From Eledone cirrhosa (Eukaryota), in contig OZ024749.1 in NCBI GenBank assembly GCA_964016885.1, positions 52,824,001 to 52,888,000 of the forward strand: a DNA stretch of 64,000 nt. Direction: 5' to 3'. The position numbers were made by a program, and so were the translations under genes. The first letter of the stretch is position 1. Each line of letters starts with the position of its first letter. This document shows positions 1 to 64,000 of this stretch, in pieces. A model generated the notes under the pieces. That model was not told the DNA's origin. It was given only the letters and a program-made list of their open reading frames with translations, and did not search any database.

Positions 1-1771
1 AACTACATATCTACAGACATGTTGAAATGTATTGTAGTTTGAGGCAGTCAACGAGTTCTAGAGCTCCTTTACAATCAACGGAGAGAAGTGGCAGAGTGCC
101 AGGGTAATTGGTAAGGAAGGTGTCTTCAACATGATCAAGGAAGACATTGAAGAATTCTGAGGGAGCTTTACAAATAAGGGGAAGAATGTGAACGTTCATC
201 CATCATCCTGGACACTGGAGACCTTTCTAGTTTTTCACCAGATCCAACTTTTCTAGGATATCATCAAGGAGTTGTTAGAATGTTTTGTGGTATTTGTTTC
301 AGCTGTTGGCACTCTTGAGTTCAAATCCTGCCAAGATCAAAGCAACTTTGCCTTTCATTCTTTCAAAGTCATTAAAAGAAATAAGTACCTGTCCAATACT
401 GGGGCCTAATTATCTCTAACTCTTTTTTACTTCTTTTCTTTCACTCTCACCTTCTTATAGCAGAGATTAAATGATGATGATGATGATATATATAAAAAGT
501 TTAGGCAAGGATTATTATTAAACAAATTTAATGAACCCTAATTGTTAATTTACACACATATATGTGTGTGCTGTAAAGTCATGTAGGTGTCAGAATAAAA
601 AGCACCCAGTATACACTATATTAGGAAAGACATCCAGCCATAGAAATGAAGTCAAAATCACTTCTGTATGAGCAAGACACAGTCACCTGATCTAGTGTGG
701 AATAATGGACGTTGATGATGATGATATATACACTCAAACACATCAAATCTGTATAAATTTTCCTCTTTTAGTGAATGGTATTTTTTGTATCGATATATTA
801 TAGTTAGTAAAATATCTATAGTTACTGAAAAGAAAAAACAACGAAATTATCATTTATAAAATATTAATTACGTCTTTAAGCTTCCATAAATTTTAACTAC
901 AATATTTGAATGTTATTGTTTTAATTTTTCGCGGTCTTTTTTCTCTCACTGGGACATGAAAATATTTAAGGTATTTTATTAGTATCTGATTGATTCTGAT
1001 AATTTTTTCTTTCATGTTGTTAAATCCATTAGTCGCTTTAATAGTAATCCTTGTTTAATCTTTCGTTTATATATTATATATTTCAAATTTATAGATATAT
1101 GTATATATATAGAGAGAAAGAGCCACATATCGTTTGAGAAACAGTATTTTGTACAAGTATCATACATAATGTATATGTTCTGGTACCTTAAATTAGTATG
1201 TATATATATATATATAATATAATATAATATATAACACAATATATATATATATAACACAATATATATATATATATATATAACACAATATATATATATATAA
1301 CACATATATATATAACACAAGTAACTATAGGTTGTATCAAATACGTACAAACACACAAGGTATAGATTTATACTCGTTGCCCTCACAAAAATCCTGGTAA
1401 TATTTCCCTTCCAAAACATTAAATGTATGTACGTAGACCCTTTTATATAAGTACCTGGAAGAACCTGTGAAAATGTGGGTGTTTTAAATAACTCTGGGCA
1501 TTTGGGGAACCAGCCGAGCGCGTAATAAAATATGAACCAATCAGTATTTTCATTGTGGAAATATAAAGATGAAAAATAAATTCAATATATATATAATATT
1601 TTGGCCAGATTCGTTCCAGCTTCGGAACAAATCCTTGGCAAGCATCTATTCTGATTCTTTCTTTACACAATCTGAGTTCAAATTTTGCCGAGGTCAACTT
1701 TGCCTTTCATCCTTCTGGCGTTGATAAAATAAGGTACCAGTCATGTACTGTGGAGGAAATATATGTATATG

Positions 1772-1808
<37 letters not shown>

Positions 1809-1869
1809 GTGAGGTTTTTTTTTACAAAATGAAAAATAACCGAGGTGTCCTACACGAGTGAAAATATAA

Positions 1870-1978
1870 AGAAAAAAAGATGAAATCGAAAATGCAACTG
1901 GAGTCTTATTTTTTTTAAAATATATATATTTATTTAAAAATAAGACTCCAGTTGCATTTTCGATTTCATCTTTTTTTC

Positions 1979-1979
<1 letters not shown>
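1870..1979. repeat. Perfect 44-bp inverted repeat with an AT-rich spacer
   Basis: agaaaaaaagatgaaatcgaaaatgcaactggagtcttattttt (1870-1913) is the exact reverse complement of 1936-1979. Confidence 0.9.
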
Positions 1980-3678
<1,699 letters not shown>

Positions 3679-3804
3679 CCCTATGTCGCATAAACTGTCA
3701 GATTTTCTATTATTTAAACCCAAAAATGTTAAAACCATTTACATGCCGACTTATGTAAGGTACCCACTTTTAATGCAGTTTTCTATGATAACAATTATAA
3801 TAAT

Positions 3805-3990
3805 GGTTTCTGATTTAGACACAAGGCCAACAATTTTTGGTGAGGGGGGGGGGTGTAAATCGATTAATTCGACTCAGTAGGTTACTGGTACGATATTTTA
3901 TCGACCCTCGTAAGGATGGAAAACAAAGTTAACCTTGGTGGAATTTCAACTCAGAACATAAAGGCAAGTAACAATATGCCGCAAAGCATG
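3805..3990 (-). mobile_element. SINE family A (representative copy)
   Basis: The motif cacaaggcca(g/a)caatt...gtcgattaa...actggtac..tattttatcgaccc..taaggatg.aa..caaagttaacct..g.gg.attt.aactcagaac recurs at ~19815, 22415, 22630, 23520, 26725, 30085, and reverse-complemented at ~1670, 29060, 48720, 57850. The minus strand carries a B-box-like gttcaaatcc. Confidence 0.7.
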
Positions 3991-4389
3991 TGTAGTTTGT
4001 ATTATAGCAGCGGAATTTGTTCGATCTATCGATACTGCCGACCGAATAATCTATATAATATAAATACAAGAATGTTTTAGGCCCACATATAACTCTGAGA
4101 AATGTTGGTGTTTTTTAAAAATTATGGAATGCTGAAAATATATTGTGGGGAGGAAAAGTTTCGTTTTAATCTACCCCCGACTCATATAATTCATAATTAC
4201 TAATCTTATAATTAATTAATTAACTAATTATAAGACCAGAAAAAGATCCAACAGGTTGTTTTAGAAAGTCGATAAGTGAGAAATGATCCATGTGGTTATA
4301 ATTTTACTAATCATAATTAATTTAGTTATTCAACAAAAATATATCCCATCGCTTATTAATATTATTTTTCTTATTTCTTCTTCTGATTC

Positions 4390-6072
4390 TCATGCTCTGT
4401 TTTTGGTCCTGGTTTTCGTGCCAGACTTCTTGACAAAGGTAAGTTTTGTTGTCTTGGGACAGACTCGAGTGGTGTGCTCCCTGCTATCTTTATCATGTCC
4501 ACGTTCACGATGGTCGGCAATGCTTTCAAACAATTGTTTGTTGTCAATATTCTGCAGGAAACTTTTCTTTATATCAGCCTCAAACGGTTGCCATTCCAAA
4601 CATTTTTCAGAATTAGATTTCTTCAGTATAGATTTCGTCATAATAGAAGTAGAAGTGGTTATTTTATCCGATTTCGTCACAGTGCTCCTTTTAAGACTGG
4701 GCAATTCTTTAGGTATTCCTTCAATTATAAACGGACCTTTCAACAACTGGACAGCTCTTTTTTCAAAGTCTTTTAAAGCTTCGTTAATTCTTTGTGCTGA
4801 GCCATAAAACGACAGCACTTTATAGTCTGTTAAACGTTGATATAACTTCTGTGGCAGTGGGAAATTAGAAGAATGACTGAGCATTAGACGATCGTCTGAA
4901 CATGTCACAGAGGGAATATTAAACAGTTTCGTTTTCAAAATTACGTGGTTTTGTTCAAAGAATATATTAAAAAAGATGTCTTGTTCACTGTTGTCCTTCC
5001 AACTTATCGCCTTCGAATTTCCCAACAATCTAAATCCACTAAACGTTTGGCTCTTCCAGTTTAGCATCGATCCCAGTTTCAATAGAATATCGATCTTGTG
5101 ACAGTTTGGGGAAATATTTCCCTTAGCTTCAAACAAGGTATGAGTAATACTAAAACACGTCCAACGTAAAAGTATGGATTCGCTATCATTGAGGTCGTGT
5201 TTTCTAGCTACACTTCTGCTCAATAGAATTACTTGTCTGTAGAGGAAATCCATAAATACTTTAGCAAATATATTTACTAATATTTTCGGTTGTCCATTCG
5301 AACGTTTCATACTTGTTTGTTGAACAGTTCGAAGTAATTGATTGTCAGATTCTATCGGGGCAGTCGAAACATCCAAGTGGGAAACCTTTTTAGTTTGAGC
5401 TATTGTAGTGTTTTCCTGAATTATTAATTTTTTCCGTCGTGCTTGTCTTCTTTTCCACGCAGTCCTAAATAACAGTAGAGTTATTACTATTGCTATAAAG
5501 AAAATAACTTTATCGGGAGCCAAAGTGAAGTAATTATAACACCATTGCCCAACAATAATTGATTTTGTCCATTTGCCGAATGACGCGGCATAGTGGACGA
5601 TTAAGTTAGCAAATTTTACAAAAGAACTAAAGTTATATCTATAATAGAATATCTGTAAACAGAAAGCAGTCGTTGATGCTTTTAACCAAAGTTTCAATAT
5701 GTACCTTTGTGTGTCTAATTTATTAGGCTTGTACATATAGCAATATATTGAATATATTAAAACATAAATTGCTGTATAAATTATAGTTTGTTTTAAGCAA
5801 GTTCGAATATCTTTCATGAGATTGTCCACATATTCAATATTCTGGCACATACCACGGTATGGAAATAATGGAAATCGGGAGAAACGTATATTTTCCAAGT
5901 CTGGGAGTAATGGAACATTAGTTTTACGGCATCCGAAAATAGTCAAGATTTCCCAGTCACGTAGAGTACTCAATCCAATAAATGGGATGAAGAACTGAAG
6001 GGATAAAGTTATTCTTTGAAGAAAAGAAGTCTGCGAATTTAACTTATTCCGATCCATTGTTACTAAACCCAT
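4390..6072 (-). CDS. Intronless 560-aa protein of unknown function, probable multi-pass membrane protein with a soluble C-terminal region
   Basis: 1683-nt ATG-to-TGA ORF in non-repetitive AT-rich sequence, far longer than chance. Hydrophobic stretches include TIIYTAIYVLIYSIYCYMY, ILKLWLKASTTAFCLQIFYY and VIFFIAIVITLLLF, the last followed by a basic cluster (RTAWKRRQARRKK). No family motif recognised. Confidence 0.75.
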   Translation of the reverse strand: MGLVTMDRNKLNSQTSFLQRITLSLQFFIPFIGLSTLRDWEILTIFGCRKTNVPLLPDLENIRFSRFPLFPYRGMCQNIEYVDNLMKDIRTCLKQTIIYTAIYVLIYSIYCYMYKPNKLDTQRYILKLWLKASTTAFCLQIFYYRYNFSSFVKFANLIVHYAASFGKWTKSIIVGQWCYNYFTLAPDKVIFFIAIVITLLLFRTAWKRRQARRKKLIIQENTTIAQTKKVSHLDVSTAPIESDNQLLRTVQQTSMKRSNGQPKILVNIFAKVFMDFLYRQVILLSRSVARKHDLNDSESILLRWTCFSITHTLFEAKGNISPNCHKIDILLKLGSMLNWKSQTFSGFRLLGNSKAISWKDNSEQDIFFNIFFEQNHVILKTKLFNIPSVTCSDDRLMLSHSSNFPLPQKLYQRLTDYKVLSFYGSAQRINEALKDFEKRAVQLLKGPFIIEGIPKELPSLKRSTVTKSDKITTSTSIMTKSILKKSNSEKCLEWQPFEADIKKSFLQNIDNKQLFESIADHRERGHDKDSREHTTRVCPKTTKLTFVKKSGTKTRTKNRA

Positions 6073-6504
6073 AATATTGTGGATATTATGGGTGAAAAGT
6101 AATAAAACTTACAGGAAACGGATAAGTGTATATCTACGTAGCTTTTTGTTAGAAATAACACTTGTGAATACAGTTGGAAATTTTCAAAAAGCGATATGTA
6201 TATATATTCAAATATTATTTTAGCGTCCAGCGCTGATGTCGCTCCTCCTTTCATGCCTTCAGGTTCTTCAACTGTCCATTTCCAAAGACAACTATTTCTC
6301 CTTCTCTTTCTTTTCTCTCACGTTTTGTTTCTTTCCTTTGTGTCTTTTATAAAACATTTCATAGTAACTTTCTATCTCTCTCTTCCCTCCCTCACTTTAC
6401 TTTATACATAACTCTAGAAAGAGAGGCCATCAAAACATAAATTAATGTTTCCCCCTATAAGTTAGACAGGGCCTGGGCCAATACTGGCCGAAACCTATCA
6501 AAGT

Positions 6505-6548
<44 letters not shown>

Positions 6549-6551
<3 letters not shown>

Positions 6552-6624
6552 GGTGTCCTCAAAAAATGTATACATACTTCAACAGCATTCTAATCAGTGT
6601 GTATATATTTTTGGGGACACCCTG
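6549..6624. mobile_element. Tiny Tc1/mariner-like MITE remnant
   Basis: Ends cacggtgtcctcaaaaaatgtataca / tgtatatatttttggggacaccctg form imperfect TIRs resembling CAGGGTGTCC..AAAA mariner-type termini. Confidence 0.5.
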
Positions 6625-6840
6625 TTAGTATATATATAAATATATATACATTTATATGTTGTTGACGCCTGAGAGAGAAGAGTACTCAATACCGAAGTAG
6701 AGTTTTAATATTCGTTTTATTAAGGCTAAATAGCGAGTCTTGTTATTCTGGAGTTTCACTTGTTTAGGCGAAACTCCAGAATAACAAACTCACTATATAT
6801 ATATATATATATATTCATCTGTAACTCTTTAAAATTTACA

Positions 6841-7190
6841 CAGTGTATTTCCTATCTCAGTCATGTTGCTACAATAAGATGTTTCACTTTCCAAACACAA
6901 GGTCCTGGGTTCTAACCCTACGTTTGTCCCTGTAAATATTTCTCTAAAGTTACTCATATATATAATCCTGATTGTCATTTCTACATACATGTTGAATATT
7001 TTATGTAATTATATCCTAGAAGTAAATTATTAAAATATCATTTCTATCCTTAATCATTTCCACATGTCAGTAATCAACCTAAACTTTCGGGTCTCTCTTA
7101 TGCAAACCAATAATTAATCAAAATGCAATTTTCACAATTTGTACAATTGATTGCATATCCAGTAATCCTGGTATATGACATACCAATCCT
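6841..7190 (+). mobile_element. Interspersed repeat (SINE-like) with a second copy in reverse orientation at ~43415-43720
   Basis: cagtgtatttcctatctcagtcatgttgctaca...ggtcctgggttcta...cgtttgtccctgtaaata...aagttactcatatatataatcctgattgtcatttctacatacatgttgaatattttatgtaattatatcctaga matches the reverse complement of 43557-43720. Confidence 0.7.
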
Positions 7191-7235
7191 AGACTTCTAA
7201 ATTAAATATATTCAAACCTTTGCTGTCATTATTGA

Positions 7236-7445
7236 TGGCAGTTGTCCCCTAGTTATTATATAATATATCCAGTAATCCTGGTATATTTGACATACCAATT
7301 CTAGGATGGCAGTTGTCCCCTAGTTATTATATAATATATCCAGTAATCCTGGTATATTTGACATACCAATTCTAGGATGGCAGTTGTCCCCTAGTTATTA
7401 TATAATATATCCAGTAATCCTGGTATATTTGACATACCAATTCTA
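7236..7445. repeat. ~61-bp tandem repeat, ~3 copies
   Basis: Unit gatggcagttgtcccctagttattatataatatatccagtaatcctggtatatttgacataccaattctag-like, repeated. Confidence 0.8.
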
Positions 7446-8322
7446 GACTTCAAAAATGAAATATATTCAACACTATTGCGGTCATTATTGATGCAACTAG
7501 CCCACAGTAGCAAGGATATCTGTTAAATTATTCTGTCTAATTTATGACCTAGTAGCAAGGATATTTGTTTAAAACAATTTTTCCAACAATTATGTGAAAT
7601 TCATCTCATCTTTGCTTCTTCTTTGTTCACTTATTCCTAGAAGTGTGCAGAGTCCTCAAACATTCCTTCCAGTGGGTCCTGTCAGAAGCAACCATCTCCA
7701 ACTGATCAGGCAAGACTAGCCTAGCTCATGGAAGTTATCCAACCATCTTGCTCGAGGTCTACCTCTGACTCTCCTGTCAGTTGGGTTTGCCTGTAAAATC
7801 TGTCCAGTGATTCTCTCCCCCGAGACATTCTAACCACATTCATCTTTGCTTATTTAACCCTTTAGTATTTACATTATTCTATATTTACTATTGTATTTTT
7901 GTGGTAAAGACTATCTTACATAATTATCTCACATAATATTGAATCTATGAGATTTTGATGTTATTTATTTTGAGAACAGTACCTTAATGTCAGTATGAGC
8001 ATCCAGTTATGGCTAGTTTGAACAGAAAGAGGTTAGAGAACTCTGGCTCAATACAGCTGGTTTAAATGCTAAAGTGGTAAGAAAGAAATGATCACAAACC
8101 AAAGAATAGATTGAAGACCAAAATCTAGGTGATATGTGTTACAATATTTTTATATTACAAATATACTTTTCTTAATCTTTACATTTTCAGCAATAATTTA
8201 TGCTACATCCTTTTTCTATTTTTTTCCCTAAAACACACATTAGAAAGCAATGTGTTATTTTAGTGTAGATGAAAGAAATGTCCAATATTGTTTGTTAATC
8301 TGTTATTGATGAGTGTATCACA

Positions 8323-11275
8323 TCATTGTTTATGAAATAATTTACTGCTGTCATTGGCATGATCCATCAGTAGTTGACAAGGGGTAAAGTGTTCTCCATA
8401 GTGACTCTCGAATACAGACATTCTCTCCACTAACTGCTTGGCTCCATGAAGGTCCACATACCGGAAAGGACCTACAATATCAATAATATGAACAATATCA
8501 TCATCATTTAACATACAAGTTTTGTAGAAAGAAATTGTGCCCTACATTACTGTAAATATATATTATCATTACCATTTAATATCCATGGGTTGTCCTTGTC
8601 GAGATAAGTCTGGCCAGGATTAGCCACGCTGTCCCTTACTCTGATGGGACTGTAAATTTGGCCGGGGTTTTTACAGCTGGATGCCCTTCCTAACACCAAC
8701 CACATTTACAGTATATATATAGAGAGTAGTGTAGTTAATACATTGTGAAACATGTAGTAAAAGGCTGATGAATTTCTTTTTAAAGCTGGTTCAATGCGAT
8801 ATAACAAACAAAACACAGTAATGTTTTACCCAGTGTATTTTAGCATGATATTTCAGGGCTATTACCCTGAAGCTGAACCAGTTCAAGCCAAAACAATTGA
8901 GCGTTCAGAGTTTTGTTCCCTAACAAACAGTGTTAGGGAAGAAAACATTTAAAACAGTTAATATGCGACCACAAACAACTCTCATCTCCTGCGCAAAACA
9001 ATTAGACTTGCAGGTCATAAAATGTGTTCTATTTTTCAGAAATTTTTATTTGATTCGCTGTGTGTATAACCTAAAATCATAGTTCCCCCTCTAAGGCACA
9101 AACCTGGGCAAGGTTGTTTGTGGAAAACCAACAGCACCCATGCATGCCAGCCTCCCCTCTCCATGCCACCGATGATGTCCAAGGGAAAGACAATGGCCGA
9201 TACAGCTTGGCATCAGTGACGTCACAACTCATTTCTACAGCTGAGTGAAGTAGAGCAACAGGAAATAAAGTATCTTGCTCAAAAACACAAGACAGTCCAG
9301 TCCAGGAATCGAACTCACAACCTTACAATTGTGAGCTCAACAGTCTAACCATTATGCCATGCACCTTCACATATTTATATATAAATTTATCTTACCGCCT
9401 AAAAATGGTGGGAAACCCAGTCCAAAGACAGCACCAACATCTCCTTCAAGCTGTTTAATGAAAATATATAACAACAACATTGAGGAAGTTTGAAAATGTT
9501 ACCAAATAAATCATACAACTAAATATAACATAATGAAACGATATTAAACAGACGTTTAAAATAGTTGGCTGAAGTAATAATTTTCTGTATATAAAATCAT
9601 AGGTGTAGTTTTGTATGAGCAAGATACGGTCACCTGAGCTGACTTGTCTCTTAATGGGAGATCCTGTCTAACTCATGCAAGAGTTGAAAGAAATATCTAT
9701 CTGTCTTTCACACACAGTCTCTCTCTCCCCCTCTCTCTTTTTGTATTTCTTTCTCAATATTTCATATGGGAAAAATTGTTTCAGTTTACAGACATTTTGA
9801 ATGAGGAAAAGCCTTCAAGAACAAATTAAGTTTGTGACGCAAGGTAGATATATATATATCATCATCATCACCGTTTAACGTCCGTTTTTCCATGCTAGCA
9901 TGGGTTAGATGGGGAGTATATATATATATGTGTGTACTTGTATATACATATTACTCATCCCTTACCAATTTAGAGGGTTTTAAACCCCACTATTAGGCTA
10001 ATTTTCTTTAGGCGAAAATTTCTATTCCTAACTCAATTTCAAACTTCGCTCGCCGTCTTCAAAACAAAATGCTTGCTTTGTCATATATATATAAAATATC
10101 AGTAAACATTTATCAATTATTTCTTCAAACTTACATTTTAACCCTCTAGCATTTAAACAGGCTTTATCCGGCCAGAATGTTTTCCGCTTTTTTAAACTGG
10201 CCATAACCAGCAGGTCACACAGATGTTAAGATATCATTCTTAAAATAAACAATAACATCATCAAAATCTCGTAAACTCGATATTATGTGAGAGAAAGCCT
10301 TTACCATGAAAATGCAATAGTAAATATAGAGTAATGTAAATGGTAACAGGTTAAACTTAGCTCCGTTTAATTGATTATTTATTTAGTTAATTTCTCTGGA
10401 CTAAGAAGAATTAGGTAAAGATGTTGATGGTATCATCAACTTCCATGAATGACTGAGAAAGGATTAAAAGAATGAAATGGAAAGTTTCCTTACTGGATTA
10501 GCTAAGATGCCTTCTTGAAAACATAATATAGCTTCATTAACAAACCGAGAAAACAGACGATATTGTACAACCTCGTCGGTATTTCTGAAAAATACAACAT
10601 AAATATTATTAATGATACAATTTTTATATAAAAACCTTACATTAAGTTACTATCTTACTAATGAAATAATAATTTTAGTAAATCCCTCAAAATTCATCAT
10701 TAATTAATTAATTAAAATAGAGTGTATTTCATTAGAAATGTAATCATGAAAAGGTTAAATAGTTTTTTTAGTTACCAACCTAATCAAAACGAGCTCTGGT
10801 ACTTTGACACAAAATTACCAATTTTAAAGGTTTCCAATTTAAATTAAAATCTTCAAACATAATTTTATATAAAAAGCTTACATTAAGTTACTTAATTAAA
10901 TTACTAATAAATCCCTCAAAATTCTTCATTAATTAATTAAAATAGAGTGTATTTCATTAGAAAAAATATTCAAAACTGACACCCACACCAAAATATATTT
11001 TGTAACTTACTCCATTTTGGATTGAAGAGAAAATTTGCTGATAATTTCAGCGACCTCAGGGTTTTCTATCTTTTCTTTTGAATTCTTTTCATATATAAAA
11101 CATCCTTTACCACTCTTTCGACCTGCAATGAAAATAAACAAATAAAATATTGATTCATCAATCTTTGTTTCATAAACAACCTCGATAAGGGTTCCAGCCT
11201 TAATTCAGAGTCACTGCGCTGTATTTTAATCCTCATCATTATTTTACATCTGTCTATCCATTCTGGCATAATTTG

Positions 11276-11309
<34 letters not shown>

Positions 11310-14300
11310 AATTTAAAACAGATACACAGTAACCCTCCATGTAGTAAGAGGTAACTAGAAGGGTTTTTGTGCATGTTTGTTATGTAACTTAGTAGTTCGA
11401 CAAATAGAGATCGATAAAATAAATACCAAAGTTGGGGGGGGGGGGGGTATGAATAATAAGTACTACTGTCAATATGATTGATTTTATCCCTTTAAAGCAA
11501 TGCCCCAGCATGGCTGCAGTCAAATGACAAACCAGTGAAAGGGTTGATACGATTGATTTTATCCCTTTAAAGCAATACCCCAGTCAAATGACAGAAACCA
11601 GTAAAGGGGTTGATATGATTGACTTTATCCCTTAAGGCAATGCCCCAGCATGGCCGCATTCAAACGACAAACCAGTAAAGGGGGTCAATATGACTGATTT
11701 TATCCCTTTAAGGCAATGCCCCAGCATGGCTGCAGTCAAATGACAGAAACCAGTAAAACAATAAAAGAATAAACTAGAGATATATTTACCTAAAGCTCCT
11801 TTAGAAATCATTTCTTTAAATAGCTCAATATTTCCACCCCCAAAACGTGATCCAAAAGCTTTGCCAAGATCTTCAGCAACATGAGCAGCGACATCAATAC
11901 CAACTTCATCCACCAGAGTTGCAAGACCAACTGGGAAACCAAACCCTTTGGTCAGTTTATCTAAACGTTTTGGTGTTATTCCTTCCTGGAGACAGATATA
12001 ACAAAGTTTAGTAGAATAGGTTCGGAACATAAATTAAAATATAGATTACAGTGTTGGCGGAAGGTACCAGTCAGGTCGGTGCTTATCCCCAGTTTCCTTG
12101 GCGTTAAGTGACTGAGACTACAAGACTCTCCCTGGATAGGACGCCACTCTATCACAGGATTAACACCCCAGTTACTGCTGGTACTCACTCTCAATTGAGT
12201 GTACTGGAGCAACATGAAATAAGATGTTTTACTCAAGAACACAATGCAATAGCCCGTCCAAGGATTGAAGCAACGACATTACAATCATACGTTAAGCATT
12301 GTAACCATCAGGCCATGTGTCTTCAGGCTAGAGGTACCCATAGAAGAAAATTTGGAAAAAACAGATAAAAATTGGTGCAGTCGAGTTTAAGGGTACTAGA
12401 CCCCACAAAAAAGAGGACAAGAATTTACCTGTAAGAGACGCACACACTCGGCAAGCATTGGTGCCAAAATGCGAGTTGTATAAAATCCAGGCCCATCTTT
12501 TACTGTAATCACAAGTTTGCCTTGTTTTAAACCTACATTGACAGCTCGGGCTAAAAATAGAGAAAATATATAATGTAACTGTTTCTAAATTATTTTAAAA
12601 AAAATATCATAAGAGGTGACTTAAATATTTAGCATCAGAGTGTACTGGGTGAATTTTATCGTGGCACCATCACTACCACTTTACAGAATGTACTGGGTGT
12701 ATTTTATCGTGGCACCAACACTACCACTTTACAGAGTGTACTGGGTGTATTTTATTGTAGCACCATCACTACCACTTTACAGAGTGTACTGGGTGAATTT
12801 TATCGTGACACCATCACTACTACTTTACAGAATGTACTGGGTGTATTTTATCGTGGCACCATCACTACCACTTTACAGAGTGTACTGGGTGTATTTTATC
12901 ATGACACCAACACTACCACTTTGCAGAGTGTACTGGGTGTACTTTATCATAGAACCAGCTCTATCACTTTACAGAGTGTACTGGGTGTATTTTATCACGA
13001 CACCAGCTCTAAAGAGGTTGTCGTGTACTCAGCAAGACAGTCCTTTCTGCACTATATGATCACCATTCAATCATTAACCACTTTACAGAATCTACAAACA
13101 CCTTTTACCTTTTGCTTCATTACAGGTACCTTCATGTGTGATGATCTCTAAAAGCTGCATCTTATCAACAGGTGAGAAGTAATGCATTCCAACCACCTTT
13201 CAAACAGAACAGAAATTACAGAAATTAATTAAGCGTAAACAGTGGACCAGTGCCACTAGTAACGATGGTATTGGTATTGAATAAGATTATTTAATTTTTG
13301 GGGGAGTCCAAGATTGGTATGTCATATACACCAGGGCTGGTATGTCATATATACCAGGGTTGGTATGTTATATATACCAGGATTGGTATGTCATATACAC
13401 CAGGATTGGTATGTCATATATACCAGGGCTGGTATGTCATATATACCAGGGCTGGTATGTCATATATACCAGGGTTGGTATGCCATATACACCAGGATTG
13501 GTATGTCATATACACCAGGATTGGTATGTCATATATACCAGGGCTGGTATGTCATATATACCAGGGCTGGTATGTCATATATACCAGGATTGGTATGCCA
13601 TATACACCAGGATTGGTATGTCATATATACCAGGGCTGGTATGTCATATATACCAGGGCTGGTATGTCATATATACCAGGATTGGTATGCCATATACACC
13701 AGGATTGGTATGTCATATATACCAGGGCTGGTATGTCATATATACCAGGGTTGGTATGTCATATACACCAGGATTGGTATGTCATATATACCAGGGCTGA
13801 TATGTCATATATACCAGGGCTGGTATGTCATATATACCAGGATTGGTATGCCATATACACCAGGATTGGTATGTCATATATACCAGGGCTGGTATGTCAT
13901 ATATACCAGGGTTGGTATGTCATATATACCAGGGTTGGTATGACATATATACCAGGGCTGGTATGTCATATATACCAGGGTTGGTATGTCATATATACCA
14001 GGGTTGGTATGTCATATACACCAGGGTTGGTATGTCATATACACCAGGGTTGGTATGTCATATACACCAGGGTTAGTATGTCATATACACCAGGGTTGGT
14101 ATGTCATATATACCAGGGTTGGTATGTCATATATACCAGGGTTGGTATGTCATATATACCAGGGTTGGTATGTCATATATACCAGGGTTGGTATGTCATA
14201 TATACCAGGGTTAGTATGTCATATATACCAGGGTTAGTATGTCATATATACCAGGGTTGGTATATCATATATACCAGGGTTGGTATATCATATATACCAG

Positions 14301-15538
14301 GGTTGGTATGTCATATATACCAGGGTTGGTATGTCATATATACCAGGGTTGGTATGTCATATACACCAGGGTTACAGGGTTAGTATGTCATATATACCAG
14401 GGTTGGTATGCCATATATACCGGGATTACTGGATATAAAACTAGTGGACCATACACACACATCCCATTTGTCTCCCCCAAAGAAAACAAAGAACAACCAC
14501 ATACCATTTCTGGTCGTTTGCTTGCTTTAGCGATCTGACTAATAGGGAGAGCGGACGTATTAGTGGCAAAAACACAATGTTCTGGGATATACTGAAAAAG
14601 TTAAAAATAACAACAATAATAATAATAGTAACAACAATAATAATATAAATTACAAAGATAATTCTTTTTAACATTGATACAATTTCAGCAATTTGTTGGG
14701 AGGAAAACGTGATTGCATCGACTGCAGTACATTACTGGTACTTTATTTTATCGACCTTGTAAGGATGAAAGACAAAGTTGGGATTTGAACTTAGAATGTA
14801 AAGGGACGTAACTATGATAGATTTTTTAACTGAAATATTACCTGGTCAGAGAAGGGTTTAGTTGATGATAGAGAGGAGGCGGGGGATAAAGAGAGCAACA
14901 TATAGAGAGAGGGATGAAAGGGAGATAGTGAATTTAGTGACAGAGAAAAAGATAAAAACAAAGATTTCCATGAAAAGAAGTCTTTAAAAAGAATATTTAC
15001 CTGTTCTACTTCTTTGATAACTTTATGTTTGATGTTGAGATCCTCAAATACAGCCTCAATCACCATATCACAGTGTTTAAAGTTTTCATAAGATAAAGTA
15101 GCATCAAGGTTTGCTAACATCTTCTCAGATTCAAGACTGGAAATAGGAAAATAGAAATTACTTTTTGTTTATTCTCTAACCCATGTCGGCATAGAAGAAA
15201 TGTATATATGATGATGATTCACAGTAATTCACTAACCATTTTGATAAACTGTCTGAAACTACCTCTGGTTCTATGGTACCAAACTACGTGAAACTACCCC
15301 TGGTTCTATGGTACTAAACTACTTGAACTTCCCCCAGTTCTATGGTACCAAACTATGTGAAACCACCCCTGGTTCTATGACAAAAAAGCACCCAGTCCAC
15401 ACTGTAAATGAGGTTGGTATTAGGAAGGCCATCCAGCTGTAGAAACAAAGCCAAGATCAGTTCTATATGAGCAAGACATGAATCATCTGAGCTGACTTGT
15501 CTAACCCATGCAAGTATGGAAACAGTCATTAAACGATA

Positions 15539-15569
<31 letters not shown>

Positions 15570-18500
15570 CGACACATGGTATATTATTAAGGTTGATAAT
15601 TAAAATACCTGCTGATTTTTTTCTTTTTCACAGAAGTTTGTAGCCCTTTCTGTATTTGATCAATACCGCGTGATAGTCCAGAGTCAGACATGTCTTTCAT
15701 CAAAACATAATAACCCTTGTCAATACTAACTTGACAAATACCAGCTCCCATTAGACCGGCTCCAAGAACACTAAGTGTCCTGAAAAAAAAAAAAACAGAC
15801 AAAATATTCATAGTAACAATCTCGATACAGAAAAATAGAGTGTAGACCGTTTTGATAACAGTTGTTAAAACTTTTAAAGGGCTCTTAACTCTTGTTTGAA
15901 TCCCAGGGGCACCATTCCAACAAATGGCATATCCTGTAAAATGGTCGTGTAGGTGTCATGACAAAAAGCACCCTGCCCAAACTGTAAAGTGGTCGTGTAG
16001 GTGACACGACAAAAGGCACCCAGTCCACTCTGTAAATGTGGTTGTGTAGGTGACACGACAAAAGGCACCCAGTCCACTCTGTAAATGTGGTTGGTGTTAG
16101 AGGTGTTAGAGGAATGGTGATATAATATAATAATGACAATCAGTATTTTATGAGAAATAACAGACTTACTTAGCTTCTATTTTGGGGTCTCCAAATCTGT
16201 TTTTCTTTGTTGCAGTCTGTCCATCATATAAACCAATGAGAGCCTTGCTTTCTTTTGTCATCGAAAGAAAACCAAATTCCTGCAAAATAGAAATATGGTA
16301 ATGAAAGGGTTAAATCTTAGGATTTTATGTGATTTAATAAAAAATATTTAATAGCAGTGCCCCAGCATAGTCTTAGCCAGAACAGGTAAAAGATTAACAA
16401 ATGATAGTATTATCAATAAAGAGTAAATAACTTAATAACTTACCTTAGCTTCTACATCATAACCAACTTTCAAACCTTCTTCTAAACCTTTTTTTGTTAC
16501 CTAGGAACAAGAAATAAATATTCAGCATAGATTTAAGATCAAATCTTTCAATTACCTTCTTTAACAGTTTTATTTAATAGTTTTACAGCTGACACTACTT
16601 TCAATTAATTCTATTAACAGTTTTATTTAAGAGTTTTAGGCTGACACACAACTCTTGCAATTATTCCTCTTAACAATCATGGGGTTAAAATGTCTGAGGA
16701 AAGAATCACTGGACAGAATTTACGGGTAAAACCAACCCATGGGTAGATAGATCCCAAGCAAGATGGTTGTATAACATTCATGAGCTTGGCTGGTCTCGCT
16801 TGGGGATCCAGCTGGATCAATTGGAAATGGTTGCTTCTGACAGGACCCACTGGAAGGAGTGTTTAAGGACTCTCCCCCACTCCTCTTTCAGGAATAAGTA
16901 TGTGAAGAAGAACAACAATTTTATTTAATAGTTTTAAGACTGATACACTACCCTTTCAATTATCTCTATAAACAGTTTTATTCAATGTTTTTTAAAAATT
17001 AAGAAGCTTTTAACAACTTACATCAAGAATTTTCAATGGAGCAGGGTAGAGACCTGCTGATAGTTTCATCACTTTTGATCTTGCTTGGTTAAACACCAAG
17101 TTTCTTCCAGCATCAAATCGCAGTACTAGGTCTGTTATTTCTAATTAAGAAACATGAAATGGATCTTTTAAAATAAAGCCAGATTAGACAGTAAACATAT
17201 ACATTAGTATTGGTGCTCTGAAATAGCAATGTATATATATATAGTATATTTGATAATATACTGTATGTTTATTTAAAAACATTTTGAAGACCATTTGCTA
17301 TGAATTTTAAAGTAGTGGCGATGTCACATATTTAGTCTCGGCAAAGGGGAGTAATCGACGGTAGTACCGTTTCTCACTTGTAAGGGGTTGTCAACACTAC
17401 ATACCCCTCTGCCAAGACTAAGTACGTGACGTAGCCACTACTTTAAAATTCAGAGCAAATGTTTTTAAATGAACACACAGTATATTATCAAATATACTAT
17501 ACGTACATTCATATATTTATACAAATACAGAAGCAAGTAGTTTGATCAACTAAATACTTACTTTCTACAAGCTTTTTCTTCCTTGGTGTCTTTTTTCCAC
17601 CACTGCTGGCAAGATTCCTGATAATAAAAATATTTTCACTTGTTTAGACTAACAACAAAGATAATACTAGTAATAGATGTGTTATAATGGTGTGACACAC
17701 CTGTTTTGTATACCTGTATGAAACGAGCGTAACACTGAAGGTATTCACCAGGTGTAATTCCGAACTCCCAACAAGAGACTACAACAAGACTGTACATACT
17801 CTCTACCTGACAGTTCAGTTTAGTTCTTATCTATAGACTTTTCACCTAGTCCACTTTTAGTTATGCATGGGTATTCAGGGTTTTCCCCCCACAAGATGTG
17901 GATCATCATCATCACCACTACCATCATTATTATACGTGTATTTTTCCATGCTTGCATGGGTTGGACAGGTCTTTCTCAGTACAGCATCTCTCCACTTGTA
18001 TAGTTAAATTAATTCAGTGTATTATTCTCACTGCTTTTTGTTATGACTACCACTTTACAGGGTGAACTGGGTGCCTTTTTTCGTAGCACCAACACTACTG
18101 CTTTACAGGGTGAAGAGGATTCTTTTTGTTGCGACACCAGCACTACCTCTTTACAGGGTGAACTGGGTGTCTTTTCTCATGACACCAGCACTACTGCTTT
18201 ACAGGGTGAACTGAGTGCTTTTTGTCGTGACACCAGCACTTACAAGCCTAAATTAATTTAAAAGAAATATCTCCACAAAATTTACTGCAATCTGTCCTTC
18301 TTTCTCCATTATAGAGTGTATAAGCTCTGCTACCCTCCTGGGACGTCATGGAACATATAGTTGTTTTATTTATATAGTCTATAGATTATAAAATGGTAAA
18401 ACTTCTGATTTACCTGGCAGCACTCACAGCAACCTTCTCTAAGTAATCTAAGCTTCCAACTTCAGCACTTTGTAATCCAGGACCTAAAACAAAGAAATAC

Positions 18501-21492
18501 AGAACTGGAATGAACCCTTCTGAAACAGTCCCTGGTTCTGTGCTAGGTACAAAACTGTTTTAAAGTGTTTATATTTATCTAAAAACCTTCCATCATAATT
18601 TTATGTAAGAACTTTTAAGTTATGTTCCAAATACCAACTTGATGAAGAAATTATTTATTCTTCTAATTTTTTCAAAATTCTTGTTTATTAAACCCTTTAG
18701 CATATAAACCGGCTGTATCTGGCCAGAATTCTTTCACCTCTTTCTGTTCAAACCAGCCATAACTGGCCACTCATACTAACATTAAGGTATTGTTCTCAAA
18801 ATAAATAATACCAAAATCTCATAGATTTGATATTATGTGAGGTAAAGCCTTTACTATGAAAATACAATAGTAAATATAGAGTAATGTAAATACTAAAGGG
18901 TTAAAAAAATATTTTCATTATTGTATACCAAATATTCATTACACACTGTCATGATGTTAAACTCTTTTGTGACTTGACTTACCAAGAACATCAACAACTT
19001 GATCAACCAGGCCCATCTTTTTAGCTTTATCAGCTCGAATAGTTTTGCCCGTCAGCATCATATCCAAAGAATTTGGGACAGAAATCTAAATAATAAAAAT
19101 AATAATAATAGTACAATCCCAGCAGACGACAATATATCTTCCAAGGAAATAGAGAAACTCTCCAATTATAAAGATCTAGAGATAGAAATAACTTGAATGT
19201 GGAAAATGAAAACAGACTCAATACCTATAATAATAGGTGCTCTGGGAATGATAAAAAACACAGACAAATAAATAGCCAAAACCCTAGGACTTGCAAAAGA
19301 TAGCACTACTAGGCATTGCACACACATTATATAGAGTACCACAGGACTTACAAATATATCATCTCATAAACATTATCTTCGTTTAACGTCCATCTTCCAC
19401 GCTAGCATGGGTTAGACGGGAGTTGTCCCACTTGAGGCAAGGTTGGTCGGGTAGCCGTGTCTCACTCATATAGGACTATCTGGCAGGTTTTCTACGGCTG
19501 GATGCCCTCCCTAACACCAACCACATTTACAGTGTGGAACTGGGAACTTTTTACTGTGTTACCTACTAGAGATGAAGGTCATCCCAATTGTCATAGGAAC
19601 ACTAGCTACTATCTCAAAGAGTTTTCAAGGATGGTTAAAGAACATTAGTCCAGGCCTCCTTTTTTTGGAACACTTCAAAAGGCATGCTTGCTGGGAACAG
19701 CAAGAACCCTCCGATACGCCCTGAATATCTGAGGCTGCAGGTAGTGGCTTGATGTTCATTTGAACAAACTTTCCAGTTCAATAACATCAATGACTGAGAC
19801 TCCATGAAAATAATGGTTTCTTATATAGGCACAAGGCCAGCAATTTTCTGGGAGGGGAAAGTCGATTAAATCGACCCCAGTGCGTGACTGGTACTTTATT
19901 TTATCGACCCTGTAAGGATGAGAGGCAAAGTTAACCTCGGCGGGATTTGAACTCAGATCATAAAGGGTCGTGACTCTATGCTGCAAAGCTCTGCGTCCGA
20001 CCCTCTACCGATACTGCCAATCCACCGCCCTACTCCATGAAAATAATAATAATAATGAGAAAGTAGATGTGTACAATCCATCTTAAATATGAGATGGGCT
20101 GGCTGTGGGAAATGAAAAAGGTGAAGATAGTTGTTAGGGTGTTGGGGACAGTATCAAACGATATTGAGAGGAACATGAAGAAAATAGGAATAGAATGTCC
20201 AGTAGGGGCTATTGCGAAATATTTGCCTCTTTGGCACAGCCTGAGATGGGAGAGGAGAATGTCAATTAAATCGACCTCTACCAGTTGCTAAGCAATAATG
20301 AAAAGTTTATAGCTACCAGCCGAGGTAAACGCTGGGTTCCACCACCTCCAGGTAATAATCCAAGCATCACTTCTGGAAGTCCCAGACCAGTTTTTTTATC
20401 CTTAACCGCAATTCTATGGTGACAGGCAAGAGCCACCTGAAATTACAGTTAAAATATCAGAGAAAAACATAGAAATATAATACAAACACAGAAAAAAAAA
20501 AAAAACCACACACATATAAAATACACATACACATGTACACTTCTTTGCCCTCTTATTCCTGGAGTGTCGTAGGGGGACAGAGTCCTCAAACACTCCTTCC
20601 AGCGGGTCCTGTCAGAAGCAACGGTCTCCAATTGATCTGGCTGGGTCCCCAAGTATAACCAGTTAAGGCTCTTGGATGTTATCCAACCATCTTGATGCCT
20701 GTGTGCGATCACATAAAATAAAACACACACACAAAATGGTGGTAGCAATGATTTATCATTTTAAACCCCCACACCCCAATTTTAAGAAATATATATGAGT
20801 CTCTTACTTCAAGTCCACCACCTAAACATAATCCCATGATGGCTGCTACTACTGGTTTCTTGCTTGTCTCTATTCTTTCCAGCAGTGCGTGCGCTGTTTT
20901 ACTGAGACTCGTAGTTTCTTCAGCTGATTCACATGCCTTCAACATACTGTGGAAGATCAAAATAGAGATTGAATTAACCCTTTTCATAACAAACTCCCCA
21001 AAACAATTCAGCACTTATGACATAAAAACAAATTATTTTAAAAGATTTTAAAATCTTTACATAATTTTTTTTAAAGAAATTTTTTTATTTAGTAATATTT
21101 TAAATATCAGCTTTCTAATAAGAGTTAGTTATTTTTTTATAAAATTCCCCCAAACATTTAAATATTTTGAAAATTAATTTGAAAGCCAAACAGTGTATTT
21201 CATGAGAAATATGGCAACAAACGTGTATATTAATTTGATACACATAGAAGGGGTGCCCAAATATACTTACACACACACACACATTATATATACATAAACA
21301 GGACCACCCAGTCCCACACTGTAAATGTGGTTGGTGTTAGGAAGGGCATCCAGCTGTAAAAACCCCGGCCAAATTTACAGTCCCGTCAGGGCAAGGTACA
21401 GCTTGGCCAATCCTGGCCAGACTTGTCTCTCAATGTGGATGACCCGTCTGACCCATGCAAGCATAGAAAAATGGACGTTAAACGATAATGAT

Positions 21493-21524
<32 letters not shown>

Positions 21525-24500
21525 GAGAGAGGAATTTAAGATTTAACATGAAAATGACTTACCCAATATCGGCCCCTGCCAAGAAACAGCCAGGTTTTCC
21601 AGACATCAGAACTACACTTTTAATTTGTTCATTGTTCCATATTTCTTCCATGACGCCTTCTATCTCAATTTGTAGAGGTTTGGACAAAGTGTTGACCTAC
21701 AATATATGACACAATGTTAGCCTACAGTGTATGTCAGTGATACTCAACAGTGTAGTGTTAGCCTACAATATATGACAGTGATACCCAACATTGTAGTGTT
21801 AGCCTAGTGTATGGCAGTGTTAGCCTACATTGTATGGCAGTGTTAGCCTTCACTATATGGTAGTGTTAGTCTAGTGTATGGCAGTGTTAACCTACAGTGT
21901 ATGGCAGTGTTAGCCTACAGTGTATGGCAGTGTTAGCCTACATTGTATGGCAGTGTTAGCCTACACTATATGGTAGTGTTAGTCTAGTGTATGGCAGTGT
22001 TAACCTACAGTGTATGGCAGTGTTAGCCTACAGTGTATGGCAGTGTTATATAAGAGACAAGAAAGACAATCAAGCAGTAACTTAACAAAAGAGTGTGTAC
22101 TATTTTGTTGATTCTTTTGATACAAACTCACTGAAAACCTCCCCTGTTTCTATGAAGGAACCACTCATTTTAAAGGGTTCCTATATAAATTAAAATCTTC
22201 CATCATCATTTAGCGTCAACTTTACCTGTTATTGCTAGCAAGGATTGAAAAGGTGTTCACAGACCAAGTTTCAGTACTAAAGTGAGAGCTACTGACCTCC
22301 CAGATAAAACAGAGGTTTGCATTTCACATGTGTCTCCCGTTCTACCAAGTGTATCATGGCACCAACACTGGAGAGGTTCTCATGTTTTTGACACAACTGA
22401 GGGATCCTTCCAATAATTGTTTCTACTTTAGGCACAAGGCCAGCAATTTTGGAGAGGAGGGGGGAAAGTCGATTAAATCAACTCCAGTACATTACTGGTA
22501 CTTTATTTTATCGACCCCCGTAAGGATGAAAGGCAAAGCTAACCTTGGGGGGATTTGAACTCAGAACATAAAGGGCTGTAACTATTCCACGAAGCATGTT
22601 GTCTGACGCTCTACCGATTCTCTGATTTAATCACAAGGCCAGGAATTTGGGGAAAAGAGATCATATTGACCCCCAGTATTTGACTGGTACTTTATTTTAT
22701 TGATCACCCCACCCCTGAAAATGAAAGGCAAAATTGACCTGGGCAAAATATGAACTTAGAATATATAGGGCCGTAATTCTATGCCACAAAGCATGTTGTC
22801 CAACGCTCTACTGATTACTGCCAATCCACTGTTCTGCTATAATATAATAACATATTTTAATGACCTTTGACCCTGGACTGTCCATCTTGACCACTGCAAC
22901 GTCATTTTTTACTTCATAATTTACATGGACTCGAGCTAAAAAAAAATAAAAATAAGATTTTACTGAACAGAAATATTTATGAAAGTGGTTGTAGTTTTCT
23001 CTATCTTCTATAACAGCCTTTTGAAGCAAATTTCAGTAGTGATGGGCAGGTTATGGTTTGTCTGCCTCTTTCACATCCTCAAAACAATGTCAGTCTATTT
23101 CACACCCACAACTGGAACCAGTCTGCTTCACACCCACATCTGGAACCAGTCTGCTTCACACCCACAACTGGAACCAGTCTGCTTCACACCCACAACTGGA
23201 GCCAGTCTGTTTCACACCCACATCTGGAACCAGTCTGCTTCACACCCACATCTGGAGCCAGTCTGTTTCACACCCACATCTGGAACCAGTCTGCTTCACA
23301 CCCACATCTGGAGCCAGTCTGTTTCACACCCACATCTGGAACCAGTCTGTTTCACACCCACATCTGGAGCCAGTCTATTTCATATCCACCCACATCTGGA
23401 ACCAGTCTATTTCATATCCACCCACATCTGGAACCAGTCTATTTCATATCCACCCACATCTGGAACCAGTATACTTCACAGCCACATCTGGAGCCAGTCT
23501 GCTTCACACTCATCATGTTAATAATTGTTTCTACTTTTGGCACAAGGCCAGCAATTACCCAGTACATTACTGGTACTTTATTTTATCGACCCTGTAAGGA
23601 TGAAAGGCAAAGTTAACCTCGGCGGGATTTGAACATAAAGGGCCGTAACTCTTTGCTGTAAAGCATGGCGTCCAACCCTCTACCAATACTACCAATCCAG
23701 TTAATAATATTCACTTACCTGCCATGGCTGAATTTATGGAAAAATATCTCCAAGAAAAGATTCCTGAAATATAGAAGACATGTATAATTATTTAGTTGTA
23801 ACAATGAACTCTTCAGGGTCAAAGGCCATCGAACACCAACTATGGGTTAACCCTTTAGAATTTAAACTGGCCAGAATTATCTGCCCTCTTTCTGTTCAAA
23901 CTGGCTGTAATCAGCCGCTCATACTGATGTTAAGGTATTGTTCTCAAAATAAATATCAAAATCTCATAGCTTTGATATTATGTGAGATAATAATAAGGTA
24001 AAGCCTTTACTGTGAACATATAATAGATATAGAGTAATGTAAATGTTATGCGAGATATTATGAGGTAAAGCCTTTACTGTGAAAATATAATAGTAGATAT
24101 AGAGTAATGTAAATGCTAGAAGGTTAAATAGCCTCACCAACCCACAACTGGACAAGCATGGTAAGAATAGCTACATCCCTGAAGACATGCACCAAAAACA
24201 GTGCAAGTCAACTAGGGAGAGGTTCCTCCAACAGGAGTGGGATTAGATAACCCCTGTGTGTGTGTGAGAGCTCACACCTATGCAGGTTTAGCTGGCCTCC
24301 TCCAAGGTATATCTCGTTGGAGGTGTCTTGGGTGATTTAATGATAGGGAGGCACCCCAGTCCCTATCATCTCATTTCTACAGCTGAGTAAACTGGAGCAA
24401 CGTGAAATAAAGTGTCTTGCTCAAGGAAAGAACACATCACCCGGTCCGAGAATTGAACTCACAACCTTTCGATTGCAAGTCCAATGCTCTAACCACTAAG

Positions 24501-25405
24501 CCATGTGCCTACACCCATGAAGACATGATCAATAACGGTGGCGGTCAACCAGGGAAGGGTTCCTCCAACAGGGGTGAGAAGGCCCTGGATTGGAGATATA
24601 TATGTGTACAGCTACACTCCTGCAGATATATCCAAAGCAGTAGAGGACAACCATGGAAGGGTTTCTTCAACAGGAGTGATAAAACCCTGGTTTGGATAAT
24701 TCTAATATAACTTAGAAGTTTAGCAATTTTCATGTAGCTGTTCCAATAATATTTCAGATTGTCTTTACTTTTTCTTTCCTCTACTATTATCAGTTATTGA
24801 ACTGTGGCCATACTGTTATAACACCTTGAAGGATTTCTTATTTATATTTGTATCATATCAGCTTTAGTACTTTGTCTGGTGCTATTTATTCTATCAACCT
24901 GCTACAGCAAAATAGCAAAGTTCGCTTGGATGAAAAGGGAGATAAACAGAAAGAAACAAATAGATAAATGTTTTTCTCAGATACACCAATTCGATCATCT
25001 ATTTATTTACACATGCACACAGATTATATATATATATATATATATGTCGTCGTTGTTTGATGTCCATTTTGTACTGCATAGCTAGCATGGGTTAGACAAG
25101 TTGTCCTGTTGTGAGATAGGCCAGGCCAGGTGAGGTGACCAGGTCTTGCTCATACAGAACTGATTTTGGCTTGGTTTCTATGGCTGGATGCCCTTCCTAA
25201 CACCAATAACATTTACAATTTACAGTGAGTGCTGGGTGCTTTTTATTGTATGACCAGAGAGAGAGAGAGAGATAGAGAGAGAGAGAGGGGGGGAGGTGTA
25301 TATGAAGCCATACACAGTATGTTAAAGGCTAAGTTAAAGATTAATGAGTTAAAAAGACTTATTGTTCTTTTGCTCTCTAAGTAGTGTCCCAACTGTTAAC
25401 CTCAT
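8323..25405 (-). CDS. HADHA: Mitochondrial trifunctional protein subunit alpha (long-chain enoyl-CoA hydratase / 3-hydroxyacyl-CoA dehydrogenase)
   Basis: GT-AG exons with consistent phases: 23719-23763, 22865-22935, 21563-21696, 20808-20946, 20317-20436, 18983-19085, 18414-18483, 17562-17617, 17022-17140, 16444-16500, 16170-16279, 15609-15779, 15001-15136, 14505-14591, 13109-13196, 12429-12550, 11790-11985, 11011-11122, 10494-10584, 9396-9450, 8323-8471 (TGA). Motifs: [58 protein letters not shown] (NAD-binding), [84 protein letters not shown]. The first coding exon is uncertain (25363-25405 or 24138-24159). Confidence 0.96.
12637..13010. repeat. 48-bp minisatellite, ~8 copies (related short array at ~18050-18245)
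   Basis: Unit ccactttacagagtgtactgggtgtattttatcgtggcaccatcacta. Confidence 0.9.
13310..14435. repeat. 23-bp minisatellite, ~1.1 kb, in a HADHA intron
   Basis: Unit ggttggtatgtcatatataccag with few variants. Confidence 0.95.
17241..17500. mobile_element. Foldback/MITE-like element with ~100-bp imperfect inverted arms
   Basis: atagtatatttgataatatactgt...aattttaaagtagtggc..gtcac..attt agtctcggca is mirrored by tgccaagacta agtacgtgacgtagccactactttaaaatt...acagtatattatcaaatatactat. Confidence 0.75.
19116..19330 (+). mobile_element. R4/Dong-clade LINE 3' fragment (restriction-like endonuclease region)
   Basis: Translates to [45 protein letters not shown], the RLE K..KY..L...W....P++G+LG pattern. 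It follows an (AAT)n run. Related pieces lie at ~19570-19760 ([12 protein letters not shown]) and ~20075-20250. Confidence 0.7.
21715..22046. repeat. ~21-23-bp minisatellite
   Basis: Unit agtgttagcctacagtgtatggc and variants. Confidence 0.85.
23095..23510. repeat. 29-bp minisatellite
   Basis: Unit cacacccacatctggaaccagtctgcttc-like, about 13 copies. Confidence 0.9.
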
Positions 25406-25643
25406 TTATTATATCAATACTGCAGATAAGATAATAAATAATATTAAAGATTATGTTTGTAAACTATTACAAGAGATTATATTGGACCAAGAATTGGGTC
25501 TTTGCTTTTTATCAATTCCAGTATAAACAACAACAATATTATTGACACAGTATTTATATATTTATATAAATCTTTCTTATGTCTATATATATATAAATCT
25601 TTCTTATGTCTATATAAAGCAAATGTTATAGATTAGGGACGAA

Positions 25644-25830
25644 CTAGTCACATTCCTTTGTGAGTTTCAGCAATTTCAGATCAGCTCTCACCACTTCCAC
25701 CCAGCAATCACGATCCATGCACATCACATGTCCATACCAGTGCAGTCTTCTCTCTTGCACACTACTTCTGATTCCTCCTATACTCAGCTTCTCCCTCAGT
25801 TCACCCAAGCTCTGCTTTTCTCTCACATTA
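25644..25830 (-). mobile_element. RTE-clade LINE reverse-transcriptase C-terminal fragment
   Basis: LGELREKLSIGGIRSSVQERRLHWYGHVMCMD...WVEVVRADLKLL matches the RTE RRL.WYGHV.R motif. Similar RTE 3' remnants lie at ~7630-7830, 16680-16890 and 20550-20700. Confidence 0.75.
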
Positions 25831-25838
25831 TCTATACA

Positions 25839-25880
<42 letters not shown>

Positions 25881-26044
25881 TCTATACAATATATGTCTAT
25901 ACACTCTATATATGTATATATATATATACTCTATACAATATATGTCTATACACTCTATATATGTATATATATATATACTCTATACAATATATGTCTATAC
26001 ACTATATATATATATATATACTCTATACAATATATGTCTATACA

Positions 26045-26076
<32 letters not shown>

Positions 26077-27051
26077 TCTATACAATATATGTCTATACAC
26101 TCTATATATATACACTCTATATATATATACACTCTATACAATATATTTTATAGAACTGTAGACTAAATATAAAAATTGTCAAAGCTGAATAACACAATAG
26201 AAATATGTAAAAATAAGTTTACTGAGTTGAAAATAATATTTTCTTGAGATGAATTGTTTGAGTGTCTGGTTATATCTTGTAAATAGAGGAGTTGTGTTAC
26301 CTAGGTAATATAACAATTTACTGATTGTAGTAGTCTTGATAGCAGAAGGGTTAGGGTAAAGTCCTGTCGTCTACTTGATATATCGGATTAGTGGTTAGGT
26401 TGTTTCACTTGAAATCATAAGGTCATATGTTCGATTCTTGGACCGGGTGGTATGGTTTGGTCTTGAGTAAAACACTTCATTTTATTTCACATTGCTCGAG
26501 TACACTCAGCAGTACTTTGGGTGGTGAGTGTTAACTCTGTGATGGACTGGTATCCTGTCCAGGGAAGAGTGTTGTACTCTCAGTTGCTTAACTCCAATGA
26601 AACCAAGATAAACATCGGCTTGATGACACATTAACTTTTTTAATAGCAATCGCAGAATGTCTAGAGTGTAACATTCTGCTACCTAGGTGATATAAAATCA
26701 ATTTATCACAGGTAATACAGGTAATAATTGTTTCTACTTTTGACACAAGGCCAGCAATTACCAGTGTATTACTGGTACTTTATTTTATCGACCCCGTAAG
26801 GATGAAAGGCAAAGTTAACCTCGGCGAGATTCAAATTGAGAATGGCAAAGGCCGTAACTCTATGCCTCAAACCCTCTACCAATACTGCCAATCCACCGTA
26901 ATATAGGTAATAATGGTAGTGTGTTGCCCCATGTTCTACTGATTACAGCCAACCCACAGGTAACAGAATGGTTAGAATGAAACATTCTGTTACCTAGGTG
27001 ATGTAAATCATTGCTGGCAATAATAGTTCCATTAAGATTATAATTTCAACT

Positions 27052-27600
27052 TAGCTCCCACCTGAAGGCTACTTGTGTGTTGGTTTACCTTAAAACTTAT
27101 TCCAGCTCCCACCTGAAGGCTACTTGTGTGTTGGTTTACCTCAAAACTTATTCCAGCTCCCACCTCAAGGCTACTTGTGTGTTGGTTTACCTCAAAACTT
27201 ATTCCAGCTCCCACCTCAAGGCTACTTGTGTGTTGGTTTACCTCAAAACTTATTCCAGCTCCCACCTCAAGGCTACTTGTGTGTTGGTTTACCTCAAAAC
27301 TTATTCCAGCTCCCACCTCAAGGCTACTTGTGTGTTGGTTTACCTCAAAACTTATTCCAGCTCCCACCTGAAGGCTACTTGTGTGTTGGTTTACCTCAAA
27401 ACTTATTCCAGCTCCCACCTCAAGGCTACTTGTGTGTTGGTTTACCTCAAAACTTATTCCAGCTCCCACCTGAAGCAGTGTGTTGGTTTACCTCAAAACT
27501 TATTCCAGCTCCCACCTGAAGCAGTGTGTTGGTTTACCTCAAAACTTATTCCAGCTCCCACCTGAAGCAGTGTGTTGGTTTACCTCAAAACTTATTCCAG
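27052..27600. repeat. 51-bp minisatellite, ~11 copies
   Basis: Unit agctcccacctcaaggctacttgtgtgttggtttacctcaaaacttattcc. The last copies are shorter. Confidence 0.93.
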
Positions 27601-27840
27601 CCTCTACGTAAAGGCTGCCAGCATGTTGGCTTGCCTTAAAATTTATTACAGTGAAATTCCAGCACCCCTTGTGACATGTGATTGAATATGCATATCTTCA
27701 ACATTTAAAAAAAAATATAAATTCTTTATATAATTGTCAGTAATACTAGTACAGACAAGGGCTAGGGACTTGTCAACTGTAAAGTATAATTGATTTGAGC
27801 TGAGGGAGGTACATATATAGTTTAGAGTTAGAGTGGGTGC

Positions 27841-28135
27841 AGGCACATGGTTTAGTGGTTAGAGCATTGGCCTTGCAATTGTGAGGTTGTGAGTTTGATT
27901 CCTGGACAGGGCTGTGTGTTGTGTCCTTGAGCAAGACACTTTATTTCACGTTGCTCCAGTTTACTCAGCTGTAGAAATGAGTTGCAATATCACAAGTGCC
28001 AAGATGTATCAGCCATTGCCTTTCCCTTGGACAACATCGGTGGCATGGAGAGGGAAGACTGGTATACATGGGTGACTGCTGGTCTTCCATAACAAACCTT
28101 GCCCGACTTGTGCTCGAAGAGAAACTTTCTAGGTA
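27841..28135 (+). mobile_element. tRNA-derived CORE-like SINE (representative copy)
   Basis: A-box tggtttagtgg, B-box-like gtttgattcc and core gtgtccttgagcaagacactttatttcac. Other copies lie at ~9095-9365 (-), 12060-12320 (-), 24370-24510 (-), 26385-26620, 44415-44570 and 59451-59585. Confidence 0.75.
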
Positions 28136-28856
28136 CAAATCATTTACCCTTCCCTAGTACAGGCTGAGGGATATATATATATATATAGTACAGGGTAGGT
28201 AGGTATATATATATACAGTCAGTACAGGCTGAGGGAGGTGTATATATATAGTCAGTACAGGCTGAGGGAGGTGTATATATAGTCAGTACAGTCAGTACAG
28301 GCTACCATGATTGTGGTGATGCACAGAAAATATTTTTTGACTAATTTGATAAAAAAACCCAACAAAAAACAGTTGTTTATATTAATTAGAAGAGAGATAA
28401 TTATTTGATATTAATTAATGCTTGGAAGGGAAACATTTTGGGGGTCGTATATTGAAAGAAAACATTTTCCCTGGGGATGTCTTTCTATTTCAAACATAAA
28501 TATATCCTGTTTTTAGTGTTTTGTTTGTTTTTGTCAATTTCCTAGTCACGTGGTTCTACTTCTAGTCCCACCTTGAGCAAGTATCTTCTACTAATGCTTT
28601 CTGAATGGGGTTTGGTAGACGAACAATATTGAAGCTGATCGTATATGCGTTATGTCCTTGAGCAAGACATTTTATTTCACGTTGCTGCTTCTACCTGGAG
28701 TTGCGACCGGTAGATAGTATTAGCAATTGGAAAGACCAACGGAAACATTGTTTCCTCGGTCCGATTTGACGAAAGTCGATATATATGGTCCCGAAGAGTC
28801 GATGGGACGCCATATTGACTTAGGCATTTTAAGCCTGGCAGAGCCCATCGCTCTCC

Positions 28857-28907
<51 letters not shown>

Positions 28908-29464
28908 CATATAGAGAGAGAGAAATAGATATATAAATATATCCTGTAGACTTAATTTCTATATAAAATAAAGATGCTTATACTCTAACAACGTATTGAG
29001 TACCTTCTTTAATTGTGGTCATCTCCCGATCCCCTTCGGGAGTACAGAGTTGAACCCCAGTCGATAAAATAAAGTACCAGTAATGTACTGGGTAGTTGCT
29101 GGCCTTGTGCCTAAAGTAGAAACAATTATGTATATATATGTTCCTACTTACTTATATATATCTGTGTGTGTGTGTGTGTGTGTGGTATAGTTTACGGTAC
29201 GCACATTACAATAATCGATACACGTTAATAAAATGTGTAGAGGCTGTTTTATGTGTGTAAATAATGTGATTATAACCCAACATACAATGGCGTCCTGTTG
29301 ATCTGCAAAGAGTTAACTAACATAGCTAGGGTTTCACATCCATTACAGAATTGTTGATATCGTCCTCGTCTGCTCATATTACCAACGTGAAATTATAGTC
29401 AAGATTCGATGAAGCAGAAAGAAAAAAAAATTAAACACGCAAGGATACTTTCTTAATAGAATAA

Positions 29465-31029
29465 CGTAACAAATAAGTTTTAAATATATACATAAATAAC
29501 ATTACAAATGCTTACTTAGATAACATTATAAATTGCTCGCGATTCTTTCAGAAAGATATATTCTTTTAATGTTACAATATTAAAGAAAATGTAAAGAAGG
29601 GTTGAACAACGGAGCCAACAACAGAGTAAAAGACAGCAACGAGGGGTACTGGGCGACCTCTAATGGTTTTTGAGGCAAGCCAGCACACTGGCAGTGTTAC
29701 CCCGGGTGATGGCGAGGCTAATGCGCTATAACAACCAAGCGTCCTCGCGAGATTCGCCAGTTACCTCTATTAGGTGAGCCGTCAGTGAAGAGAGGAACCT
29801 CGCAGTCAGCGGCCCGACTCCATACACACGTCTCGAAAGCCACAGGCTGAAAAATGTAGCTGGCCGACAGACCAGAGTATTTGAGGGTCTTACTCCGCTC
29901 TGCTGCGGAAGCTGAGGCTCTCGTCCTAACCGCAGCGTCCAGGATGTGGGAAAAAGAAAATTAGATTTTACAACTCCTTAATTTTTATATTGTATAGAAG
30001 TAAACAAGCTGATAGTATCGTTCTGGTTTAGTTGTCAAAGTTGACAAATATTTATTTGAAGTCTATAATAATTGTATTTTTTAATTTTGGCACAAGGCCA
30101 GCAATTAACCCGGTGCATTACTAGTACTTTATTTTATCGACCTCGTAAGGATGAAAGGCAAAGTTAACTCAGAACATAAGAGGTATTGTGTGTAAATAAT
30201 AGAATTATGTTAACCTATCAACGATACAGTTATGTAAAATATTTTATTCATAGTTATATAAAATATATAATAATATAATAGTTACAGAACGAAAACTATA
30301 ATATATAGAAAGCAGGTAATGTATGCATCTAGGACCACATAGAACAAAATGAAGGTGAAAGGGGTGGGCAAACGAACCCTTGTCAAATGAGCTAAACCTC
30401 ATTCTTAAGAGAGCTTTGGCCCGGGCGAACATCCCCTCAATCTTAGAACCACCTGGGTTGTCCAGAAATGACGGCCTTACCCTGTGCCCCTGGTCGTGAG
30501 GCAGGTGCCTTGTCTGGGACGTCACTGTTAGTGTCTTTTGCTTCTTCCCACATCCTGGAGTTAGGACGAGAGCCACAGCTTCCGCAGCCGAGCGGAGTAA
30601 GACCCTCAAATACTTTGATCTGTCGGCCAGCTACATTTTTCAGCCTGTGGCTTTCGAGACGTGCGGAGGAGTCGGGCCGCTGACTGCGAGGTTCCTCTAT
30701 TTACTGGCGGCTCACCTAATAGAGGTAACTGGCGAAATCGCGAGGACGCTTGGTTGTTATAGCGCATTAGCCTCGCCATCACCCGGGGGGTAACACTGCC
30801 AGTGTGCTGGCTTGCCTCAAAAATCATTAGAGAGGTTGCCCAGTACCCCTCGCTGCTGTCTTTTGCTCTGGTGTTGGCTCCGTTGTTCACTTATTCCTTT
30901 ATATTTTCTTTAATATTGCAACATTAAAAGAAAATATCCTTCTGGAAGAATCGAGAACAATTTATAATGTTATCTAAGCATTTGTAATGTTATTTATGTA
31001 TATATTTAAAACATATTTGTTGTTATTCT
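29465..31029. repeat. ~490-bp inverted duplication (arms ~29465-29952 and ~30545-31029) containing a GC-rich self-complementary element
   Basis: gaggggtactgggcgacctc...ccaggatgtgggaa (29641-29952) is the reverse complement of 30545-30852 with scattered differences. About 180 bp of AT-rich flank is duplicated too. Confidence 0.92.
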
Positions 31030-32132
31030 TGTCAAATATATTTCAATATAAAAGTGAACTTAAGTTATTACAGAATTCTTTTTTTATATATATGAAATAA
31101 ATATAGTTTAATTTAGTCGTAATCGCAATAATGATACATTCTTTTACAGCACTTGTTCATTTGTTTAGTAAAATACTATGGTGATTGTTATTAACAGCTG
31201 ATCTGACAGACATTTCTGTGATCAATAGTTTTAATATACAAGTGAAAAGTCCAATAAAAATACTACAAATAGTTCGATGTTTATATGTATTAGTAATGAA
31301 AGGAAGTGGTCCTTTGTCTATGTGGGAAGATTTAAAGAATTTAAGTATTTGTTTTTTGGAAATAATGACAACAAGGTGGTGATGGTAACAAAAATAATAA
31401 TATTGAGAATTAGCGCATGAATCTGGGTGGGGAGAAAGAAAGGTCAGAAAGCGGAACTGTTGAGTTGATAGAAATATCATCGAATGGAGAATAAGATTCC
31501 TGGATATATGTATTGATAATGTTTTTGTAATTAATACAAATAATAAAGACTGTATAAGATATACAACAAACCTTGTGGACGAAAAGGGTTAATTTTGACA
31601 CCAATATTCCTCATCGTTCCTATAAGACCCACCATGCTTGAAGTTTAAGTTACTTCTGAAATCGACCTTTGACCTACTGTCCCGCAGTAAACTAGAGGGC
31701 GGATTGTATATGTGTGTGCGTATGTATATACATATGTGTGTGTAATTATATATGTTTGCGTGTAAATATATATGTGTGTGTATGTAAATACGTGTGTGTG
31801 TGTGTGGGTGTATGTACATACATATACGTTTGCGTATAAATATTATATATGTGTGTATGTGCAAATATATAGAGGCTTATATTACACAATTATTTTAATT
31901 GATTAAATTATTTTAAAAATTTATAAAAATAATAATTCTAATAATAATATTTATATTTTATTTTAAAAGAATTAATTATTTCAAAAAACATTAACTTTAG
32001 TGTTTCTAATAATATATCAGTCATTCTGTCCATCAGCAGCCGTAGCAATGATGTGAGGTGATCCAAAGTCCACCAAAATTAAAAACTCAAACTTATTCGT
32101 CTTCTACAATCAGGAGGTGAACATCAATAATT

Positions 32133-32644
32133 ATGGCCATGTCTCTCTCAGCTACTAGAAATATAACAATTCTTAACGGAATAAAATCACTTGGTAAGTT
32201 CTTCTTATATTTATCCTAATATATATATAATATTATTTCAAGACATTTTTTTAATGTTTTATTTCAACCACCCAAGATTGTGCCAAATATATTTTTACTG
32301 TAATACCTACCCAGATATTTGGTTATATAATATTTATTTACCCGTTTCCATTTTTTTAAAAAATATTATATATATATTATATTTTATATTCTACGTTCTC
32401 CCCTTCTTTTATTTACGTAAAACCTTTTAATATTAATATGAGACAGTTTTTTTTTAACATATGTAAACAATTCTTGTCTGTTGACTGTCTCCCACCCGGG
32501 GGTAGCTGTGACCTGGTAGAATAAAATATATTTGACATTTGTATTCTTCTCTATCAATATTTCTGTAAATAAACGTATTATATTCCTTGACACAGGTGAT
32601 ACTATTAATTTAGACTTCGTCAGGACCAATACAGGCCGAAACCT

Positions 32645-32696
<52 letters not shown>

Positions 32697-33065
32697 GTGT
32701 TTGTGCATAGAACAATAGAAAAAAACAGGAGTCATATGTAGGTGGAGAGTTATTTAATAGTTTTACGATCGTTTCAGAGGGTCGATTGATCGATGGAGAT
32801 CGATGTATCGACGAGCATGCTAGTGATTAAGTTACTACCGATTTCTAGTCTCGAAATCGCTGTTCAATCGCCCGTCTTCTTTGTTACGATATATATATAT
32901 ATATATGTGTATATATATATATTTATACTTCAATCTGCATGTTTCATGTTTCTGAAATACCCGTCCTGATGAGACAAATAACTGAGCCTTGACATGCTAG
33001 AAATAGCAGTCAAATATCTCTCAATCAATACCATACATTAAACAACGAAGTTACATTTACACAAC

Positions 33066-33096
<31 letters not shown>

Positions 33097-33469
33097 GGTT
33101 TCTGATTTAGGCAAAAGGCCAACAATTTAGGGCAAAGTTGATCAAATCGACCCCAGTTCGAAATTTTATTGATTATAGGTCAGTCCGATCAATATGACCC
33201 TGGACTATACAACACTATCACCATCCGCCCTTTCGTGTTTCACTTATCTTCAATTACAATCAATATTAACTACAGTTCTCCACCCCCTTCGATCTCATCA
33301 TCAATCTAATCTAAGAGATACTAAAATTGCTATGGAAACTCTCTCTCTATATATATATATATATATATGAGGATTTGACGAGAGGGGTATCTAGTGGTGA
33401 TAGGTGTAAAGTTAGGTGCGGTAAAAACTAGGTACCTTGGGTGGGTTCCAAGATGGGGAGAATAATCTA

Positions 33470-33517
<48 letters not shown>

Positions 33518-33963
33518 TAAATAAATATTCTGGAATTTTCTTGTATTTAGGTAAACTTAGCTAATAATAAACACCCGGACGAAGGCCATATCGTCTGTCT
33601 ACCCGTAAATAGGAAGTTGTAAATATATATGTAGTAACCATTAGAGTTAGTCGTAAATAAATGTCAGATTTGATGTCAGCCTCTTATGAAATAATTATCT
33701 AATTAGTGTGGTTTTTACTTCGCAGTTTTAATAAAGTGACGTTTAATTACACATATTTTTAAAAAATTCATCCTATTAAATCGATTTAACACAACAAATA
33801 ATGTTGTTATAGCCTGTTCTAATTTTTTACTGTCTGGCTAGCTTATTATAAACTGGGTGGTGGTGTTTCATGGTCAAATATCCTCCGACACCCATTTTAT
33901 CGTTTGGCAGTGTTGACTTGATAGTTTCGTTTTGATTCTATATTTTCATATGAAATATGAAAG

Positions 33964-33996
<33 letters not shown>

Positions 33997-34142
33997 TTTT
34001 AATATAGATGAGATTCTACAGGACTAGAACTGTTTCATTCTTTAGAAATCATCAGGAATCTCAGAGTATAAAAACTTTTATACTCTGCAATGTATTGAGT
34101 ACCTTACTTACTGTGGTTACCTCCGATTCAACCCGGAACAAC

Positions 34143-34187
<45 letters not shown>

Positions 34188-34469
34188 TGAAGTATTTCCG
34201 TAGGAAAGGTAAAGGAAAAGAGTGCTCTATGTAGGCTACAGAGCTTTTTAGAAATATTTATTTCTTCTGATGAATGAAGACAGACATAAGTATCTGTCTT
34301 CAAGAAACCACTGGTAAATGAAATAATTATCTTATGTTGTTTATTACATAACTATATATATATAATATTCATATTACGTCCATTTTTTCCACGCTAGCAT
34401 GGGTTAGTCGAGTTGTCCTATTGTGGGCAATGCTAGGTCAGCTGACCATTCATGCTCATGCAGAACTCT

Positions 34470-34519
<50 letters not shown>

Positions 34520-35206
34520 ATTTTGACCACAATGTCATTTGTGTTTGTAATTTCAAGCTATAAGGATCAAACCGCCAGCCTCAAAAACGAAAGAGAGGCG
34601 GTTTTCCTCTGTACGGTGGCTATGATGAAAGAAGTTATATGGTGGACGAGGTTGAGAGGACTGAGGACAGATGCCTTTCTCTCCGGACAACAATTGATTC
34701 CCTTCTTTAAGTATCACTTTAGAAGGAGAATCAGAGTGGAGAGAGAGACACTGCACCCCAGTAAATTTACTGAAAGGTGGGTGAATGAAGCGAAAATGGC
34801 CCGAGTGATTGAGCCTTCTCTGTTTATAAGCTTGTAGGTTGAAGAAAGGAGCACTTGCACAACACGCTCCTGGAGTTGAGGGTTGTTCTATCAACGGGGT
34901 ATTAAACAACCCATTTGTGGTGCCTCCCCCCTATTGGGGATTTCGATTGTTGTAATTGTTTGTTTTTATATTTTTTACACGACTGTATGTAAAATCCCCG
35001 GCATGTCTTTGTATTGTCCCCTTTTCTTGTGCGCCCTTGTGGCTAATAAAGAAATATATCTATATTATCAGCGTATTTAAATAAATAGGAAACATTTATT
35101 TAAAAAAATAATAAATAAAACAAAACAGCAGTTATTGAAATATAAAACTCCAAGCTTGTGTGACCGTGCACATTCACACGATAGGTTTCAGATATATATT
35201 TTTAAT

Positions 35207-35265
<59 letters not shown>

Positions 35266-36765
35266 GCAGGAGCTATTATATAAATATTATATCAACGTAG
35301 TAGTGGAAGAAACCTCAAAGAGAGCTGGACAGCAAGTCTTCAGAGAAGAACACCCCCCTCATAAACGAGTGTTTTGGCCCAGGAGAGCTGGACAGCTGAA
35401 GGTCTTCAGAGAAGAAACCTCTCTCTCTCTCTCTCTCTCATTACACCCGATTCTTTTCATTCCTAGTTTTTACTCTCAACCTATCGCTTCTTCATTTATG
35501 TAAATTGTCACAAGACAACCTTCAGATCATGCCCGCCTTACTTCATTCCAGCCACCACAAATCTTCTGCATACAAAAGACCCTTAAAAAGGGGTCAAGGG
35601 GCTTTTTACCTTTGGGTAAACTTAAAAAAAGAAGATTTAAAAAAAAATTGTATTGACAATACTGAAATAAAAATTATTCTAAATTGTCAAATCTCTACAA
35701 CACTTAGTCAGAAGGGTGCCACCCCTTAAACTCTACAATGCTTACAGTCAGAAGGGTGCCACCCCTTAAACTCTACAACACTTACAGGTAGAAGGGTGCC
35801 ACCCCTTAACCCTTTAGCATTTACATTACTCTATATTTACTATTATATTTTCAAGGTAAACACTTTATTTCACATAATTACCTCACATAATATTGAATCT
35901 ATGAGATTTTGATATTATTTATTTTGAGAACAATACCTTAACATCTATATGAGGGGCCGGTTTCAGCCAGTTTGAATAGAAAGAGGTCAGAGAATTCTGG
36001 CCATACCCGACCAGTTTAAATGCTAAAGGGTTAATCTCCACAACAGTTGCAGGCAGAAGGGTGTCACTCCTTAAACTTTTCTTTCCATAGGAAGTGTGAC
36101 ATCATATTTAGTCACGCCAGCTCTTGAGCTCATTGCACTCTCCTCAGAGTTCATCCTTTGACATAACATTGGCATTGTGTTGGAAATTATTATAAAGGAA
36201 ATTCCATTGAAACTTTGAGAGAGAGCATTGTTCTGGGAGAGTGTATCATCATCATCATCATCATCATCAACGTTTAACGTCCGTGTTCCACGCTTGCATG
36301 GGTTTGGACGGGGGTAGTCCCACTTGAGGCAAGAGTGATTGTCTTGCTCGCATAGGACTGTCTGGCAGGTTTTCTACAGTTGGATGCCCTTCCTAACACC
36401 AACCACATTTACAGTGTGGGTCTGGGAGGTTTTTACCGTGTTGCCTACACGGCCACATTACAGCGTGGACTGTGTGTTTTTTTGTCGTGACACCTACACG
36501 ATCTCATTTGTTTCGGCCCGGATGGCGCGGCACCAACATAACTTTACATAGGACGGGGTGGTGTGGATGGGGTGGGGGTGGTGGTGGTGGGACGGGGTGT
36601 ATTTTGTTAGAGATGCCTACTGGCAAGGCGGGTCTTCTCTGTTACTGAGTACCGCCATACTCTTGTTTATAGGCTCTGATGATTTATAGGGTATGGATGA
36701 AACACTGTTAGCTAATAAAACAATGTATTTCTAGGCACTCTTTGGTTATTCCTAAAATTAGAGTG

Positions 36766-36802
<37 letters not shown>

Positions 36803-38048
36803 ATACTTTGGGAGGGTCATGTTGCCAATAAGAAACACGCACCAGTTGCTTTCACTTCAATTTATTATATATTTATAAATTTATAAATTTACAAATCTAC
36901 AAACTTATAAATTTCTGGTTGGTTTCTTAGTTTCTTATTGGCAACATGACCCTCCCAAAGTATAACAATATCGGTTTCAACACACGATTTCAGATAAAGA
37001 ATCTTGCTAAACAAATTCAGAAACGAAATATATATATATAATTTTAGGAATAACCAAAGAGTGCCTAGAAATACATTGTTTTATTAGCTAACAGTGTTTC
37101 ATCCATACCCTATAAATCATCAGAGCCTATAAACAAGAGTATATCAATAGTTGCATGCTCCATCAAGCTGCGTCACCAGAACAAAGTTGAAGGACCAGCA
37201 GGGGGATCCCGAGGCCAGCGCTATATAGAAAAAGACACAATACATGACGCACATAATGTCATAAAATGTCATAAAAAGTTACATCAAAAATTTATCACAT
37301 AAATGGTGCAATAGATAAAGAGGTTGGGAGAGGGTAGCAAGGAATGAGCGAAGGTGTTACTCAGCATGATCAAAAACAATTAAAAAAGCCCCCCCCCCCC
37401 CCCAAAAAAAAACAAAGCAAAGCATAGATACATCAAAGCACAAGCAGTGCAAATACAGGATGTACGGGCAGATTAAGAGAGCTTGCAAGCATGAGTGTGT
37501 GAGAAGAATAGTTGGTTAGTGGTGGTGCAGCTTTACATGTAGGATTGTCTCTAGGAAGGATGGTGTACTCCAGTTATATCGCCTTGTAACAGGTCGATTC
37601 TCCGTATCATATCAGCACCCTACGAACCACATCCATTGGTTCCAGTTCCGAGCATTAGGCGAGATAACACTGTTTCCAAAACATATACCGAGGGGATTTA
37701 TCCGCATAGGTGGTCTGCGATAAACACCTAAAATCTAAAATAAAATAAAGTACGATGAGTTAAAGAAAGGTAGGGTATATGTACAGCCGGCACACCAGTG
37801 AGGTAATTGAGAATACGACAGGTCCGCAATAACTGCCATCCCCCAAAGTCCTCGCGTTCGGTCACTCAACCCAACGTCCCAAGTGAAATTCACTGTATGG
37901 CCGAGTGTTGGCATCGAACCAAAGTGTCATGCCGTATACAATTATACCACAGTAAATGTAAATCATGATGGCTATACTGTCACATAGACAGAAAGTGTAT
38001 CATCATCATCATCATTTTACGTCCGCTTTTCCCTGCTTGCAAGGATGG

Positions 38049-38093
<45 letters not shown>

Positions 38094-41000
38094 CATAGAA
38101 TCATTAGATAAAATATGTACAGTATTTCTTCTCCCAATCACCATAAATCAACCACACAAAAAATCATTTAAATGAGGCTATAACTTTAAAATATACCATT
38201 TTATTCAAAGTATGTATTTGTCATTAAAAGAAAACTTTCTTTTGCAAACTCTCTATATGAGGGGTGGGGAACAGGGAGTGCCATAAACTTGTGTTTAGGG
38301 AGGGGTGAGGAACAGGGAGCACCATGATCTTGTGTTTAGGGGGTCAAAAGGACTTAATCCATCCTTGCCCATGTTTGGAAGTGAGAAAGAATAAAACTAT
38401 TTGGAGATGTGATACTAGTTTGTAAAGGATGTAAGTTGTGGGAGGAACTGGTTTAGATATTAAAGGATGTTAGATGAAAGGAAATGGGATAATTGTTGTG
38501 GATAAATGACAGTGTTGTCATTAACAGGAAGATGTTGTGGATAAATGACAGTGTTGTCATTAACAGGAAGATGTTGTGGATAAATGACAGTGTTGTCATT
38601 AACAGGAAGATGTTGTGGATAAATGACAGTGTTGTCATTAACAGGAAGATGTTGTGGATAAATGACAGTGTTGTCATTAACAGGAAGATGTTGTGGATAA
38701 ATGACAGTGTTGTCATTAACAGGAAGATGTTGTGGATAAATGACAGTGTTGTCATTAACAGGAAGATGTTGTGGATAAATGACAGTGTTGTCATTAACAG
38801 GAAGATGTTGTGGATAAATGACAGTGTTGTCATTAACAGGAAGATGTTGTGGATAAATGACAGTGTTGTCATTAACAGGAAGATGTTGTGGATAAATGAC
38901 AGTGTTGTCATTAACAGGAAGATGTTGTGGATAAATGACAGTGTTGTCATTAACAGGAAGATGTTGTGGATAAATGACAGTGTTGTCATTAACAGGAAGA
39001 TGTTGTGGATAAATGACAGTGTTGTCATTAACAGGAAGATGTTGTGGATAAATGACAGTGTTGTCATTAACAGGAAGATGTTGTGGATAAATGACAGTGT
39101 TGTCATTAACAGGAAGATGTTGTGGATAAATGACAGTGTTGTCATTAACAGGAAGATGTTGTGGATAAATGACAGTGTTGTCATTAACAGGAAGATGTTG
39201 TGGATAAATGACAGTGTTGTCATTAACAGGAAGATGTTGTGGATAAATGACAGTGTTGTCATTAACAGGAAGTTTCATTCCAGAGTCTTTATTGTTGACG
39301 TCCAATTGGAAACATTCCAGTAATGTTTCACACCTTGTGTCATATGTCACATGTCTTGTTACACACCTTGTGTTATATGTCACATGTCTTGTGTCACATA
39401 CCTCGTATCATGTCACATGTCTTGTGTTATACACCTTGTGTCATATGTCACATCACGTCTTGTGTTATACACCTTGTGTCATATGTCACATATCACGTCT
39501 TGTTATACACCTTGTCATATCACGTCTTGTGTTATACACCTAGTGTCATATCACGTCTTGTGTTATACACCTAGTGTCATATCACGTCTTGTGTTATACA
39601 CCTAGTGTCATATCATGTCTTATGTTATACACCTAGTGTCATATCACGTCTTGTGTTATGCACCTTGTGTGATATCACGTCTTGTTATACACCTTGTGTC
39701 ATATCACGTCTTGTTATACACCTTGTGTCATATCACGTCTTGTGTTATACACCTTGTGTCATATCACGTCTTGTTATACACCTTGTGTCATATCACGTCT
39801 TGTGTTATACACCTTGTGTCATATCACGTCTTGTGTTATACACCTTGTGTCATATCACGTCTTGTTATACACCTTGTGTCATATCACGTCTTGTGTTATA
39901 CACCTTGTGTCATATCACGTCTTGTTATACACCTTGTGTTATATCACGTCTTGTGTTATACACCTAGTGTCATATCACGTCTTGTTATACACCTTGTGTC
40001 ATATCACGTCTTGTGTTATACACCTAGTGTCATATCACGTCTTGTGTTATACACCTAGTGTCATATCACGTCTTGTCTTATACACCTTGTGTCATATCAC
40101 GTCTTGTGTTATACACCTTGTCATATCACGTCTTATGTTATACACCTAGTGTCATATCACGTCTTGTGTTATACACCTTGTGTCATATGTCACATATCAC
40201 ATCTTGTGTTATACACCTTGTCATATCACGTCTTGTGTTATACACCTTGTCATATCACGTCTTGTGTTACACACCTTGTCACATCTTGTTACACACCTTG
40301 TCGTATGTCACATATCACATGACTTGTTACACACCTTATTTCATGTCACATGTCTTGTTACAGACTTTGTGTCATGTCAGTCTTGTTACACACCTCGTGT
40401 CATATGTCAGTCTTGTGTTACACACCTCATGTCATATGTCAGTCTTGTGTTACACACCTCATGTCATATGTCAGTCTTGTTACACACCTTGTGTCATATG
40501 TCACAGTCTCGTGCTACACACCTCGTGTCATGTCACATGTCTTGTGTTACACACTTCGTGTCATATGAGGGAAATATATAATGAAAATTATTGTGTGCAG
40601 TGCTCAGGTGCACTACAAGTCATCAAAGGTGCATGTATAGTACATAGAATAATGTACTAATGTCAGGAAAATGATCAGTGTATGAGTCATGATATACACA
40701 CAGATACATGTGTGTGTGTCTGTATGGAGGAGGGATATCAGGTGTAGTGTTGGCAAATTTCAGGAAACATGGAGGTTTTAAAGGATGCAGTGTCTCGACA
40801 GCTAACAACTGATGCAGGGAGTTTGTTCCATGGAGGTTTTAAAGGATGCAGTGTCCCGACAGCTGACAACTGATGCAGGGAGATTGTTCCATGGAGGTTT
40901 TAAAGGATGCACTGTCCCGACAGCTGACAACTGATGCAGGTAGTTTGTTCCATGGAGGTTTTAAAGGATGCAGTGTCCCGACAGCTGACAGCTGATGCAG

Positions 41001-44000
41001 GTAGTTTGTTCCATGGAGGTTTTAAAGGATGCAGTGTCCTGACAACTGATGCAGGGAGATTGTTCCATGGAGGTTTTAAAGGATGCACTGTCCCGACAGC
41101 TGACAACTGATGCAGGTAGTTTGTTCCATGGAGGTTTTAAAGGATGCACTGTCCCGACAGCTGACAGCTGATGCAGGTAGTTTGTTCCATGGAGGTTTTA
41201 AAGGATGCACTGTCCCGACAGGTGACAACTGATGCAGGTAGTTTGTTCCATGGAGGTTTTAAAGGATGCACTGTCCCGACAGGTGACAACTGATGCAGGT
41301 AGTTTGTTCCATGGAGGTTTTAAAGGATGCACTGTCCCGACAGGTGACAACTGATGCAGGGAGTTTGTTCCATGCTTCAGCAACTCTAAACGGGGAAAAA
41401 TGTTTCCGAAAGTCATGGGAGCTGTGCTGATTTCTGACTTTGTAGGCATGTCCATGGGTGTTAGACACATGGAATTCGAAAAGGTGCTCAGTTGTTGGTG
41501 TTAAGATGGTTAATGATATTGTGGGTGTTTACCAAGTCAGTTGCCAGACGTCGGAGCTTTAGAAGAAATAAAATCAATAAAACAAACAAAATAAAATAAA
41601 ACTATAGAAAGTTAATAAAATAAATTTGAAACACTACCCCCTTTCCCCTCCCCCGTGATATCAACACCAGTTGTAATGGTGGTAGTTGTGGTGGTATACA
41701 GTAACTGCTCACTACGTGGTAGTGGTGTCTATATAACTAACTGCTCACTACATAGTGGTGGTAGTAGTGGTACTGGTGGTGGTGGTGGTGGTGGTAGTAG
41801 TGGTGGTAGTGGCGGTAGTGGTGGTGGTGGTAGTAGTGGTGGTAGTAGTGGTGGTGACAGTAGTGGTGGTGGTATAACAGTAACTGCTCACTACGTGATA
41901 GTGGTGTCTATATAACAGTAACTACTCACTACATAGTGGTGGTACTGGTGGTAGTATTAGTGGTACTGGTGGTGGTAGTAGTGGTGATGGTGGTGGTGGT
42001 GGTAGTAGTGGTGGTGGTATAACTGTTCACTACACTACGTGGTGGTAGTAGTATGTCTCTATAACAGTAACTGCACTACATAGTGTTGGAGGTAGTGGTG
42101 GTGGTGATCACTACGTGCTGTTTTCTGATATTTAATGTCAACGTGTCAAAATATAGGACACTAAAAATATTTCTCTCTCATTCATTGACGTAATTGGAAC
42201 TTAGTTTGTTTTACATATTTTGGTTGTTAAGTTTCTATCATGTGACATATTTTACATTTGATTGTCATTCATACCAGTAATTACTGTATCACAGGCTACT
42301 TTGGTTTTACTGGAGGTTTTAGGTGACCCAGCAGTGACAGATACCTATTTAACCTTCTAGTCAGCCCTTCGTCCCTCGTTCCAACAGAGGAGTCTTGGAT
42401 GTGACATCTGGAAAGAGAGAGAGGAGGTGCACCAGTATACCAGTAATTACTGTGCCACTGAGTGCCTTGCTTTTACTAGAGGTTTTCAGTAACCCTTTCG
42501 ATCCTCCCGGCCTCGTTCCTGCAGAACACCCCAGATGTGACAGCTTGAAAGAGAGTGAGAGGGTTGCAACACTGCTGTACCATCATGTAGTCACAGATAA
42601 AAAGCACCCAGTACTCACTGTAAACATGGTTGGCGTTAGGAAGGGCACCCAGCTGTAGAGACCAAGCCAAAATTAGCCCTGTGTGAGCAAGACATGGCCT
42701 ATCTCATAACAGGACAACTTATGCTAGCATGGAAAAATGGATCTTAAATGGTGATGATATATATATATATATCATCATCACCATTTAACGTCCATCTTCC
42801 ATGCTAATATGGAGTAGACAGTATATATATATTTATAAGGATCTGTATATATATATATATATATACACAGATCCTTATGAGCAGTACGTGGTCTCTTGAT
42901 TTGTCTCATAACAGGACAACTTTTCTAACTCATAAGAGAGGCCCCAGTGTGAGCAAGACATGGTCACTTGACCTGACATGTTTCAAAACATTGACAACCC
43001 ATCTAACCCATACAAGCAGGAGAAATAGACATTAAACAATAATTTTGATGAATCCTGCTCTTTTACAGCACACAGTTAGTGATCCACTAATTTGGAAAGT
43101 AGTGAGGGAAAAAAAAAATGTTAATCTTAAAATACTAATTTAATATTTTGTTTGTTTCTCGGTAGGTGTTCGCTGTTTTAGTGTATCTTCTACTCACCAG
43201 AATGTAGCTCCAAGTAAGTTCTTATAATTCATTTTATGTGTTATGTTTTCTGTAACACTCTCTCCTAATACCAAACTTCTCCAGCAGGAAAACAACTATA
43301 TAATTCATTACCTCCACTGCTATATTTCAGGTAGCTCACTTACCTGGTATTATATATGTAGATGACACCTGAATATGTTTAACTTAACCGACTTACCTGC
43401 TATTGTATATGCGACTATATATACCAGGATTACTGGATATATAGACAATCATACAAACTGGGAAATTCCTGATTGCATAAGAGAAACCCTATAGTTTGTT
43501 GTTTACTGATTTGTGGAAGTGATTAAAGATAAAAAATGATATTTTAATCATTTATTTCTAGGATATAATTACATAAAATATTCAACATGTATGTAGAAAT
43601 GACAATCAGGATTATATATATGAGTAACTTCGGAGAAATAACTATTTACAGGGACAAACGTAGAATTAGAACCCAGGACCTTATGTTTGTAGCAACATGA
43701 CTGAGATAGGAAATACACTGTGTGTGTAAAAATTATTTATATATATATATATATAAGTTTATCCCGGGTGTTCAATCGGGGGTGACCACAGTAAGTAAGG
43801 TACTCAATACATAGCAGAGTATAAATATTTAATATAGCAATGGCTTCTACAGGACTACTACTGTTTCATTCGGGAAAATCATCAGGAAGCCGATATGTAT
43901 ATAATCACACATGATGTAATATTAAAGTTGATTGTAATCTTTTCTTTTGTAGGTAAAAAAACTCTTTCAAAACCAGGTGTTCGGAATGTTGTCTTAGTAG

Positions 44001-47000
44001 AAGGTGTCCGAATTCCTTTCCTGGTCTCCGGAACCACGTACGTCAATCTGATGCCTCACGATTTAGCTCGGAATGCATTGCTGTAAGTAACCGAGATGAA
44101 ACAAAAGATAAAGTGATTTCTCTGAGAAACGAGTATATTTAAATATATATAAAAATGAGAAAACTCATCGCTAGGGCAACCGTTAAAACAGCTAAATGCT
44201 GTGAAAGACAGCGATGGGCAAAGATGCCTGAGAGACCAGCGGCCAGTGGTCAACAGAGAGACCAGCGGCCAGTGGTCAACAGAGAGACCAGCGGCCAGTG
44301 GTCAACAGAGAGAGACAATCGACAAGCTGGGTGACAGGCAGATGAAATATAGAAAAGATTGGCAGAGGAGAATGACAAAGAGAAGTGTGTTGGCACACTA
44401 GATTTGATTTGTGAAGGTGCATGACTTAGTGGTTGGAGAATTAGATTCACAAACGTGAGATTGTGAGTTTGATTCCTGGATTTGATGTGTTATGTCCTTG
44501 AGCAAGACAATTTATTTCACATTGCTCTTTCTGCCAGGAGTTGCAACTGGTAGATAGTTATCAGCAATGGAAAGATTTGACAATTTCCACCTTACTCGGT
44601 ATGTGAACAAAGTCAGGGAATTTGTCGATAGATTCAGTCGATTGATTCAGTCAATAGATTCAGTCGATTGATCAGAATTTGACATTTCTACAAGTGGAAT
44701 CTATTATTTTCCTTAATCAAAGTTTTAGATATTGAACCTTTGTTGACACAAATTGCCACCAAATCTGATCCTGGTTCTATGATATAAAACTGTTTTAAAG
44801 TGTTTATATTTATCTACAACACATCCATCATAGTTTTATGCAAGAACCTTTGTTAAGTTATGTTCCAGATAGCAACTAAATTGATAGAAAGTAATTTATA
44901 TTATTAAATCCTTCCAAATTCGTAATTACATATTTGACTTGTTTTTATTTTATTTTATTTTCAGAGGTTTAGTTAAAAGAACAAACCTATCAAGAGGTAA
45001 ATTACTTTCCATATCTTTAGAAATGGCAGTGTATTGTGGTGGTATGGTGGTGTGGAAGTGGTGGTATGGTGGTATGGCAGTGTGGTGGTGTGGTGGGGTG
45101 GCAGTGTGGTGGTATGGTAGTGTGGTAGTGTAGTGGTATGGCAGTGTGGTGGTATGGTGGTATGGAAGTGTAGTGGTATGGCAGTGTGGTGGTATGGTAG
45201 TGTGGTGGTGGTGTGGTAGTGTGGTGGTGGTGGTTTAGCAGTGTGGTGGTGTGGTATGGTAGTGTGGTAGTGTGGTGGTATGGCAGTGTGGTAGTGTGGT
45301 GGTGTGGCAGTGTGGGGTTGTGGTAGTGTGGTGGTATGGTAGTGTGGTGGTGGTGTGGTAGTGTGGTGGTGGTGGTTTAGCAGTGTGGTGGTGTGGTATG
45401 GTAGTGTGGTAGTGTGGTGGTATGGCAGTGTGGTAGTGTGGTGGTGTGGCAGTGTGGGGTTGTGGTAGTGTGGTGGTGTGGTGGTATGGCAGTGTGGCAG
45501 TGTCGTGGTATGGTAGTGTGGTGGTGTGGTAGTGTGGTGGTGTGGTGGTATGGCAGTGTGGCAGTGTGGTGGTATGGTAGTGTGGTGGTATGGTAGTGTG
45601 GTGGTATGGCAGTGTGGTAGTGTGGTGGTGTGACAGTGTGGTGGTGTGGTGGTATGGTAGTGTGGTGGTATGGTAGTGTGGTGGTGTGGCAGTGTGGTGG
45701 TGGTATGGCAGTGTATTGTAGTTATTAACAATGGTAAAGTATTCCATAAGAAATATAGTAATTAATGGTTTAAAGAGTTTGTTATGAAAGTATTTCCTTT
45801 TCTGTTCTATTTGTCAGATTCTCTTGATTATATTATCATGGGGACTGTAATACAAGAAGTGAAAACTAGCAACATTGCCAGAGAAGTAAGTACCTTCCTT
45901 TCATTTACAAACACTTAACTCTTTTGATACCAAACCACCTAACACTGTCCCTTAGTTTTATGACACAACACTGTCCCTTAGTTTTATGACACAACACTGC
46001 CCCTTAGTTTTATGATACAACAGTCCCTTTAGTTTTATGACACAACACTGTCCCTTAGTTTTATGATACAACACTACTGTCCCCTTAGTTTTATGATACA
46101 CTGTCCCCTAGTTTTATGATACAACACTGTCCATTTTAAAATGTTTGTACAAGCTTTAGTAGATTATAAAGGGATGTACTAATAACTCAACTAAACCAGA
46201 TTTAATGTTTGCTACAGAGACAAGAAATAAACACCAGTCCCTCAGACTCTTCATCAACATCATTTAACGTCTATCTTCCACGTTAGCATGGGTTAGACAG
46301 GAATTGTCCCACTTGAGGCAAGATTGGTCAGGTGACCGTGTCTCGCTTGTATAGGACTATTTGGCAGGTTTTCTACAGCTGGATGCCCTTCCTAACAACA
46401 ACCACATTTACAGTGTTACCTACACGGCCACATTACAGCGTAGACTCTGTATTTTTTGTCATGACCTCATTAGTTTGGACTGGATGTTGTGGTACCAACA
46501 TAACTTTATAGAGAAAGGGTGGTGTTGGTGGGAGGATGGAGTAGGGGTAGTGGGTTGGGGTGTATATTTGGTTAAGAGGTGCCTACTGACTGTAGGTTTC
46601 GCTTTGTACATAGGCAAGGCGGGTCTTCTGTATTACTGTGTGGTGCCAAAGATCTCAGTCCAGTGACATTGTCTTGGAGGGGTGCAAGTGTGTAAGGTCA
46701 GAATTTATCAAATCACCCCAGGTTTTTCTGGGTCTACCTACTCCGTAACTTCCATCAGATTGTAAAACAATGTACTACTAACTCAGCCAAAACAAAGTAT
46801 GAGAGGAACCTGTCTAACCCAAGCAAGCATGGAAAATAGACATTAAACAGTGATGATGATGATGATGATGATGATAGGCAGTGTTTAGAATTATGCTAAC
46901 AAAATATTAACTGTTTTTCACTTGTATTTTTGAAGGCAAGTTTAGGAGCTGGTTTCTCAGATAAAATTCCTGCCCACACAGTCACTCAAGCCTGTATATC

Positions 47001-50000
47001 GTCAAACCAAGCAATTACTTCAGGTTAGTGTTGTTCTTTTTCTGTACTGGGTGGTTGATATTGGCAAAAGCTGGTGCCCTAGCATGGCCAGTCTGACTGA
47101 AACCAGTAAAAGAATAAAAGAATGTGGTGCTCCAGCATGGCCAGTCTAATGACTGAAACCAGTAAAAGAATAAAAGAATGTGGTGTTCCAGCATGGTCCC
47201 CCTCTTAAAATATATTGTTTGTGCTAATAGTTGCAACCCGTAGATATCAGAAATAGAAAGACCAGTGGAAACAATGTCTCCTTGGTCCAATCTGATGAGT
47301 TCTATCCCCACTTTATAAGTAAATGAGGTCTGGGGGTGTCTTGTTGATTGATCAATAAAATATATCGTTTGTTCTAACGAGACAAATACCTGTGATTTAT
47401 TATTGTAATGTTATCTTTCTTTGTCTTGTTTCAGCTGTTAGTTTAATAGCTTCTGGTAACTGTGATGCTGTTATTGCTGGTGGTGTGGAGTTCTTGTCAG
47501 ATGCTCCGATCCGATTAAGTCGTAAAATGAGGAAGACATTATTGTCGATAAACAAAGCCAAAAAGATTCCCCAGAAACTTTCTTTGGTCAGCAAGATGTT
47601 GTCACTTTCTGCATTGACTCCCGATGTAAGGATACTTCTATTACAATTATTTATTCTTATTGAGAGCAGGAAGGTGGATTGGCCTTGTGTCAAATGTAGA
47701 AAATAAATCATTAGTTAACTAAATTTCTAATGAAAGGAGCTGCCTATGAGTTTCAAATAATTTTGAAAGTTTTTAGGTGAGGGTTAGAGAGAGGTGCTAC
47801 CTTCCAGAGTGCTTTATGAAAGAGGTGCTGCCTTACAGGGTCGATAAAATCGACTTTCCTCTCTCCAAAATTGATGGCCTTGTGCCTAAATCAGAAACCA
47901 TTATTTTTATTGCGCATCATTACTGCTTTACCGAGCACAGCTCTGTGTACTTGGGTATGTGCAGCGTAGTTTTTCCTGATGTTTCTGTTGTCATATGTGC
48001 AGTGCCTAATAGTACTAACTGTTGTATATATTTTTAAATTCGAGTTTTGTGTGTTATTATTATATTTTCCTCTAGCTTCCTTCAGTGTCAGAATTCTCAA
48101 CTGGAGAAAGTATGGGTCATTCCGCTGACCGACTCACCTCAGCCTTTTCGGTCTCTCGTCAAGAACAGGTCAGTTTGAAAATTTCTAGGATAAAATTACA
48201 TAAAAATAATAAAGAATTTAATGTTTAGTCAAATGTAGAAAAAGTAGTATTAGAAAGGACTATAAATGCAAGGATTATTAGACAATGAAAGAAAGAACGC
48301 GACAGACTCTACACCTAAGTTAGAGTTGTTTCGACTGCACCCCATGGATAAAATGGCAAAGTTGATTAAATCAATCCCAGGACTTCACTGTGGGGTGTTA
48401 TGTTCTAGAGTAAAACAATATCACATTGCTCCAGTATACTCAGCTGAAAATGAGTACCAGCAGCAATAGCTAGGCGTCCTATCCAGGAGGCAGTCTTCTA
48501 CTCTGTTGCTTCACACCACAGAAATCTGGATAAACTTTCGACTTTATTGTAGTTCAAAGTTCACTTTGGTGGGATTTGAACTCAAAATGTAAAGAGTCAT
48601 AAAATACCACAATGCCATTATATTTGACACTCTACCAATTCTCTGCGCTTTTGTTGTTAAAACATTGTTTATTGAAATTTGTATGCAATTGTATCGGTAG
48701 AGTTGCATCCCTTTATGGTCTATGGTTAACTTTGCCTTTCATCTTCATGGGGTCTATAAAATAAAGTACTAGTCACACACTGGGGTCAATTTAATCGACT
48801 TTCCCCCTATATAAGAAACCATTATTATTATTTCCAGGATGAATATGCTCAACGGTCTCATACACTTGCGCAAGAAGCTTCTGACAAAGGATTGCTGACA
48901 GATATTGTTCCTTATAAAGTACCAGGTAATAGTTTCACACTACTTTCTACATGTTTTATAGCTGTTAATGCACCTGCTTTAATACCACCATCTAACCCTT
49001 GGGTACCTATAACCTTTTAACATTTCTCTATATCTCACATATTTTCACAGTAAAGGCCAGTTTGAACAGAAAGAGATGAGAGAATTCTGGCCAGATATGG
49101 CTGGTTTAAATGCTAAAGGGGTCACAAACAATACCTTTCTATGGCCCGTGGCAGAAAATGTCTCCCTAAACTAACTCACATCTACTTAATATTGTGTGTT
49201 AAAATAAATAGTAACCTATCAGCTGTATTATAACTGGTAGAGCCCTCATTCTTGACAAAATGTCCCTTTTGATTCCACTCTGTTGCAAGTATTTAAATGA
49301 GGTCTTTGGTTAGCTTCCTACTCCTCATCTTCAGTAAATAATTTATTTAAGCAGATTGAATTCTTCTAGTTGTGAGGAATGAAGTGGGCCAGGGCCCCAA
49401 TATAGGATCCTATGCTCTACCAAGTGCATTTGATTGTAACACTATGGAAGCTGAAGAATCTTTCTAACCATTTATACATATAAGGAAGAAAAGAATTGTA
49501 AAATGGAAATCAACCAACTTTTCTCTCTACTGTTTATATGTTTATATAATTGCAGGACATGCCAATGTGGTTAAGAAAGACAATGGTATTCGTCCTTCTT
49601 CTATGGAGAAACTGCAAAAACTGAAACCAGCTTTTATTAAACCACATGGTACCATCACTGCAGCAAATTCTTCATTTTTGGTAAGTTTTTAACTGATAAA
49701 ATACTGTTTGAACCTCAACTAAAACACGACAGTGATAGATAACATAATTGTCAAGGTTATGTCGTGTGTAATAACCTTTCACTCCAGGGTTTGTTACAAT
49801 GTGGCAAAGCTCATCTCTCTCCAGGTTTGGACCTTTAGTGACCCTGAAAGCTGGAATAAATATTGCATAGCATGTTCATAACTGTAATGGTACCAGCAGA
49901 ACCATCTGGCAGTATAGATAACATGCTTTGTGTTATATAGTTACAGCCCTTTATGTTCAGATCTCGCCATCCTTAAATATATTTTAACATTTTCAGACTG

Positions 50001-51140
50001 ATGGTGCTTCAGCTTGTCTTGTGATGTCAGAAGAAAAAGCCTTAGCCATGGGCTTTAAACCCAAAGCATACCTACGTGATTTCGTCTACGTTTCTCAGGA
50101 TCCTAAAGACCAGCTTCTTTTAGGGTAAGTGAAATCAACATAAGTGACCAAGGATAAAAATGATTTGAAGAAATTAATTTATTTTCTTACAAAAAAAAAA
50201 AAAATAAACAAAAAAAAGAAATCATTGAAAAGAAATGAAAAAGTCTAAGTTTGAAACATGCTTGCATTTTGACAAATGATATTGCTGAGGTAGGAGCTCT
50301 CTAAAATTCAACCTGTTTTATTTGGTGCCTTTCCACCCTCACTATTTATGCTATGAGCTCTTTTAAATCTAGATATGGATTGATGACTGAAATAAAAATT
50401 TTTTATATAAAAAAAATAACTTTAAATATTTCAAAACTGGAAGTTATGTTTGTGGCAGTGTCTAATATGGTTTAATAATTATTATTTTGTAGTCCAGCAT
50501 ACGCAACACCTAAAGTCCTTGAGAAAGCGGGTCTCCAACTAGGTGATATCAGCGTATTTGAGTATCACGAAGCCTTTGCAGTAAGTTCTTTAATATCAAT
50601 CCCCACTTTTCATCTCTTTATTGTATAGACAAAACAAGATGTATTTTAAGTATGAGAAGACTAAAAACCCCCACTCTCCTCTCCACAGGGACAAATCTTG
50701 GCCAACCTTAAGGCGATGGATTCTGACTGGTTTGCCAAAACTTATATGGGACGCGCTTCAAAAGTAAGACTAATATTTTCTGGTTTGAATTATTTACAAA
50801 CGTACATCTCTTCCTATCCTCCTATTTAATACTGTTTTCTCATTTCTAAATAGGTTGGATCTCCCGATTTTTCAAAATTTAACCTGTGGGGAGGTTCACT
50901 ATCAATTGGTCACCCATTTGGTGCAACTGGAGTACGATTAGTGACCACTGCAGCTAACCGTTTACACAAAGAAGGTGGGCAGTATGGGCTGGTGGCAGCA
51001 TGTGCAGCAGGAGGCATTGTAAGTTATAGATTTATAAATGATGTCATATTTACAATAATATATAGAAGGCATATGTCATATTTTTTTTCTTTCTATTACA
51101 GGGTCACGGGATGATTGTTGAAGCATATCCACTTAAATGA
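32133..51140 (+). CDS. HADHB: Mitochondrial trifunctional protein subunit beta (long-chain 3-ketoacyl-CoA thiolase)
   Basis: 15 GT-AG exons in phase: 32133-32193 ([20 protein letters not shown], presequence-like), 43166-43213, 43953-44082, 44965-44996, 45818-45885, 46936-47023, 47435-47625, 48076-48168, 48838-48925, 49556-49680, 49997-50124, 50493-50580, 50689-50763, 50854-51018, 51102-51140 (TGA). Motifs: [41 protein letters not shown] (catalytic Cys), [58 protein letters not shown]. Confidence 0.96.
34009..34063 (-). ncRNA. Type I hammerhead ribozyme motif (Penelope-like/retrozyme type)
   Basis: Minus strand reads ugagauuc CUGAUGA uuucuaaagaau GAAA cag uucuaguc cug UA gaaucuca: 8-bp stem I, intact core, stem III CAG/CUG, GUA cleavage triplet. 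The base of stem II is U-U rather than the usual G-C. Confidence 0.7.
34535..35055 (+). mobile_element. Tx1/L1-clade LINE 3' fragment
   Basis: [23 protein letters not shown]...[15 protein letters not shown]...FTERW resembles the K..IW..R C-terminal region of Tx1-type ORF2. It ends in aataaa at ~35045. Confidence 0.6.
35810..36030. mobile_element. piggyBac-like MITE
   Basis: TTAA|ccctttagcattta ... taaatgctaaaggg|TTAA. Other copies lie at ~7858-8078, 10142-10352, 18693-18900, 23851-24124 and 61378-61547. Confidence 0.8.
36663..36723 (+). ncRNA. Minimal type I hammerhead ribozyme motif, sense to HADHB
   Basis: uuguuuaua ggcu CUGAUGA uuuauaggguauggau GAAA c acu g UU agcu aauaaaacaa: stem I ggcu/agcu with extension, minimal stem III within the quasi-palindrome aacacuguu, GUU triplet. 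Confidence 0.55.
37076..37136 (-). ncRNA. Identical minimal hammerhead motif in the second arm of the inverted repeat
   Basis: Exact reverse complement of 36663-36723. Confidence 0.55.
38493..39271. repeat. 39-bp minisatellite, ~20 identical copies
   Basis: Unit ttgtggataaatgacagtgttgtcattaacaggaagatg. There are no unique spacers. Confidence 0.97.
39325..40565. repeat. ~29-31-bp minisatellite
   Basis: Unit ttatacaccttgtgtcatatcacgtcttg(tg) with degenerate ends. Confidence 0.92.
40585..41540 (-). mobile_element. CR1/L2-type LINE 3' end with an internal 61-bp tandem expansion (40770-41372)
   Basis: [10 protein letters not shown]...[29 protein letters not shown] matches the CR1 ORF2 C-terminal RV...WN.LP..VV.....FK motif. 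The 3' UTR matches a second copy at 59308-59450 plus 59785-59885. Confidence 0.8.
41700..42110. repeat. (GGT/AGT)n low-complexity tract
   Basis: ggtggtagtagtggt runs. Confidence 0.85.
43841..43892 (-). ncRNA. Type I hammerhead ribozyme motif, same family as 34009-34063
   Basis: Minus strand reads cggcuuc CUGAUGA uuuucccgaau GAAA cag uaguaguc cug UA gaagcca: stem I ggcuuc/gaagcc. Confidence 0.68.
45025..45715. repeat. (GTG/GTA)-rich low-complexity repeat
   Basis: gtgtggtggtatggcagtgtggtagt variants. Confidence 0.88.
45940..46132. repeat. 28-bp tandem repeat, ~6-7 copies
   Basis: Unit aacactgtcccttagttttatgacacaa. Confidence 0.85.
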
Positions 51141-51968
51141 ATTCCATCGGGGCCTATGCTGGGCTACAAATAATATATTTCATTGCAATAAATATTTTAA
51201 AACTTGTTTGAGATTGAAGAAATCTAAGTTTCTTTTTTTTTTTTTTGACAACATCCAGTATTTTTGTAAAAAGGTTTTACAAATCTCATTTATACAGCAT
51301 AAACAGACACTTCACTCTTCAATGAAATGGTTATAAAGAAACATCACTGCAAGAAGTAGTAGAAGAGCTAAGTTCACATCCCCTATCTCATGTTAAATGT
51401 TAGCCAAGTGATCCATCGTTGAAAGTAAACAACAGTACTCTGGAAAATTTATGAAAAACGAATGATTTGTAGGAATTTTATTTTTTTTTTTTTTCCATAG
51501 AAATTGAGATGAAATTTTTTTTGTTTTAATAAAAAGAAATGAAAAGAACAAGTGATGACAGTTTGAAGAGTACTTTTTTTTTTTTGTTAAAAGAGCAAGG
51601 AAATTGTGTGGGGAGGGTGTTAATGGTAAACAGGTTCCTTGGCAGCTCTAGCTTCATATATTTAGTGTGACAACTGCTGAAAAGAGCTGTGAATAAATTG
51701 GGAGTTCTCATCACAGCAGCAGCCTCTTAGGGGGTTTGTTTGTTATTAACAAGAGAAAATAAATAGTGGTGAGATCAAATTAGAAACACATTTACCTTAA
51801 ACTTTATTTGGATTTTCAGTTTGAAGAGACAAAAAAAAAAAAAAGGAAACAAGGGAGGGGGGTGGGTTTTAAAATATGATGAACGGTTTCTTAATGTGAA
51901 AACCCTACCCAACTTTTATTTTAGAAAGAGACAATTTCTTTCGTCCCTGCAGATTAAAACTTGATATT

Positions 51969-54900
51969 TCAAGTAATATTGATAGAGGACCGGGCTCGGG
52001 CATTGTACTGTGTTGTGTATTGCACCAGTTTTCGTTCCATATTCTAAAAAATATAAAAAAATAGAAATTATTTTATTAAAACAGCCATTTTATATTGTTT
52101 CTGCCAGTATTTACATTATAGTGGTTTATTTTTTTTTAAGAAATAAGTTATCTACTACACTAAGAGTTGCAGGTCACCAATTCTATTTAGATATATATAT
52201 ATATATATATATATATACACTATTGTACTTTTGTTGTAAAGGCTTTATCTACAAGATTTTGAGATCAGTATAAGTGGCCAGTTTAAATACTAACGGGTTA
52301 AGCCTATAGCTAGAAGTGAAAGAGGCCGTAAGGGTTCGAGAGATGACAACTACGATATTATGGACAAAACTAATCAATTGGAGACAGTTGCAGCCAACAG
52401 GACCTGTGGACTCTGCCAGGAAGAAGTGGGTAAAGAAGAAACAGCCAGAAGTGTTAAAATAAAAAATTTCAAAGTTACTTACAACACAGAGATCAACTTT
52501 GTCTGGGTTGTGCCTTTGTTGATAAATGCATTGACTAAATACGCTGTACAGTTTCTCTAAACGCTCCACAGTATAACCTTTAGTCTGAGTAACAATTTGG
52601 TCCAAAAGTTTTGACATCAGTCCTCTGTTGTATGTAGTGTTAGCTGCTTCCATATCATTGTTATTGACAGAAGAATCTTCTCCAACCATCGATATTTGGA
52701 ATGTCGCTGCTTCACCTAAAATAAGACAGAGACATTAAAAAAAATTCTTTGCAGTGGTCTTAGGGGTTCAAGAAGAAGCCACATTAAAGATTAACCCCTT
52801 AGTATTTACATTACACAAGACAATGTCTTTCATCAGAAATATGGAAATGAAAGTAATAAGACTGTCTTTCATAAAAAATTAAAGGGTTAATGATAATAAA
52901 CCTAAAAAAAAGAGGGGGGGGGGGATTTAAATACCTTCAGTTTCTTGATTTTCAACGGGTAGGGGGCAGTTTTCATTAACTTCTGGTGGAGCGTCTTTCT
53001 CTTGTTCTGATGTATTTTGGGAGTCAGTAGGAGCCTAACAATTATTGTAACAAAGATTTCTCTTAAGAAAACAAACAATACATAGGAAGAGTTAATATAG
53101 AAACAGAATCTAGTACAAGTAAAAAAAGAAAAATCATGTGTGTGTCTGTATGGTAGTGGAGATACTAAATATAGAAACAATTTATTACAAGTTAAAAGGA
53201 AAAATCCATACATATAAGATAGTGTGTATGTGGTAGTAGAGGTTTAAATACAATAATAATGAATAGATAGACTACATGTGTATGGTATAGACTATATCGT
53301 AAATAAAACATTGAAGGTGAAAAAGGCAAAGTTGACCGTCACAAAATATTAAATCAACATGACAGAATGTTGATTACATACGATGTTATATCCATGTAAA
53401 TTAATGACATATATAATCATCATCGCCATCTTCGTCGTCATTTTAGCATCCGTTTTCCCTGCCAGCAAGGGTTGGCTAGGTCTACATTGACCTCCCAGAT
53501 GGGCCAGGTAACAGGAGAGATACACACAGGAGTTCAGAATATAATGTAGCTGAAAGGTAGGTTACAATCAGGGATCTGTTCTTATTCTTCTTTATAACAT
53601 TACTCCAAGATATAAAAGGTGTTTAAGACAGGCTGTCCATGGAATTATCTGTATGCTGAAGACATTAATCCTCATAGCTGAATCTATAGAAGAATTAAAG
53701 AAAAAATTCCAAATATGGAAGCAAAACTTAACCCTTTTGATAGCAAACTGCCTGAAACCACCCCTGGTTCTATAATACAGAACTGTTTATATTTATCTAA
53801 ACACCTTTCATCATAATAATAGGTCAGAATAAATGAGAAAGTTATATTACTGAATTGCTCCAAATTATTTGAAAATTTTAGACAGTCTTTCAATTAGGAA
53901 TATGGTAATGAAAGGATTAATGACAGACTGTCTTTCATTAGAAATATGGTGATGAAAGGGTTAAAGACATAGGCAGTGTCTTTCATTAGAAATATGGTAA
54001 TGAAAGGGTTAATGACAGACTGTCTTTCATTAGAAATATGGTGATGAAAGGGTTAATAATAAGAATGTTTACTTTACTAAAATCATTTTTGATTATTCAA
54101 AAAAATAAAGTGATTGGTGTTAGAAAGGAAATACAGCCATAGAAAATGAGCCCAAAATGGAACGTATGAGCAAGACATGGTCGCCTGACTAGTCTTGCTT
54201 TTGTATGACAACCTGTCTAACCCATGCCAAGGTAGAAAATAGACATCAAATAGTGATTATGATGATGATTGATATATGTTGTAAGTCAATAAACAAACGT
54301 CTTATAGACACAAACTTGCTCTACTTACATTATCATTTGTCTTTGCTTGATCCAAGCTATCCAAGGATTCTCCGTTGCTCTCTATTGCACTTCCAATTCC
54401 ACTATCAAGACCATTCCTCGTTGTATTGGCAGTGGTGTGTGAGGTAGGCACACTAGTGGAGGTGACGGTAGATGACAGCAAAACTGAAGTAGTTACAGTT
54501 GATGTACTCGCCGATGACGTCGATGATGATGATGACGATGATAATAAAGAAGTGTTGGAACCATTGGTAGCGCTAGGGTTAGTTGTATTGGCAGTGATAG
54601 CACTGGATTGTTGCTGTTCGGCCCTCCCAGGAGAAGGTTGCTCGTGTCCCCGTCTTCGGTATGGGTAGTTGTTTTGCGTGGTGGAAGATGATGAAACGGT
54701 TGTCGATCCATTGGAGGTAGTCACTTCTGAATTTGAAGAATGAGTTGTTTTTGAACTTGATGGGGTGGAATCATTTAGAGATTCTCCTGAATGACTTCTG
54801 GTTTTTGTACACTGTCCTTCCTCTTCAGAGCCAGAAACTTCATCATCTCCCGAGTGGCCATTTTTCACGTGTCGGCTGCTAGCAGATGACCGCCTTCTCC

Positions 54901-57900
54901 GTAAACGCAACTTACGTCCTGGTTTGGATTTATTTACACTTGTAGATTGGTCAGAGTTTTGAAGCTGATCCTCAGAAAAACACTCGACACTTTCTGCCTC
55001 TGTTGAGGTAACCTGAGACTTGGGGGAGGAATTTGATCGGTATGACTTGGTTTTTGTTGGCGATTTCGATTGACAAAATATTTTCTCAACAACTTCGAGA
55101 GGTGCCTGAGATTCTGCATCCATTCCTCTTACCCTCCGACTAAATCTCGTAGGGTAATCTGAAGGGAGAACAGTTACCTGGCTATTTGTCGTAGATGAAG
55201 TAGCAACTGGCTCCGTTTCGGAAGCAGAATTTGGTCTTTCCGGTTCAAGTGAGAAAATATTGGTAACTTTATTAACTTCACCTAAACAAAGAAAAGAAAG
55301 AAAGAAAAATATATAATGTTTTTATAATACACACGTTGCTTAAGTTTCACAAATGTTTTTAATGGATTATCAAGAAGTTACACACATTTCACAGATTGTG
55401 CAAGTAAATACATATTACAATACAGTGTGTGTGGAAAGGATGGTGGTTCTGGCGTGTGTAGTGAGAATGGTGGTAGTGGGGGGCTGTGTTGGTGGTGGTA
55501 GTGGGGGGCTGTGTTGGTGGTGGTAGTGGGGGGCTGTGTTGGTGGTGGTAGTGGGGGGCTGTGTTGGTGGTGGTTGAGCCTAACCTTTTACCCCATCATC
55601 ACACATGATAAATTAACGATCAGAAAACACTTACCTCTTCTCCTTCTAGAGTTTACAATATCTTGGCACATTTTAGCAAATTCTGGGTTAAGTTCAGAAT
55701 TCACCACAGCATACGCCATATCTTTCAGGGCACAAACACGGTGACGAATAGCCTTTCCTAGATTAAATATAAATAAATGTTACTATAGTATAGTATAACA
55801 GTATAGTAAACATATAATATAGTATAGTATATTACAAAATAAGACATCTTGTAATGATTCAGCAGAAAATATCTAAAAAAATTATTTGTTAATTCAAATG
55901 TTTATAGTATCTTTAGTAGTAGACAGATTGTTGTGAACATTTGCAGTAAATTAAAGACTTAAATATTTAATATAATGCAGTCATAGTGGCTGTTTTATAC
56001 TTTATACAATGTCTTGCTAATGTAGATTCATGCAAAGTTAATATACAGGGTGGGACAGTCTTTTTTTATATCCTTTCAAAATGTGGAAGATCATTATGCT
56101 CCCCCACCCCCTGTATAAGAAATCCATATTATTATTATTATTATGAGAACTTACCTGTACTATCACTGTCTGGATTGTATTCTAAAGCATTGCGCCATAT
56201 TAAGTCAATATCATCCAGAAATTCTCGAGCTGTTGGATACATTTCGTTATCAATTTTTTTCAGCATCGAATTCAAATCCATTGGTTCCTTCACAATATCA
56301 TAGTAATCTGGAACCTAGAATATTATTTCAAGGGAAATTACAGTTTATCTTGGATTAATATTTGTAGGGTAATTACAGTTTATCTTGGATTAATATTTGT
56401 AGGGTAATTACAGTTTGTTAGAGAGTGTATCCCAGCTTTTTAGAAATAACTTCAGTTTCCCTGTGTATTGTAAAAAATGACTAACATGGCTGACATCAGA
56501 AAGGGCGTTGTCCGGTTGTAAAACATTATCTCAAAAATGACCCCATAATGATGAAAACGATGATAATAATAGATTGGGAAAAAAGTAGAATTCAAAGGAA
56601 GTTTTTAAAAAAATAATATCAGTTAGAAAATTGAAGACAATGTGTGTGTCCTGGTTTTTAGAATAGACTGTATCCCTGTGTATCGTAAGAAGTGATTAAA
56701 AGAGTTTGCATCAGGAAGGACATCTGGCTGTAAAACATTGCCTCAAAACATCCCATCCAACCCCTGCCAACATAGAAAACTGGATGTAAAAACAACAATG
56801 AAGGTAATTAAAATATAAAGACAGGAGTAAAAAAACTAATATTTCCAAGTAAATCATTAGAGAGCTCCAATGCCGATTATAACTTCAAATTAGAGAGTTC
56901 CAACGCCGATTATAACTTTGAATTAGAGAGCTCAAGTGCTAACATAACTTTAAACAGGAGTACTCAAATGCTAATGTAACTTTAAATTAGAGAGTTCCAA
57001 TGCTACTATAACTTTAAATTAGAGAGTTCCGATGCTAATATAACTTTAAATAGTTTCTCTTTCTATGTTTCTACAAAGGTCGATTGAAAAGTTCATATGC
57101 CAACTATGAAGGAGTGATGCTAGAGTTGTGGAATCTTGCATGCATTGTTTCATTCATGGTAAACTGACATCTGACAGCTTAAATAAGATTTCAAAAGTAA
57201 CTAGAAGTGACTAATTTTTTAACACAATGTTAGAAAAAAAAACCAAACCCAAGCAAGAATTTACATGAAAACTAAACAGAATAACTTACATCCTCAATAT
57301 CAACTGGCCGCATAAATATGCCGAATTTACGACATTTAGCAAGCTTGTTCCATATATCTCTTAGGAAGAGTCTTAGTTCTCTTAGGGTTGATTCTTCGTG
57401 AGATTTCAGTTTTGCCAATTCCGTTTCTGTTAGCTGGCGAGGAGTAGGTGGTGGGGCACGTGGTAATTCTTCTAAGACTCGAGCTGAAATAAACGTAATT
57501 TTATAAACAGAATTAACTTTTAACATCCTACATTGATTTAGTAGAAAATATCTGAACACAGATCTGTAAATTCAAATATTTATAGTATCTTTACTAGTGG
57601 ACAGATTGTTGTGAAAAATTTCAGTATTAACTTTTAACATCCTGCATTGATTTAAGCAGAAAAGATTTTTTTAAATGGATTTATTAATTCAAATGTTTAT
57701 AGTATCTTTACTAATGGACAGATCATTGCGGAAATTTGCAGTAAGGACTTTAGTTTTTTATGTGATGCAGTCATAGTAGGCTATGAATTGGCAGAGTCAT
57801 TAGAACGTCAGATAGAATGCTTTATGCTGTTCATTCAGACTCTACTCTCTGAGTTCAAATCCCGCCAAGGTCAACTTTTGCCTTTCATCCATTCGAGGTC

Positions 57901-60900
57901 GATAAAAAAAAATAAAAAAAGAAGTACCAGTTTAGTACTGGGGTAAATTCTTCCTCTTAAGTGAAATGTACATTAGAGCACCACTACAACTCCACCAAGA
58001 GTTCTAGATCCACACACACACATTCTTAAGTGAATCCTATATTACAACACCCCTAAGACTCCACCAAGAGTTACAGGTCTAAATACACACAAACAGATTC
58101 TTAAGTGAAACTTACTTCTTTGCCTTTTATTGACTGGTGGTTTGACAGCTTGATTCAGCAACAAATCTGAAAAGAAATCCCGCCGTTCTTGTTCTGTTGG
58201 GTTACTCATATGCATCACTTCAGCTGCTAAATCATCAAACAAGTCTTTCAACTGAAAAAGAAAACATCACTTTAGTTTTATATTTTATTGATACATAATA
58301 TATATGTATTTATTTAATTGGTATTTCGAAATGGAAAAAAGAGCAACTCACATCATCATCAAGAAAATCATAAGGAACTTCACTGGTGGCTAAAAGTAGA
58401 ATTGGTAAGCATGGGTCAAAGTCATCAACCATTGTTAAAAATGTAGCTTTCAGAGTTTCACTTGAAACACTCCACAGATAATTTATGTGTGGTAAATATA
58501 ATATGCTAGGACTTGTTCTCTTCGCTTCACGGAATATCTATCAAAACAAAAATCAATAATAAATATTAACTGTTTAAAGTAAAAATCAAACATCTTAAAT
58601 ACGAAGCTACATTTAATTCAATAAAATTTATCAGTTCACCTCTCAATATAATTACTAGAGATTGATAGTTGCAGTAATTAATTAATTATCATATATTACA
58701 ACTTATAAGACGCATGGGCAGACATTTAAAATAATTTTTTAAATAAATGCGTTTTAATTACGAATGTCAGGTGAAGGTTATAAAATTTACTTTATTCTAT
58801 GCATTATATATTTGGTTGAAATATTTTAGTACAATTTTAAAACAAAAGTAAAAACAAATTTATTTTATTCATCATCAAATTTATAATTTAGAGAGGAATC
58901 GCAGACCTGTGTGCAAGATTCTTCAGGTGTCCTGTTACTAGCAGCAAACAGTGATGGTAAATCAATTACATAAACAGGCATTTGCTCAAGGTATTGCATA
59001 ATTGCAGGAGCAAGATGTACAGACTGTCCTTGGCCTATCTTTCCAGCAAAGAGAAGACGTGGACGGTATGTTAATGGCTGCTTCGAGGCACAACTACAAA
59101 AAAATAAAACATAAAAATTGAAGGCGGAGGGGAAAAAAAGAAAATAAAGAAAACACAAGAATTTAAAAAAAAATAAAGAAAACAAGAATTTTAAATAAAA
59201 AAATTAAATTTTGAAAATATCAAAGTAAGTTCTGATGGAGTAGTAGGGGCACTACCATGGCACACACATAACATGTATTGAGTATTTTAAATAATCTTCC
59301 AACATACTGAAGCATGGAACAAACTACCTGCATCAGTTGTTAGCTGTCGGGGCACTGCATCCTTTAAAACCTCCATGCTTCCTGAGATTCGCCAACACTA
59401 CACCTAATATCCCCCCTCCATACACATACACACATGTATATCATGACTCATGGCTTAGTGGTTAGAGCATTGGCCTTGCAATCGAAAGGTTGTGAGTTCA
59501 ATTCTCAGACCGGGTGATGCGTTGTTTCCTTGAGCAAGACACTTTATTTCACATTGCTCCAGTTTACTCAGCTGTAGAAATGAGAAGATAGGGACTGGGG
59601 TCCATATCATTCCACTGCAAAGTGGTCGTGGAGGTGCCACGGCAAAAAAGCACCCAGCACTCACTGTAAATGAGGTTGGTGTTAGGAAGGGCATCCAGCT
59701 GTAGAAATCAAGCCAGCATCAGTTCCCGTCCCACCCTTGCAAGCAGGGAAAAAGTGGACGTAAAATGAAATGATGATGATACACTATTCACTTTCCTGAC
59801 ATTTGTATATCATTCTATGTACTATACATGCACCTTTGATGAGTTGTTGTGCACCTGAGCACTGTACACAATTTCATTACTATTATTATAATTTTATATA
59901 AGAACCATAAGTTACTATTTCAGTAATGAAATAATTAATAATTTTAATATATCCTTTAATAATTCTTCATTAATTAATTGAAATAGTGTATTTCATTAGA
60001 AATATAGTAACAAAAGGGTTAAAACTCAACATATTTCAAAACAACAACATTTTAAAACTTAAGTTTATTCATTGATAATTACTTAACTAAATAGTTTCTC
60101 GCTGAATAAAAAAAAAATAAAAATAAAAAAGGAAAGTTATTTGTTTACCTTTGAAAATCTAAGTAAGATTCTGTAACTTTTTCAGGAACATAATTCTGGG
60201 GTTTTCTACCTCGTTGACGAGGTGTTTCATATATACACGGACCTTCTTCATCTTCAAGCCAGTCCTCAGTAACATCATCTATTTTGTCTGATTTCTCAGA
60301 GGAACCTATTCAGGTGTGAAAGTTAGGGGCTTTTTTATTTGATATTTTGTTTTTGCTTTTCAATAATTTATCAAAATACTTGCATAATAACAGTTTCTGA
60401 TTGAGGCACAAGGCCAGAAATTTGAATGGAAGGAGAAAGTATATACAGATGTAGATAGGACATATGCAGATGTAGATAGGACATATACAGATGTAGAGAT
60501 CACATTACAGATGTAGATAAGACATACAGATGTAGATAGGACATATACAGATGTAGAGCTGACATTACAGATGTAGATAGGACATATACAGATGTAGAGA
60601 TGACATTACAGATGTAGATAGGACATATACTGATGTAGATAAGACATACAAATGTAGATAGGACATATACAGATGTAGAGATGACATTACAAATGTAGAG
60701 ATGACATTACAGATGTAGATAAGACATACAAATGTAGATAAGACATATTCAGACGTAAAGAAATAATATTACTAAGTTTTAGAGAGAAAATTCTTTAAGA
60801 ACTGACCTTTCAAGGTAAGACTATGACTGTGTGACAAATCCCTTGGAAAAATGATTTCCAAAATTGAAAGTGCCTTTTTAAAGCTATTCTCAAGAAGGGG

Positions 60901-63900
60901 CCTGACAAGTTTGGATAATGGATGTCTTGGGGTGGTATTAGAACGCTGTGATGTTGGAACAATTACTTTCATTGCTCGATAAAAATCAATTGCAGTGATG
61001 TGTATTGATGAGACATCTAACTGAAGTTTTTCTGAAGAATTGTAAATCTGTGGATACCTCCTCCTTAAAGCCATCAAAGCAGCCTCTGTACACAATGCCT
61101 TGATATCGGCACCACAATAACCTACAACAGAAAAATATTAAATAAAACAACAACCTCCGTATATCAAACACAAGACCTTGATATCAAACACAAGACCTTG
61201 ATATCAAACATAAGGCCTTGATATCAAACATAAGGCCTTGATATCAAACATAAGGCCTTGATATCAGCACCACAGTAATAAAAAATATTAAATAAAACAA
61301 TACCACAATAACATACAACCTTGAAATAGAACCCCCCCCCCCCCTCCCCTCTCAACAAATCTCAAATAATAAGTTAACCCTTTAGCATTTACATTATATA
61401 TACTTTTGTAGTCAGGGCTTTACCTCAATATCAAATCTGAGATTTTGATATAATTTATTTTGAGAACAATACCTTAATGTCAGTATGAGTGGCCGATTTG
61501 AACAGAAAGAGGTGAGAGAATTCTGGCTGGTTTAAATGCTAAAGGGTTAAACAAATTCACCCCAACCACCCACATAGGGAAGGAAAGAATCGATCAACAA
61601 GACTCCAGACCTTGTTTGCTTATTAAGTGAGGTGGAACTCATCAAATCAGACCAAGAAAACAATGTTTCCATTGCTGATACTATCTACCAGTCACAACAT
61701 GGAATAAAGTGTCTTGCTCAAGGACATGTTTAGAGGGCATAAATTCCAGGTAAAAGAAATAGGTACATGAAATTAGTACAAGCAACAGTATCATCACAGG
61801 TGTGATAGCAGTATTATATAGGTCACCAACAGGTGTGGCAACAATATTTTGTGGGTTATATTTCAGCTTTATAATAGAAGTGGGTCACCAACAAAATCTA
61901 GAAAATCCAGACAACTTTTCTTTCAACATCCATTAAACTTACCAACACACTTTTGGGCAATTTCCGCAAGAAATGATTCAGACAGCTTAGGATTCCAATC
62001 TTTAGTGATGATAGAGAAAATCTGGGAACGAGCCTGGAATGTCAAAAATATAACATTTTAAACAATGATTGACTCAAGAAACATCTAGAAAATTCCATCG
62101 TTTTATATATTATGTATACAGTAGCTACTTTATAGTTTAGTTTGAAGTGAATTTCTGTTAACATGTTCAACATAACTTGTTTATCTGATTCCACTAAATA
62201 ACAAAAGTTTTATGGAAGTAGAAAGTCCAGTAATTTGAGGAGAAAAATGGAGAGGAAATCAGGAAGAATCCAGTGAAGAGATCCAATGAATTATATGGCT
62301 CTTGAACTTGGAATATGATACTAGAAACAGTCAAATTTTTAAAGATTAGCACCAGTATTAACATACCAAAGGGGAAAGGAAGAATTATGGATGAATAGAT
62401 ACCAGGGGATGGCAGAAAAGAGGTCAGATGGTATTATGGAATGGAGGGGAAGAAGTTTGGTGGAATGTACAGCAATAGCAAGAGACAGGAAAAGATGGAG
62501 AGTGTTGGTACATTAGTCTACGACCCCTGACCCTCAGTTATGAGGATGGGATGAGAAGAAGAAATACTATATAACTCCCCACCTCCACAGAAAGTTGTTG
62601 AAAGTGAACTTACATGAAAAGATGGCAGTGGAAAGTGGAATTCTCTGTCGAATCTTCCGGGACGTCTCAAGGCCGGATCAATAGCGTCAAGACGATTAGT
62701 AGCACCGATGATAACTATCTCATCCCGGCTATCTAAGCCATCCATTAAAGCAAGCAGAGTGGAGACAATGGAGCTATGAATTTGGTCCTGCCGACTTGAC
62801 CGAACTGGAGCAAGACCATCAATTTCATCAAAAAATATTATAGATGGTCGAGTTTGGTAGGCCTATTTATTGGAAGAAAACAAAATTTCGATTGTAAGTA
62901 AATAAAAATAAAACATTAAATTTAAAAGAACTAACCCCCCTCCCCCAAAAAAACCTCCAAGTTTGAAAATATTTCATAAAAAAATTTTAAAATTATTTTT
63001 CTTAACTGTCAAATACTTTAAGTATTTTAAATTATATAAAGTACTAACAAAATGATAAAAAGATAATTAAAAAACTAAAAAAAAATTGATAAAAATGTAG
63101 TTTGCTTTGGAGGATTGTGTGTGTGTGTATACACACACACACATTATAGATAGATATATATATATGTAATGTAGAAAGTGATATATGTAAGAAAGCTAGA
63201 GTAATACAAAACAGACGATAAAATGAAGGCAAGGAAAAAGTTATCTGGTAATCTTTGTTGCGTTTTCATCTTAATATTTTGGGACTTAAAATTTCCATTT
63301 GTCAAAATATAAGGAACACTCAGAGGAGAAAAAAAGGGTTGATAAAGGTGTATACTAACCTGATCAAATAATAACCTTAGTTGACGTTCAGACTCTCCAA
63401 CCCATTTACTGAGACAGTCAGCACCTTTACGCATGTAGAAAGCCACTCTTCGATCATTTGTGCTACATTCATTAGTTAAAGCTCGGGCTACCAATGTCTT
63501 TCCAGTACCTAGAATGAAAATTATAATGTATGTAAGGACCAGTAACTTTGGGTGGAATTATAGCTAGGGCTCTATATATATATATATATATAGTATGTAT
63601 TGAGCATTTTAAACCTAGCATAGCCCATCCACTCTACAATACAGACAATTTCTTCCAGAGAAGCAGAGAGAAATGCACCCACTACACACTGTAAAGTGGT
63701 TGGTGATAGGAAGGGCTTCCAACAAGGAGGACCCTCAGTTGTGCCAAAGACACGACACCCTCTCCTGTGCACTCAGTAGAACATGAGACCGTACATAAGC
63801 GAAGCGTCAGATACCTGGCTTGTCTAGGAAAGCAGTAGCCTTGGCTTCAGTACTGACAGATGTTAAAGTGATGATGATGATATAGAGGAAGAATTGACCC

Positions 63901-64000
63901 CCAGTACTTTATAATTAGAAGTAAAAAACATTAAAAAGTAGAGAAGTTCAATGTAAACTGGTAAATAACTGACCTGGTGGACCATAAAAAAGAACTCCTC
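51969..64000 (-). CDS. ATAD2: ATPase family AAA domain-containing protein 2 / 2B ortholog (AAA+ ATPase with bromodomain), 5' part outside the window
   Basis: In-phase exons: 63974->64000 (GVLFYGPP), 63360-63508 ([11 protein letters not shown]...[23 protein letters not shown]), 62614-62862 ([22 protein letters not shown]...[23 protein letters not shown]), 61943-62033, 60807-61121 ([15 protein letters not shown]), 60149-60305, 58907-59093, 58352-58537, 58116-58251, 57290-57483 ([10 protein letters not shown]), 56155-56314 (PDYYDIV...NALEYNPD, bromodomain), 55635-55757, 54329-55281 (Ser/Thr-rich), 52935-53034, 52483-52715, 51969-52043 (TGA). Confidence 0.94.
56865..57050. repeat. 39-bp degenerate tandem repeat, ~5 copies
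   Basis: Unit ttagagagttccaatgccgattataactttaaa-like. Confidence 0.75.
60444..60750. repeat. ~20-22-bp tandem repeat
   Basis: Units tacagatgtagataggacata / tacagatgtagagatgacat. Confidence 0.85.
61160..61266. repeat. 20-bp tandem repeat, ~5 copies
   Basis: Unit ccttgatatcaaacataagg. Confidence 0.85.

What the first reader, a model, noticed from the sequence alone, without database searches (positions are those of the whole stretch)
34009..43892. Two hammerhead ribozyme copies with compensatory stem I changes in HADHB introns
Seen: 34009-34063 and 43841-43892 (minus) both have the full CUGAUGA...GAAA-cag-N8-cug-UA core. Stem I differs in sequence but stays paired (gagauuc/gaaucuc versus ggcuuc/gaagcc). 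Both neighbour a shared ~70-nt segment (atactctgc.atgtattgagtaccttacttactgtgg..acc.ccgatt), downstream of the cut in one copy and inverted in the other. Known: type I hammerheads with short stem III occur in Penelope-like element pseudo-LTRs and in non-autonomous retrozymes, which show tandem or inverted ends. Inference: a self-cleaving, non-autonomous retroelement family, possibly uncatalogued in this lineage, with a shared unusual U-U pair at the base of stem II. Predicted cuts: 34017/34016 and 43848/43847.
Basis: partly seen in the sequence, partly recalled or inferred. Interest (0 to 1): 0.75.

Follow-up and report, generated by a model that had tools for sequence, protein, structure and literature searches.

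The report
Penelope ribozyme marks capped transcript start
The two self-cutting-RNA motifs are real, but they are stubs of a very abundant, protein-coding Penelope-type jumping gene of an octopus-like animal, and the ends of its many copies suggest that the motif forms the very first bases of the element's capped RNA and that only uncut RNA gets copied into the genome.

Summary
Both hammerheads are real (0 in 200 shuffles; stem I covaries). They are not a non-autonomous retrozyme family. They are 5'-leader fragments of two subfamilies of an autonomous Hydra-clade Penelope-like element: 21,381 exact core matches in this 3-Gb octopod genome, intact 713-aa RT/GIY-YIG frames, (TA)n targets, one long and one short arm. 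Both lie in HADHB introns but antisense to it. The 'unusual' U-U is common in published Hydra hammerheads. The more interesting result is in the copy ends: 35 of 100 listed copies stop in the 5' strand of stem I, with a hard edge at its first base, 30 nt behind a TATA box. Copies ending there mostly carry an extra G (80 of 94; 67 of 86 in the second subfamily, where fold-back would predict another base). Almost none stop at the cut. Inferred: the transcript starts, capped, at the ribozyme's first base and is reverse-transcribed uncut; cleavage would remove the cap. No RNA data, cleavage untested. The scan noted this capped-start reading before in other genomes; four paper searches did not show it in print.

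The parts
34011..34061 (-). Copy 1 hammerhead (subfamily A, stem I AGAUUC/GAAUCU); 34061 is the predicted +1 of the element's transcript; cut 34017/34016
   Evidence: 96% identical to natural full-length copy L093
33995..34061 (-). Copy 1 short arm: +1 to 22 nt past the cut, ends in (TA)n
   Evidence: short end class at +15 to +22
34062..34070 (+). Junction filler templated from the tail; its first base is the extra C seen at the 5' end of most run-off copies (ambiguous here: cap copy or part of the filler)
34071..34145 (+). Copy 1 long arm: 5'-truncated tail, +17 to +91 past the cut, ends in (TA)n
43842..43891 (-). Copy 2 hammerhead (subfamily B, stem I GGCUUC/GAAGCC); 1-nt deletion in stem/loop II and two changes in loop III; cut 43848/43847
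43756..43893 (-). Copy 2 whole insertion: one long arm from 2 nt before the predicted +1 to the long tail end, in (TA)n; no extra G
32133..32193 (+). HADHB first coding exon (host gene)
   Evidence: tblastn with named octopod HADHB proteins; borders read
43166..43213 (+). HADHB second coding exon (host gene)
43953..44082 (+). HADHB third coding exon, 60 nt beyond copy 2 (host gene)

Best explanation
Both motifs are hammerhead-bearing leader fragments of an autonomous Hydra-clade Penelope-like retrotransposon, and were likely made when the element's reverse transcriptase started inside the 5' leader of a capped, uncut transcript and ran off its 5' end. Shown: family identity, intact coding copies, (TA)n targets, two fixed 3' ends (about +22 and +91 from the cut), a pile-up of 5' ends at the first base of stem I, a TATA box 30 nt before that base, an extra G at such ends. 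Inferred: RNA polymerase II starts at the first base of stem I; the GIY-YIG domain cuts both strands of a TA repeat; each 3' end primes cDNA at one of the two leader sites; cDNAs that reach the cap gain a C and are joined to each other or to the target, which gives one-armed stubs (copy 2) and head-to-head pairs (copy 1). Inferred role of the ribozyme: a slow or dimer-gated cut 45 nt into the message that would remove the cap (and end read-through RNA at the downstream repeat); it is not needed to make these copies. The two window copies lack the TATA box, lie antisense to HADHB, and are most likely inert.
For: Copy number: 21,381 exact core matches, reversed-pattern control 0; 3,733 for the GAAGCC subfamily. 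Autonomy: hammerhead and tail lead into the frame; 19 of 20 fetched full-length loci have an intact 713-aa frame, 97.4-99.7% identical in DNA; model pLDDT 92, best structural matches are telomerase RTs; all Hydra motifs present. 3' ends of 73 subfamily-A arms: 31 at +15 to +22, 4 at +28, 31 at +88 to +94, 3 run on, 4 elsewhere; 59 of 73 end in TA repeat; 14 of 17 inverted pairs are long+short, as in the two internal RT starts of PAc (PMC11167929). 5' ends, 100 listed rows read by eye: 46 run beyond the window shown, 35 stop at -39 to -45/46, 1 at -47 to -58, 18 at -2 to -38; script on the first 30 agrees. TATA to first base of stem I = 30 nt in 42 of 46 A and 29 of 30 GGCUU-type copies, whatever the length of the 5' strand. 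Base after +1 in cDNA sense: C in 80 of 94 true ends in A (by eye; 22 of 30 by script), C in 67 of 86 in B where fold-back predicts A (2 of 86). At ends one or two bases short of +1 the next base was C in 1 of 15. Ends at +1 to +8 of the cut: 2 of 100 (by eye). An extra G at full-length L1 5' junctions is read as the cap in PMC11702581 (one passage).
Against: No RNA run holds the stretch, so start site, cap and cleavage are read from DNA only. Many of the C-bearing junctions continue into a partner arm that begins with C, so part of the C count is ambiguous; the clean joins straight to TA repeat are few (C in 14 of 17 in A, 4 of 5 in B, by eye). The 100-row lists are the first matches along contig C1 (and C2), include both arms of some insertions and some duplicated loci, and were counted by eye. 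Copy 2 extends 2 nt past the predicted +1 and has no extra G; 14 of 100 B rows and 46 of 100 A rows run upstream, so longer templates also exist. No intact frame was tied to subfamily B (one search found only a 63% fragment near one B copy). No tree with published Hydra proteins was built.
Confidence: 0.8

Rival explanations
1. A non-autonomous retrozyme or SINE-like family of short hammerhead units moved in trans.
For: Most copies are short; no intact frame was tied to subfamily B in the loci fetched; retrozymes derived from Penelope ends are described (bioRxiv 10.64898/2026.07.22.740005, part 1 of 5 read).
Against: The same hammerhead and tail are the 5' leader of intact coding copies; hammerhead-to-hammerhead distance is 4.7-4.8 kb in the 2 loci where both were seen; no short tandem monomers among the 60 loci; B copies have the same TATA-stem I layout.
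Confidence: 0.07
2. The pile-up of 5' ends is made by the RNA or cDNA structure (RT stalling or cDNA fold-back at stem I) with untemplated C addition, not by a capped start.
For: In subfamily A the base that fold-back would add is also C; a few junctions do continue as fold-back (3 of 80 read CATC; 1); some RTs add C without a cap (own knowledge).
Against: In B fold-back predicts A or T but C is 67 of 86 and A 2 of 86; the second added base is A in only 29 of 80 in A; C is rare at neighbouring ends (1 of 15); the edge sits 30 nt behind a TATA box in both subfamilies; stalling would be expected on entering a helix, not after leaving it (inference).
Confidence: 0.12
3. The ribozymes act on the host: they cut or regulate HADHB pre-mRNA.
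For: Both sit in HADHB introns; copy 2 is 60 nt from exon 3.
Against: Both are antisense to HADHB; density (2 in 64 kb against about 1 per 140 kb for the strict pattern) needs no special cause; copy 2 has decayed loops; both lack the promoter.
Confidence: 0.03
4. The normal template is a ribozyme-cut, circularised unit-length RNA, and the stubs are aborted copies of it (model proposed in PMC4209133).
For: Partial-tandem full-length copies exist (L093, L109); 46 of 100 A copies run upstream of +1, which needs a circular or read-through template.
Against: A circle has no end at the first base of stem I and no cap, so it cannot give the sharp edge with an extra G; it could still account for the copies that run upstream.
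Confidence: 0.15

Closest known systems
Hydra clade of C-terminal EN+ Penelope-like elements, e.g. Hydra-1_Obim, Penelope-1_NV (Craig et al. 2021, PMC8557442; section 11, passages, supplement part 2 of 59 and search hits read)
   Same: Single frame of about 700 aa, RW(K/R), DKT, CxCX5C linker, C-terminal GIY-YIG without CCHH, CxxC and CxH around E and N, (TA)n targets, type I hammerhead with extra U on each side of stem II and ACAG/CUGU stem III with GUA cut.
   Different: Unit 4.7-4.8 kb (Hydra 'generally <3 kb') because of a ~1.9-kb TA/TG tract in the 3' UTR; loop III is 8 nt with a conserved CUAG palindrome (0-3 nt in the Hydra rows of File S2); stem II only 3 bp; tail about 70 nt, not 30-40; hammerhead and protein start differ from Hydra-1_Obim; promoter and start site of Hydra elements are not described in the passages read.
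PAc, Poseidon element of Anolis carolinensis (Frangieh et al. 2024, PMC11167929; parts 1-2 of 4 read)
   Same: Two internal RT start sites that define the tail, both target strands extended, AT-rich targets, uncut RNA as the main template.
   Different: Other clade; there the starts lie inside the frame and the hammerhead overlaps the start codon; here both ends lie in a 181-nt leader. No start site or cap signature is reported in the parts read.
Penelope of Drosophila virilis, promoter (Schostak et al. 2008, PMC2377424; passages read)
   Same: Transcription starts within the pseudo-LTR.
   Different: Internal, TATA-less promoter and a 75-bp intron ending at helix I; here an upstream TATA box 30 nt before stem I, so run-off copies lose their promoter.
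Metazoan PLE hammerheads and non-LTR retrozymes (Cervera and de la Pena 2014, PMC4209133, parts 1-2 of 4; Li et al. 2026 preprint, part 1 of 5)
   Same: Type I fold in Penelope repeats, many dispersed single copies, palindromic loop III pointing to dimer cleavage.
   Different: Full 4-bp stem III, U-U instead of G10.1-C11.1; not tandem short monomers; coding partner present.

Membership tests
Type I hammerhead ribozyme | Core CUGANGA, GAAA, UH with three helices, helix I open-ended | tested here: met
   97.9% of cells paired in 26 distinct copies; two stem I pairs change on both sides (subfamily-level events, not independent)
Type I hammerhead ribozyme | Match to an Rfam hammerhead model | tested here: not met
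   no hammerhead family among 82 matches at E<=1 in the 64-kb scan; short stem II and U-U closing pair are likely causes
Type I hammerhead ribozyme | Self-cleavage at the GUA site | not testable with these tools
   no RNA run; active monomer fold about 0.1% of ensemble, stem-III swap dimer -12.8 against 2 x -1.4 kcal/mol
Hydra-clade PLE | Single frame, telomerase-like RT then C-terminal GIY-YIG | tested here: met
   713 aa; YRDD at 347; top fold matches TERT, E 4e-9; IVY..YIG at 585-604, Pfam GIY-YIG weak, E 0.025
Hydra-clade PLE | RWK motif | tested here: met
   RWR at 38; in the 80-row alignment RWK 56, RWR 21
Hydra-clade PLE | DKG changed to DKT | tested here: met
   DKT at 116
Hydra-clade PLE | CxCX5C linker; CxxC and CxH around conserved E and N; no CCHH | tested here: met
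   566-574, 666-669, 694-696; CxxC between the GIY and YIG halves in 0 of 80 rows
Hydra-clade PLE | Insertion into (TA)n; hammerhead in the pseudo-LTR | tested here: met
   59 of 73 arm ends in TA repeat
Hydra-clade PLE | Generally short (<3 kb); typical, not strict | tested here: not met
   unit 4,797 and 4,700 nt in L093 and L109, the excess being a microsatellite tract
Hydra-clade PLE | Placement in the Hydra branch of the RT tree | not tested
   published Hydra proteins were seen only in a paper supplement and were not brought into any computation
Non-LTR retrozyme | Non-coding, short head-to-tail tandem units each with a hammerhead | tested here: not met
   single or head-to-head stubs and coding full-length units
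Naiad PLE | N-terminal GIY-YIG, DKA, no canonical hammerhead | tested here: not met
   C-terminal EN, DKT, hammerhead present

The most novel reading that the evidence does not exclude
In this Penelope family the hammerhead is a built-in decapping switch: a TATA promoter is spaced so that the cap sits on the first base of stem I, cleavage (gated by dimer formation through the conserved CUAG loop or by the element's protein) removes the capped 45 nt, and only uncut RNA is copied; tens of thousands of genomic stubs are a fossil map of the start site, the cap and the two priming sites.
Probability: 0.35. Interest if true: 0.75.

Novelty: new member of a known kind. Interest (0 to 1): 0.48.

Why it matters
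What hammerheads do in Penelope-like elements is an open question (stated so in PMC8557442 and PMC4209133). Here the copy ends fix the likely transcript start at the ribozyme's first base and show that uncut RNA is the template in the germ line, in line with the one in vitro system. That turns the question into a narrow test: does the cut act as self-decapping or as 3'-end formation? The family is young, has many intact frames and two subfamilies with different stem I sequences, so it is a good model for the uncharacterised Hydra clade. The two intronic copies themselves are ordinary passengers.

Tried and rejected
Rfam scan at E<=1: no hammerhead hit, only microsatellite and tRNA-like noise. 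Window-wide repeat search was swamped by microsatellites. Run search: no RNA holder listed; three contig sets of one sample; laying them on copy 1 gave no spanning piece and no empty allele, so nothing on polymorphism. Profile search of the protein against solved-structure sequences: 0 hits; Pfam gave no RT hit. First count of tail-hairpin pairs used wrong columns and was redone (89.5% paired, one U-A/C-G change between subfamilies; weak). My first guess of Naiad was dropped after reading section 11 of PMC8557442. The 'twin near-identical hairpins' lead from earlier scan notes: hairpins fold 4 nt after the short end and 7 nt after the long end (-3.6 and -5.1 kcal/mol) but they are not near-identical here; inconclusive. 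Paper searches: (Penelope + promoter + transcription start + hammerhead + TATA) gave 0 papers, (hammerhead + octopus + Penelope) only PMC8557442; two searches showed no Penelope cap report in the listings. The library lacks most subscription papers, Repbase and Dfam were not available, and 57 of 59 parts of the Craig supplement were seen only through search hits; a description of this family could be there.
Full report
Observation. Both motifs are present on the minus strand with the stated cores and cut positions. A strict type I descriptor finds these two in the window and none in 200 of 200 dinucleotide shuffles. Rfam does not report them. In 26 distinct copies, 25 of them chosen because they still carry their upstream TATA box or are the window copies, 97.9% of helix cells pair and two stem I positions change on both sides (A-U/G-C, A-U/C-G) with G-U intermediates; these are subfamily-level changes, not many independent events. 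Loop II takes 20 or more forms while loop III is UUCUAGUC in 133 of 157 copies.

Host. The flanking gene is HADHB; one exon is 85% identical to the Octopus bimaculoides and 82% to the Argonauta protein, so the host is an octopod. The gene runs on the + strand; copy 1 is in the first and copy 2 in the second coding intron, both antisense.

What it is. The core pattern has 21,381 exact matches in the 3.0-Gb genome with 0 for the reversed control; the GAAGCC subfamily of copy 2 has 3,733. In 2 of the first 30 loci the hammerhead and tail run on into a reading frame. A protein search of the genome scored 88 of 49,618 candidates, many with an open frame of 758 codons; 19 of 20 loci fetched from that list hold an intact 713-aa frame, 97.4-99.7% identical in DNA, so subfamily A is young. 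The protein folds with pLDDT 92 and matches telomerase RTs best. It has RWR, DKT, YRDD, CxCX5C, a C-terminal GIY-YIG without CCHH, and CxxC/CxH, the features given for the Hydra clade in section 11 of PMC8557442. That paper's File S2 shows the extra U on both sides of stem II in most Hydra magnipapillata families and ACAG/CUGU stem III in several others, so the U-U is not unusual. A different family, Hydra-1_Obim, is listed for O. bimaculoides. Full units measured 4,797 and 4,700 nt, with a TA/TG tract of about 1.9 kb in the 3' UTR that shares landmarks between copies. No intact frame was tied to subfamily B.

3' ends. Of 73 subfamily-A arms, 31 end 15-22 nt and 31 end 88-94 nt past the cut; 59 end in TA repeat; 14 of 17 head-to-head pairs have one long and one short arm. 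This is the one-sided tail of Penelope-like elements, which PMC11167929 traces to two internal RT start sites used on both cut strands. Copy 1 is such a pair with a truncated long arm; copy 2 is a lone long arm.

5' ends. Among 100 listed copies anchored just behind the cut (read by eye; 30 checked by script), 46 run upstream, 35 stop in the 5' strand of stem I or at its edge, 1 stops in the next 12 nt and 18 stop earlier. The edge is the first base of stem I, which lies 30 nt after the start of TATAAATA in 42 of 46 A copies and 29 of 30 GGCUU-type copies, even where that strand is 6 or 7 nt long; in A it sits in CCAGATT, an initiator-like sequence (consensus recalled). Copies ending exactly there carry an extra G on the sense strand: 80 of 94 in A (6 of the 100 rows were point mutants of long copies and were dropped) and 67 of 86 in B (14 rows with the genomic base dropped). 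In A, cDNA fold-back at stem I would add the same base; in B it would add another, seen in 2 of 86. At ends one or two bases short of the edge the extra base was this one in 1 of 15. Several junctions are two arms each ending in the extra base with one letter between. An extra G at full-length L1 5' ends is attributed to the cap (PMC11702581, one passage). With an anchor further downstream, 2 of 100 copies end within +1 to +8 of the cut, 6 at -1 to -5 and 16 at +9 to +36 (by eye): no pile-up at the cut.

How it most likely works. Inferred: polymerase II starts at the first base of the hammerhead; the element's protein binds the leader, cuts (TA)n on both strands and primes cDNA at the two sites; on a fresh transcript the RT reaches the cap after 67 or 136 nt, adds a C, and the stub is joined. 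Copies that run upstream need a read-through or circular template, so both kinds of template exist. Since the stubs contain an intact hammerhead up to the cap, their templates were uncut, which agrees with the in vitro result for PAc. The monomer is predicted to fold poorly (about 0.1% active fold), while the CUAG loop allows a 12-bp stem-III swap; dimer-dependent cutting is the behaviour proposed for metazoan Penelope hammerheads (PMC4209133). A cut would drop the capped 45 nt. The lack of cut-ended copies does not show that the ribozyme is inactive: cut RNA may be degraded. D. virilis Penelope is reported to have an internal TATA-less promoter (PMC2377424), so this layout differs.

Limits. 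All of this is read from DNA; no RNA run was listed. The 100-row lists are not random samples, hold both arms of some insertions, and were counted by eye; part of the extra-base count is ambiguous because partner arms often begin with the same base. Copy 2 extends 2 nt past the edge without the extra G, and the extra base of copy 1 is also the first base of a templated filler. No tree with published Hydra proteins was made.

Prior notes. I reached the capped-start reading before looking (notes); the scan's unchecked notes hold the same reading for other Penelope families in other genomes and notes on other Hydra families in this genome; none matched this sequence. They are not counted as support.

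Verdict. The value lies in the end statistics, which make the role of Penelope hammerheads directly testable. Interest 0.48.

Noticed in passing
window 34195-34350: A second two-armed insertion of another family right beside copy 1, with a + strand hammerhead (core 34268, cut 34316/34317; long stem II, ACCA-C-UGGU stem III like Hydra-1_Obim). It is SENSE to HADHB pre-mRNA. 2,664 genome candidates, 40 scored.
   Followed up: partly
window 36657-36770 (+) and 37040-37180 (-): Two copies of a third hammerhead family (GUU cut, 1-nt loop III), both with the same 5-nt deletion in stem II; the + copy is sense to HADHB. 1,292 candidates, 40 scored; no frame found within 1.5 kb in 25 loci. Five hammerheads in the window against 6 hits in 100 shuffles.
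   Followed up: partly
L093:3800-5660, L109:3840-5570: The autonomous element carries a ~1.9-kb TA/TG microsatellite-like tract in its 3' UTR, with shared landmarks between copies; it would spread its own target repeat through the genome.
   Followed up: partly
window 43784-43807 (+): The antisense of the tail holds overlapping 5'-splice-site-like words (GTAAGT, GTAAGG) in the HADHB sense, about 150 nt before the exon 3 acceptor; possible cryptic donor, or an antisense feature conserved in the family.
   Followed up: no
window 28942-29026 (+): An old, 74% identical tail fragment of the same family without a hammerhead core.
   Followed up: partly
window 20709-23032 (-) and 32133 onward (+): Exons that look like HADHA (recalled resemblance, not tested) lie head to head with HADHB, as in vertebrates; an ATAD2-like gene (recalled) converges from 52-64 kb.
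   Followed up: no
L037:1829-4291: An intact 800-aa frame of another Hydra-type family, 36% identical to this one, next to a copy of this family.
   Followed up: partly
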